From Pelomyxa schiedti (Eukaryota > Protista > Evosea), in the NCBI GenBank assembly GCA_020536535.1, contig JAHLWZ010000636.1:1-64000 (forward strand): a stretch of 64,000 bases of DNA. The letters are read 5' to 3'. The translations under genes and the position numbers were made by a program. Below the pieces are notes generated by a model. That model searched no databases and was not told the origin of the DNA. It saw nothing but the letters and a program-made list of their open reading frames with translations. Shown piece by piece: positions 1 through 64,000 of this stretch. Positions within the stretch are counted from its first letter, which is position 1. Each line of letters begins with the position of its first letter.

Positions 1-6
1 CCTGTC

Positions 7-47
<41 letters not shown>

Positions 48-431
48 ACCCCGCCCGCGTCCCCATTTCCCCCCTCCGCCTCCTCCCCCGCCACCACTTC
101 TTCGGCGGCCTCCTCCTCCTCTTCCCCCTCGCCACCCGCCTCCAGGCTGCTGCTCTTGGTATCGCTGGCCTCGCCCGTTGCTATCGATGTTGTTGGGACC
201 CCGAGGCGCTGCAGCTGTGGTGCCCGAGATGTTGGGCGAAGAAGGCGTGGAGGTAGTAGATACAGCTACAACCGCAGGCCTCGCCGTCGCGGGAGCTGCA
301 GCGGTGGCACTCGGTGTCGAGGAAGACACGTCGCTGACTGAGAGAGTTGCCGACCCTATGGGCACCGCTGGGTCCGCGCTGTCCTCCTTCGTGCGAGCCC
401 TCTTCGCTTGTGGCTCCTCTGCTTCCGACAT
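1..431 (-). CDS. 5' part of a gene running off the left edge; low-complexity Ala/Thr-rich and RGG/Gly-Ala-rich N-terminus (possible RNA-binding or RNA-modifying protein)
   Basis: ATG at 431 (minus) reads MSEAEEPQAKRARTKEDSADPAVP...GGWRGGRGGGRRRSGGGG...GAGAGA with no stop to base 1; basic KRAR NLS-like patch. Confidence 0.6.
7..47. repeat. (CCTGCT)n hexamer repeat encoding a Gly-Ala tract on the minus strand
   Basis: Tandem CCTGCT units visible directly. Confidence 0.85.
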
Positions 432-451
432 CAGAACGAAACAGTTCGGAA

Positions 452-460
452 CCAAGTTGG
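452..460. promoter_or_regulatory. CCAAGTTGG candidate promoter element (also at 19572, 20818, 41972)
   Basis: Near-palindrome found 20-70 bp upstream of four start codons. Confidence 0.4.
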
Positions 461-620
461 AGCCTTACGACTCTGAGAGAATGGATTGTGCAAAGCGCTG
501 TACTCAGTGGCACAGCTTTCATTTTTGTTCCGTAGTTGATACCGAGCTGGCGACGAGACTCCACCCATCCGTTCCGTTCTTGGGTTTTTTTTGTTTTCGC
601 GAACAACGACACACAGCCGT

Positions 621-2997
621 ATGTACCAGCAAGTTCCAAGAGTTGTGGAGCCCTGCCCCAGACCGTACGACAGCAGGTTCTACTACTCCACTACTACCAC
701 TTCGTCGTCGTCCCCCTCCTTCCGCCGTCAGCACCCTGACGGGGGCTACGCAGCCAACAACGTAGACAGTGTGGCCTCCCTCCTCGGCGGTGGCCCCTCT
801 CCTTCCCCCATGGCGCCCCGCGGCGGCGACGTCCTCGTCCACCGCCGTGCCACCAGGCTTGGCCCGCCGTCCGGCAGCCCCCCAATGTCTTCGCCCCCGC
901 CGCCCCAGACGCCAACAAGGACACCCTTCGCCGAGACCACTGCAAATGGCAGCGGCGGCGGCTACGACTACGACGGCAACGACGCCGACAACGGGCCTCA
1001 GGGGGGAACCGCGGAGAGGAACTACGGGAACAGCTCTGGGAACTACGACCCCGGCGCCAGCGACGCCGTGATGCCGTTCCCGCACCGCGGCGGCGGCGCC
1101 AACTCCCGCAGCTTCACCGTGGCCGCCGACGCCTTCGACGACGACGGCGACGGCAACGACTACAGCCCGCCGCCGCCGCCAACACCACCCGCAAAGGCGG
1201 CGCCCAAGCCCGCCGCCAACCCCAGATCGACGCCGACGGGCCAACGCGCGCCCCCCAAGCCCAACGCCCTCAGGGAATCCGCGGCTAGGCCGCCGGCAAA
1301 GGCTCAGCCCGGCACCCCCACCACCCCCACCGCCGCCCGCCGGCCTGCCGCCGCGGCCACGCCGGTGAGGACCGCCACGCTCCCGCGGCCCCGCGTGTCT
1401 GTGTCGCGCACTTCCGCCTCGTCGGCGAGCACACCGCAGGGGGCCTCCTCGCGGGTCTCGTCGCCGGCCGCCTCGCGGGCGCCTTCTTCGCAGCAGCCTC
1501 GCACACAGCCCAGCACTCCGCCGTCGCGCCCCGCTGCAATCCGCAGGACACCATCGGCAGCGCGCTCGGCGCCCCCGTCGCCGTCACCCTCTCGCCCCGG
1601 CACACGGCTGCAGAGTGCCGCTGTTGCGGCATCACCGCATGCGTTAAATGCAGGAGGCACTTGTAAAACACCCTCTGGTCACACTTCTTCATCTCTTGCA
1701 CGGGCTCGGAATGTGAAAGTGGAAGCTCCACCTCCACAGAGTAAACCTAGGGTCTCGGCACCACCATTTGTAACTTGTTCTGTAAGACTCTATTCTGGCT
1801 ACTATCTTGGTATTTACCTGTTTCCCAGATGTGTGGTAGGCCGTATGGCTCAAATTCCATCGCCATCCATCAAAAACAATGCATGAAAAAGCGGGCTTTG
1901 TCGGCACCAAATCAGCAAGTTACAGATGCTCCTGTTCTTTGTTTGGGCCACAATGACATTCAGTACACTCCAATAAACAATACATTCACCAATATATGCT
2001 GAAAGATAAGTCGTATATGCTTAATTCATACAATTAGGTGTATTCCTCAAGCTGAACGCCCCATCCCTCGCTCGGGAAATTTAAATTTTGATGTAGCATG
2101 GAATGAATCAAGTGTACCGACGTCATTGCCACCATCACACCGACAAGGCCAGTCTCCAATATTCTCAGCTTCTTCCATGGTGCCTTCTCCCTTTCCCTTT
2201 GTGGTATCTCTAACAGTGATACTTTTAATTGCAGACCACCTTGCCTCGCAGAATCACATCAAACACAACAAGGCTTCCCTTTGAGAATTCCAATGTAAAT
2301 CAATCAGAGGATAGAGTGGAATGCCGGTAAATCCACATGTTGGATGACAACTTTCTAAGATGCCAACCCTCAGGTTTTGTCAGAGGAAATTCAGTTCAGA
2401 TAGAATAGAAAAACATGAAAGTGTCTGCCCGTCAAATGTAAAATCAAGGAAACAGTTTGACTCTGCCAAAATGAGAGCAAAAGTACATTGTCCACTTAGA
2501 CAACATTTCTGAAACTCCACTTTAGGGCACGGACATAGAACAATTGGCAAAGCAAAAGGGCCGTGTGCAAAATGTACCACCCCCACTCAAACCAAAGATA
2601 TCAAAATGGCGACTCCAACACGAAGAACTGCAACAAGCAATTAGAATGGCAAGGATGGCCACCGTAAATGAAAGCCAGCCAAGAAACAAATCACACACGT
2701 CTGTTATGCAAGCACGACAACCACCAGCACCCATGCTGACTTCCGCAGAACTTCACCCGGAGTATGAACAATGGTACCCTATTTCCCCTTCTTTTGGTGC
2801 GTAAGACTGATTTGCATCTGACTTGCTACCCCGTAGTCCATACTGCCGCCGGCGTTTCAGCCCCATAGCAGCCGAGCGGCACATTCCCAAATGTATATTC
2901 CGGAACTTCCCCACTCCTTTCTAAACTCCATAAAGGTAGAGATATTATACACAAGCCCAAACCACCACCAGCTTCTGTACCACGACGGCGGTATTAA
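621..2997 (+). CDS. ZC2HC1/FAM164-like C2HC zinc-finger protein with long Pro/Ser-rich N-terminus (multi-exon)
   Basis: Three C2HC fingers after splicing: CSMCGRPYGSNSIAIHQKQC, ECRFCQRKFSSDRIEKHESVC, CPYCRRRFSPIAAERHIPKC; also KWRLQHEELQQAIR; stop TAA 2995-2997. Confidence 0.8.
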
Positions 2998-3140
2998 GCC
3001 TGAACCCTCAACGTCGTGTATTCACCAAATGACCACCCTCCTTTCATACCAAATTCGTAAATAAAACAACTGTAAAATAGCCCAAAGTTTTTTTTTTCCT
3101 CACACACCCACCATTCATTCAAACATTGGCAATCCCTCCC

Positions 3141-3548
3141 TCAATAATATCCACCAAAGGGATACTGTGGGTAATACGCAGGAGGCTGCATAGGCCAGAA
3201 CGGCGGGGGGCCGTGATAATGGTGGTGAGGATGGTGGGGGTGCTTGTGGTGCTTATGGTGCTTCATCATGTGGTGGTGCCAAGGGTGCCCCCACGGCGGG
3301 AAGCAGTGCGGGGGAGGGGGAGGAGGCGGAGGCGGCGGAGGGGGAGCCGCGAAGCTGGGGCCGTAGCCGTAGCCGTAGCAGCCCATGCCACCGACCCAGG
3401 GCGAGGGGGGCATGGTGGGGTAGTAATTGGCGGCCCCCATTGGGGGGTACTGCGGGGGGTACCACATTGCCTGCGGAACAGGGGGCGGAGGGGGATGGGG
3501 GCAAAAGGCGCCGGGCCAGCACCCTTGTGGTTGGTATCCTGGGTACAT
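3141..3548 (-). CDS. Small Pro/Tyr/Gly/His-rich protein (135 aa, single exon)
   Basis: GC-rich ORF flanked by AT-rich DNA; MYPGYQP...poly-Pro...HHHMMKHHKHHKHPHHPHHHYH. Confidence 0.6.
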   Translation of the reverse strand: MYPGYQPQGCWPGAFCPHPPPPPVPQAMWYPPQYPPMGAANYYPTMPPSPWVGGMGCYGYGYGPSFAAPPPPPPPPPPPPHCFPPWGHPWHHHMMKHHKHHKHPHHPHHHYHGPPPFWPMQPPAYYPQYPFGGYY

Positions 3549-3716
3549 AATGACTTGTCACTGCCAAGCAATACTTTGGTTTGGTTGGAACGTTAACAAC
3601 GGCTTTTTTTGTTTTGTTTGTGCGTGGCAGGGAAAAATTTGATCACAACTCGGCACAGTTCGTGTGGTTTTTCTTGAAAATTCCAAATTCCATTGGAAAG
3701 TTGTCATGAAACTTGG

Positions 3717-4592
3717 TTAGAGGAGGTCACCCTTGATGGCGTTGAAGATAGTGGTGCCCATAAGTTTGTACCCAGCTTCAGAGAGGTGTACGCCGTCATT
3801 GGCCCAGTTGGCAGGGGACCCACCAAAAGATGGATACGGGATGTAATTGTCCAAATGGATCACTTGGAATCCCGCAGCATTGCACTGCTCAATAATGCGC
3901 TGGTTGAATAGCTCCCTTTTTGCTGTTAAGATGTAAGCAAACTGGAGGTATTACAATGAGAGAAACAAGAACCTCGTTGTGATTGGTTCAACTTCTCATT
4001 CCCTTTTTGCAGTAGTGTCATGAAGTAGCATCTCCCTCCATGGAGCCGAACATAGTTTCTAAGGTCATTAACTATTACTTTAAGGTCCTCTATAGCAGTA
4101 AGACTGAGCCAGAGTAGTGGAGCTCAAGCACACCATGCATTGAATCATCAGAGGCATAGGCCATATCATTGGCGCCTCCCAAAACAATCCACACAATAGG
4201 AAGGTTTAACTGAGCTCCCCAATGCATGATTTGCAACAATCTAATCCTTATCTCAGCCAGCCTCTCACCAGAAACCCCTGGTAATTTAAGTGAGGTCCCA
4301 CTGAACGAAAAATGGAGTGCACATCCACAAGTGATGACAGCGAATTAAGTTGTCAAAGTACGGAACCGTGGTTTTCCACAATAAACTGTTGTGCAGGAGC
4401 AGACTGGGAGTTCAACAAATTGCTCAACGTGAGGGTGTAGGGTCTCATCGTTGACACATTCACCCACCCCTCCGTGAGGCTATCCCCTACACATTCAACG
4501 TAAGTTTCGTGTTTTGCTGCTGTCATTTTATCTATCCTCGAAAGATTTTCGTCTTGGTCACTGGGACAGGCCACCCGGAGGTTAACAGTCAT
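3717..4592 (-). CDS. SGNH/GDSL hydrolase (multi-exon)
   Basis: Blocks VGDSLTEG, (P)GVSGE-type block II, LGGAND and DGVHLSEAGY in order; stop at 3717-3719; start may be MTAAKH instead. Confidence 0.85.
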
Positions 4593-4715
4593 GTGACGTT
4601 AACCTTGTGAAACGCTCGTACCTCGGGGAAAGGAGTCCCTCAGGCAATCTGGCAGAGGATGTTTCCATGAAGGAGTTGAAGTTCAGAAAAATTGCATGGT
4701 ACACAGGTGCTGGTG

Positions 4716-7111
4716 ATGGCATCAGGAGTTAGTGTCACAGTGGTACAATCACCCACCTCCAGCGGCAGGCCGCCAGTTATCCCCCCTAGGCAGCAGCAGA
4801 ACCAGCACGCGCCCCCAGGGTCTGTCCCACCTCCCCCGCCGCCAGGGCGTCCTTCCCCCGCCACCCCGCACGCCACCCCTGCTGTTGTTCCCCCGCCTCC
4901 CCCTCGGCGCCCGCCGCCCCCGCCCAAGCAACTGCAGCAACAGCAGCGAGCGCCTCCCCCTCCTGCTGTTGCAGTTGCTTCTGCCTCTGCCTCTGCTTCT
5001 GCTTCTACTTCTACTTCTTCCACTGCTAGTGGTACTACTGTAAAATCAAATAATGGTGCGGCTGCAACAGCAAATGTAAATCGAGGAGCAAACACTCTGG
5101 CAAGGGTACCCAGCCCTCCCGTTTGTGGTACTAGTGCCTCACCAACATCTCACTGCCGGGAGCCTAATGGACAGGTTTTTTTTTTTAGATGTTTATTGGG
5201 AGTGTGTTTCATTGCTAATTATTTTTATAAGTTGGATGAAAGACTGGAAAAAATCGTTGTCGATTACATTGTGACAGAGAGGGAGTATGTCAAGTGGCTG
5301 GAAGTTATCGTAGAAGTAGGTTACCATTTTACCACACATTAGCTCAGAACTTCTTGAAGGTGTTCTTGGAGCCAATGAAAGCACTCCAGGCCTTTACTCC
5401 TGAAGTTATTAATAACTTGTTTGCAAACATCCCACAGTTGCTCCAGGTTCTTAAACATTTCAGAATTAACTGAGAGGCTATCTTACAAAACAATAGATTC
5501 ATCGTGATTTCATTGCTTCCATGGAAACAAGCAATACATTGGATGCTGAATTAGACACATTCACACAACTGGTGTTCTTCCTCATTCCTTTAGTGCTTTC
5601 TTATTAATTTCATTTCATTAGGTGTCAAAGATGGACTTGTACATCCCTTATGCATCAAATTTCCAGACATGCACAAATTCTATGGAAGACCTTAAGAAGC
5701 TTCCAGCATTCAAGACTTTTTGGAAGGTATTTTATTTTTCGCTTGCTGCCCCTTATTGTCACTTTCTAGCGCCAACTTGAAAACCCAAGATGTAAATCTC
5801 TGGATGGTTTAAGTTTATTCAGTATGCCTATGCAAAGGGTTCCGCGTATACATCGTGCACTTGAAGTTAGTATTATTCCCGAAAAATGTCCTTCTAAGTC
5901 ATTGCAGGAAATGGTTAGGACCGTTGATGTGTCTCATCCCTCCTATACACGGATGGATTCTATTCTGTCCATTATAAAAGTATGAATTGTAAATTTTTTT
6001 GTGTTAAAAATCCTAAATAAAACAAGCTAGGCTGTAGCCATGCAGATTGAAGAGGCTCTTAATGCAAGGGAAAATATGGATAAAATTCGCTCTGTTCAGA
6101 CCAGGATGAAAACTCAACTCTCTGGTTTCAATGTACATTACGTCGTCTAGCCTTGAATTTTCACTAGCAATTTTCTCCAGCTCATTGAACCACACCGAAA
6201 ATTTTTACGTGAAGGTCTTCTACAAAAAGTTTGCCGAAAGGCCAATAAACCTAGAACTTTTTTCCTGTTTAATGATTTGCTGTTGTATGGAAGCTTTACA
6301 TCAGGAGGTTCAATTCCGTTCTTTTTATTTTTCTGAGTGTCCTGCAGGATTTTTACTCCATCGAGTGGTACCACTAGACACTGCCCAAGTCAGTGATGTA
6401 GCTGAAGCCAAGTTCCCAAATGCATTTTCAGTGAGAACTGTTTTGTGCCTTCTCCCTGTAATATAGAACAAAATCAGATATCCTCTGCAAACAAGTCGTT
6501 TATTGTAATTTGCAGCTCACCAGAAGAAAAGCAGCAATGGGTGACGGATATCAATGATTCCATCACCCAAGTTAAAACGTAGAATATCCAACTCCAAATT
6601 AACTTGAGAAACCAGATAAAAACGCGCCGCACAACCTTGAGTCGTGTACAAAGGGATGCCTCTGGAAGACTCGTAGCTGTAAGTTCCAATGTAATTGATT
6701 CCAAACCTGCTTTCGTTTCTCCAGTGTGGCAGGTATTAATCACGTTCACTCACAACATTCTAACCTTGTTGAAGCCAAATCAGCAAGCTCCATCCTGTAC
6801 TATTTGCCGTGTAGATTTCACAGTTTTGAACAGAAGAGTATGTGATAGGTTTCCCTCCCAAAGTAGCCAACTAACATGTACTCCTTAAAAAACACAAGCA
6901 CCACTGCCGATTATGCGGTATGTGAACAAATAAACAGCATCCACCAGTGCCTAAACAACACACAGGAAAAGTTATTTGCGGCAACTGCTCAGGCCAGCAG
7001 CTCCTTTTACCCTCCTCACCCCAGAGGCAAAGAGTATGCGACCGCTGCTACGAAGTCAACACACAACCCCGAACACCTTCTCCCCCTTCTTCATCATCCT
7101 CAGACCACTGA
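4716..7111 (+). CDS. FGD-like RhoGEF: Pro-rich N-terminus, DH, PH and FYVE domains
   Basis: DH motifs IVTEREYVKWLEVI, LFANIPQL, PMQRVPRY; PH motif FFLFNDLLLYG...SPEEKQQW; FYVE motif [29 protein letters not shown]...RVCDRCY. Confidence 0.85.
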
Positions 7112-7158
7112 CCCCCCTAACTGTTCACCGAAATCCCGGATATCCAAAAGCCTTGCTG

Positions 7159-8571
7159 ATGGGCAACCAACCGCCAACAACAACAACAACAACCACCAAC
7201 ACTAGCACAAGCACCGACGCACCCTATGTTCCCAATACCAAGGTAATAGAAAAGACACGAAACTCTCTGCGCAAAGAATCCGAGCTCCTCTCGTGGCTGG
7301 AGCAAAGCTGCCTCTCACACGCGTCCTCGTGCTCTGTGTCGGCTGCGTCGTCCTCAGTACCACCTTCGTCATCGAACTCGGAGGCCGAGCCCTCAGCCCC
7401 AGCCCCAGCCCCAGCCTCCGACTCCACAAACGCAAGTCAAAAAGCAATCAAGTGCTCATGTTGCGCCAGGACCAATTTTATTTGTGTCGGACGTGGGACG
7501 CCCCCAGTGAGGGACGAAGTAAACAGCATGTTGAATGGTGATGTGGTGTTGCTGATGGAACCTAGCACTGTTCCAATAAGATGCCCAATGGCTATGGGGA
7601 TAGAGGACGCCCTCACTCTCGCTGAGCTGTGCCGTGCTCAGTCTGAGATACAGAACCGAGAGGTGATCAAACACAATTCAAAAACAAAAACCCGAAACCA
7701 CAGAAAACACAACTCAATTGCTGCTACCAATAACAGCCTCAACTCTGGCTGAATGAAGCTTCATTAATCCTAGAATCACTTATTATGCTACAGTTAGGGT
7801 AGGAGGGATAAACGTGACTGACTTACTAGGCTCTGTGGTTCGGATTTGCCCCAAAAAGTGATGTTCCTTCTGAGCTGCTTCGTGGAGCACATATCTGGAA
7901 ATTTTCGCCCCTTATACGGAAGGTTTCGTATATAGTGCACAATCATTTAGCGTGGGAATTATCTCCCCTAGCTCGCATTCGGCACTAACAGCCTTCAAGT
8001 TTGCAGCAAAAATACAAGAGGACACTACTGTGAACGGAGTAAAGCACTCTTCTCTGCAACTGCCCAGAGGGGAAAAGGTTTCACTCATTGTAGCCAATTT
8101 CGGCAGCCAGATTAGACTCTGTGTTTTAAAGTGCAACGGTACGACTCTTCTCCGGTTCTGTGTATGGCCACACAAAGTATTAATTCCTCATTTTTTTTTT
8201 TTTCGAGACCTAACTTTTTTGTATCGCATGGACAGGTTTTGGTTGTTAATTCTGTTGTTCCGCAAAACACTGACGATGCTGTCCCTCCAGGCATGTCATT
8301 CCTTGAAACAAGTGATTCATCAGAGTTTGTCATCAGCAGTTCCGGTTTTTCCGGCTTTTCTTCTCTTCTTTCCCAAACCGCATTATTATCTAACATGACA
8401 TCAGGCACCCTAGATACGTCAACGCACACATGTGGAATTAGCGGACTTGTGGAACTAGAAATATGGTCGGCAATGGTTGTTGGACACACAATACACATGT
8501 GCTGGACACCTCCAGATACAGTTGGCCCACAGTCACAAGAAGTAACTCTCAGCTTATATCTGACTTCATAA
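7159..8571 (+). CDS. Hypothetical protein with possible N-myristoylation start (MGNQPP), multi-exon
   Basis: Long ORFs 6976-7752, 7952-8398 and 8131-8571 linkable by short GT-AG introns; no recognised domain. Confidence 0.5.
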
Positions 8572-8684
8572 ATTGTGAAAAAAACCTACTCTACGGCCAC
8601 GTCCCACACCCCCACCTTTGGTGTATTTTGTGGAAAAAGAAGAAAAACTAGTAACAATTTTTAAAAATAAACAAGAAAATTGAA

Positions 8685-11600
8685 ATGTCTCGGACTGCCA
8701 AAACAGATGACAGCGAGGACGCGGACGGCTTCGTCCTAGTGAGCCCATCCGCCCCTGCCCCGTCCGCCTCGCGCTCGACCACAACACCCCCCTCGTCCAC
8801 GAGCTCAGCAGCAGCAACAACAGCTCACTCCCCCGCGTCGTCGCCGTCGCACTCGCCCACGAGCTCGCCCGTGGACGACGACTGCAGCGTGCACCTGCAC
8901 CCCACCAGGCTCCAGCACCAGCACCAGCGGCTCCTGCAGCGCCAAGGCTGCGGTGGCGGGGAGGGGGACGGCGGCGGGGGCCCCGCGGCGGTGGTGGAGG
9001 AGGGCGTGATGGATTACCTCAGCCACGTGCTGGTGGAGCTCGCGAGCCAGCGGCCCCAGCTGCCCGACACCCCGTCGACCAGCAGGCGCAAGCGGCAGGC
9101 CCTGCGGAAGAACAGCGGGGGCGTGTCGTCGCCCATCGTGCAGCACCAGCAGGCCCACGGGCACGGGCCCCTGCTGTCGACTCCCGGCGGGAGCGGGGGC
9201 AGGGGAGGAGGAGGAGGAGGGGGGCACCCTTTGGCTAGGCAGACGGCCTCGTCGGCGTGTGAGGAGGAGAGGGCCGCGGCCTTTGTTCTTGAGCTTAATG
9301 CCGTAAATTATGAGAGGCTCAAGGCAGGAGCCCTGAATAGTGGTGGCTCGGCTCCGTTTGTAATTTCCCTTATTGGGGGTATGCATATACTGTTGGTAGC
9401 TCCACCCTGTCTTGACTTTACTTGATTCTTTTTTCCCCCATTTTTGTGTTGTTTCAATGCTTGTGACGGGGTTATAACCAGTTATTATGACCAGATACAC
9501 ATGCAGGCAAGACTACACTGGTGAAGCCGCTTCTCCTTGAACAATATGACTTACTTGCACACATTCTGCAAGGCAGTACTCACTCACAGAAGAATTTCAG
9601 TGGTACTTCAGCAAATGTCTGCACTTATAGGTTCTTCCCTTCCTGTGTAGGCTATTTTCTTCTGCCCACAATTTTTAGGTCAACACCCAATGTGGACACA
9701 GGAAAAGTCGTGGAATCCCCTGTAGTATATGGCATCTCCTCTTTCTTTTGTTTTTCTTTTTACCATTGATTTCAGTTTGGGATTTTGAAGGATCGAATGC
9801 AGTGGGAGTTCCTTCCATTGTGTGACCTATTTCACCTTTGCTTTTCCGGACTTACTTAACGTAGCTTCAAAAATCAATGGAGGCTCTAGTCCCACCAAAA
9901 GTACAATCGGCTCTACAGTCTCAACTGCAGAGCAGCTCCATTGAAAGACGGAGTGCTGTCAATAAGCTCCTTCCTATGCTGGCGTATTTCATGAGTGACA
10001 TGGTTGTATTTATTGACAACACCACATTTGACAACACCAAGTTCGCAGAAAAGATAAAAAATTTTGTTTCTGGTACTCTTCAATTCATTCAAAGTGTCTT
10101 CTAATGATTTTTTCCTACAGCTACCGGAGGAATTGCAGATAAAGTATGTCATGAGGGGATTGTATCCAGCTCCTAAAGGTCTTTAGGTGTTTGATCCAAC
10201 ACTCATTGTCATCAGCAACAAATGTGCTTTGAAAGGTCAATCTGCTGGAATTTGGGACATAGAGAAATGCACCAAGAAATTTATGGATTCTGAGCAAGTA
10301 CATTTCAATTGCGCTACAAACTATTCTAACAGAAGATAAGTCTTTTGGCCTTGCTAATCTCCATCAATCAGTCCATTGCATTTGCTTGCCAGACTGGTTA
10401 GCATGTCTCATAAGTTCATTTTGTTTTTCATTTCATGAAAGGAATGCCTCTGACTTGCAAATGGTGAATGGGAGATTAGTTGCTAGTCCTGTTGGTGCCA
10501 CAAAATATGCAGAGCAAATTAGTGCTCTTCAGTCTTTAGTTAAAAAGGCACTACAGAAGCGTATGATTGGTATTTTATCTTGGCATTGCTTTATTCTTTT
10601 TAACCCTGTATAGAAAGGATCGAGATGGGGCTTCACATCTCTGAGAGAACCTGGCTTGAAGTATACAGTCACTTAACCACATTCGACTAACTCCTTTCTA
10701 AGATCCTGAAGCTCACTATTGAGGACTTCCCCAGTAGTATTGAAGTGAAAGAGCACACAAAGAGTCTCACTTGGTCCTCTAAATTTTATTCCATAGTGAC
10801 CTCACCTGGGAGTGAGGAAGTTTTATCTGTGTGAGTTTTCTCCTCCATAGCCAAATACCTCTGATGAGAGTAGCACCTTGCTTTTTTCCCAGCTTTTGGA
10901 GATTATCAATAGCCCCAATATGTCAAGTGAGGAGTACTTCTCCAAGTTTATGCTTTGCAGGGAAACGGCATTTGTTTCTTTAGCAGGTACTTCGCCAACA
11001 TAGAATCATAACTGAGTTTCCCAAGTGAAAATTGCTCTTCGAATAAAACAAAGTGGGTTGAGTTCAGTTCAGACCCCAGACCACTTAACGGTTTCTTAAT
11101 TGAAGTAAACAATACACTTGCAATACAATAGGAAATAGAATACTTACTCAACACTAAAGACAGGGGCACCCATTTACCAAGTGAAAACTCAGTGGGTATG
11201 TATGCTGAGGGAGCTGGCCGAAAATATTGAAGACCTGCGACCATGTTGTGCTAATTACCCTCAGCTTTCCAGTGACAACATAGTTGTGCAACTCAGGTAA
11301 GTTTTCTCTCTCACTTTGTAGCCAACCAAGCCATAGGTGCACGCAAACCAAACGTTGGCACATGCAAAACCATCGTAACCCAAATGTGATGGATGGACCT
11401 GAAGTGGGTACCGTGACGCGGCTGTTCTACAAACTAGTATCATTTTTGGGGATAGGTTTTCCTCTTGTGTGGACTGGAAAATTTCAGCCTGATGACAATT
11501 TATCTCTCCAAGTTGAAGAGGACCTCTTCACACAAAGGGTCATAGCTTTTCTTGAGGTTCTGTCGTTTCGCTTGCTGCTCGGTTTAACTTCATTCCCAGA

Positions 11601-12056
11601 TGCCAGAAGAAACTGTCCTATTCAGCATGTGCGAGCAGGTTTGTTCCTTTTGACTGCATGATGATTGGTTCCCCTAATTCTTTCAAGTTGGAAGGTGTTC
11701 TTCAGGATTACTGTGAGATGCCAATTATCACCAAAACCCTTATTACAGAGATACACTCCCCCACGTTGCGCGGCACTTCCTCGACAACCACAACCAGCAC
11801 AGTAGCTTCAACACAAATAACAACCCTGACAACGACTACGGTGGCCTCATTAGAGACACCAACTGTTCTCACAACACAACAGCACACAGCAGCACCACCA
11901 GCAGTGATTCACCCAAGTACCATCACTACCAAAGAACAATACCTATGTATGGTGTGTTTAAAACCACAACCTGACCCCACAAGCTCCCTTTGTGCTGCTT
12001 GTGCCCCCAAATGGAAAACACTTGTGAACTTTCCAGAAAATGTGAATACCTACTAG
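8685..12056 (+). CDS. Large P-loop GTPase of GBP/atlastin-like type with Cys/His-rich C-terminal part (multi-exon)
   Basis: Spliced Walker A VISLIG-DTHAGKTT, G3 FWDFEGS, SDMVVFID; C-terminal Thr-rich linker and CMVC...CAAC motif. Confidence 0.65.
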
Positions 12057-12093
12057 CTTTTCTAAAAAACGAATTTTTCTTTTTGTGAATGTT

Positions 12094-13168
12094 TCAAGGG
12101 TTTTGGCCAAGGTATTGTATGTAGAGCCAGTTGGCCTCCTTTTCTCCATTGAGAGCGTTGTTGTTGAAAAACCTAACTTTCACCTTCTGGTTGGCAGGGA
12201 TGTTTGCAGTGTAATCGAATTGCTCAGAATGGACATAGTTGGTATTCCGTCCATGGTAATGGCGAGCAACAACGGTATCTGCAATTTGAATCTCAGTGTG
12301 TGCTGTATTTTGACCGTTGGCGTTCGTTGTGGTTGTATAATGAACGGTGATCTGGTATACCGCCGGAACAAGAATGACAACAGATGTGCCTTCGTCTTCA
12401 ACTCGGAAGTGCGTGGATGTGCACAACACGGTCTCATTCCAGTTTATGAAAGTGCCATTGGTGGTGGCATGTGTAGTTGACATCTGAGTTGCATTAGACG
12501 GTACAATGTAAAAAGTGGATTGTAACCCGAAGCATCGGTTTCAGCAGTCCCTAAAATCGAGTTACTGACGGTACGAAAGTAAAACGGCAACACACCATGT
12601 CCCTCTTTATATCGGCTTTAAACTTGTCCAACGACCCGGTGAAGGACTCCTACGGGAGAGAAAAGTGAATATACATAGAATACGGCTGTGTGTTACCTGC
12701 AGAACAGTCACAGCTTTATCCACTTTTTTTATTTCAGCATCCTGCACTTTTGTAAGGTGGAATTTTACACTCAATATGCAGTTTTACCATTGCTTCCCCA
12801 TCCGTTCTTAATTGATCGATGCTAATTGTGTGCCCAGAGCAATAGCCCTATATAACAAAAGTAAGCTTCAGGTTACAGGCTTGATGTCGTTGGGTTTGCT
12901 TGACCTGATATTGTGAGGTAACTGTCTGCATCTGGGAAACTGTTGATTTGAGTGCCATTATCTCTTCCGACGGTATCGGCATCGGCCTAGGATCTGGTGT
13001 AGTACTACAACGAACCACTGTCACGGGGGCCAATACGAGTCGACATTCCGTGTTGCCGTGAATTGCACTTTTTTCTACCACGAGAAGATGCAACAGATCA
13101 GTGCCGTTCTTGCGTGGCTCTTCAGAACAGGTTGTAGATTCCTCAGGGGAACTGGGAGCAAATCCCAT
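12094..13168 (-). CDS. Coiled-coil protein with C-terminal C1q/TNF-like beta domain; start uncertain
   Basis: Last exon FINWNETVLCTSTHFRVEDEGTSVVILVPAVYQITVHY...KVKVRF...WLYIQYLG fits a C1q-like strand pattern; upstream helical exons. Confidence 0.5.
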
Positions 13169-13590
13169 TCGAGTAACATGCCCAGGACCAGCAGTTTCAG
13201 CCCAGGCACTGCTTAATAAAACAAAAATTATATAGGGGTTCAACCGCTGCGAGCATGTTAAACAAGAACAAGAAGAAAGGGGAAAACCTCCGAAACTTTC
13301 GAATCAACCAAAACACCATAGCTACCGAAGGTGCTGTTTGACAACGTGAGTTCCCAAGCTTTTTAATTGCGGTTAAAAAGAACCAGGAAAGCGATAACAA
13401 ACCAGACTCCGAATTAACAGTCGCCTTCACTTCCCACACATTACGGCCAAGTCGCAAGCCCGGTGGATTCCAATTTGGTAGCTCTTGGACCAACGACATA
13501 GTTATTTTTTTTCGTTTTTGCGAAGCCCCAACAGCCAAACTGTGTTCGTCTACAAACCCAAGTTGACTCAACGAATTCGGCCAAGTTGAT

Positions 13591-15587
13591 ATGACCCAAT
13601 ACACGCCGTACCTGACGAACGTCACGAAATGGCACTTCTGGCCTACACCACAACCATCACCAAAGACTCTTTCTTTGGCACCCCCAAGCTCCACGCCTCC
13701 GACCAAGACCAACAGTACGACGTCAGAGTGCTCTACAACAACAAGCAGTGGTGCTACGAAAGTTGCATCTCAAACTCAACAGGTTAGCATTAATGAGCCG
13801 CAGCACGCACAACAGCAAAGTGCAAGTGCAGTTGTAGTATCAACAGTCAAAGGTCCGCCTTATGGTGATGCTTTCCCAAGAGGTTCTCCCATAGTTACTT
13901 TTTTTTTTCCAAAAACAAATTGTTTGCAGACAGTCAGGTTCCTGCAAAGATATATACACAACCACAGCCACGACCACAACTGCAGAACTCCACAGCAAAA
14001 GATTCCGTCAAACTGGACTTTGAAAATCGTGCGGCAGCTCTGGAAACAGAAAATGTCACATGCAAAGCCTTGGTAGAAAAGCTCAAGAAAGGTCGCAATG
14101 CTGTAAGAGACATTCTCACTTCATTCTCAAAGCTACTGTAGATCTTGAATGTGAACAGCGTGAGCATAGAGAAACGCGTGCAAAATTGACAACTTCGGAA
14201 AAGGAGAGGAAAAACGCGGAGGAGAACTTGGAACTTCTGAGGCAGTACTATGAAAATGAGTACAACAAAGTGAATTCAGATTTGAAAGACGAAAAGGCAG
14301 CACATCTCAAGACCAAATGTGAACTAAATACCCTGGCAGAGCTCAAATCGGTTGTCAAAGCTCAAGCCACTCAGATAACATCTTGGGAAAGACGCGTGTT
14401 ACAAATCGGTGCTATGCTTTGTAAGACAGAGGGTACAATCACGACTCTTCAAAAAGAGAAGAAGCAACTTGAAACTCTTGTACAGAATCTATCCAATAAA
14501 GTACTATTCCATCTCTGTTGTACCCCACCTCAACCCGAAAAAAGTTTGATACTCTCACCCAAGGACTGGTTGATGTGTTAACTGCGAAAAGGGAACCATC
14601 ACCTACTCTGTTATTTGCACAAGAATTGACAACAGAACCAACCGCACCACAAACACCGCAGCTGCAACTACGAACGCCACAACCGCAACCTACACCACAA
14701 TCACAACCTCAACCTCAACCACAAACGCAAACGCCGGAACTATCAACCAAACCTCAAGCACAACTGGTTGAAGAAGTTCCAGCTATACCACAAATTCCAC
14801 AAGTTCAACAAACACAACGCGACCAACCAGCACTAACACCTGAGAGGCCAATCCAGAGACCCAACAGTCCGCCTCCTCTCCCACAATCACCGCAGCCACA
14901 GCCACAGCAACAACAATCATCACAGCCACTGTTTCAGCAAAAACTACACCAACAAGAGCCACAAAATCAATCTCAAAGCTCAGTTCAACCGTCTAATCCT
15001 CTCGCGGCACTGGAAAAACCTCCGCAACAAATTTCTTCCTCCGAATTGCCACCTTTATCTGTAATCATATTTTCAGATAGCACTCTGCGATGCCTGGCAC
15101 TTTTTTGTGTATGATCCCGACCCTTCTATGAGTACATTAAGAACTGACGCACATAGTCTCAGCTTAGAGCCTGTCTCCCTCGTGTAGAAATTACCGTGGG
15201 GTGTCGGGATCAAAACATAGTTGAACAAGTGTCAAAAAATAGCCTTTGCATTTACATAGAGGATTTTGAAAATGCTTCACTTAATTTTGGTCCAGTCTTC
15301 AATTCTCTTTTTAGCAGTTGCCGTACGTACTGCTTTTAGTAAAACAATGGAACTGACACTCTTCTGCAGAAGACAAGCTCATTATTGTACTTATGAGGCA
15401 CCACCACCAAACATTATCATTCCTACCCCTTCCAAAGCCAGTATGGGCACTCATCCACAGCACCACCCAGAAGAAAATGCTGTCCCTGTGTTACTACGAG
15501 ACTTCTCCGGGTGGTGACTACTCTCTGCAGGACAACTCGGATTCCGAAATTAGTGCTTTTGCTTCGGAGCTCTCCAAAAAAGAATAA
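13591..15587 (+). CDS. Gene A: coiled coil, Gln/Pro-rich linker and uncharacterised C-terminal alpha/beta domain X
   Basis: ORFs 13591, 14060, 14518 and 15393 joined by GT-AG introns; ends SQLRACLPRVEI...SLCIYIEDF...QDKLIIVLMRHH...KMLSLCYYE...SKKE stop 15587. Confidence 0.65.
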
Positions 15588-15770
15588 AACAAGATAAATG
15601 AGTTCAAAGTTAAACTGTTCGGAAAAGAGTCACAAATCGAAGGTGTGGCCTTGTGTTGAATACCCAGTTACCTGGACCAACCAACTTCGTCAATTCGGAT
15701 CTTTCTCGTAACCGAGAATGAAGAAGAAAAAGACAAAGAAGTGTAGTGTTTCAACGCGCTCGCTTGAGGG

Positions 15771-16883
15771 ATGGAATTCGAGGAGGCAGAACTTTTTGCA
15801 GCACCAGTGCAACTAGGAATTCCGCGGTTCAATATCATTCTTCTTGGACCGTGAGTTACCTCTTCCACCAGGCGTTTCGTTCGACATTAATGACACGAAA
15901 TCCCTCAAGGTCAGGAGCAGGGAAGAGCAGTTTGATTAACTCCGTGGCAAGTGCGTACATGGGAGACCGGGTGCATGAATTCGCAACTCCATCGTCACAT
16001 TACTCCGTCCCGATGACAACTCGCCTCATGCCCTATGACCTCGACATTCTCACTGAGGGCAGAAGACCGGTCACTCTATGGGGTATTTTTTTTTTTTTTT
16101 TCATTTGTGCCTGTCAATTCCCTTCTTGGAGGAGCTGAATTGTTGTTGGCAGATACTTGGGGTCTGATAGCAACAAAGTCACCTTCTCCTCCATCTTACT
16201 GTGGTGGGGAACTGGAGTCAATGATTTTGGGTACTGCTTCTGTTGGTACAGATGGCTCTACTCATCCCTGTCAATTGAACACTACGTTTGAGATGACTGC
16301 GCGGCGAGTATGCATTTCCCTCCTTGGCCTTTCAGTCATTGATCCTTCGGCAAGGCCCACTGTATCATATTTGTGGTCGCTGTCCATGATCTCACTAATA
16401 GTGAAATGCTCGATGCATTTACGAGACTGTATGAGAAAACAATGGGTGTGCAAACCGCTTGTGTGGTGCTATACATGTCTTACATTAGCTTTCTTCAAAG
16501 GAACTCCCAGTTTGGTTTTATTGAGCCACGTTGACGAAATTATTTCGAACTTTCCTTTGCTTCCCACTACAGAGCAGTGTGAGACTCTTCTTACCGATCC
16601 TGCTGTCAAGAGCAAGTTGTCTGAATTTTGTACTCTATGGAAACTTCCCCCAAAGGATGTCTACCCACTGATCAACAATTTCCGGTATGATGCCAACCAG
16701 GTTGTCAACAAACAGGCCCGAACTATTCTTCTGGCCGCCATGCAACGTGCAGTTGATCATTTGCTTGTAATCAAGGAGCATAATGAGAGGCCTGCTGAGG
16801 AAAAACAACCAGCACAGCAACCTGACCCTACACCTCTACGAACCATAAAGGTGTCTCTAATTGGAGGCCGAACTGGTTGTTGA
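15771..16883 (+). CDS. IFI44-like P-loop GTPase 1
   Basis: RFNIILLGP-SGAGKSSLINSVASA, DTWGL, GELESMILG, LVLLSHVD, KDVYPLINNF, LLAAMQRAVDHL follow the IFI44/IFI44L GTPase motif order. Confidence 0.8.
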
Positions 16884-16956
16884 GATAATGAATGTAGTAA
16901 CAGAATAAACAAAGTTAGAACAATGTTCCATTCAATCTTTACAGTGTGGGTTTCTT

Positions 16957-18131
16957 TTACGGTTGCTCCAGACAGGCCACTGTGTGAACAGGACCATAGA
17001 ACAAGTATTCTCCAGACCGCAGGTATTGGTTTTTGCAAACCATGATCATGTCAGAGGCCTTTTGTATGGCGCGACGTAGAGCCAGTAAAGGCCACACTTC
17101 TAGTTCACTGTTCTTTGTGGTTGTTGTGTAATTTACAACAGGAAATATATCTCGGCGGGGCAGATTCCACACTCGACTTAGGTGATCAAGCTTCTCCTGA
17201 ATCAGTGTACTTGTACCAATTAATTGGGGGGAGGAAGCAACTCTCTCATCTGGCGCTCTGTAAAAAAAAAAAGACTTGAAGAACACGTATATACCTAATG
17301 TGTCACAATGTGTGACAATAAAAATGGATGGTATCCCTGCCATTTCGAAGTCAATTAAGGTTAGGTGATAGTGTGAGTACCTAGTCGACCAGGGTTGTCA
17401 AAAAGAGTGGGTTTTGCCTGATTTAGTGCTGAAGGATTTGGTATCTCTGATGCCGAGATAATAAAAATTACACAGTGTATCTATAAAAAAAAGTTGGACT
17501 AAAAAAAATAGAAAGCCAAGATAAGAACCCTTTGTTGTGCAATCCGGGGATCCCTAGCATCAAGGAGGTGACTCTGTGGGTCATCGTTATCCCTCGTGTA
17601 AGCGGTCATATTCCCATTGAGCATGTAGTCTAGCTCCTCTCTTCTGTAATTGGAAGAATCCAATCCCCAGGTGTCTAAACAGAGTTGAATTAGATATTCA
17701 TCCATATATTCTGAGTTGGTATCAAACCCCATATCCGCAGTCTTGGTTTGAAGTCTGTGTCATTAAAGAGTTGATATGGACAGAAGTCCCTAGATTCGTG
17801 TGCAGCTGTACTTGGTGCTGTGGGTGCAAGTTCCCGCACTGAATGAGAAAATGCAGATGCCAAGGTATTCGCTGTACTAGATTTTCCAGCACCAAATCTT
17901 TGTAGACGGCAACGGTTAGCCAAGTATGTGAAAAGGAAAAAGAGACAACAAACGTTCTCCATACTTTCCAAAAAGGAGGATGTTGAAAAAATCGACCACA
18001 AAGATATCCCGACAGGGTGGCTTGGCAGCACAGATCTCTCGGACAAGAATGGCAGTAACTTCTTCTTGAGAAAATGATGGTGTAGATTCCGTCGACGACG
18101 TTGTCACTGCTGTCGTAGAGCTCATTGCCAT
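16957..18131 (-). CDS. IFI44-like P-loop GTPase 2
   Basis: FNILLFGK-FGAGKSSTANTLASA, DTWGLDSSNYRREELDYMLNGN, IHCVIFIISA, IFIVTHCD, RDIFPVVNY, LALRRAIQKASD. Confidence 0.85.
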
Positions 18132-18212
18132 TCTACTTCGTGGTTTACGGAAAAAAAATTTTAACTGAAAAAAGCGAAGCAGCGGGTCAAGTTGGTTCAA
18201 AAAACCAACTTC

Positions 18213-19506
18213 CTAAGGCAATGATTTCTGTAAGGCCAAGAGGTCTTTGCATAACCGAGCGATTTGATATTGGCAGACAGGCTTCAGTGGCTCGTGAGGC
18301 TCCATATAATTAAGTGAGTACACCTTGGGCTGAAAAACCCCATGTTGTTCTATTCCACTCAATAAAGAAGCGGGGGGGTTAATCCAGAGACACTCGTGCT
18401 GATTCTGCCGCATTCCAACAATAACAAACTTTTTCCCTGGTTTTTTTTGTTGTTAGTGGTGTCAATGAGTTTTTGAAAGTAACCATAAGTTTTGACAAGT
18501 CTATTCATGGTTTCTCTTAGTGCAGGGTCCTGCACATCAAGCCGGCAGGTGGTATGTGGCACTACATAAAGACAAACATTAGCTGATGATGCACAGTCAT
18601 GTTTGTTGGATATCATCTCCTCCAGTGTACAGGTTGAGATATCCAAATGTGGTACATCAGCTGATAGCTGATCCTGCGCAAAATAAGTAGTCGTAGATTG
18701 AGCACTGCTTACTAAGAAGCCAGGGATGTGGAGCAGAAAATACTCCTTTGCGAATGCTACCACTTTGAAGGAAGCTCTAACATTCTGAAGTTCTTGGAGG
18801 TGCTGAGACTCAACGGGTAGGGAGAGTTCTGTGATGGGTTCGTTTTTTTGTTCATTTCGTGTTTCGGTTGCGGCTTGAGAGGTTTAGTGGAGTGAAAATT
18901 AACAGGTTCTATACCAGGCAGCAGATATGTACAACTTTGCCCCTCAAAAACGCGTTGGGTATAAAATTTCGGTTCCAAATACTGAATACACTGCCCTGAA
19001 ACTGTGCCAAAGGGCAGTCAGCACAAATTTGTGATTTATTTGCTTATCGAGTACCTTCTCTTCTCATCTCTGGAAAAGACAGATAGCAATTAGAATTAGC
19101 ATTAAATTAATGGATACATCTTTTCCATGTCATGACTGTGTATAGAGGCTGGAACAGGGACCATACCGCAGCCTGGTGTGGCCTTTGTGGTGCCCCCAAG
19201 CTCACCTGTTTCAAACTCACTAATATGGAGTCTCACTCCTTCGACAAGGTGCCTAATCTTTTTTTTTTTAACCAGAGAATTCGTATGTTTGTGGTTGGGG
19301 ATGATGGGATCAACCCTGTCCAATAACGAACTTGCTGTCGCCGCGGTAGCGCTGAAATCCAGTGCTTCCAGATTCGCTTCGACCACGTCACGTCGGCCCG
19401 ACAGCTGCTCAATTCGTGCATCCAGATCCCGTGCATTCTTCTTCATTACCGTCACATCATCCTGCAGTGCATTCAAGTCATCGGAAACCACCTCCGCACT
19501 ATGCAT
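18213..19506 (-). CDS. Gene B: N-terminal coiled coil and the same domain X as gene A
   Basis: MHSAEVVSDDLNALQDDVTVMKKNARDLDARIEQL (heptads); spliced C-terminus QDQLSADVPHLDIS...NVCLYVVP...YGKKFVIVGMRQ...KVYSLNYME; stop 18213. Confidence 0.65.
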
Positions 19507-19626
19507 GCCGATTAACAAGCAAAAATTCTACTGCCCTCTACGGCGCCGACACGGACAACGGTTCGATTCTCCCAAGTTGGGCCAGAAAAATAATTCAGCA
19601 AAAGGATTTACTATTTCCTCTCAAAG

Positions 19627-20757
19627 TTATGAGGTGGAACCAAGTAATTCTACAACGTGCTGTCGTTCAGGTGCGGATGTGACCTCCCGAGTGACACCAG
19701 GGGTTGGGGTGCTAATAACGGGTTCTGTGGGTTCTGGAAGCTTGTATGAAACTTTGCTGTGCACCTTCACAATGTGGTCATTGGCACGCTGTAATGCGTA
19801 GTGTAGAACGGCGAGGACTGAGGCATCTATGTGCTCGTCCTTGAGCTGCCGATTCCAGTATGAAGCTACGGGAAAAACATCCCGCTTGTTCAATACACAT
19901 ATACTGCGGAAGCTATTCCGCAGTTCTTCAATCTTGGGTCCCCAGATTTTTGAGGGAAACGATGCTATTGCTGGGTCTGGTGGTGATTGTTTTGGTGGTT
20001 AGAGTTTGAATTTAAACCTGCCTTTTTATTAATAATAAAAAGCGGTAAACCTCTGTGGTCCAGATGAGTTAGAACTGCAATTATGGGAATGGATAAGTCA
20101 TGTGCCTCAGTGAAAAATTGTGTCCACCACCTGTTAAGCTCTTCAATATTTTCCATATCATGAGCTGATATAAATATAAGCAAGCAGTGCATCTGAGTGT
20201 CGTGAGAAAACTAGATAAGAGTGGCTGTAGGATAGTGACCTTTCGTTGCAATTCTTGTTCTGGAGGGCAAGTTGGTTTTTTGACGGAGTGCTCTTTGTCA
20301 GTCTTCAATGTGCCAGGGGTAACTAACCCCCGTAGATAAGATTTAAACGTCTCCCCTCTGTAAGAGGTGCCATCCTCACCCCAGCAGTCTATGTAGCCAG
20401 AAATGAAGTTACTAAGTGCTCAAGTCGGGTACACAAACCCCAAAAGCGGACAGGAACAGGGAATCCAAGCCGCGGGAAGTCATAGTAGTCCATTGCTGGT
20501 GTGCCAATCTTAGAGGGATGGCCGCTCGTCGGACACAAGTATCTCACAGTGGGGCTAAATGCTGTGGCAACAGCATTGATGAAACTACTTTTCGCTGCAC
20601 CCCTTTTTCCTGTACAGAATAGGCGTTAAGTTGCAGACAGCGAAGGGGAAAAAAAAAGGGGGAAATAAACACCAAACACAGCTATGTTGTAGTGAGGGCA
20701 TCCTTTGCGATCGAGACGCTGAACGAGCGAAAAGATGTCGTTAACACCCGAACACAT
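19627..20757 (-). CDS. IFI44-like P-loop GTPase 3 (variant Walker A)
   Basis: YNIAVFG-KRGAAKSSFINAVATA, DCWG, MHCLLIFISA, IAVLTHLD, RDVFPVASY, LHYALQRANDHI; stop 19627. Confidence 0.8.
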
Positions 20758-20914
20758 TGGCAGTTTTTGGTTTTTGTTGCAGTTTTGATTCAGGTTCCGA
20801 GTTGGTGGGCGAAAAAGCCAAGTTGGACTTTTGTGGGTCCAGTTGTGGCGAGTGCCTTTTGAAGAGCTAACCCCTTGATCATACACAACCCTCGCCACAC
20901 TAGTCTTGCATAAT

Positions 20915-23032
20915 TCATTGGTTTTTCTTTTTAGTCTCTGTGTGGCTGGGTGTGACTGAAGCACTTACGACGCCGCTTCTGTATAGCCACCTTTGGTACA
21001 TGTATATTATGAAAACAATGTCTGGTTGGGGGGTTAGTGGAGAGTGGGATGGTTAGTGTTGCGGTGTACCGTCACGGAAGCAGCTCATTCTGTGCATTGT
21101 CGGCATCTTTATTATGAAAGCAAACAAGTCATCTATAAATGTATTCAGTGCCTAAAAGAGGCTTAGCCATTGTATTTGGTTTGGTGTAGCTACTTTGTAA
21201 ACAAGTGCTCTCCATGGCAAGTGCTCCACTGATTTTAACTGTTGTTTAAGAAAATCCATTGGTACTTATATTCTGTGAGTATTTTTACCTTGTGGTTAAT
21301 AAAAAGTTGAGGCGTCATCATTATGAACCCGCATGCATATGCTATACTTGTCAGGCTGCAAAGAGACCTTAAGTCATTGATATGGTTCCCAAACTCCAAC
21401 CTCTCTAGAAGCCAGGAACACCAGCCCTTGTGTCGGGAGAAAATAAGAGACCAAGACGAATACCCAATAATCAGAGGAATCAAAACTAATAGCATTACAT
21501 GAAAAGCCTTCGTATCTTCAAATAAGGTTATTGGTCAAAATATCTCATAGTACAAACCAGCTTCAGATGTCATTTTGTGTTGTTTCTGTTCCGCTTCTTC
21601 AGGCCGCAGGTTTTTTTTGGATTGTGTGTAACATTTGAAAAGCTTCCATATGTCAATTATAACAGATATTCCAGCAGGAACAAGTACTAAAAAAAGGTAC
21701 ATCTCATTACTAATTAGGTTTTATTATATTGGATACCTAACAAACTAGTTTCATTCTCATATAAGTAGGCCAGGATGACTACCCTAAACAGAGCATTGAT
21801 AATGACAGATCTCACTGACACCTCACCGATATCATTAATTGTGGGATTGAAGCGAAAGTACCCCCAGTAAGGAAGACAAATTCCTCCAGTAAGCAATGTC
21901 GTTCTGAAGCTTCAGTAAGAAATAAAACTCGAAGTTGGATATTACCCGAAAGGAGAGTATATCAAAGATGATGTGCAGTAGAGAGACAAAGCCTAAATGT
22001 AGAACATTCGTAACAAAATATCAAAAAACGAAAATACCAATAATAAAAAGGAAGGTAGGGCTAGTTTGAAGGAATATGTGTTTCATATCTTCAGTTTCTT
22101 TATGTGAAAATCCCCATTCCTTTTGCTTGTGGAGTGAACTGGAGAATTGAACAACCCAAGAAAAGTCATCTGGATTCATTCTTTTTATGGTTATCTCTAA
22201 AAAAAGCAGGGTTCATTTTTGCACAAAAGTTGATCACATGTTAACTGTAGAAGGATTGTTCATACCAAGAGGAAGAACAGATACTGTGGAATTAATTTCA
22301 ATCATCTCTTCATAAGACGTTGACATATCAGAAACGTAAATAAGAGGGTGGTAGTGAGAGTCTCGGTCTTCCATTGTGTATGTGTGCAATGGTGAGAGCT
22401 CTTTTCTTGGATAAGAGTGATGGTCCACAAGAACGTAGATGGTGAGCTTTTCAGCTTTAAGACAAATATGGAAAGATACTGGCTAACCTTGGGTTTCCAG
22501 AAAGGTAGTTTTTTGGCACTTGTCAAGTCTGATTTAGTTGGTAGAGGGTCGTAGAGAAGAAACCGCGTTGGAGACTTGGGACTCATAAGCTCTGCGCACA
22601 AAAACTTTGCAGTGGAGATAGGAGTCCTTAAGCTACAACACATTACGTTCTCATCTGGCAGAGAGCACCAACTTATGTGGGAAGAGAGACACACTGAGCG
22701 TAGCCAAATCACCATTTTTCAGTGCCTCCGGTGCGGTAACGTTTATAACGGTGCTGATCTCGTCACTACCAGGGGCAGGCACCTCATAAACAAACGAGTA
22801 ACGCCACAAACGCACGCTAGTATCACGTGACTCCAAGAACACCTGTTTCATGCAGTAGCAAAACGACGCAAGCGAGACCGACAAGATCTCGTACCCTGAC
22901 ATCCAACAAAGCACCCTTTGCAACGGAGTTCCCAATCAGATCTCCCCCTCCATCGCAGACAACAAATCCAGCCCAACACATAACAAACACCGCCGGCAGC
23001 CTGTCCCATGCACCCACCGAATCTCTTTTCAT
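20915..23032 (-). CDS. CLPTM1/CLPTM1L family membrane protein
   Basis: GFIMMTPQLFINHK, EHLPWRALVYK, ALNTFIDDLFAFIIKMPTMHRMSCFRD and DIVFIIYMYQRWLY are the family's conserved C-terminal motifs. Confidence 0.9.
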
Positions 23033-23148
23033 TTTCTGCTCTGATCAAGCCGGCGAAAAAGTTGCGTCGAGCGTAAACGCAGGCAACGAGTGGTCGGTTG
23101 TGTGGCGAGGAGGAAGCACAAGCGAGAGTAAGGTAACGGCTGCCGATT

Positions 23149-23670
23149 ATGGGTCTTGTAGTCGCCGGCCTGTTGTTCTTATGGGACATCTTCCTCGTCG
23201 TTGCACAAGTTGCTGCTGTTGTCATTAGCGTATGCGTGCATTCGATGGCTTGCGTTTGGGAATGCCGCATCTATGTTGTGGGCCACAATTGTTTGCTTCC
23301 CAACCTGGGCCCATTGCGGACCGAGAGGGTAGACTAGGCACTCACTACGATATCGCGAATGTATCTTTTTGTCAACCCGGTGACAGGTTGCACACTAATA
23401 AGTGATGCGAACTTCTCCCTCTAAGCCAGTAATCTGTACTGGTTTGCACTTGTAGTATGTAGTGTTATTATTGACAATTAATATCATTTCACTCTGGCAG
23501 AAATACAATCTCAACGGCAGGCACATTACCAGATACTGTGACGGCTAGTATTCAATCACTCAGAGCAACTTCACAAGAACTCGACCCCAGAAGTTTGCTT
23601 TCTGCACGAATGATACACAGCTCTCCCTCATTAAAAACCCCAGTGCACCCACAGGCTACACAAAAACTCT
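23149..23670 (+). other. Possible short or degenerate spliced gene with hydrophobic signal-like N-terminus
   Basis: MGLVVAGLLFLWDIFLVVAQVAAVVIS followed by a GTATGC donor; downstream exons cannot be joined unambiguously. Confidence 0.2.
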
Positions 23671-23672
23671 AG

Positions 23673-23815
23673 CCCAGTCTTCCCATTATTCACCAGGAGA
23701 CCCAATTCTGGGATAGTTCACAAGCCAGAAATTGGTTCAACCAAATAAAAAAGTGGATAGAGTTTAAAATTTTCTTTTGACCAAAGTGTTTGAAGTGAAT
23801 AATGGGAAGACTGGG
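23673..23815. repeat. 143-bp element bounded by a perfect 21-bp inverted repeat (MITE-like or pre-miRNA-like)
   Basis: CCCAGTCTTCCCATTATTCAC at 23673-23693 and GTGAATAATGGGAAGACTGGG at 23795-23815. Confidence 0.85.
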
Positions 23816-24073
23816 TGGAAGTTTGGCTGAGTGTCAATGATTGAGGACTGTCAAGTGCCTTCCTACCTGAATTTACTCGTTAGTACATGTATCTAGAAGT
23901 AGGTGCTTGTACTTGTGTGGTTCCTACTGCTCGGAATTTCATGCACGATCGAGAACTTCAACGCCACATCCATCAGTAATATCTGAAAGGTACCACTTTA
24001 AAAAAGCAATGCTTTGAAAACATAATAACCCTCATAAACCTTCCAAATCCAATTCAAAAGGCGAAATCTAAAC

Positions 24074-24478
24074 CAACGTTAGAAAACGTGGAACGAGAAA
24101 CAACCAAGTTACCTTGGTCATGACCAATTCAAAGCCGGCAGTGTACTGGGGTTGGGTGCTACGAGATGATGTGTGATGTTCTCGAACCCTGCTTCCTTCA
24201 CCAAAGGGTGGGGGCGCTAACGGCCGGTTCGACAGCAAGGCATTTGCAAAAAAGGCACGGCTTCCGCGGCGACGGTGTGACCAGTCCTCCCACAAGACGA
24301 GAAGAAAGAGGAAGAGTGGCCAAAAGGCCAAAAGGCCAAGTGGCAAGCACCTTGTCTCTTTTTCTGACTGTGGGATGGGGGTGTGCCCGCCTGTGCGGTT
24401 GCAGTGTGCCTTTATGCTGCGGCTGTTCGAGTTGTCCGTGTCCAGTCCCCCTTCGAGAGAAATCAGCAGGGTCCAAGA
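24074..24478 (+). ncRNA. Putative structured ncRNA, copy 1 (rod core 24186-24472 plus conserved upstream segment)
   Basis: Nested end-to-end helices with G-U pairs on the + strand; near-identical second copy about 860 bp downstream. Confidence 0.6.
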
Positions 24479-24932
24479 GGGCTGGCGGGGGTGGATGTCG
24501 AGGGTGATGCTTGCATAAGTAGGAAAGGTAACGAGAAGTAAGCTCTGAATGTGATGCAGCCCATCTGTTGGATTGTATGAGTTGGTTTGCAAGTGAACTG
24601 GTTTCTCTACCCTTTTGTTGCTCATTGGCCTGCATTGCGGCACTTCATAAATGTTGCATCCAATATAAGAATGCCTATTGAATGTCAGTTTAAGAGAAAG
24701 AATACTGTGAAGTCTTACCGTTGCACATCAGGCTTGTGCTGCTGAAAACAAGAACAATGGTAGTTTCTTAAGTCAAAAAAAAGACTAAACCGCAGTAATT
24801 AGATGAACAGGAACTACGCAAAAAGTTTCAATTTACCATGCACAAGTTCGAATTATAGTTGCTCGCTTCGAGGGCTGTCATTTTCTCAGTACAGTACCGA
24901 AGTGCGGCAAGAGTAACAAGGCCCGCTAGAAA

Positions 24933-25342
24933 CAACGTTAGAAAAAGTGGAACGAGAACACACCCAAGTTACCTTGGGCACATGACATGAAGCAATTCAA
25001 TTTCCAAAGCAGACAGTTGACTGGTGGGCGTTTGTGGTGCTGACCCTCCCGGGCCCTGCTTCCTTCACCAAAGGGTGGGGGCGCTAACGGCCGGTTCGAC
25101 AGCAAGGCATTTGCAAAAAAGGCACGGCTTCCGCGGCGACGGTGTGACCAGTCCTCCCACAAGACCAAGAAGAGGAAGAGTGACCAAAAGGCCAAAAGGC
25201 CAAGTGGCAAGCACCTTGTCTCTGTTTCTGACTGTGGGATGGGGGTGTGCCCGCCTGTGCGGTTGCAGTGTGCCTTTATGCTGCGGCTGTTCGAGTTGTC
25301 CGTGTCCAGTCCCCCTTCGAGAGAAATCAGCAGGGTCCAAGA
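24933..25342 (+). ncRNA. Putative structured ncRNA, copy 2 (rod core 25051-25338)
   Basis: Direct repeat of copy 1; GGGCCCTGCT/AGCAGGGTCC closing stem; T5 run about 25 nt downstream. Confidence 0.6.
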
Positions 25343-25729
25343 AGGCCGGGAAGTGAATGCTGTTTTTGAAGGATTATGTTGTATGATATGATGGCGCGTT
25401 CATAGTGGCAGTAGACGAGCATAGGTAGTGCGAAGAAACCGTGACTCGCAATCTGTTGGCTAAGTGAGCGACATTGGTGTCAGGAAGTCCACGAACGGTT
25501 TGGGTTTGTTACTGCAAGCGACACAATACCGAACGCATCGTCGTAATAGAGGAAAACAGGGGCTGCAGATGCATGGATCTAACATAACGTTAGTGAGTAC
25601 AAGCAACACCGAACAAACGCGTGGATGTACCGAGTGACACGAAACAATTTCATTTTTTAACTAAAAATTGTGTGTTACCCGGGGGTTATAAGGCAAAATT
25701 CCTTCGAAGCGATTTGTCTCCACAAGAGG

Positions 25730-26242
25730 CTATAAAAATAGACTTCTCAACACGAAATTTCTCAGGCAACTTGCAACTTCGGCCCCGCAGCCGTCCACCA
25801 GCGTGCCGTCGTTGACTGAGCCGCACCGCACAACGCCTCGCTTCTGCGCGTGGCACTGCGCACGCCCGCACGCGGGGCAGCACCACCCGCTCTGCTTCAG
25901 TGACGTATCTCGTGTGATGCAGGTCTGGGATTTGTGGATTGTTTTTGGTTCATTTGTTGGGAGCGTGGCGTGCGCGGCTGATTTGCGATTAGGTGTAAAG
26001 GGGGTGGGATCCAAACCTACGGCGTTTTTCATGACGAAGTCGTATACCTCGTTGCACTGCAGCCTCCCGCCGTGTGCAAACATGTGGCATAGTGGGCAGA
26101 ACGTGAGGCAGCAGAGTCCGCACGTGAATGGGGCATTGGGGTCATCAACGACAATGCGTTCACAGAGGGGGCAATGAGAACAAATCTTGGGTGTACTAGC
26201 AGCCATACCAGAGCGACGATTTGTGGCCTCAAACTTAACCAA
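25730..26242 (-). CDS. IBR-domain (RBR-like) zinc-binding protein with degenerate RING2; 5' exons uncertain
   Basis: CSHCPLCERIV...FTCGLCCLTFCPLCHMFAHGGRLQC (IBR pattern), then CPAC...C...GCG. Confidence 0.6.
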   Translation of the reverse strand: MVKFEATNRRSGMAASTPKICSHCPLCERIVVDDPNAPFTCGLCCLTFCPLCHMFAHGGRLQCNEVYDFVMKNAVGLDPTPFTPNRKSAAHATLPTNEPKTIHKSQTCITRDTSLKQSGWCCPACGRAQCHAQKRGVVRCGSVNDGTLVDGCGAEVASCLRNFVLRSLFL

Positions 26243-26725
26243 GGGTTATTAATACTAAAGATGTGGTGTTTTCTTATTATTATTATTGGGGAATGAGATC
26301 TACCAATTGACAGGTGCCAAAGCTTTTTTTGGTTCTTGTCCTGAGGTGATGATCTCCTCACACTTCATTACAACCAGTTCTGATTTTATTATAAGTCCAG
26401 TGCACAAAAAAAGGTACACATCGCTAGTCGCAGATTTTCCTAATATGAATGAAGATGTCTTTAAAGAGACTCTCCGGTCGGCGTAACGAGGTTCTTCGAA
26501 ATTTGAGTTAAAGTAAAAAAAAAAAAAAATGGACCCACAAGCGAGAGGGAGCTTTACGATTTGCAACAAGCGCCACAAACCCACTCCGTTGTTCACTGTG
26601 GAGAACGAAAATACGTCGTTCAAGCAAGGGTCCAACGAAATCTTAAAGAGTTTGTTAACTTTAATTTGAAAAAGAAAAAAAAGCAAAAAACTGATAGTAT
26701 GCATACCTCACCTTAATGTGCACAG

Positions 26726-27634
26726 TTGATAAGTCAAAGAAAACCACAGTGTTCCAAAGTAAAGAAGAGAAAGACCACGTCAACTGCAACTCAAAGACCT
26801 CTGACGGTTACAACAACATGCTTTCAGAATACAAGCACCTCTTCTCAGTTAGGCCTGACCGCTGATGGAATCTTACAATCCGACGAGTTGACCCAAAAAG
26901 AGGAAGGGTGCCAAGTTGAAGTCATCCCTTCCAGAAGTTGGAATCCCTCAAATTTTCAAAACAATAACTTGACCTGCATACATAGTTTCAGAGTTACTTT
27001 TGCTCACACACGTCTTCCAGAACCACCTGAGGAGCCCGCAGGATCTTCTCTCGCTGAAAACCAATCACAGCAGAACGTTGACTCGGATTACCAGGGAGTA
27101 AAAATAGAGACCGTTGCAGCAGCAAATAATACAGGTCCGTTCCAATATTGCTCAAGTTCTTTTAATCCTAGAGTAGAAGATTTCCCATTTTCCAAAAATC
27201 TCACTTACGCGCCACCATTTCTCTCAGAAGGGGAATATTGCCAATACAGTGCAGCAACAACAAATTCCACTCAAACAGAAAGTACCCACATAAAGAGGAA
27301 GTCCAGGAAGGAAATAATGGATCACTATGTGCAATTGGAGGCTGAGGAGAATCGCGCCGCGCAACTGGACGAGTACTTGACGCAATTGATGGGACCACTT
27401 GCCAAGAAAAATAGGGTCAAGCATTCCAGTGGCGATGAGAGCGAGAATGTGGCTGAAGATGAAAAGGAGTACGAGGACGAGGACGAGGATGAGGATGATG
27501 ATGATGATGATGAGTGGAACGAGAATGAGGATTACCGGACCCGGAGCTGGCCAGGGTGCTCTGACTACGGCAGCGATTACAGTGCAGACTGGAAGAACAC
27601 AGAGGATGAGGACAACCCCGACGACGAATGCTGA
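26726..27634 (+). CDS. Hypothetical protein with highly acidic C-terminal tract
   Basis: 302-codon open frame ending EDEDEDDDDDDEW...; start codon uncertain. Confidence 0.55.
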   Translation: MISQRKPQCSKVKKRKTTSTATQRPLTVTTTCFQNTSTSSQLGLTADGILQSDELTQKEEGCQVEVIPSRSWNPSNFQNNNLTCIHSFRVTFAHTRLPEPPEEPAGSSLAENQSQQNVDSDYQGVKIETVAAANNTGPFQYCSSSFNPRVEDFPFSKNLTYAPPFLSEGEYCQYSAATTNSTQTESTHIKRKSRKEIMDHYVQLEAEENRAAQLDEYLTQLMGPLAKKNRVKHSSGDESENVAEDEKEYEDEDEDEDDDDDDEWNENEDYRTRSWPGCSDYGSDYSADWKNTEDEDNPDDEC

Positions 27635-27928
27635 CCAGACGCCGTACAAACGGGCCGCGTTGTTGTGTGACCCGAACCAAAAACGGAATGTCTTCTGAGA
27701 AGTTTCTTCGTTTTGTATTGTCTGAGGGTCACGAGTTGGATAGCTCTAGCTGAGAGCACACCTCCAAGATCTGTCGACTCCTTCCTTTGAGGTCACTGGG
27801 GGCTGTTCGGCTCCAATTTTAGGATTTCCATGAAAAGGGGGCAAAAAGGAGGCAGGCAACGAGTGCCAAACGCGATTGTGTGGCGGGGAGCATGAAGCAC
27901 AAATGAGATTAAAATAACAGACACGGTG

Positions 27929-30900
27929 ATGGATCCCATTGCGATTGGGCTGTTGTTGTTGGCTGCATGTTATGTGCATGGCAAGATCGTTATGTCTCAG
28001 CTACAAAAAACAATGGACTTCACTGATGTTGACGAGGGCGTGCCGTGGAAGCAGGTTGAGATCCAAACAACAGATTGCGTGTTTGAAGGTCCACTCACGT
28101 GCAAGTAAAAAAAGGGCTTTCATATAGAGTATCACAACCTCACTTTTGAGGGTGAACCTATTGTTGTTCACATTGTGCCGTGGACACGTAGGCCAATGCC
28201 GATGCAGTATCTCAATAGCACCACTCACCCCACCCAAGATGTGGACCCTGGATGGAGAAAAACTTATGAGGAATACTTCCCAGATGTGAAAAATATTCTC
28301 GATGCAGTTGTGGATGTATTGTCGAATAAAATACCAGAGGCACGCTTTATTTGGGGGGAGATTTCATATCTTGAAATGTGGTGGAGGTCAGCGTCCTCCA
28401 GTCAGAAAAAACAACTCCGAACGCTTGTACGAGAGAACAAATTCGAGATTGTCACAGGTTTTTCCCTAATACTTTGAGATATAGTAGGACTCACTTCCTC
28501 GTTAAGGGGGCTGGGTTCAAGCTGATGAAGCTACAACCCATTACCAAGACATTATTTCTGAAATGAATGACGGATTATCCTGGGTGTGGGAAACACTACA
28601 AGTGCACCCTAGATTTGGTTATTCCAATGACCCGTTTGGCCACAGCTCATTCCTGCCGTATGGAAGTCTCTTGCCTGTCACCCAGTATTTATTCTCACCA
28701 GACACCTTCTTTCTTTGGCTGAATTTGAAGGGACTGTTATTAACCGCATTCACTTTGCTTACAAGAAGGAATTTGCACACAACAAATCTCTAGAATTCAT
28801 GTGGGAACAAGATTTTGGAAGTTACCAACCTCTTTTTACTCATGTGATGCCTTTTTTTGCGTATGATATTCCGCATACATGTGGCCCTAATCCAAAGGTA
28901 GTCCTTTTTTTGTTTTTCTGACTGACTGTTACAGGTGTGTGCTCTGTATGATTTTTCTGCACTTCGGCGGCGAACTGAGTGGGGTGACCTGAGAGAAGAT
29001 ATATCCCCCGAAAATTTACAAACCAAGTGTGGAGGCATGGTGGTGAGAAGAGTGGACTTATAGCAAAAACTTCAGAGCCAATGATCTGCTTCAGCAGTAC
29101 AAAGAAAAAGCAATGTTATTTAAAACGAACCATCTGCTTGTTCCACTTGGATATGATTTTAGTTATGCCACTCCTCAGTCCCTTGAACGTCAATTAACCT
29201 CATATCAAGTAAGTTTAAGTCTGACTTATTCTGAATAATTTTTTGTGGTCTCTTAATAATTGGAAGGTACTCATCCAGGAAATCAACAAGCAGAGTCAGG
29301 TGATGGTAAAATTTTCTACAATTTCTGACTACATAACCTCTGTGACTCAATCCCGGTTTTGGACGAGAGAGTAAATCTAATGGCACTTCATCTAGCATTG
29401 ACATATGCAGGCCTTCCCCAATGCTTGAGGGGGATTTCTTCCCATACAGTGACCTCCGCCAGGATTACTGGACAGGGTTTTTTTCATCCAGAGCGTTTTA
29501 TAAAGCGCTTATCCGGCAACTTTCTGGTCCTCTCCCCTTAACTTTCTTGGATTTCCAATGTTAATATTTATTATTTGTAGATGCAGTTCGTGCATCTCAA
29601 CTTCTTCTCTCTGTCTGTGTTATAAGGGAACCCATGGATCTCAGTAATGTGACTATTTTGTTACAAGAAATTCAGTCCTGCAGTCACATTGTATCACTAT
29701 ACCAACATCATGATGCTATAACAGGAACAAGCAAATTGGTCCGTGGATAAATATATCTATGAACAACTTTCTAACAATAACAAAGCCCGTTGTTATTGAC
29801 TACGGGAAAAAAATATTTTCTGCAAGGTATGGTATGATCATTGTCTGTTTGCCTACTGATACCATTTGAAGAGAGAAGGCAACCAGACTTCTAGAATATT
29901 TACTTGAAAAGACAATTGTCAAAAAAGAGACTCCATGCAATACACCTCACCTCAGTCCTAATTACGTTCAAACACGATATGATACTGTCGATCAGCCGCT
30001 CATGATACACTTCGGTATTCACATATCTAATCCCCTGAATTTCACCCCCAAAAGAGGGACTTGGGTGCCGACCTGTTGTATTGTTTAATAGTCTCATACA
30101 AGAGCATAGTGAACTAGTCTCGCTGATAGTTTCTACACCTTTTTGTAGAGTACTCGCGAATTCTACTCGCCAATGTAATAAGGTGGTTGCAGGTTGAAGA
30201 CAGTGCCCATAAACCCGTACGGTTTCAAATCAGCCCTGTGTGGGATAAAGATTTGGTGCCTTCATCAACACACTTCAAAATCTCGTTTATTGCCGCAACT
30301 CCCCCGCTTAGTGTATCAACATATTTTCTTGTCACTGATTCCAGTTCCTGGAGAAGTTCTCCACTCAAAAGGCAATTTTACCTTACTCCATCCAAGTTCC
30401 CGAGATCAATGTTTACCATTCCAACGCGACACAGAAGATGTTTGTTGATAAAAGGGTATCCTTTTTACATTGTAAGCCTATTCACCTTCTCAAACAAACA
30501 AAAAAAAAAAAGATTGAGTTCACACCAACTTTTGAGCGAATCACATTGTCTAGCCCATTCCTCCAAGTTAATTTTGGGAAAACAGGCTTCCTAAACAACA
30601 TTACTGTAAAAGGTATTTGTAACCGGAAAAACAATTCTTATCTTATTTTGTAGGTGCTACCATAAACTTTCAAGAACAGTATGTGTTCTACTCATCCTTC
30701 CAGAGTGGGGCATACGTGTTTCTCCCCACATCACAGGTCGTCTCGATACTTTTTTCCTCTTTCACCCTCACTTTGGTAATAGACAATTCTTACTGGTGAT
30801 ACTATATGTGCTGTTGTCCAAGGCCCAGTGTTTGATGAAGTCGTTACACAGAACAAGTGTGCATTTGCGAGCTCCGCAAAGAAAACGTACTAGCATACAC

Positions 30901-32300
30901 AAACTCTAGGAATGTCATTCGAACCGCCACCCTTGTCCACTCCAGGAAAGTATTAGTTGGAGGGTACATAAGAATGCAAACACATGTTCTCGTTACAAAG
31001 GACGAGTTAGTTGTTAGGTAGCAGTGCACACATTAGGAAAAAACCCTCATTACTTTGTTTTACAGATTCAACACATCAATCTCTCATGGAGATACTTTTT
31101 ACACGGATGTGAATGGATTTGGCTCAAGTCAAAGATTTTTTAGGGATGATTTACCACTCAGTGCGAGCTTTTTCCCCGTTACATCCAATCTATTTTGGCA
31201 AGACAGTTACAACAGGATATCTGTACATACTTCCCGGTCTTTGGGTGCTGTATGTTAAACGTTCTCTGTGCCCATCTCAATAATACTCCAAAGTCCTGTT
31301 TTCACGACTCCATATGTGAGTTGATGCTGGACCGTTCAACGTTTGCTGATGATCACAAGGGTTTAGATGAACCCCTCTCAAATCACGCCCCTGTTATGAC
31401 CATTTTTGGTATGGAGAAACTCCGATCCTAGAAACCACTAATCACCCAAGACATAACAATCGAAGGTTTATGCACAAGTCATCCAGTTCAGCCATCAATA
31501 ATTTCAAGGGCGATTTTCAATTTTCTCTCTTGTCCGCTTCATATCTTTATGGGTGAAGAAGTACCATCACCGTTACTTTGGGAACAATGTGTGGAAACCT
31601 CAGTAGCACCCCTTACAGGTGTAACCTTTCCTCATGACGTTCACCTTGTCATGTCCTATCCCCGTGTTCCTGATAAGCTCAACTCTCTCGCATGCAATGC
31701 CTCCCAACCACTTAGTGATGCTCTTCAAGTTTCAGTTCTAATGGCGCGCTATCCAACAAGCGTAATGTCTCATGTTGGAAGTCCTTTATGTCCATTCCAT
31801 GGAACAGAAACTAGTTTGTAGTAGCCCCTCAACTCTCCTTCTCACTCCCTTCCAGGGGCCTGTTTCAATTCAGAGTTGCTATCGTTCTTGTCATCAAGCG
31901 TTGTATATGAAAGTACCCTATTCCAGTTCAATGCCTGTGGGGTGCCCAAATACCGACTCTGCTTTGATCCAGGAGACATTCGCTCGTTTATTGTGGAGGT
32001 TCCAACCACTGGAGCATCTATAACCCTCCCCCATCCTACTGAAAGCTTCAATATTGACCTCTCGATTAGCCGCAGTGACGTTGCCTTCCTCATATTTGGG
32101 TAGCTTCCCCAGATCCTACACTGCTTCCTCAGTTTTCACATCCGCTTGGCTAATACCATAGGATTATCGCAGTATTTGCTACTTATTCAAGTCTAGTGGT
32201 TTTGCACTTGCTCCACCGGAAGGTTTGGCCAGACCCCAACCTCCACAACTCAACCCCGATTTCTAGATCAACCCTTTATGTGCTGTACTCACTCTCATAA
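27929..32300 (+). CDS. GH38 alpha-mannosidase (mannosidase II-like), multi-exon
   Basis: Signal peptide; DPGWRKTYEEY, RFIWGEISYLEMWW, FEIVTGGWVQADEA, NDPFGHS, INRIH, YDIPHTCGPNP, YWTGFFSSR, QHHDAITGTS, ELMLDR...DDHKGL; 3' end approximate. Confidence 0.9.
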
Positions 32301-32604
32301 CTCTGGTCACCCTCTGCACAATCACTACATACCTTGTAATATAGAGAGCCCCTGCAGTTCCATGTCTCCAAACAAACAAGCAAGCAAACAAACAAACAAA
32401 CAAAAACCCATCGTATTTATCGGGCACATCACCAAACAGGTTTTTTCAAGAAAACCCAAAACAAGGGGGAACGCTTCACCGAGGTGACTGAAGCGAAACT
32501 TCACAAACATAAACGCAACGAAACGGTGTCACATCCACCCACCCAATCAACCATCAAGCCGTTGTTTGTCAATCCCTCAGTCATTTCAGTTTTGTGCAGC
32601 AGGA

Positions 32605-35600
32605 ATGAATAGTCCTTCTTGGGGGCCAGCACTTTGTGCCTTGGTGTTGTTTTATGGGATGGTGCTGGTTGGGGGATATATGATATCAGACGAGAGGAAG
32701 GATGTTGTGTGGGACAACAGGCCTGATGCACTGGGGCAACCACTGACTTATATTGATGACAGCTATGTGTATCTGATTCTGTGGAGTGCCTTTGATTCGG
32801 TATGACATGACTGACCACTTTGCTCTTGGCTTCATTTCATTTCTTGGTTGTGTTGCATGATCAATAGTCGATCCAATGTTCTGGTTTATATAACATAACA
32901 CTTTCTATTGCACAGAGTTTGTATGAAGCTCGCTGGCCACTAAATGTGGGATCAGGGGCACTTGGGGATATTGAAACAAAAGTTTTCACTCCCTCACTGG
33001 GAGGGGTTGTGAGATCAGCAACTGTTGCCAAGCTCACAGTAAAAGGGGAATCAACACAAAGTGGTGTAGTTGCAGTATCTGGCGATTCCTACACCCTTGG
33101 TTGGTATAGGCTTTGGACAAACGAAGATGTAACACCATCAAGTTGGTGGTACCACTGCATTTGCTCGTATTTTTCACCTTATTCCTCCTTTGTATTTATT
33201 CAAATAAGATCACCCACTGCATGGCTTGTCCTTGTAGCACCCCTTGTGTGGCCACGGACTTCCTCATACTATTCACACAGTGGTTTTATCTATTCATGCA
33301 TAAATACTGATGTTGGTATGGGAGATCCAATAGAATTATGCTACACAGCCTGGCCTGATGGGACATGGGGATGCCCGTGGTCATTCTGGCTGGGATTGCC
33401 TCAGCCTCTTACATCCCTTGCCTCAACAGATATTCCAACTTTGATGGACACAGAAGTATTTGGATCAAGCTATGTAATTGTTTTATATGCTGGAAGGACA
33501 TTGTATAGAATAGATGGGACAACCTCTAGCTGGAAGGACTACCCAGATTCTACATTCAAAAAGCCAAGCAGCACTGTTAAATCAGTAGCCATTTATAGTA
33601 CCCCACTTACCGTATCAATTCTCTTTGGTAATGTCATCATTGCTAGACCAGACCCACTGGGTAACCTGTGAGCAAGAGCAAATGCTAATTGTTCAGCTGT
33701 ACAGTAATGACAAAAGTCAAGATCCAGTGCCAATATATAGCCAAAATGGTGGCAGTTGTGCCCTTGACGTTGGTGACGTGGATCATAATGGAATTCTTGA
33801 TATTGTTGTTTATAATGGGGCACAATTCTTTCGACTTGAGCCCAGTGGAGGGACTTGGACAACTTTTATTATGTCTCCTCCTATGTTACCTGTCCAAAAT
33901 ATCTTTGTTCTAGCTGGTCCCAGGTAATCAGTTGATCTTTTAGAAGAAAATATTCATTTGATACAGACTATCGTCTACTTCTTTTCTAGATGTTATTTCC
34001 ACTCGCTGGGATACTGCTGATGCGGCAGTATGGTACTGGTACAGTGATGGTGTGTAAGGGACTTTACAATTACTTACTAATCGCGGCAACCAGTACCTCC
34101 TTGTAGTACTTACAATGATAATGACACATATTGTAGTCTGATAGATTGTGACTACTGTGATGATAGAGACCTGTGTACAACCAAGTATTGCAGTGACTGT
34201 TTATCTCTTACTGACGAATCACAATGTGAAGAGTATTTTGACCTCCATTTTTTCCCCCACTAATTGAGGAAAAAAATAGCAATAAATGCACTTGGTGTGA
34301 GCAAACCAACAGCTGTGTTCTCGACTTCTGTACTACTTGTAGTGAGATACCCTACGAAAATTGCCGGTCAGTCCAACATCTATTCCTCTTTGTTCAGTAT
34401 TTCTCACCGCCAAAGACTGCCCTGCATTTCCTGCGAAGCAAATAATGTGTGCATGGATGCCGAGGAAGCATGTATAGAATGCCCTAGCATGCTTTCTCCA
34501 TCTGTATGCACCGGTTCCGGGTGTGAGTGGTGTAATACCACTTGTATACCATCATCTATTCCTTGTATTGATTGTTCTACTTTCACAGAAAGTAGCAACT
34601 GCATTTCCAAGTACGTAATTTCATGTAGCTATGAAGTTCTTACATTTATGGGACAGTCCGCAATGCCAATGGTGCTCCTTTTCACACTCTTGTGAGCGTT
34701 ATCCCTTTACTGGAGTGTCTTACTGTTTATGTGAAGAAATCAGCTCCAGTGCTGAATGCTTGGGATCATTGTCTTGTGTATGGAATGAAAATTCCGGAAA
34801 GTGCAAAACAACATGTGAATTGGAGGCACTAAATGATACCGAAATTTTTATGTCTACAATTGCCCAAAATCCAAATTGGGATCAATCCTCCTTTGTTGCT
34901 GTTGGTGTTGACTCCAATTGTAATACCCACCCTTCTCTCTTTGAATCTTAGAATATTAGACATGTATGCAATAGAAAAGACAACTGAGTACTACATTGTC
35001 AAGTTGAACTCTTCAGGAGTACTATGTCGTACTCTGTATCCTGCTTCCCAGTTGGTGCTATACCAAATTGCTGTTGATAACTACAATGGTCTCCTATATG
35101 GTGAGTTTGTGTCACGTATCCATTTTATTTTGTTAACATCAAACAGTTGTTGGAAGAGGAAGTGGAGTTCCTGTAAGCGAATACAACATGCCAAATGATG
35201 TTGTAAGCTGAATGATTTTCTTTTTCTGTTCTATTCAATACTCTTCTCCTAGGCTATATTATCCAATGCCCGAACAACAGACTGTGTAATTGCTGCTTTT
35301 CAATCTTCTGACTGTAGTTTGTATTGGTCTGGTATGTAAGTTCACTCAGAAGTGGTGTCTCACCTTGCCACAGGGACTTGGGGAACAAATAAAGAGACAG
35401 AAGTGTTTTATGACATCAAAGTTAATGAAGAAAAAATGTATGTACTGGGGGTACTTTAGCATTATTCACTCCTTTTTTTTTCATGGATGGTTAGTGTTAT
35501 TGCTGGGTCTGTTCCCAAAGGTTCGCATGCAATTTATTTTCTTCATTGTCATTTGTTTTTTTCAACAGGCTTTCCACTTCCCACAAGGTTTGAAGTAAAT

Positions 35601-38600
35601 GGGACAAATGACCAGAATGGGGTCATCCTCGTATATGGCCTAGATTGGGTGATGACAGAGGCAAAATATTTTGGTAAACTCCTTGATTAACTTTAGTGCT
35701 TTCATCTTTTGAACAGGTGATTCTTTTACCCACATTACTCTGTTACATGACGATATGTTGGCTGTTGGGTCAGCATATTCTTCCACAATGTTTCTGCGGT
35801 ATATTTCAGAAACAGCAGACTCTCCATATTGGGCCTATGACGTCATTTCAGACCTGCCTGCTCACTGTACAGTGGTACCTATTAAATAAATACGTGGAAA
35901 AAGAATTGCATTTTCATTCCTTTAGATTTCTGCAATCGCTCTCTTTGATTATGAGTATGACCAGTGGGGAGTTGTTTCTGCAAATAGCAATGGAAGTGAT
36001 TGCAATCCACCATCTATAAGCTTCTTTAGGGTATTCTTTCTTTTTTTTGGTAATGCAGTGCCTTGATACTACTTTCTACTACTACAGTTCTACACAAAAA
36101 GTATTGTTCTAGAGAGTGAATATGCTGAAGCCTCTGCAAATATGATTATCAATGATATTCATCCTCACCCAAAGTTATCTTTTATTTATGCTTGTGGCTC
36201 GACTTCTTCCTCTAATTTCACACTTCCTTTCCTAAGTATTGATTGATCTCTTGTTTCCATTGGTATTAACATCTTGAAGGCCTTGTAGCACCCCCTTCAT
36301 ATAGCTCTATCACAGATATTTCACTGTTTCCCCAAGTGCAAATATTCGGCCCTTCAACTGGGATTACCAGTTTTACTTCTTTGGCGACTTATCAGGACCG
36401 TTTAGTTTGTGCAGGGTATACACTCAAGTCAAAATTATCTCATTTTTTTCACCATGCACAGGTTCACCACAATAAATTTTATGACGACGTCATACATCGA
36501 GCATAAGGGCTGCGACCTCTGCCCAAATGCCATCATAGTTAAAACCAAGTTTGCAGACTGGGATCAAATATGTGTTCCTTCATTTCCTACATCCCCTGTG
36601 TCTCCGTCCGTTCAGGCATTATATCCTTACTCAGGAAGTGGAGACACGACTGAGATTGAAGTCGCGTGGCCAACATTTAAGCTAACCTGGGGAGCATCTT
36701 ACTTCGGGTATACAACTGGACAGTACTTGTCAACTGTTCTCTATGTATGAGCACCATTTGTGAGCTCAACTTACCGCATGTGAAGGACAACATATTACTG
36801 AAGTCCACTGAAAAAACACAAACCTATTTCAGTGAAGTCACAACAAACCAAGAAATCGAATTTCCTGTGCTCTTATCGCCATTTAATGTTTCTTGGGAGC
36901 TTGCAGCAAGTGTACCCTATGTGGGTTCTCAGTCGTGTTTCCACAGCTTCTCTTTTTTGATTGGTATTTGAAATTCTACTACCGAACACACTCTAAATAT
37001 GAAATCCCAGTTCCATATATGATGCCATCTGACCTGCTGGACTCTTCACTCACTACAATCACTTCCAATCCTTACACTCTCACTAAAACTTCATCTGGAT
37101 GGGTTTTACTTGCTGAAGGAGATTCCACACTTACATTTACAACAAACAATTGTTTGCTGAATCTAGGAAAGAAATGGTCAGTTAATTCCCTTTTATGTCT
37201 CCTCCCTCAACACAAACAAACAAACAAACAAACAAACAAACAAAAAACAAAAAACAAAAAACAAAAAAAGGTTGGTGGTTTCTCTCAAGGCTTATGACGC
37301 CTTATCCAACCTTGTACCCTCTGTCACTCTTTTCACTGTTGACAGTCAATGGCAAAGATGGGAAGCCAAACCCTTATTTTTCTTCTTCACATGGGATTGG
37401 TACACTTCCTAATCCCAAATGGGGTGCCTTATCTTCTCCTAGGATTCAGTTTGGGGTCCCCCTTATTGAAACAAGTACGAGCAGCCATTCTGTTAGTACC
37501 AGCAAATCTTCCAGTGACAGTAGCCAAAGTGAATCTAACTCGTGGAGTGTAAGTCAGAGTATTAGTAAAAGTGGGAGTTCCAGCAAAAGTGAAAGTGAAA
37601 GTGAAAGTTCCAGTGAAAGTGAAAGTGAAAGTTTCAGTGGAAGCTTGAGCCAAAGTGAGAGTTCAAGTTCAAGTTCCGGCACAAGTGAAAGTAGTGCTGC
37701 TCCTCTTCAAAGAGTCGATAAAAAAGAAATCTTCCAGAATTTGAGGGATACAGGAAGCTCTTCTACAAGTTGTATATTTGAAGACAGTGTTTGGTGTATG
37801 ACAGGCAGCAGTGACTTCATCGATTTGCAAAAAGTCACGAAAATTGTCATATCTCTCTCCTGTGCTGGCTCGTTTTCACTTTACATTGACAATCTGACAG
37901 TACAAGATACCTATAACTATCCGGCAATGTGGTTCTATGTTAGTAGTAGCAGCGAAAGCAGTAGCATGTCAACTTCTAGCAGTAGCATGTCATCTTCTAG
38001 CACGAGCTCACCAAATGAGTCTGAAGAGTTATCACTTTCTTCTGTGCTGTCAGAAACCTCACAATCAACATCCCTGCCAATGTCTGATTCACACTCAAAG
38101 ATCACCCAATATTCTTCCAGTGATTCATTCAACATTGTTCCCTGTATGTACCTTCTTATCACCTTTCTCTTGCTCAATAGGTTAGTGGTGGTTGGACTTG
38201 TATGTGGCGTTCTTTTCCTCATCGGTCTTTGCGCTGGTTTCACGGCTTATCTTGTTTTTCATAGGTACTCCTGTACACCTCCCACTTTAATTGTAAACCC
38301 CCAACAGAAAGAGAGAAGAAGAAAAAGAGGTCATGTTTTCTAGTAACAAATCTCTCAAATATGGCTTCGAACTTAAAGCTCGCAACACATTTGAAACAGG
38401 AGAATCCACGTGAGCAATTTCTCACTATCAGTTCTACACATAACACTCCCATAGATTGGTGGATTCATCTTATTTTCCCCTCACTGTATCCTTTCCCTCT
38501 CTTTGGTTTCTTATGTCATTTATATTTAGATTCCAACGTCACCGCTATGCCTTGGATTCGAGGCCTCTAGTGCTCCTGTTGATGAAGAAATAACCTCCAA

Positions 38601-40504
38601 TTTTTCCATAAAAAATGATCACAGTGATAGCAAACATACATGGAGATTATTCCCTCCACTGAACCCAAAATTCCAATTGAAGTTTATCCCGGACTCAGGA
38701 AGTCTTTCACCGGTATTATTTTTAGGTGTTCATTTCTTTTTCTGATTCCACTTAGGGAGAGGAAATTCTGGTTGATATTTCTATGGTGGTCTGCTGTACT
38801 AGCACCTTATCCCTGGACATTCCAATAGGCGTGTGCGCAGGTAGGAACCTTTCATACTGCATGACTTCTAACAGAAGGGGATAGGCTCCACCTGGACTAA
38901 GAGTGAAAAACACACTAGTTTAAAAATATCTTTTTCAACAGAAACTTCATATAAACTTGGTATTTTTTTTTCCCAGTACTACTTGAGCTATGTGACAACA
39001 CCCTCAAAGATCCTGATGAGATAACACTATCTCAACCTCCAATTGGTGATGGCTCCTATGGGACAGTAAGCTTCAATTTTTTTTTCTTTTGTCAAGACCA
39101 ATTCTCCGTGTAGGTCTTTAAAGCAGAATACCATGGGCAAGAAGTCGCTGTGAAATTGCTCAAAAATCAACGTATTTCACCAGCTGAATGCAGTGCCTTC
39201 GAGAATGAGATACATGCCATGGAGTCCCTGAAAAGCCCTTATGTAGTAGTGTGCTTCGTATTTCACAACTAACTTTTTTTGAAGATTGTAAAATTTATTG
39301 GTTTGTAACATCTTTATCTGCGCGTTTTATGCACAAAAACATTTTCATAGGCGCATGCATGCTTCCAGGAAATCTTGCGATTATCACAGAGTAGTGTCAT
39401 TTTATTATTTCCCGATTCTTAGCCACTCAAAGGCTTTGCGAATTTGGGAGTCTCAACTCTGCTATTGAGAAGAATCCATTTGAACTACCACTCAAAGTGA
39501 AATGTTTGAGTGATGCTGCCAAAGGTCAGGCATATCTATGCGTTTCCTTGTATGAATGTTACACCGTAAATACACAGGGATGTACCATATACATTCAGCA
39601 GGAATGCTTCATAGGTATTCCAGATCCACCACGCTTGAGCCTATATCTCACATGTCATTAGGGATATGAAGCCAGTATATCCTCCTTCTCTGTTCCGGTT
39701 TTTTACTTTTTTTTTTCCCTACACTACTACAGGACAACTTATTGGTATGAATACAGAATATAGTTATTCTAAATTTACGTGCCCAAAAGGTTGTATCGCT
39801 CAACGCTTCTGCAGTGGTATGCTGTAAAATTAGTGACATGGGTACTGCACGGTGATGGCCTTTTTCAATTCTTTCAATTTCTAATCCATTGTGCAGTGGT
39901 ATCAATCGGTCACAAGCAACACAATACTACACCAAGGTATTTATTTCTCCCTTTGCTTTTTCTTGTTGATTCAAATAAGGGTGTTGGAACGCCAGCTTAC
40001 ATGGCCCCTGGTAAGCCCAAGTGAAGAAAGATAACAAATAACACGCCCTCAGAGATACTTGAAAATGACAAATACTCGACAGCGGCTGATGTCTACAGGT
40101 TTTCGTCTCCTTGCTTGATCCAATAGCACTGAATCCTGGAATAAAGTTTTGCACTTGTAATTCTAAGCACTTTGACCGAGTCACAACCCTTCGCCACCCC
40201 CGAATTTACATCTCAATGGCGAATTGCCGAATTTGTAATTGCCGGCAAGGTATCAACCTTCTACCAATCCCATCTTGGCATATTTTTCTCCCACCAACCA
40301 AACCACCATACAGAGACTGCCTATTCCCGAGACTGTCCCTACATGGTTATCTACAATGATTTCAGAGTGCTGGAATGCCAATCCACATGAAAGACCAAGT
40401 TTATTTTCTTCATTTGTGGTGATTCCACTAACACAAAAAAAGGCTTCAAGGAGATAACCAAGGCTTTTGATACCGAACTAAAGTACAAATCCACAAAAGA
40501 TTAA
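32605..40504 (+). CDS. Receptor-type transmembrane TKL kinase with large Cys-rich ectodomain and Ser-rich stalk
   Basis: Signal peptide; FG-GAP-like DVGDVDHNGILDIVV; repeated CxWC units; Ser/Glu stalk; TM VVVGLVCGVLFLIGLCAGFTAYLVF; kinase motifs IGDGSYG, VAVK, HRDMKPDNLL, SDMGTAR, GTPAYMAPE, ADVY, CWNANPHERP. Confidence 0.85.
37588..37632 (+). repeat. (AGTGAA)n repeat encoding a Ser-Glu tract in the kinase stalk
   Basis: Tandem AGTGAA units; protein SESESESSSESESES. Confidence 0.8.
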
Positions 40505-40579
40505 TGTAAAATTTTTACAAGTGTTAATAAATGACCTTCTCTGCTTTACTTTGCTCGTTTTTTTGGCCGGTCCTTAGTT

Positions 40580-41939
40580 TCAGGTGTCATCATCTGAGTC
40601 GGATTCAGAGTCAGATAGAACATGAAGTCTTCTGCAAGCGGCTAGCCTGCGGGAGTTCTCCTGCTGCATTTCATGTTCTTGACGGGCGGCCCTCAGGGCA
40701 GCACGTTGGGAGCGGTCAGTGTCAGCAATGCGAGCACGCACGAATTGGCTGTATGCTTGTTGTTGCTGGGGTGTAAGGGGTACAATGGATGGTTGCTGTG
40801 GGGGTACGAGTGATTGCGTTTGTGTGGGCTGTGAACTGGTGGAGAGTGATACACCTCCAGTCATGAAAATTGCGCGTTTGTGACCCGTTGTGCAGGCGTG
40901 CATTTCAGTCATCCTGAACGCAGTGAGGAAAAAGCGGCCGAAAAAGAAAGGGGTATCACACACAAATTTACTGGTACAACAGGCACAGGAAGGAGCACAG
41001 CCGCAGCTGCTGAAGCTAGTTGGTGTTGTGCTCGGTCATCGTCATCTCTCATATCTACGGCTCCCATAGCCCTGGATAGCAACATCCGGAGGAAAGCTTG
41101 CTGTCTTCTTCTTCTTTCCCTAACCTGTTCCTCGTCCGATTCATAGGCATCCGCCCTGCTTCGGAATCCGCCGCCCGTTGAACTCAGATATGACTCTGAG
41201 GCGGAAGTACCAAGAAAGTCCCATGTTTGTGTTTCCGTGTGCCTGCATGTTGGGCACTGCACCTTGCCTTTGGAGGCACAGGCAAGCATGATGCAGTCAA
41301 GGTGAAAGGTGTGTCTACACGTGAGTTGGGCCAGCGGTCTTGGTGGGTCAAGAATTTCTTCTGGCTGTGTTGATTTCGGTTTCAGTGACTCCTTCACATT
41401 CGCCGTTGTCGAGAGTGGTCGCATCTTCTCCAGACATATTCCGCAATCATCCCACGTGTCAATGACAGTAACGCACGCACCGACGTGGTCGCCGGTGCTA
41501 TCATCAGCCGAAATTCGAGGGCTTTCAGGAGCCACATGAATAGCGGAAGCTACAGCAGCATCAGGAGCACAATTGCTCTGCGTGTCAGGGTTTTGTTTTC
41601 GCTCTTGTTGCTGTGATGCCCTCTCGAGCACAACACTGAGCTGACTTTGGAGCTCCAGGCACTTTCGTTGTAGTTGGTTCTTCTCGAGTACGAGCTCCTT
41701 GTATCGCAAAAGTATCGTCTCCTGAGGGTCTTTTAAATTAGTTCCTCCGCCAAACGTTTGGTATTTTACGCACCTCACTCGTTTATTTCTTTATACTCGC
41801 TTTTTTAAAACAGTTGTTAGTACTTACATTCAGACAAGGTCTCTGGTACTTTCTTAGGGCCCGTCTTCTCCGACGACGCAATTTTTTCGTCGCTGCGGAT
41901 TTCGGGTTCACTGTCGCCCCCCGCATCGCCATCAGCCAT
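40580..41939 (-). CDS. RING-H2 finger protein with coiled coil (probable E3 ligase)
   Basis: CGICLEKM...LTCRHTFHLDCIMLAC...QCPTCR; ATG 41939 MADGDAGG; stop 40580. Confidence 0.8.
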
Positions 41940-42073
41940 TTTTTTTTTCGCCAAGCGTTTCCATCAACACACCAAGTTGGGTGAGAAGGCGAAGGAAGGG
42001 GACAGACAAGAGGGGATTGTCCTCTGTCTATCCATCTGTTCCGTTTTTCAATTCTTTTCGTTTGTTCGGGGAT

Positions 42074-43451
42074 TCAATGGTCGGGCTGTTGGGTGTATAG
42101 ACGCATGACATATACTGATCCAAATATGGTGATCATGCCAGTGAGGACACCATAGAAGGTTTGCTGTGTGGAGTTTTTTTTGGTTATGGTGGAAGGGAAA
42201 AAGGGGGTGGAAGTACTAACAATTGGTGTTAAATATTCAAAAGTGGTTGGTAGGAGTTCACAGATGGACATGTAAACCATGATCCCACCAACTACTCTTA
42301 GTGAGGGAAAATGAAGGGAGAAAGCGTTGACAAACCAAATGCCAGCATGAAATTGACACCATAGGGTGTAATGAATCGATGCAAAAGCAGTATAACAAGG
42401 ATGGCTCCAGCCGGCTCACAGATACCACTTAAAGTGGCCCATTTAATTGACTTCCATTTACTGAAAGATGTGAGAAGCTCAGAGTGACCACTGTTTCGGT
42501 ACCTTCCAGTAGCAGAATAAATTGGTGCTGCCACAGCCATGCCTTCTGGAATATTATGACACGCAATGACAAATGCTAACGGGAGGCCAAATGAAACACC
42601 TAAATTCAAAGTTCAGTAAGAGTTAACAGTCCAGAAAAGAGCTGCCTTTGAGGCAACTGAGGTAGACTGCAATGCCTTCAGGAAAATTATGCAGACTGAG
42701 GGAAATCAAAAACAAAAACGACTAAACAGAAAAAAAAAATAACCTGATACCCAAGGCAGTAATTAAGCCAACCATTATTAGCGATTTCTGAGTGTCATTC
42801 AGGGTTTACAAACATAAGGGAAATCCACATACCTTCTGGGATTTTGTTGTGGTTTTTTTTTGTTCTGTGATCTCTGTGGGTGGTTTTACATTTTTCCTTT
42901 TCCGAAGTTCAGATCCCTCCGAAGTAATTGGGTTACTGGATGTGTGTTTCTCTTTGTTTGGTGGAGGCTCAGAAACCACAGAACCAAGGTCAGGCTCTGG
43001 GACAAAGAGTACAACAATATGGAATGCAATCATCCCCAAGAAAAACTAATCTCTCAACCACCATCAAAAAAGAAAAAAAAAGTGGTAAAGAAGGTGAAGT
43101 GCAAAGCTTATATGAAACTCAAGGGGAAAAGAAACGCAAAATATCACAACATAGTAACAACAATCAAGCTCCTCCAAGAAACAAAAAAAACAAAAAAAAA
43201 AAAAAAAAAAAGCAACAGAAGCACACGGCCAAGTTGGCGCTGCCAAAACCAATTTCAGCAATTGCCTCGATCAGCAAATCGGCGAACGAGACGTACACCA
43301 TGACGCCGACCGAGAAGCTCAGCATGTGGCCCAGTCGCTCAGCCCCAACCACGAACGCAAGAACCCCGCCGATTCCAGTCGACAGCCCCGCGACCGTCGT
43401 GAGCCCGATCGCCGACACCACATCTCCCTCTAGAGTCCCTAGACCCCCCAT
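42074..43451 (-). CDS. ZIP family zinc transporter (ZupT/ZTP29-like)
   Basis: AGLSTGIG, FSVGVMVYVSFADL, LHNFPEGIAV, IACHNIPEGMAVAAPIY, LSGICEPAGA, IMVYMSICELLP. Confidence 0.92.
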
Positions 43452-43687
43452 ATTCACTCTCAATGTCCCTCCCTGTCTGTGCGTGTGTGTGGAAATCACC
43501 CTCTCTCGGCACCAAAGACTGAAAGGATTTCTCGCCTGATCAACTGTTGGACTTGAAAAGTTTGTGGTTCGAAGAAGCTCGTTTCAAAACAAACAAGGGA
43601 GTGGGAAGGCGAAAAAAAAAAGACAAGGGAGGGATAAACAAAAAAGAAAGTGTTTCTTGGTGTGTTGGTTGGTAGCAGACTTGTGGG

Positions 43688-45971
43688 ATGCAAATGATGC
43701 ACCAGGGGTTGGTGGAGGCATGCTGTAGGTGTATCTACGGCGATTTTGAGTATGCGTATAGCAATGACAGGAGCAATCCTGAAGTTGCTGCCACAATTGT
43801 GGGAAAGTTTATCACTTGGAGAGGCACGTGTTTAATCTTTATGGTTTTTTTTTTTCAGTTTTTTCACTTTGCTTCTTCCATTGACATTCACTGTTTGTTA
43901 CTTTGAAATAGTACTGCAAGATGAACACTTGGAAGTTTTGGCCCCAGGAATGCCAATGAAAGCTGATTGGAACATCAGAAAGTGCCGAAGACTCACTGAC
44001 AAAGGACTAATGGTGCCTGGGATATCTTACCACATTGCCTATTTCCCCTAACTCAATTAGTACTTGGGAGGACCTCACCTTCAGGAGTTGACACTAAGAC
44101 ATTGCGTCTCAATTACAGGAGATGGGGTTGCCCATCTGCTGGATATCTCTCCAAATGTGAGGAAGTTGGATATCAGAGGGATCGTTCCCACCAAACTTAC
44201 CTTGGCATCAATATCAAGACTCCAACATCTACAACACTTATCCATTTCCAACTGTGTGTATTTCCTTTCAGATTATACTTAAAGCCTCATGCATTGGAAG
44301 GTAACGATTCACAAATCATGCCAATTCTAAAACACATTGGGCTCAACATGCAATTTTTGCAATTTCACAGTTGTAATTCACCTCCTGGGATCACCAATCT
44401 TACTATTAATGTACCTTTTTCCCCTCTTACTTCTTTGCAGTTATTTAACTCCGCTCAGGCTATTGCTACATCCTGCCCAAATTTGTGCTCCATAAAGGCT
44501 AAATCATCCAATTTTATTTCCGCTGACTCTGTCACACTTTTGCTGAAGAGTTGCCCATCTCTTACACAGTTGAATCTTTTTGGTTGGATTTTATTCTTTT
44601 TCCACCCAACCGACATACAACCTCCTACAGACTGCACCCCAACTCCAACTGCACTACCATTATCTTCGCCAGCACCGAGTCTCGGGTACCTAACAGCATC
44701 TGGTGTTACTGATGACTTTATTGCGTCTCTGTCACAGTGCCCACAACTTCTATCACTTGCCATTTCGTCTTCCCCAATCACAGGATGTAGTCTACACACA
44801 CTTGCACGAAACTGTGCTTCTCTCGAATCATTATCAATTCGTCAGGTAGAGTACTCTGTCATCAAATTACCCAATAACCTGTATTTAGTGCCTCTCTTTG
44901 GCAAATGCAAATATCGAGGCATTAGCAAATGTATATTTAGAGAACCCACACACAGCCAGTTTAACTTCCATTTCTTTATGGGGTTGTATTGGGGTTTCTG
45001 ATTCGGGAGTTGCTAAAGTGTGTTCGTAAGAATATCCCGTAATCTCACCCATCCAAAAGTTACTCAGTTCCTTGCCAAATTTGACAAATGTAAATTTGAG
45101 TGGGCTTTTTGATATTACCGATACATCTGTGCTTGCAGTCGCACAACATTGCTCTCAATTGGAAACAATTGAGTTCACAATGTGCCGAAGAATAAGTGAC
45201 GCAGGTGTCACCACCCTGGCCCAGGTGAGTCATTTTATTATCATCATGTGGAGTAATTTTCTTCCACAGCGGTGCCCTGGGCTTTCTACTCTCGGGTTGT
45301 ATGGTTGCGCGAAAATTACAGATGACAGTATAAATACAATATGCACACAATGCCCGCGGCTTTCATCACTAAACCTTTATGGCCTTACACTGTTGACTGA
45401 GGCTTCACTTTGCAACATCGGCCCACACCTACCAAGACTAGAGTCTTTAGACCTCAGCTCTTGTTATGGCCTCGCATCCCCTGCACTGATCAAGGTTTGC
45501 CACTGATCACTTTGCTTCCAGTTCCAACAACTCACACTGTCACAGATTGCTCGCGGCTGTCCTCAACTACAAGCTCTGTCCTGCCTTTGCTGCAGTCACA
45601 TAACTGATGACGGTGTTGTAGAAATTGCTAAAAGATGCCCACTGGTATATCTTTTTAAAAAATGAATAAGGATAAGAACATTCCAAAGTAATTCACAATA
45701 CTAATTCTGAAAACAGCTATCTCGGCTTCAACTGAACAGTTGCAAACTTCTTACTGATGCAACTTTGCATGCCCTTACACAGTATGGGCTGTGCCTGACC
45801 ATTTTTTCAGCCCTGGAATGCTTGAATTTCACTGATGCGGCGTTTGTGAATTTTGTGGCAGTTCGCGGACCCTCACTTGTACTTGTGAAGGTTTCAACAA
45901 GTGACTTACTGACTACAAGCTGCATGGAGCTGGTAAAAAAAAGATGCCCAAACTCAAAATTTTACTCTTAA
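43688..45971 (+). CDS. Cys-containing leucine-rich-repeat protein (FBXL/AMN1-like)
   Basis: Repeated LxxLxLxxCxxITD units, e.g. LQELTLRHCVSITGDG, LSTLGLYGCAKITDDS. Confidence 0.85.
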
Positions 45972-46165
45972 CATAAAACACTGGTTTGTTTGTTTTTTCT
46001 CGTTGGATTTTCTTTTCCTTCTTCACTGGCACTCCACCCGCCATCATTTCTGAGGCATTTTGCCCAGTTTTTCCAGGAAGTGTCAAAATGAAGTTGGCTG
46101 TTGATCGGGTTTTTCAATTTCAATAAATATTTGCCTGGTACAGCACTCACACGACCGGGGTATTA

Positions 46166-49100
46166 ATGCTTCGAGAGGAGAGGCTTTGGGACGAAATTCT
46201 TGACAGTGACGGCCCCGTCACCGAAGATCAATGTGCGTTCTGTTTTTTTTTCCCCCTCTTCTAAACAAAAACCAAAAACTCAAAACGCCCTATCTCTCTT
46301 TGTGTTGCTTTGATTTACTTGTTTGTATGAAACTCACTGTTATGTAGACAATAAATTGTTTGAATGTGTGTACTACTTGTCAGATACGATATGCCGAGAA
46401 CATGGATATCACCATTATAACAATTATGCATCATCAATTGGTATTGGAATGTATGACTCTGAATATGACCATGGTTACAACAGCACTGCTGCTGCTACAA
46501 CAAGCGCTCCAAAGAATGTTATTTGCACTTTGAATCCCAACTGCTTCAATGGATTCAAACCTGTGGAAGAAGGAACAAGCACTTCATATTCCTCAACATC
46601 AACATTTTCTACTTGGGGGAGTATGGACTATACACGTTACAGGTCGGTTGAAGCGGATGCATCAAGCAAAGAGAAAAAGATAGAGAAGTTGCTGGAACAG
46701 AGAATGAGGGGAACAGAGAAAACTGTGCCTCTAAGGCTAACACGTGACCAGTCACAACCACCACGTTCCACACCTGTTTCTGCTGATGCGCACTCTTCTT
46801 CCCAAAGCAGTCTTGGGTTTATGGCAGGCAGGCATAAAGTGAGGACCCCTTTTGTTGGCCTGCAGGTAACCTATGAGTTGTTCGAACTTGAAGCACATTT
46901 GGGAGAAATTTTTTTTTTCCTTTGCTAAGTTGTGGATGCAAAATAGAATCTTGGTGCAACCTGTTACATGAATTCTGTGTTGCAGTGTGTTTTCAACTTT
47001 GCACCACTCCGGCAATGTCTATTCAATTGGGAGCCAAGCAGAGTAGTCACAGTATTTCCTTGAATAACTTTTTCCGTTCACCTACTGCTGATTCAGGAAC
47101 CCTTGGGGAAGGAGGACCCAGTCCTGCTCGAAACACGATATAAAATTTGCAGTGAGTTAAGACGCCTGCTTGCTTGCATGCAGTATACTCTAAAGCAATT
47201 CATTTCAACGGCCGACTTCGCAAGTGCTCTAAGAATACCAACTACTATACAACAAGACCCCCACGAGTATGATATCTTGTCTCTCTTTCCCTCCCCGAGT
47301 AGAGAGCTTATTCACTAATAGTTCATACTAACTTTCTTCGAGATTCTACAATCTACTGATGCACAGAATTGAAGAGCAGTTTTCCAAAACTCCTGACATG
47401 CTAGATTCATTCACAACACAAGTAACAGGTACTTGTGAACCGAGAATAAAAGCGTGTTAAATGACTACTGACACTCTCCAGGGGAGTTGACCTACATAAC
47501 ACAGTGTGAATGCAAAGTTGTTAGTCAAACAAAAGAGAAGTTTTTTGAGATTAAAGTTGTTCCCAAGGTTCGTTGTTATGATTGTAACTTGTAACTCACC
47601 CATACAAGGAAGGTGACTTCTGCGAGCTTATGCAGTGCCTCAATGACTTCTTTGCTCAAGAGGAATTGTCTGGGTAAAGCGTCTTGTCCACTGCAATGGA
47701 AATGATGTTATTAGATACAAATGTGCATGTGGGATTGAAAACGCCAAAGTATCTCGGCAACCTAAATTGAGCAAGTTGCCAGAGGTATGTTGTGCTTCTC
47801 TTTCTCGTCATTGACTTGTCATAAGCTATTGAACTTGCAACTCACGCGTTTCTCTTTTGACCCAGCTTCAATGAGCGAGCGAAAAGTTTCCTCCAATCCT
47901 GTCAAACTAAAAGTTAATTGCGATTCAACTTAGATTACCACGCCCGTGGATATTCCTTTGAGTTTATCACTTAGAGACTTCTGTGTGGAGAAGGAAGGCG
48001 CTGCTGGTAGTTTTGATTACAGCCTCTGTGCCGTCATCTCACATATTGGGAATTCTATAAATGGTAGATCTACTATACTTAGTGTATAACGTTTTCATTC
48101 TAAAATAGGGGGCCATTATATAGCCTATACTCTTCCATGGTAAAGCCTTAATTTAATACGCTGTTCTGAATTATATAGTAATTCACCTACATGGTGGAAA
48201 TGTGATGACACATCTGTCTCAGCAGCCACATTTCCACCCCGGGATCCTTCACAATGTACTATTCTCTCCCTTCATTTTTAACGAATTAAATTCATCAAAG
48301 ATGAAACACCGTACATACTCTTCTATAGGAAATGCAACATGCCAGATATTGCTCCGCATGTCTCCCCCTCCAGTTACACTATGCCATTGTAGCCCTTCTT
48401 TTTACTCTTGAGTGACGAGGTCACAGTTCAGGAATCGTTCGAAGAGGAAAATTCTATACTGGAAAAAAATTACGGCAGCTTTTTATTGGCTGAACAGCAA
48501 GAAAGGGAGTCTGTGATGTTCTACCTGGATAATTATGAATCCATCTTTGAGGTACCTGATCTAGTTTCTAACCATGTCTAACATAAAAATGAGATTCTGC
48601 CTGCAAAATCTACTCAAGACTATTACTGGATTAATGCAAATTGGCTAAAAGACTGGTTTTTGGGGAATAAGCCAAACTCTCCAATCAATAATGCGGCACT
48701 TGTATGTCCCCATGGAAATGCGACATTTTGCAAGAATAATATGCAACTAATGAGACGGATAAGCATGGTATTATTGGATTCTTTCCCCATTTCCAGTTCA
48801 TCAATCTTCTCCCTAGCCTGCCTGGGAATTCTTCCATAGCCAATACTCTGGTGGGCCTACACTTTCCCACAAACAGTGTTGTATTGCCTGCTTGAAAGTA
48901 TGGAACAAAAACTCATCCCACGGAACTAAAAGGAAAATAGTTGCTGATTGAATCAAAAAGAGATTCTAAAATTCACGAAGAGCTACAAACAGAAATGAGT
49001 AAAAAAGTAGAGTATGCTTCCACAGAGGGATACTATGTCTCGAAGCAGTTCCTTGAAGGTAATCAAACAACATAGCCTTGATTCACTGGCTCAAACTATA

Positions 49101-50848
49101 AAGATTGGAAGAAAGCTCGTGTAGGTCAGAAATTTGATGCGGAGTCCCTGGTTAAGGGTATCATCTGTCCACATGAGAAGATTTTTCCACCGACTAGAGC
49201 CCAAATAATCTCTGCGGAGGTACTTCGCCAAATTAATCGTTCTTCCTTACGGACTTAGGTGTATGAGTACATTGCACAGACTTTCTTGAAATATGCACCT
49301 ACAAAGCAACAAAGATTGGACGCCTCTAGTGTGAGCAAATGCACTGAATGTGAAGAAAATGGTGACAACCTTCGAATACTGGTGAGTATTTGCGTCACCC
49401 CTGACTAATAAGGTTACACCTACAAGAAAAATGAGGGAAACATCTTGATGAATAACTTTGTATCTGAGCCTTGGCACCTAAATGGCAGGTCACCTGGTTT
49501 TACTAAGAGATAATTCTTTTCACCTCCATCCAGGTATGCCCTTCTTAGTGCCCACTGGATACAGAAGTGGACACACTTTGCGGAACCTGGCATGGAGCCG
49601 TATGTACTTTTTTTAAAAAAAAATCGGGAGGCGGAAATTACTAGAACATACTGTAACCACATCCCCAAAGTCCAGGTGAAATGAATAATAGTGATCTCTT
49701 TTGTGCACACAAGCGACCAGCAGTAGATGTCCCGTTTGAAGCATTTAAGCTTCCAGAAGGGTATAACTATCGATGCAACTACACAGAATCGGCACCTTTT
49801 CGATTAGTACCACTGAATATCTGGCTCACTATGTGTGATAAGTAAGACATGCCAATTAGATACAGATACAATTGACATTCACCCAGATTCGGTCTGATAA
49901 GAGAAACGGAAATCATTTTCTCCGTCGTTAAGAATTCCAACTCAAGCTGGGCTTTTCACTCCTTTGAGCCTGCCCTGGTTGAATGGAAGTGTGATCCTGA
50001 AGTATGTACTGAATGCATCAGTGAGAAACAGCGCAAAAGAGCTGCAGCAGATGCTAGTTTGGACTCTACTGAGCTCGAAATTCGCCGGGGTGAGTGGTTG
50101 CAATTGATTTTTGTTCCGTTTTCTTTCAACAAAATAACTTCTAAAAATACCTAGGTTATAGCTTTGGTGTTTCTGGTATGCTTCCCTTTGGTCACCACTA
50201 TTTGAAACTTACCGGCTTCCTCTTCAGTTAAAGTTCCAGTGAATAGTTCTACATCTGTTTCCGACCTAAGGTTACTCATCTTCCAGTTTCTGGTACTTTT
50301 CATCCTTTTTCTGCATTCTGCAATAAATTCCATCCATGTAGGACATAGCTCCCACCAGGCAAAAGCTTTACTACACAGTTGCTGGGAAGGACATAGTCCT
50401 CAAGAAAGGCACCTTAGTGAGCAACGGGGTAACAAAATCGACGCAAATAATCGTGCAAGAGGTACGTTTCCTCCTTCCCTCTTCTACTAAATGACGCCCA
50501 TTCCAGCAGTACACTGACACCGACTGGGAGATGGAAGACGAGCCTACGGCCACTCCATCTTCACGCAAAACAATGGCATTTGAAGGTTTGCTACCCAACA
50601 GTTTTCTTTTTGTCCCTTTCCCAATCACAATCACAATTTCCAAACCAACCAATTTAAATTGAACCAAACAATCAGGGTCAGGACTGTTAGATGAAGCACC
50701 ACCCACTTCCACAAAATCCACACAACCGGCTTCACAGCCTCCACCAAAACCACAACCACCCCCACCACAAGGAATTCCATGTCCTCATTGCACATTCTTG
50801 AATCCACTTGGTTCCTCCCTTTGTGAGATTTGTGCAAATACATTATGA
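46166..50848 (+). CDS. USP48-like ubiquitin-specific protease with DUSP domains, UBL and C-terminal NZF finger; start approximate
   Basis: CTLNPNC, VGLQNLGATCYMNSVLQ, QQDPHE, YSLCAVISHIGNSINGGHYIAY, repeated CPHG/CPHE DUSP motifs, ends FEGSGLL...CPHCTFLNPLGSSLCEIC. Confidence 0.85.
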
Positions 50849-51088
50849 TGTACCATGATAGCAAGACATAGACCCAAATAAAAAAAAGAAAGTAACTAAA
50901 AGCTGAACGTTCTTACATAGATGAAACAGATAGTAGTAATTCATCTGCTCTTTGATTTTTTGAGTTGAACATCCGATGTGTGGGTGTTAAAACGAGGCAA
51001 CGACACCAGAACCGTTGCCTTTCAACGTCACCCAAAAATACTCGGAGAATCAGCGGACTTGCCACCAAAGATCCACCCAGAACGGGGA

Positions 51089-51671
51089 TTATGGGTTCTT
51101 GTTGGGCTTGTGTTGCTGTTGCTTGGACAGAATTCCAACACCAGCAAGAATCAGAGCAGAGCCACACACCCACTTCAGTCCAATGCCCTCATGAAACAGC
51201 AACCAGCCAACAACACCCTGTTATGGGAGCTGAGTTTATCACCAGGTTATTTGGTTTGGGGTGCATACAGTGAGTACAAAATTAGAGCTGAATGAGAGTG
51301 CTGTGACCCGGAGGCTGGAATCTGACATATCAAGTGCTGAAGCAAACAGTGTTGCACCAAGGCCGTTCACAGCCACAGATATTCCAAGCAGTAGCACCTA
51401 CACCCAGTATCACTCCCAACATTTAAGGTTGCATTTGTTTTATGGCATGTGGCTTGTCAAACGCAACAAGCCCAATTGGCAGTTGTTTAGAGTGTGTAGT
51501 AGCAAGTACAGTGATGCACAAACTGTCATGCAGTGCGGATGGCAGCCAAGGATCCCTCGTGTGAATGTCCATTGCCAGCTTCGATACCAGGCCCCCCACA
51601 GCCGCAGCACACCCACCACACACAGCAACCCCAGCCCCTCGTTCTGTGTTGTATTTGGTGGAGGTGTCCAT
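51089..51671 (-). CDS. TMEM42-like small membrane protein
   Basis: AAAVGGLVSKLA...FASALDMSDSSLRVTALSFSSNFVLT-GVVGWLLFHEGIGLKWVCGSALILAGVGIL. Confidence 0.7.
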
Positions 51672-51811
51672 GGTGGATTGTAAAGAAGGAAACGGACGTG
51701 TGTCCTGTTTTGCTTTTGATTTTGGTTTTGATTGACTGATTGATGGAGGGGATAAAGCCCCTCCTCTCAGAGATACAACTGTGAATTACTGCGTGGTGTT
51801 GTTTATGGGAT

Positions 51812-52880
51812 TTAGTGCTCTTGGAATGACTTGAGGTTCCAGGAACAACGGGGTACGATTCTGAATTCTGCCATGGTGATCCCAAGTAAGCACTTGAGAA
51901 AGGATGGTTAGGGGACAGGTAAATGTATTCGCTTGGGTTTGTGGAATTATTGTTTTTGGGAGGACATTTACCAGAAGTCTTGCTTGTTGTGCTGTTAAAA
52001 CATCACCTTCGTTGCAAACGGTATAATCCTGTATAAGTGTGATAACGCCTGTATGATGCGGTTGATGTGTCAGAACAGAAGCAAATGGAAGGGAAAATGT
52101 ACCGTCTTTAAGAGCGGTGGGTGCTCCTTGCTTTCTCAGGAAGGGCTCCATTGAGTGATCGAATTGTGGGAGAGGACCCTGGTCCCTACAATAGCAAAGA
52201 AAACGAGGTAAGGTGCAACTTGTGGTGAAAATTAAGTCATACAGTTCTACAGTTTGTGTGGCTTTAAATCCTGCGTGAGGTGGATTGGGTTCGGCTAAGT
52301 TTCGGAAGTAGTCTATAACTTCCGGTAGTGGACTCTTTGTTAGCATGATACCGCATGATTCCGTGAGGAACTGTGGGAAGTGTTAATAAATCCCAAAAAA
52401 AAAAAAGAAAGATGAATTTACAGGGGTTATTTTACGTAGTCCCGGCTTATATTCCTTTTCGGGAGTTTCGCCAATTGCAAATTTAACAACGTTGTTGCAT
52501 CCAATGAAAAATCTGGCACCAGAGTCAAAGACATAATAGTGTATTGGAGAGGGATCTTAAAGAAACAGAAAAAAAACCTGGACGTGGCCGCCCAATGCAG
52601 TCGTACTTTTTGCATGTGCATGTTTTTAATGTTCTGTACACTGAAAACTACGACGTTGGGGTACTCATCTAGAGCAGCCTGTACTTTCGAGATGATTTCT
52701 TGCTTGTGCAGTCTCGAGCGTTTCTTGGTCTTGCCGAGTGCGACTTGTTAAATTAGTGATAATGCCACGTGGGAAACACAACTTGTAGAAGGAAAAAAAA
52801 CAAGAACAAGAACGAGACAACAATTTAACAGGTAGACACCATTTACCTGCGAGTGCTTTGCCGGGGTTAACGCGGGGCAT
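51812..52880 (-). CDS. MRT4: Ribosome assembly factor Mrt4 (P0 paralog)
   Basis: MPR...VALGKTKK, ALDEYPNVVVFSVQN, SRFF, AGFKATQTVEL, GPLPQFDHSMEPFLRKQGAPTALKDG, DYTVCNEGDVLTAQQARLL, MAEFRI. Confidence 0.88.
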
Positions 52881-53005
52881 CTCCGAAGGTGGAAGGGCGA
52901 TGGATAATTTTTAATTTAGATTTAATTGCAATTGTTCTCGGATCTCTTCAGAGACTGGACACCCCAAGTACTCGTGGTAGACAAGTGGGAAACACATCAT
53001 TCCAT

Positions 53006-55103
53006 ATGAACTACAACATCACCGACCTGAGTATCTGGGAACTTGGTTGTCATTCCGGGATCTCTTGTTTGTTTCCAATCATCACCCCTGGTCTTTTGTA
53101 GCGAAAAGATTCTCGCGTCCGGATGCAACACACGCACCACTTCAGCAACCACGGATCGCTAGTCACGTGTCCCCGCAGTCACGTTGGGATTCCAGTGCGG
53201 CGTAGCGAAGTCGACGAGGGTGCACGCGCCAATTGTGGGTCCCCCTGCGACTCGATCCAACAACCATCAGATTCCCTTGCAGGAAAGAAGAGGCCCGCAC
53301 CCGTTTCGGACGAAGATTCAGGCTCGTCGTTGTTCACCAAAGTGCCGTGGGAGGACGGCTTCCTGCTGAGGTTTGTTTTGTTGTTTGTTTGTTTGTTTGC
53401 TTGCTTGCTTGTTTGTTTGTTTGCTTTTTTGCTTGTTTGTGAAAATTTCACACTCTACTGGGTTTTTTGTTTATTTTGGTATTTTTTTAACTTCTTGGTT
53501 TCAGGTGCGTGACTTGCTCGTCTGACCTTGTGCAGTGTGAATGCTGCCATGTTTTGATCGCTTGCGAAACGGAGTTCCCTATAGCGGCTCAATCGAACGC
53601 GAGTAGCTCTTTGTGTCGAACCACTTCTAGTGATGGGGCTATAAACAGACTGCCACTGCCGTCACTTGTTGCTTCGTGTCCGGTTACTAGCGCCTCTAGT
53701 AGCTTCTTGTCTCCCAGTCACCTCAGAGGACAGAATATTCCGAGTGGTGGCCCTTGGGGTGTTATTGTTTGCCACAAGTGAGCAGTATTGTACTTCTGTA
53801 TCATACAACTCACCTCTGCTCACCAGGTGTGGGTTTTGGAATTTGACTGGGTATTTGCACAGAACAGTGTACCCAGCTTGTAAGCCTGTGAAACCAATGG
53901 AAAAGTGTGTTGCGGTACAAATAGAATAAAAAAACAACAAACAACAAACAAAGTCTTTTCTTCGAACATTCCTTCCTAAAGAACACTCAGGAAGCTTTGC
54001 AACATTACCCAGAAGAACTTGAAGAACTTTTTGGACACACTTGTATGACTTTCAACAAATTCCCATTCCTTACACATCTCAGTGTACCCTTCTTCCAAGT
54101 ACCGAAAGTGTGCCAATAGACCGACTTCCCACAATGAAATCGCCCTCGTGAATTGGTGGAATAAGTCACCCTTGGATTCTTCTGGCTTCTCCCATTGCCA
54201 TATGCAGGTGCTTATATTGTAATTTTTGAAATATCTGGAAGTAATTCCTTTTCTTAGATGCTGGAGGCATTATACTCCAATGAGCCTCAGGTAGCATCAC
54301 TGATGACTTCAACGAAGTATTTTGTTGATAACAAGACTCAAATTTTGTCTCTATCACGTGATCTTGAATCCGCTTCACAAGTCTTCTGGGAAAGTAAAGA
54401 ATCTGAATTTTTAAGTAAGCCTCAGCTCTTTGATTTTTCCTCTGATTTATGCTTTGTAGAGCACACAAATGAAACTTCTGCAACAAGGCTCATTTTATGT
54501 GCTCTTCTGAGTAAGTACAATATAATAAGGTATGTGGCATGTACTGCTTGCTAATTTCTAACATGACCTAAGGAATTCTATGCGGCAACTCTGTGAACCT
54601 CTTTCTCCACTTGTTAGCAACTTGACAAATGAACTCCAAAGACTATGCACTACACTCTGTACACTTCATGCGCAGTTCACAATTCCCCACTCCCCAAACA
54701 CCATAATTCGCTCATTATCCCTTTCCAACATGCACATCGACTCCGCAGCACCACCTTCCACCGCAGCGGCCAACTTCCCACTTCATTCAACATCTGTGCC
54801 CAACATCGCACCGCAGACCCCTACCACACCTCTCATGCTTCACAGGCTGAATCCCACCACTCCAAACACCAAATGGTGGGTAAAGAAGGAAGACCAGCCA
54901 CAACAGCAGCAGCAGCAAAGCCCCCGGCCACCAATATCCCAATTCTCTGAGGAAACATCCCTAACAGTCAACAAGGTACCATTTCCCCACACATCATAAT
55001 AACGTTCCTCATGTTTGATTCCACAAAACAAACAGATAGCACTTTGGCAACTACTCTACAAGTCAATTTACACCATCACACCCTCCTTGCTACTCAGAAC
55101 TGA
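53006..55103 (+). CDS. Hypothetical multi-exon protein; boundaries approximate
   Basis: Series of + strand open frames (53123, 53509/53666, 54258, 54580) separated by GT-AG introns; no recognised domain. Confidence 0.45.
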
Positions 55104-55246
55104 ATGAGCCAATCACGAAACGCCAATGAGACCGTGTTTTCCAACGAAAACTCGGAAAAAGAATTCTTTAATTTTTTCTCGTCTGCTTGGCATTCGGGAT
55201 CTCGGAAACAGAAAAAGAAGAAAACCAAAGAACCGCCTGACGAGAG

Positions 55247-57182
55247 ATGTCGAGTAGGAGCGGGGATGAAGATGAGGCGGCAAAGTCCGTAAAACCGACA
55301 CAACAGGCAGTGCCGAAAGCAATGCGATACAGCGTGTTGGGATTGTCGTGTTTGTTGGCGTTCGGCGGTTACCTCGTATTTGACTTGTGCGCCACTTTGG
55401 AGGTTTGACGCACTTTCTTGTACTCCTTGGAAAATGACCACGAAAAAAAAAAAAAAAAAAAAAAAAAGACCCAATTGATGGAAGCTTTGGACATTAGTAA
55501 CACGCAGTACAGTCTTTTGTACACTGTGTATGCATGGACGAACTGCGCTATGGTGCTATTTGCAGGGGCACTAATCGATAACACTGCAAATCGTCTGTGT
55601 GCAATCATTTTCTGTGGATTAGCCTGCCTGGGGCAGACCGTTTTGACTGTAGGTGTACAAATTGAGCTCTTTTGGTTGATGGTGCTAGGAAGAAGTGTGT
55701 ATCCTCTTTTACATTATCTCCCCTAATAATTTCCAATAGCTGTGTTTGGAATGGGACTTGGAAGTGTTACAGTATGCCAGAATACAATCTCGAAGTATTT
55801 TTCCCCTTTCTCCTTCTTAACTTATGCCTCGAAAGTACATACTTCCGAAATGTAGATCTATCTACAGCCTTCGCCGCAACTCTTACTGTCAGGTGTGCCG
55901 TACAAGTTGTATTTCACCGCATCCCCCATTAATTTAACACAAAAAAGTCGTATAGGTTCAGTGACAAACTTCCTTCTATCCCCATACCTTTATGAGTGGT
56001 GGGGCAGCAGTCTCCCAGCAGTCTTTTGGTGGGGAACGGGAATGACCGTATTATCTGTATTGGCTGCTGTAATTTTGTACTTCGTTGACTCTAAGGCAGA
56101 GAAGTCTGGCATGATAGTATCTGGTTCGTGCTGTCTTCTATTGATGTTTCAATGACCCCACCAACAATCTAGCAATGCGCAGATCACGTAAGATTCAATG
56201 GAGAGACATTTTGAAATTTCCCCCTATTTATTGGGTTTTGTGTATCAGTATGGCACTTCCTTAAATGAGGAAACCTTCACTAACCTTTTTTTAGTCTGCT
56301 CCGCATACTACATCAATATTTTCTGCATGATGGTTTGTTACTCTCTTTTTAGAATTCCTTGACAATATATTCCAGGCAATTCTCCCTGATTTCCTTCAAG
56401 AAAGAAACGGATATTCGTCAACAACTGCAAGGTAAGCCCACTGCTGTTTTGTTCGTTTTCTGACAAGGTGTCTTATGCGTTGCATTCTATTACAGCATGA
56501 TTTCAAGGTTTGCACCACCCCCTTTTTTTTCCCTCCCTGATAAACTTAAGTTGTGTGTACTTCATGGCTATTCCTTGTGTCCCAATTTTCGGGCGTTTGA
56601 TTGATAACTTGGGGTTCCGCCTTCATGGGTTACTCATTGCTATCTGCTTTATGATTCCTTTTGACCTAGCCATGGGTCTCACCACGTGGAATGCAATTCC
56701 GTTCTTGTTGCTATGTGGTGCTAGCTATAGCTTGGTGGCCAGCAGCTTGTGGCCAAGTGTATGCATGGTAGTAAAGGACGAAACAGTTGGTACTGCCAAC
56801 GGCATTTGCACATCCATACAGGTATGGTCTCTGAAGGCCAATACACTCCCGTTTAACATAATTCTACCTACAAGATGATTGGAATTGGGTGCAGTAACCT
56901 CATAGTAGGAGCACTTAGAGATGCTTATACCTACCGTGAAGTGTTTGCCTATCTCACTGCATGTGCCTCCCTTGGGGTCGTTATGACTGTAAGCAACACA
57001 TTACTACGACCTCACGCGCACCCCCGAGGGCCCCACTCACTTCCACTCAGATTGTTGCACAAATTTTGGACTACCGCCGCGGGGCTTTCCTCAACACTTT
57101 CGTTCCTCTCAAGAATACCGCACAAGCTACAGAAAAGACAAAACTTCTCAAAGATGACAACCCAGATGCTAAAAAACAATAG
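55247..57182 (+). CDS. MFSD1-like major facilitator transporter
   Basis: LSCLLAFGGYLVFD, YSLLYTVYAWTN, GALID, MVLGR, SRIGSVTNF, PIFGRLIDNLG, YSLVASSLWPSV...VGTANG. Confidence 0.88.
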
Positions 57183-57531
57183 TAGTTACACGCAATGTGC
57201 TGCTGTACTTTTCTGTTAGGATACGAACTGCAGTATCTTCTTAGTTAAAACAAGATGTGTGCTTGCTTTGCATTTCCCTCCAATTTCCCACAGGTGCTTG
57301 AATCAATTTTGCCCAAGAATCTTGCCGTGTGTTTTGGTCGGGTATTCCTGACCCAGAGAATAAGAGGTCTAGAATAGTTCTCTGACAGAGTTCAAAAATA
57401 ACAGAACTTGAGTTGCTTGGCAACTCCAAAATCCGCTGAGGGTGAAGGACTCCCAACTACAAGGGAAAAGTCTTGTGAGAGGAGGTTGGAGCCATTTCGG
57501 CGAAGAAACCAACAACAAACAAAAAAATTAA

Positions 57532-58443
57532 ATGATGTGGAATACAACAGACCGCGGCGACGTTATGAGTGGATGCGGGAGTAGTTTATTGTGGGATGCG
57601 CAGGAGGTGATTCCTGGCCTGTTTCTCGGTTCTGAGGATGCTGCGTGTGGGGACGGTTGTAGGGCTCACTTGCACTCACTGGGTGTAACTCACATTTTGG
57701 TGGCTGGCGTGGGATTGTCTAAAGAATGGCCAACGGTATCGAGCGGGGATCCGTATGCCTTTTTCCCACCAATTTTTTAGGAGTTCGAATATAAAGTCAT
57801 TCCCGCTGTGGATTTGTCATTTTTCAACATGGTAAGATACTTCCCAGAAAGCTGCTCTTTTATTGATGATGTGATGTCTAGAGGACTTAAAGTTCTTGTG
57901 CACTGGTAATCAATTCATTATCTTGAGATTGCCAATCAAAATACTTTTAGTGCCAGAGGAGTATCACGAAGTGCTTCTATTGTGGCTGCCTACCTAATTT
58001 TCAAAGGACACACAAGACAAAGTGCTCTCCATCAGTTGTGTGGTTCTCCCTCTTTGGCGTTGAGTTTCTCAGTAATTTCTTCTACAGAATAAAACTTGCT
58101 AGGAAAGTTGCCTCTCCATCACTAGCATTCATTGTACGATTTCCGTTATCAGGCTGTACACCTAACTTACGGAAAAAAAGGAACAACTTGACCTCTGGCA
58201 AAAAATGGGATGCAATCTCACTGGCACAACACCAGCACACTTAGAATACAGGTCAAAATGGGAAACCACAAAAAGGACTCCCAGTGGTGGACTATGAATA
58301 AATTATTCCTGGCTTATGTAGAGAACTGGGTTATCCCAACACGACGGGACAAGTGTGATTGCATCCCATTTCACTATCCAGCAGGAGAATTCTTGGTTAC
58401 GAATCATACCAACGCCCACCAAAATAGTGATGGTGGTCATTAA
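57532..58443 (+). CDS. Atypical dual-specificity phosphatase
   Basis: EVIPGLFLGS, GVTHIL, spliced active site VLVHCARGVSRSASIVAAYL. Confidence 0.9.
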
Positions 58444-58559
58444 GCACCACCCTAAGAAGAAAAAACCCAAGAGAAAGGTTGTTTGAGGGGTTTTTTTCCC
58501 TACCGTTTTTACGGAGAAACAAAACAAGCCAAAGCCAATTGGTTCAGCATACGAATTGG

Positions 58560-58980
58560 TTAATCGTCCTTCTTGATCTTGACGATTCCACGGCCGAGGG
58601 CGTGGCCAGAGGTGGCGTGATGGAGATTGAATGTGCACATCTTGCCGTCGTGTATCTCGCCGGTGTAGCGCACTCCAAAGTTGGATGTCAGGTCGATGTT
58701 GTGTCCATGGACGGTGCCGGTGTAGGTCTTCTCGGCTCTCTGTGCGGGCCCGTCGTTGGTGTTGTGGCCGTGTGCCGCACCGCTGTCGTGGTCATACTGC
58801 ATTATGGGAGGAGAGGAGGAGAAGGAACATTAGAAGAGGAGGCGAAAAAAAGAGAGGGAAGTGAAGGTGTACCTCGAACTTCATTTCCCAGCCGGGGTTG
58901 TTCCAGTTACCAGTGTTGTTCCATTCGGTGGAGTTTCCGTCACCCTCGTGGCCGCCAATGTGTACCTTGACTTTGCCCAT
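58560..58980 (-). CDS. Small His/Gly/Asn-rich beta-strand protein (about 115 aa, one intron)
   Basis: MGKVKVHIGGHEG...WEMKFE / YDHDSG...YTGTVHGHNIDLTSNFGVRYTGEIHDG...; GC3-rich codons. Confidence 0.6.
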
Positions 58981-59235
58981 TGATGCTTTGTTTTTTTTTT
59001 TTTTTTGTGCTTCTGGTTTGTGTTTTGATGCCTCTTTAAAAGAAGGGTCGGTTGGGGTTTCCCGGAACGTCTTTTGGTTACTCAAAAGAAATCAGAAGCA
59101 ACGTTGTCGTTCTCAAGTTTGAACTTCAAAGTGAAAGTGCTTTTCTTACAGTTTAAGGGTCCCGGCTTCTGTGCAAATCCATTGGCGTTTTGGTGCTACA
59201 AAATCAAAAAAAGGTTTGTTTCCGGCATTTCAGGT

Positions 59236-60805
59236 TTAAAATGTGTAGGTGAGATCGTGGGCCTCAGTCTCTGTGATGTAGCCATCGGAAATGAGAGTGT
59301 CAAGTATAGTGTGTGGCGGAATGCTCTCTCTGTGCTTTGTGAGCTGTTGTATAGCGTTCATCAAGGGAGCTCGGGTTTTGGGAGGGAACTGCTGTGACAA
59401 GCACCATTCCCTTGCCTTCAACTCAAACAGAGCAAGAATTTCCGGGTGTGCAGTTTCTGTTGTGGGACCATGAAGTTCGGAAGCTCGTACGGCTCTCTTT
59501 TAGCAACGTTATGCCGAAAGATACCCCCCCTGAGTCACGGAACTAACCTTGGCAATATTCACTTTGTCTCCGTTGGTGTGGAGCAGGTTCACATCTTTCA
59601 AGTGCTTTACCAAATGGTCTTCAGTCACTTGATAACTGCATATGCAAAACTTTTTGATAGTTTGGACGAACTTCTCCCTGGTTTTTGGCCTTTGATTCTG
59701 ATATTGGGTTAGTTTTAGTGTATTTGGATATTGTGTGGGAGGACTTACGGGATTCCTGACTAACCAAGAATGAACTTTGGATACACATCTCTTTTCAGGG
59801 GCATCCTCACAACTGTATCAATGAATAATATAAAGAAGTTGGGGATTTCCTTACGCGATAGGGTCAGCACCAACTCTGGTGAATTTTGGTGTCTGCTTGA
59901 CGGGTGGGGGAGGTGTGGGTTTCGTAGATACTGCAGTAGATGTAGTCGGTTCAGGAGTTGCTGCCGCACTTTCCGTACTGGTCTCTGGCTTTTCTGCACT
60001 GGTCTCAGTACTTTCCACTGTTTCTTCCTGTGTGGGCTCATCATGTGAGGTTTCTTCAAGTACTGGCAGCACAGAAGTGCTTGTGGAACTCTCCCCCAGA
60101 CGAACTGTTTTTTTTATAGAAAAAGGGGTTGCTGCAGTTCTACTGATGAAGTGTATTTCAGAAACAGTGAACGTTATAGGCGACCATTTAGATGTTCTCA
60201 TGAAAGCCTCCGTGGCTGCCTAGAAGATCATAAAATGGGACGATAGTCCGTAATAGTAGGGTAGTTTACTTTGCCACGCCATTGTCCTAGGGTGAGGTGA
60301 GGGTGAAATCCTCCCTCTCTTGTACTTAAGTCCGTACATAAGGGAAAAGCTTCAACGAGGGCTTTTTCCAAAGTTTGGAGTGCCTCTGGTGGCTAAATTG
60401 TAAATCAGTGATTTAATTCTTTACCAAAAACCTACGTTTGTGGTCGGGTTTGCAAATAAGGTGCAGCTTGAAGGGCCATGTTCGAAAAAACTCTGCTCTT
60501 GAAACGTGACAGTAAATGGTTGGAGATGAGACACAGCCTTCTGAATACGTCCAACTGCCGCATCAAAAGCAGCATCGGGCACAAATGGATATAGCCTGAG
60601 TGGGGAAAAAAACCAGTGTAAAATGGATACAAAAAAACAAAAAAAAGAGATGAGAATAAATGAAAAAGTTATCGTACATGTTAATGTGCGGCATCCATCG
60701 GCTGTACGCCTTGTCGTGCTTTTGCCTTATTTGCTGTATTTGACCCCATTGGTCCTCTGGTGGAACCACAACCACGGCACTCGTGACAACCAACCTCTCA
60801 GTCAT
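59236..60805 (-). CDS. 2H phosphoesterase (2'-5' RNA ligase-like, LENG9-type) with low-complexity linker and C-terminal domain
   Basis: IRQKHDKAYSRWMPHINMLYPF and FHPHLTLGQ motifs. Confidence 0.85.
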
Positions 60806-61137
60806 TGTTAATGATAACACGTCAAGATCTCTCCTTTATCCTTTTGTAATACTGGCAACCCAAAAACGACTTCTCCGCTTCGCGTTGGGTTTTGAAAAGT
60901 TATATTTTCCAAGCAGAGATAAAAAGAATCTCTTTAGTAAAAATGATCACAGAAACTACCCAGTTCGCTTGGTGGAATTGAGCTCCCATTGAGTGCGCAT
61001 CCTGAACCCGTATCTAAGATCTCACAGTGTCCCGGCCGCATGGCCAGGACACTCAACTTCCTTTGCTCTTCATTCAGATCTTGCATTGATCGTCCCCTCA
61101 AAGTTCTACTGCTTTTTTTCCGGAAAACAAAGTGACG

Positions 61138-62041
61138 ATGGCGAGTGGAGGTGCATCGGGTACTACGGCCGCACAAGGCCCATTTAACATGACTGAGAGG
61201 TTGGCTGTTTGTTCGACTGACGTTTTCTGTGGCGTTTTTTTTTTTTTTTTTTTCCTTTCGTCACCCGTTTCTTTTCCAACCCTTACACAAGGTTTCAGTC
61301 TGCTATTGAAATTGTAAACGCTATTCCTCGTGAAAAATTCCCCGACTTCATGACTCGCATCGTTAGGCGAATGCAACAGGTTGAGTTTTATATTTACTGT
61401 CACAGCACCTTAATCGTAACACACAAAAAAGACTGACGAAAGCAATATGATGCCCCTGGAACAACTGGCTGAAAGGGCGCAACTCGGGATAGCAGCAGCT
61501 GATGGTACGGCTGCTGCAGAGGCTTGCACATACATTGTTGAGCAGGCGGCGTATTACACATTTTCACTCCAAGTATTAACAGATCATTTGCGAAGAATAG
61601 GCCTTCAGGAGGATAAGGTGTGCCTTACGATTGGAGACTGTTTCCATTCGAAATTTAGCTATTACCTTCGTTATCTCACTGTTGCAAAGGTGGTTGGCAT
61701 TGTAACTGCCTGGAAACAAGGTAGTGCGGTCGTGCTAGAAAGACTCCGATCAGGCACACTAGCTCCATTGGCACTCCAATCTGTAGACTGGAGACTTCAC
61801 TTACAACTTGCTAACCAAGGTGCTTCGCGAGTTAATGCTCCCACAGCATTGTTCAAGTTCACTTTGGCTGATGATACCGATCCGGCAGTGGTTAGTTTCT
61901 TTATGCTTTTACAAATACCTGATAGCCCAAAAACAGAAAAACAACACCAACGATGTTATGCTGGAGTTCTCCACTGATGAACTCTCCCAGTTCTATCTGA
62001 AATTGGAGAAAATCCAAGAACAACTTGACAACCTCAGTTGA
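61138..62041 (+). CDS. COMMD10: COMM domain protein 10
   Basis: LAPLALQSVDWRLHLQLA...PTALFKF...MLEFSTDELSQFYLKLEKIQEQLDNLS. Confidence 0.8.
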
Positions 62042-62157
62042 ACACTATCCATATCCAACCCAAGACTAAACAAAACCTGTACTTTTCACGTCTTGCGTTC
62101 TACAAAGTTTCATCATCCAATTTACAAACAGTGAAGTTGGTTCTTTTACTTTGAAAA

Positions 62158-64000
62158 ATGATGAACCCACCAACCACCGACGTCGTTTCGGGCAACCAAC
62201 AGACACCTCCTGTCCCACAATTCAGTGTGTTGGCAGCCCCACCACCCCCAATGAAACCCAAGACCCTTGGGCGGGGTTCATTGACAGCCAGAACGCACGG
62301 CACGGCAGCTGCACCCTCCCACAATTCGAAACCGGGTGCTGTGGAACACGTCAGTATGTTCGTTGTGTCGTGACACTGAGAGCCTGACTTTTTGTGCCTA
62401 TTTTGTTGTTGTGGGATGTGTGCAGCACACAAGAGGTGCAGAATCGGTCCTGAGAAGCTAGAATGGGGAAGTGCCGAATCTGTCACCAGTGGAAAATCGG
62501 GTGCTCGTGACGTCATATTCGTCACAATGCCAAAGGGCACAGTGATGGTCAAAGAAGTTGTGGAAGATGATTGGGTGGGTACAGCTACCCCACTTTTATC
62601 TTCTACATGTCACTCACACTTTTTCAAAAAATAAAAATTAAAAACCACAACCAACAAATAAAACAAGCACTTCATCTTGGCAACTCAGCTGGCACACAGG
62701 ATAGGTGTCAAAGTACCAGCTGTCAATTTAGTGGAAACTTCTTGCAGTGGTTGTTCCTATTTTCTATCAAATGCCTAATTTACAACACGATATAGAATGG
62801 AATGAAATAAGTTCAGTAGTGGAGTCTTTAGACACTACAAGAGCGTGAGATTCATTCATGTGCATTCTCGAAATTTCTTAACTAGATAGAGAAAAGCAAA
62901 GGAGGCCATTCCTTGTAATGGAATTGGCACCTGGCCAGCCCCTTGATACACTGACAAAATCAAAGCTCTCTGAAGTGTTCAACACAGTCAACACTCTTCA
63001 AGTACTATCCAAAAATCAAACTATTTAATGCTGTGAAGATATCATCACCAGAAATGCTCCACTATGCAACACAGAAGAATACCTACTTGCGACAATTTGG
63101 GAATTTGATGTTCTTTGATGCACTGTGCAACTCTAACAGGCTTCCTCTCTTGAATGGCAGAGAGTGCCAGTTGGGGGCAATCTTCTATGATAACTCTGAC
63201 GGAATCTGGGGAATTAATGGTTTCCTTCAACCCTTACCCCTCAACAAGGTTTGTACCACCTTCTTCCTTTCTGTTATCCCATGTCCATTTTTATTTCATA
63301 ATACCGGATTCCACAGCAACCGGACTATATTTCACAGTTATCTGAAACCCTCGGGGCCATGTCTAAGCATCCACAACGCTTGTGTGTAGAAATTGCTTCC
63401 ATGAAAGAGTTCCTGGGCGTGGAAATTGGCCTATCATCTCCAGTGGAATCATTTATTCAAGTTCAATTTGGAGTCATGGAGGCATTTGTCCGAGCTTGCG
63501 AATTGTACACGTCCTTCACTGATATTTTCGAGCAGATACAAGTGCAAGTAGTAACATGCAAATGTCTCCCACATAACAGTTCCCAAAGGCATCCCCCGAG
63601 TTTAACCAAAGTCTGAAGCTTGTCTGTATACCTTTCATACAAAATGCCTTGAATATCTGCCACGTCCACTATGACCAAGCAGTTGGAGTTTTGAAACATG
63701 TTAAGTTACTTATAATTTTCTTTCTTTTAAAATTGGCAGTGGCCCGCAGAGAGTGTCTGTATTGCAGAACACCCAACCTCAAGTACACGAACGGATGTAA
63801 AAATTCTGGTTATGCAAGAACGCTATGGTGGAGAAGATACTGCAGAAGTCTTGGATGAGCTGCTTTCTTCTTCCGACAAGTGTCATTGTGACATGTTAGT
63901 GCTGTTTTAATTTGTGCACAGTGCAGATAGAAAAACTGACATGGTCATTTTCCCTGAGCTCTGGCTTTGGAGTCATAGTGGTGGAATATCAGTGAAGCAA
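62158..64000 (+). CDS. Actin-fragmin-kinase-like domain followed in frame by the start of a carbon-nitrogen hydrolase-like domain; runs off the right edge
   Basis: SGARDVIFVTMPKGTVMVK, FLVMELAPG, LRQFGNLMFFDALCNSNRLPL; later VKILVMQ...TDMVIFPEL. Confidence 0.65.

Follow-up and report, generated by a model that had tools for sequence, protein, structure and literature searches.

Do five adjacent genes in the amoeba Pelomyxa schiedti form a conserved system in which IFI44-like GTPases are paired with coiled-coil partners? IFI44 and IFI44L, whose biochemistry is poorly understood, are in wide use as markers of interferon. Within the window (the whole stretch of 64,000 nucleotides that was analyzed), positions 13591-20757 carry five units in the order A(+) G1(+) G2(-) B(-) G3(-), and the order and orientation first read from the letters alone are borne out by the gene models (Table 1). 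The original prediction took G1, G2 and G3 for IFI44-like GTPases, gave A and B a coiled coil and a shared C-terminal domain (domain X), and read A-G1 and B-G2 as facing copies of one conserved GTPase-plus-partner unit. We found good evidence for the GTPases and little for a conserved system. The whole locus is fairly likely to be a lineage-specific cluster in which two orphan genes, A and B, with distant copies of a C-terminal region lie among three old IFI44-like paralogues.

All genes of the locus have short GT-AG introns of 41-74 nt, and 13 spliced joints in RNA contigs agree with the gene models. The contigs come from four single-cell transcriptome runs of one study on unchallenged cells, and all five genes are represented in the same single-cell transcriptomes. 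G1, G2 and G3 are real, spliced, transcribed genes. Residues 487-771 of the deposited protein P0004 map onto G3; that G3 is the tail of a CLPTM1 fusion was considered and rejected as the probable reading.

Table 1. Coordinates of genes, exons and introns at the locus, numbered along the window.
Feature	Coordinates	Strand	Remarks
Gene A	13591..15587	+	deposited in part as Pelo_8092 (P0136)
A, proposed exons	13591-13882, 13930-14102, 14159-14500, 14545-15108, 15157-15322, 15370-15587	+	introns 15109-15156 and 15323-15369 are RNA joints
Domain X of A	15055..15587	+	P0136 residues about 200-344
G1	15771..16883	+	deposited as Pelo_8093 (P0001); 293 aa; stand-alone IFI44-like GTPase
G1 introns	15851-15909, 16083-16152, 16308-16354, 16446-16500	+	first from the deposited model and the sequence; last three are RNA joints
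G2	16957..18131 (start 18131)	-	P0002; 305 aa; stand-alone IFI44-like GTPase
G2 introns	17964-17898, 17727-17675, 17528-17481, 17380-17337, 17294-17250	-	four are RNA joints
B-X ORF	18213..19067	-	about 237 aa from ATG 19067; bears domain X
B-X exons	19067-19055, 19001-18915, 18873-18484, 18436-18213	-	introns 19054-19002, 18914-18874 and 18483-18437 are RNA joints
B coiled-coil ORF	19102..19505	-	133 aa from ATG 19505
G3	19627..20757	-	about 313 aa from its own ATG 20757; IFI44-like GTPase
G3 introns	20672-20610, 20438-20389, 20239-20193, 20050-19977	-	20050-19977 in RNA of three runs

Sequence, motifs and predicted fold all give good support for placing G1-G3 in the IFI44-like family, taken in a wide sense, in line with the original prediction. 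A phmmer search of 1.84 billion representatives gave 112 matches; those with names are all fish or mollusc "interferon-induced protein 44-like" proteins, one of which has a TLDc plus a GTPase domain. Amoebozoan relatives were found as transcripts in Physarum, Nematostelium and Luapelamoeba. The predicted model of G1 (pLDDT 87.8) matched Atlas clusters with TM 0.72-0.77 over about 250 residues in all 10 of the matches listed, and the named clusters among them are mostly IFI44, IFI44-like or TLDc-GTPase; the likeness to animal IFI44/IFI44L extends over the entire domain and takes in the long C-terminal helix. Against solved mitofusin, Toc33/34 and GIMAP structures, in contrast, the same model reached a TM of only 0.30-0.47.

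A search for another GTPase family that G1-G3 match better found none. Among solved structures, and among weak sequence matches in Pfam and PDB, Septin, AIG1-GIMAP and Toc34 proteins come nearest, but G1-G3 score far lower to them than to IFI44 models. The Pfam matches were all to generic families (MMR_HSR1, Septin or AIG1) and did not rise above the cut-off (Septin E=0.003, under the cut-off; for G2, Septin 17.2 bits versus a cut-off of 26.2 and AIG1 16.3 versus 27), and a Pfam scan of exon translations gave nothing for the G exons taken singly. The best PDB sequence match was septin-9 (E=0.01), and the solved chains searched included no structure of IFI44 or IFI44L. To our knowledge, the Septin, AIG1-GIMAP and Toc34 families lack HC and PVxNY, which are specific to the IFI44-like family. 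The likeness to these families is in keeping with a TRAFAC-class G domain that may dimerise.

G1-G3 all show the motif series that first suggested the family (GxxGAGKSS, DTWG, HCxxxxxxA, [ST]HxD and FPVxNY-like), except that G3 has DCWG and an altered P-loop. When motif columns were compared one by one with 52 relatives, the near-invariant residues were all kept in G1 and G2. Judged from these residues, G1 and G2 most likely resemble their animal relatives in working as GTP-dependent switches or assembly proteins. In G3 the P-loop reads GKRGAAKSS, with Ala in place of the Gly before the Lys, a Gly that 44 of the 52 relatives have, and nucleotide binding by G3 may be poor. Two further departures were seen: G1 has N in place of the Y of the NY motif, and the G4 motif of G1-G3 is [ST]HxD where most relatives have TKxD.

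The lack of an evident N-terminal TLDc domain, also remarked on at the outset, was confirmed. No exon matched the TLD domain, nor did P0001 or P0002, in a scan that gave E=6e-14 for the control P0048, and only 27-58 residues precede the P-loop in G1-G3. The idea that A or B provides the TLDc domain in trans was likewise rejected, with no TLD signal at E≤10. Although animal IFI44/IFI44L are the best sequence relatives of G1-G3 and share the motif series, G1-G3 thus differ from the vertebrate proteins in having no N-terminal TLDc and only 293-313 aa, and from the animal proteins in that identity is about 20-29% and the amoeba host is without an interferon system.

G1, G2 and G3 are old, diverged paralogues of one stand-alone, TLDc-less IFI44-like GTPase. 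They are 30-36% identical, with G2 and G3 the closest pair (36%); the best match of G1 is G2 (E=7e-19). Two introns are common to all three, one in phase 1 that splits the Asp codon of DxWG and one in phase 0 ahead of HC. With two environmental sequences they form one clade (SH-aLRT 87) in a quick, unfinished tree that gives no resolution inside the clade. Other IFI44-like genes of P. schiedti and of Amoebozoa have the same G domain (23-36% identity in six-frame matches), but G1-G3 stand apart from them as domain-only proteins in a clade of their own. They are also intron-rich, whereas several other copies match as long open frames.

Gene A encodes an S/T/P-rich N-terminus, the long coiled coil that had been claimed for it (about 170 aa), a P/Q-rich linker and the C-terminal domain X, for which no Pfam, PDB-sequence or Atlas match was found. 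P0136 maps exactly onto 14414-14500 and the three exons that follow; the first 820 bases, upstream of 14414, are predicted from open frames and typical short GT-AG introns only. For B, the RNA does not support a protein that combines the coiled coil with X. Only one RNA contig spans the junction between the B coiled-coil ORF, which has weak coiled-coil Pfam hints (E 0.04-0.12), and the X ORF; by depth arithmetic it is unspliced across 19055-19196, so that each of the three frames is stopped between the ORFs. An in-frame 67-nt GT-AG intron (19136-19070) could fuse the two but is not seen. RNA coverage is absent over 19300-19499. The coiled-coil ORF is a small gene of its own or else the 5' portion of B. 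A word search found no deposited model for B in the 96-304 aa range, and B searches were run exon by exon: Pfam on single exons gave nothing beyond coiled-coil hints, an Atlas feature search of a B exon gave no usable match, and AlphaFold2 on the main exon alone gave an unusable model (pLDDT 37).

The C-terminal regions of A and B, about 145-170 aa long, show weak, collinear similarity, with 17 of about 70 aligned residues identical. BLASTP of A versus B either aligned nothing or reached no better than E=0.09, and hhalign was also below significance. In Smith-Waterman comparisons against shuffles, the last exons gave p=0.0027, the preceding exons p=0.017 and the sum p=5.5e-4, and these two expected collinear pairs were the best two among nine tested. 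In both A and B, moreover, a phase-1 intron of 47 nt interrupts the same codon of the alignment, just before DKLIIV in A and KKFVIV in B; their remaining introns do not correspond. The shared C-terminal domain of the original prediction accordingly survives as a collinear, shuffle-supported similarity with a coincident intron, if one too weak for BLASTP. From these comparisons A and B are probably distant paralogues. That they are instead unrelated orphans between GTPase paralogues, alike by chance, would agree with the BLASTP results, the low identity and the introns that do not correspond, but chance would then have to place both expected exon pairs at the head of nine (joint p about 5e-4) and to give A and B an intron of the same position, phase and length, and we consider this improbable.

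Given the C-terminal similarity and the coincident intron, A-G1 and B-G2 therefore fit one ancient inverted duplication, of which the facing arrangement of A-G1 and G2-B would be the relic; G3 would be a further local copy beyond the duplicated pairs. An old inverted duplication of a unit of X gene plus G gene is plausible. The single clade of G1-G3 with its common introns and the probable paralogy of A and B speak for this part of the original prediction; no inverted repeat is left at the DNA level, with no DNA repeats in 13400-21000. Also to be counted against this best explanation is that G2 and G3, not G1 and G2, are the closest pair.

Are the pairs also functional units? A and B, with their coiled coils, could serve as scaffolds or adaptors, as their adjacency to the GTPase genes would suggest. 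In a true two-component module each of them would bind or regulate the GTPase encoded just downstream (G1 and G2, respectively), with selection keeping the genes together. Both pairs have indeed retained order and orientation though the proteins diverged to about 25-30% identity, the spacers are short (183 nt for A-G1, 81 nt for B-G2), and the genes occur in the same transcriptomes. However, short spacers are general at this locus, the CLPTM1 gene and G3 being about 157 nt apart. Furthermore, both pairs trace to a single duplication and therefore amount to one observation of adjacency, with no independent replicate. Domain X matches no known family and has no further copy in the 52-Mb genome, so the proposed genome-wide check found no X genes elsewhere to be linked to IFI44-like genes. 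None of six other IFI44-like loci in the P. schiedti genome has an A/B-like or X neighbor, such neighbors being confined to G1-G3 among the loci compared, and none of 125 relatives is fused to X or to the A/B coiled coil. These results speak against a conserved GTPase-plus-partner system. A co-fold of G1 with the X domain of A scored 0.00, the fold of that X domain itself being uncertain, and is evidence neither way. We therefore regard a true module as doubtful, and a functional partnership within each pair (A-G1, B-G2), proposed from adjacency only, is at best tentative. A defence role of the locus could be proposed by analogy only.

A different origin of X would make A and B pseudo-GTPase paralogues of G1-G3: X would be a degenerate G domain of the IFI44-like kind, without a P-loop, and the locus a single expanded family. 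Intron positions give this idea some appeal: in G1 and G2 the Gly codon immediately ahead of the [ST]HxD strand is split by a phase-1 intron, and an intron of that phase splits a Gly codon of B and a Gln codon of A immediately ahead of the strands KKFVIVGM and DKLIIVLM, respectively. The best hhalign and Smith-Waterman registers set VCLYVVPH...RETMNRL of B on IIFVVAVH...DAFTRL of G1 (E=0.07). The X domain of A aligns with G1 123-186 (p=0.019) and with G3 119-221 (p=0.03), taking in SFLPLPKPVW versus SFPSKIW, and in those alignments the introns are at most one residue apart. Against this, hhalign profile tests were not significant (E=0.2-0.55), HMM scores fell within the shuffle range (p=0.1-0.3), only 2 of 15 pairwise tests were under 0.05, and the narrow profile gave B3 a best register at odds with the others. 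In length, X falls about 100 residues short of the G domain, and it gave no usable fold. We judge a degenerate G domain unlikely. Less likely still is the fuller version, in which the decayed domain is fused to a coiled coil and A-G1 and B-G2 each encode an active GTPase and a pseudo-GTPase partner that pair through the G-domain interface; if it were true, regulation of IFI44-type switches by such a partner would be ancient and older than animals. We retain the lineage-specific cluster as the preferred reading.

If the X genes did prove to be true partners, they would be the first candidate interactors of the IFI44 family defined by genome context. The stand-alone, TLDc-less amoebozoan relatives show that the G domain is older than animals and indicate that it can work without TLDc. 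Proteins of the G1-G3 type are small and offer simple material for biochemistry and structural work. A literature search found no mention of IFI44 relatives in Amoebozoa; amoebozoan IFI44-like proteins are already present in public gene models.

The proteins of this locus in Pelomyxa schiedti, an anaerobic amoeba (genome and single-cell data: PMC8887013 and PMC10579272; assembly: 5337 contigs, 52 Mb), are already public; the longest open frame of G1, the first of three GTPase genes (G1-G3), leads to the deposited 'hypothetical protein Pelo_8093 [Pelomyxa schiedti]'. Because the DNA is intron-rich, open frames in the region are fragmented. RNA contigs from four single-cell transcriptome runs of one study, placed on 14900-20899, contain 13 GT-AG joints of 41-74 nt, and the coding frames listed below are consistent with all 13.

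Genes and open reading frames (ORFs) of the GTPase locus
Feature	Coordinates	Strand	Remarks
A	13591-15587	+	3' 344 codons are deposited Pelo_8092 (P0136)
G1	15771-16883	+	P0001 (Pelo_8093), 293 aa
G2	18131-16957	-	P0002
B-X ORF	19067-18213	-	ATG 19067
B coiled-coil ORF	19505-19102	-	
G3	20757-19627	-	residues 487-771 of deposited P0004

Whole G proteins gave a clear family signal, unlike their single exons, for which Pfam returned no match. A phmmer search with G1 against 1.84 billion cluster representatives produced 112 matches at E<=1e-3, headed by G2 (7e-19) and with G3 third (1.9e-13). All named matches were 'interferon-induced protein 44-like' proteins of fish or molluscs, and one such relative (P0048) has the classic TLDc-plus-GTPase layout. 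Environmental transcripts supplied further relatives, as did the amoebozoans Physarum, Nematostelium and Luapelamoeba; a literature search turned up no paper describing amoebozoan relatives of IFI44. The consensus of 52 aligned G domains reproduced the motif series originally read in G1-G3. G1 and G2 keep all near-invariant residues, while in the P-loop of G3 an Ala replaces the Gly preceding the Lys (Gly in 44 of the 52). The G4 motif has His in all three proteins, in contrast to Lys in most relatives. In the ESM-Atlas, an AlphaFold2 model of G1 (pLDDT 87.8) matched clusters that bear the names IFI44, IFI44-like or TLDc-domain protein, with TM 0.72-0.77 across ~250 residues. Among solved structures the top matches (mitofusin, Toc33/34, GIMAP and EF-Tu) reached just 0.30-0.47, and a PDB sequence search placed septin-9 on top (E=0.01). 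Thus, by sequence, motifs and fold, no other GTPase family fits better, and G1-G3 are members of the wide IFI44-like family, as the original prediction had assigned them. It was also right that they lack the vertebrate TLDc-plus-GTPase architecture: none of the three has a TLDc signal or room for the domain.

G1-G3 are old local duplicates. Their pairwise identity is 30-36%, G2 and G3 being closest, and no DNA-level repeat survives at the locus. A quick maximum-likelihood tree groups them with two environmental sequences in a single clade (SH-aLRT 87), unresolved inside. Two introns are common to all three: one, of phase 1, interrupts the Asp codon of DxWG, and the other, of phase 0, lies directly upstream of the HC motif. 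G1 and G2 have two further introns in common, one of phase 2 ahead of the P-loop and one of phase 1 within the Gly codon preceding the [ST]HxD strand; beyond that strand, one intron is common to G2 and G3.

In the deposited model P0004 (771 aa, 19630-23032, minus strand), G3 is the tail of a gene of the CLPTM1 family (Pfam PF05602, E=4e-66; 23032-20969). The join uses a 250-nt intron (20968-20719), where all others here measure 41-74 nt, and bypasses both the stop codon that closes the CLPTM1 frame near 20915 and the G3 ATG at 20757, the source of a G1-like N-terminal helix. The fusion is probably an annotation merge; RNA contigs leave 20300-20899 uncovered. At the other end of G3, RNA contigs of two runs share an end at 19624, three bases beyond its stop codon and ~120 nt before the next ORF's ATG, which reflects either very short 3' UTRs here or a common contig break. 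Template-switch-oligo sequence (GAGTACATGGG and its complement) terminates RNA contigs at 16245 and 20118, inside coding exons of G1 and G3; these ends are probably library artefacts or fragmented-RNA ends, not true transcript starts.

A and B are orphan genes with a putative C-terminal domain X. As far as can be seen, A is one gene. From 14414 onward its exons are the same in P0136 and by the RNA joints; the upstream part is predicted from open frames, which typical 44-56-nt GT-AG introns would join back to ATG 13591. In exon 5, one RNA contig (run X1) is one A longer at the A6 run 15228-15233, where a second run's contig equals the genome. This is either a homopolymer error or an allele and, if real, would put domain X in another reading frame.

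The original prediction gave B, too, a coiled coil plus X. Both ORFs exist, but the RNA contig that covers the junction leaves stops between them: by depth arithmetic it is spliced at 18914-18874 and 19054-19002 and continuous over 19055-19196, and stop codons occur in all three frames from 19110 to 19067. In that RNA, therefore, the X ORF runs from its own ATG and the coiled-coil ORF stops at 19102. The two would be fused in frame by a 67-nt GT-AG intron (19136-19070), which was not observed in RNA; RNA contigs leave 19300-19499 uncovered. A single B gene is thus possible but unsupported. B was searched exon by exon, and a fold model of the main exon alone reached only pLDDT 37. Within B-X, MAFFT aligned a main-exon stretch (MISNKHDCA...VCLYVV) with the last-exon MRQNQHECL... 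(18216-18434 and 18485-18620, minus strand), which may be an internal repeat or chance.

That A and B have X in common was supported by shuffling and intron position, though not by BLASTP, which aligned nothing in the last exons and reached E=0.09 with the preceding ones. When Smith-Waterman scores were compared with 20,000 shuffles, the last exons had p=0.0027, the preceding exons p=0.017 and the sum p=5.5e-4, and the two collinear pairs ranked highest of the nine A/B exon pairs tested. Both genes also carry a phase-1 intron, 47 nt long in each, within the codon directly preceding an aligned strand (DKLIIVLMR in A, KKFVIVGMR in B). A-X and B-X are thus probably distant paralogues. Domain X matched no Pfam family, solved chain or Atlas cluster.

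X could have arisen by decay of a G domain that lost its P-loop, since this intron resembles the one common to G1 and G2 in position and alignment register. It is phase 1 in all four genes, interrupts a Gly codon in all but A, and lies two or three residues ahead of a buried strand following a helix (B, ...RETMNRLVKTY-G-KKFVIVGM; G1, ...DAFTRLYEKTM-G-TPSLVLLSH). The introns are at most one residue apart in the best hhalign register of the B main exon (E=0.07), and likewise in the top-scoring local alignments of A-X with G1 (p=0.019) and G3 (p=0.03). However, every other profile comparison of X with the G domain was far from significant and its HMM scores fell inside the shuffle range, so we consider this origin improbable. 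Functional pairing of A with G1 and of B with G2 is possible but less likely than not. The one argument for coupling is that both pairs have kept their gene order and lie close together, with 183 nt separating A from G1 and 81 nt separating B from G2; however, close spacing is the norm in this locus, and both pairs derive from one duplication.

While the original description of the locus was largely accurate, its conserved GTPase-plus-partner module found no support genome-wide. Six-frame whole-genome searches with the X exons of A and B and a two-row profile returned only self matches. G2 as query found at least nine other IFI44-like places; six such loci (~49 kb in total) contained nothing like the A/B coiled coil or X (best E=0.41), and none of 125 relatives was fused to sequence like the A/B coiled coil or X. 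A two-component defence module is hypothetical, its basis being a single ancestral adjacency. Elsewhere in the window, two near-identical translated stretches (24183-24293 and 25056-25160) came up as chance tblastn matches.
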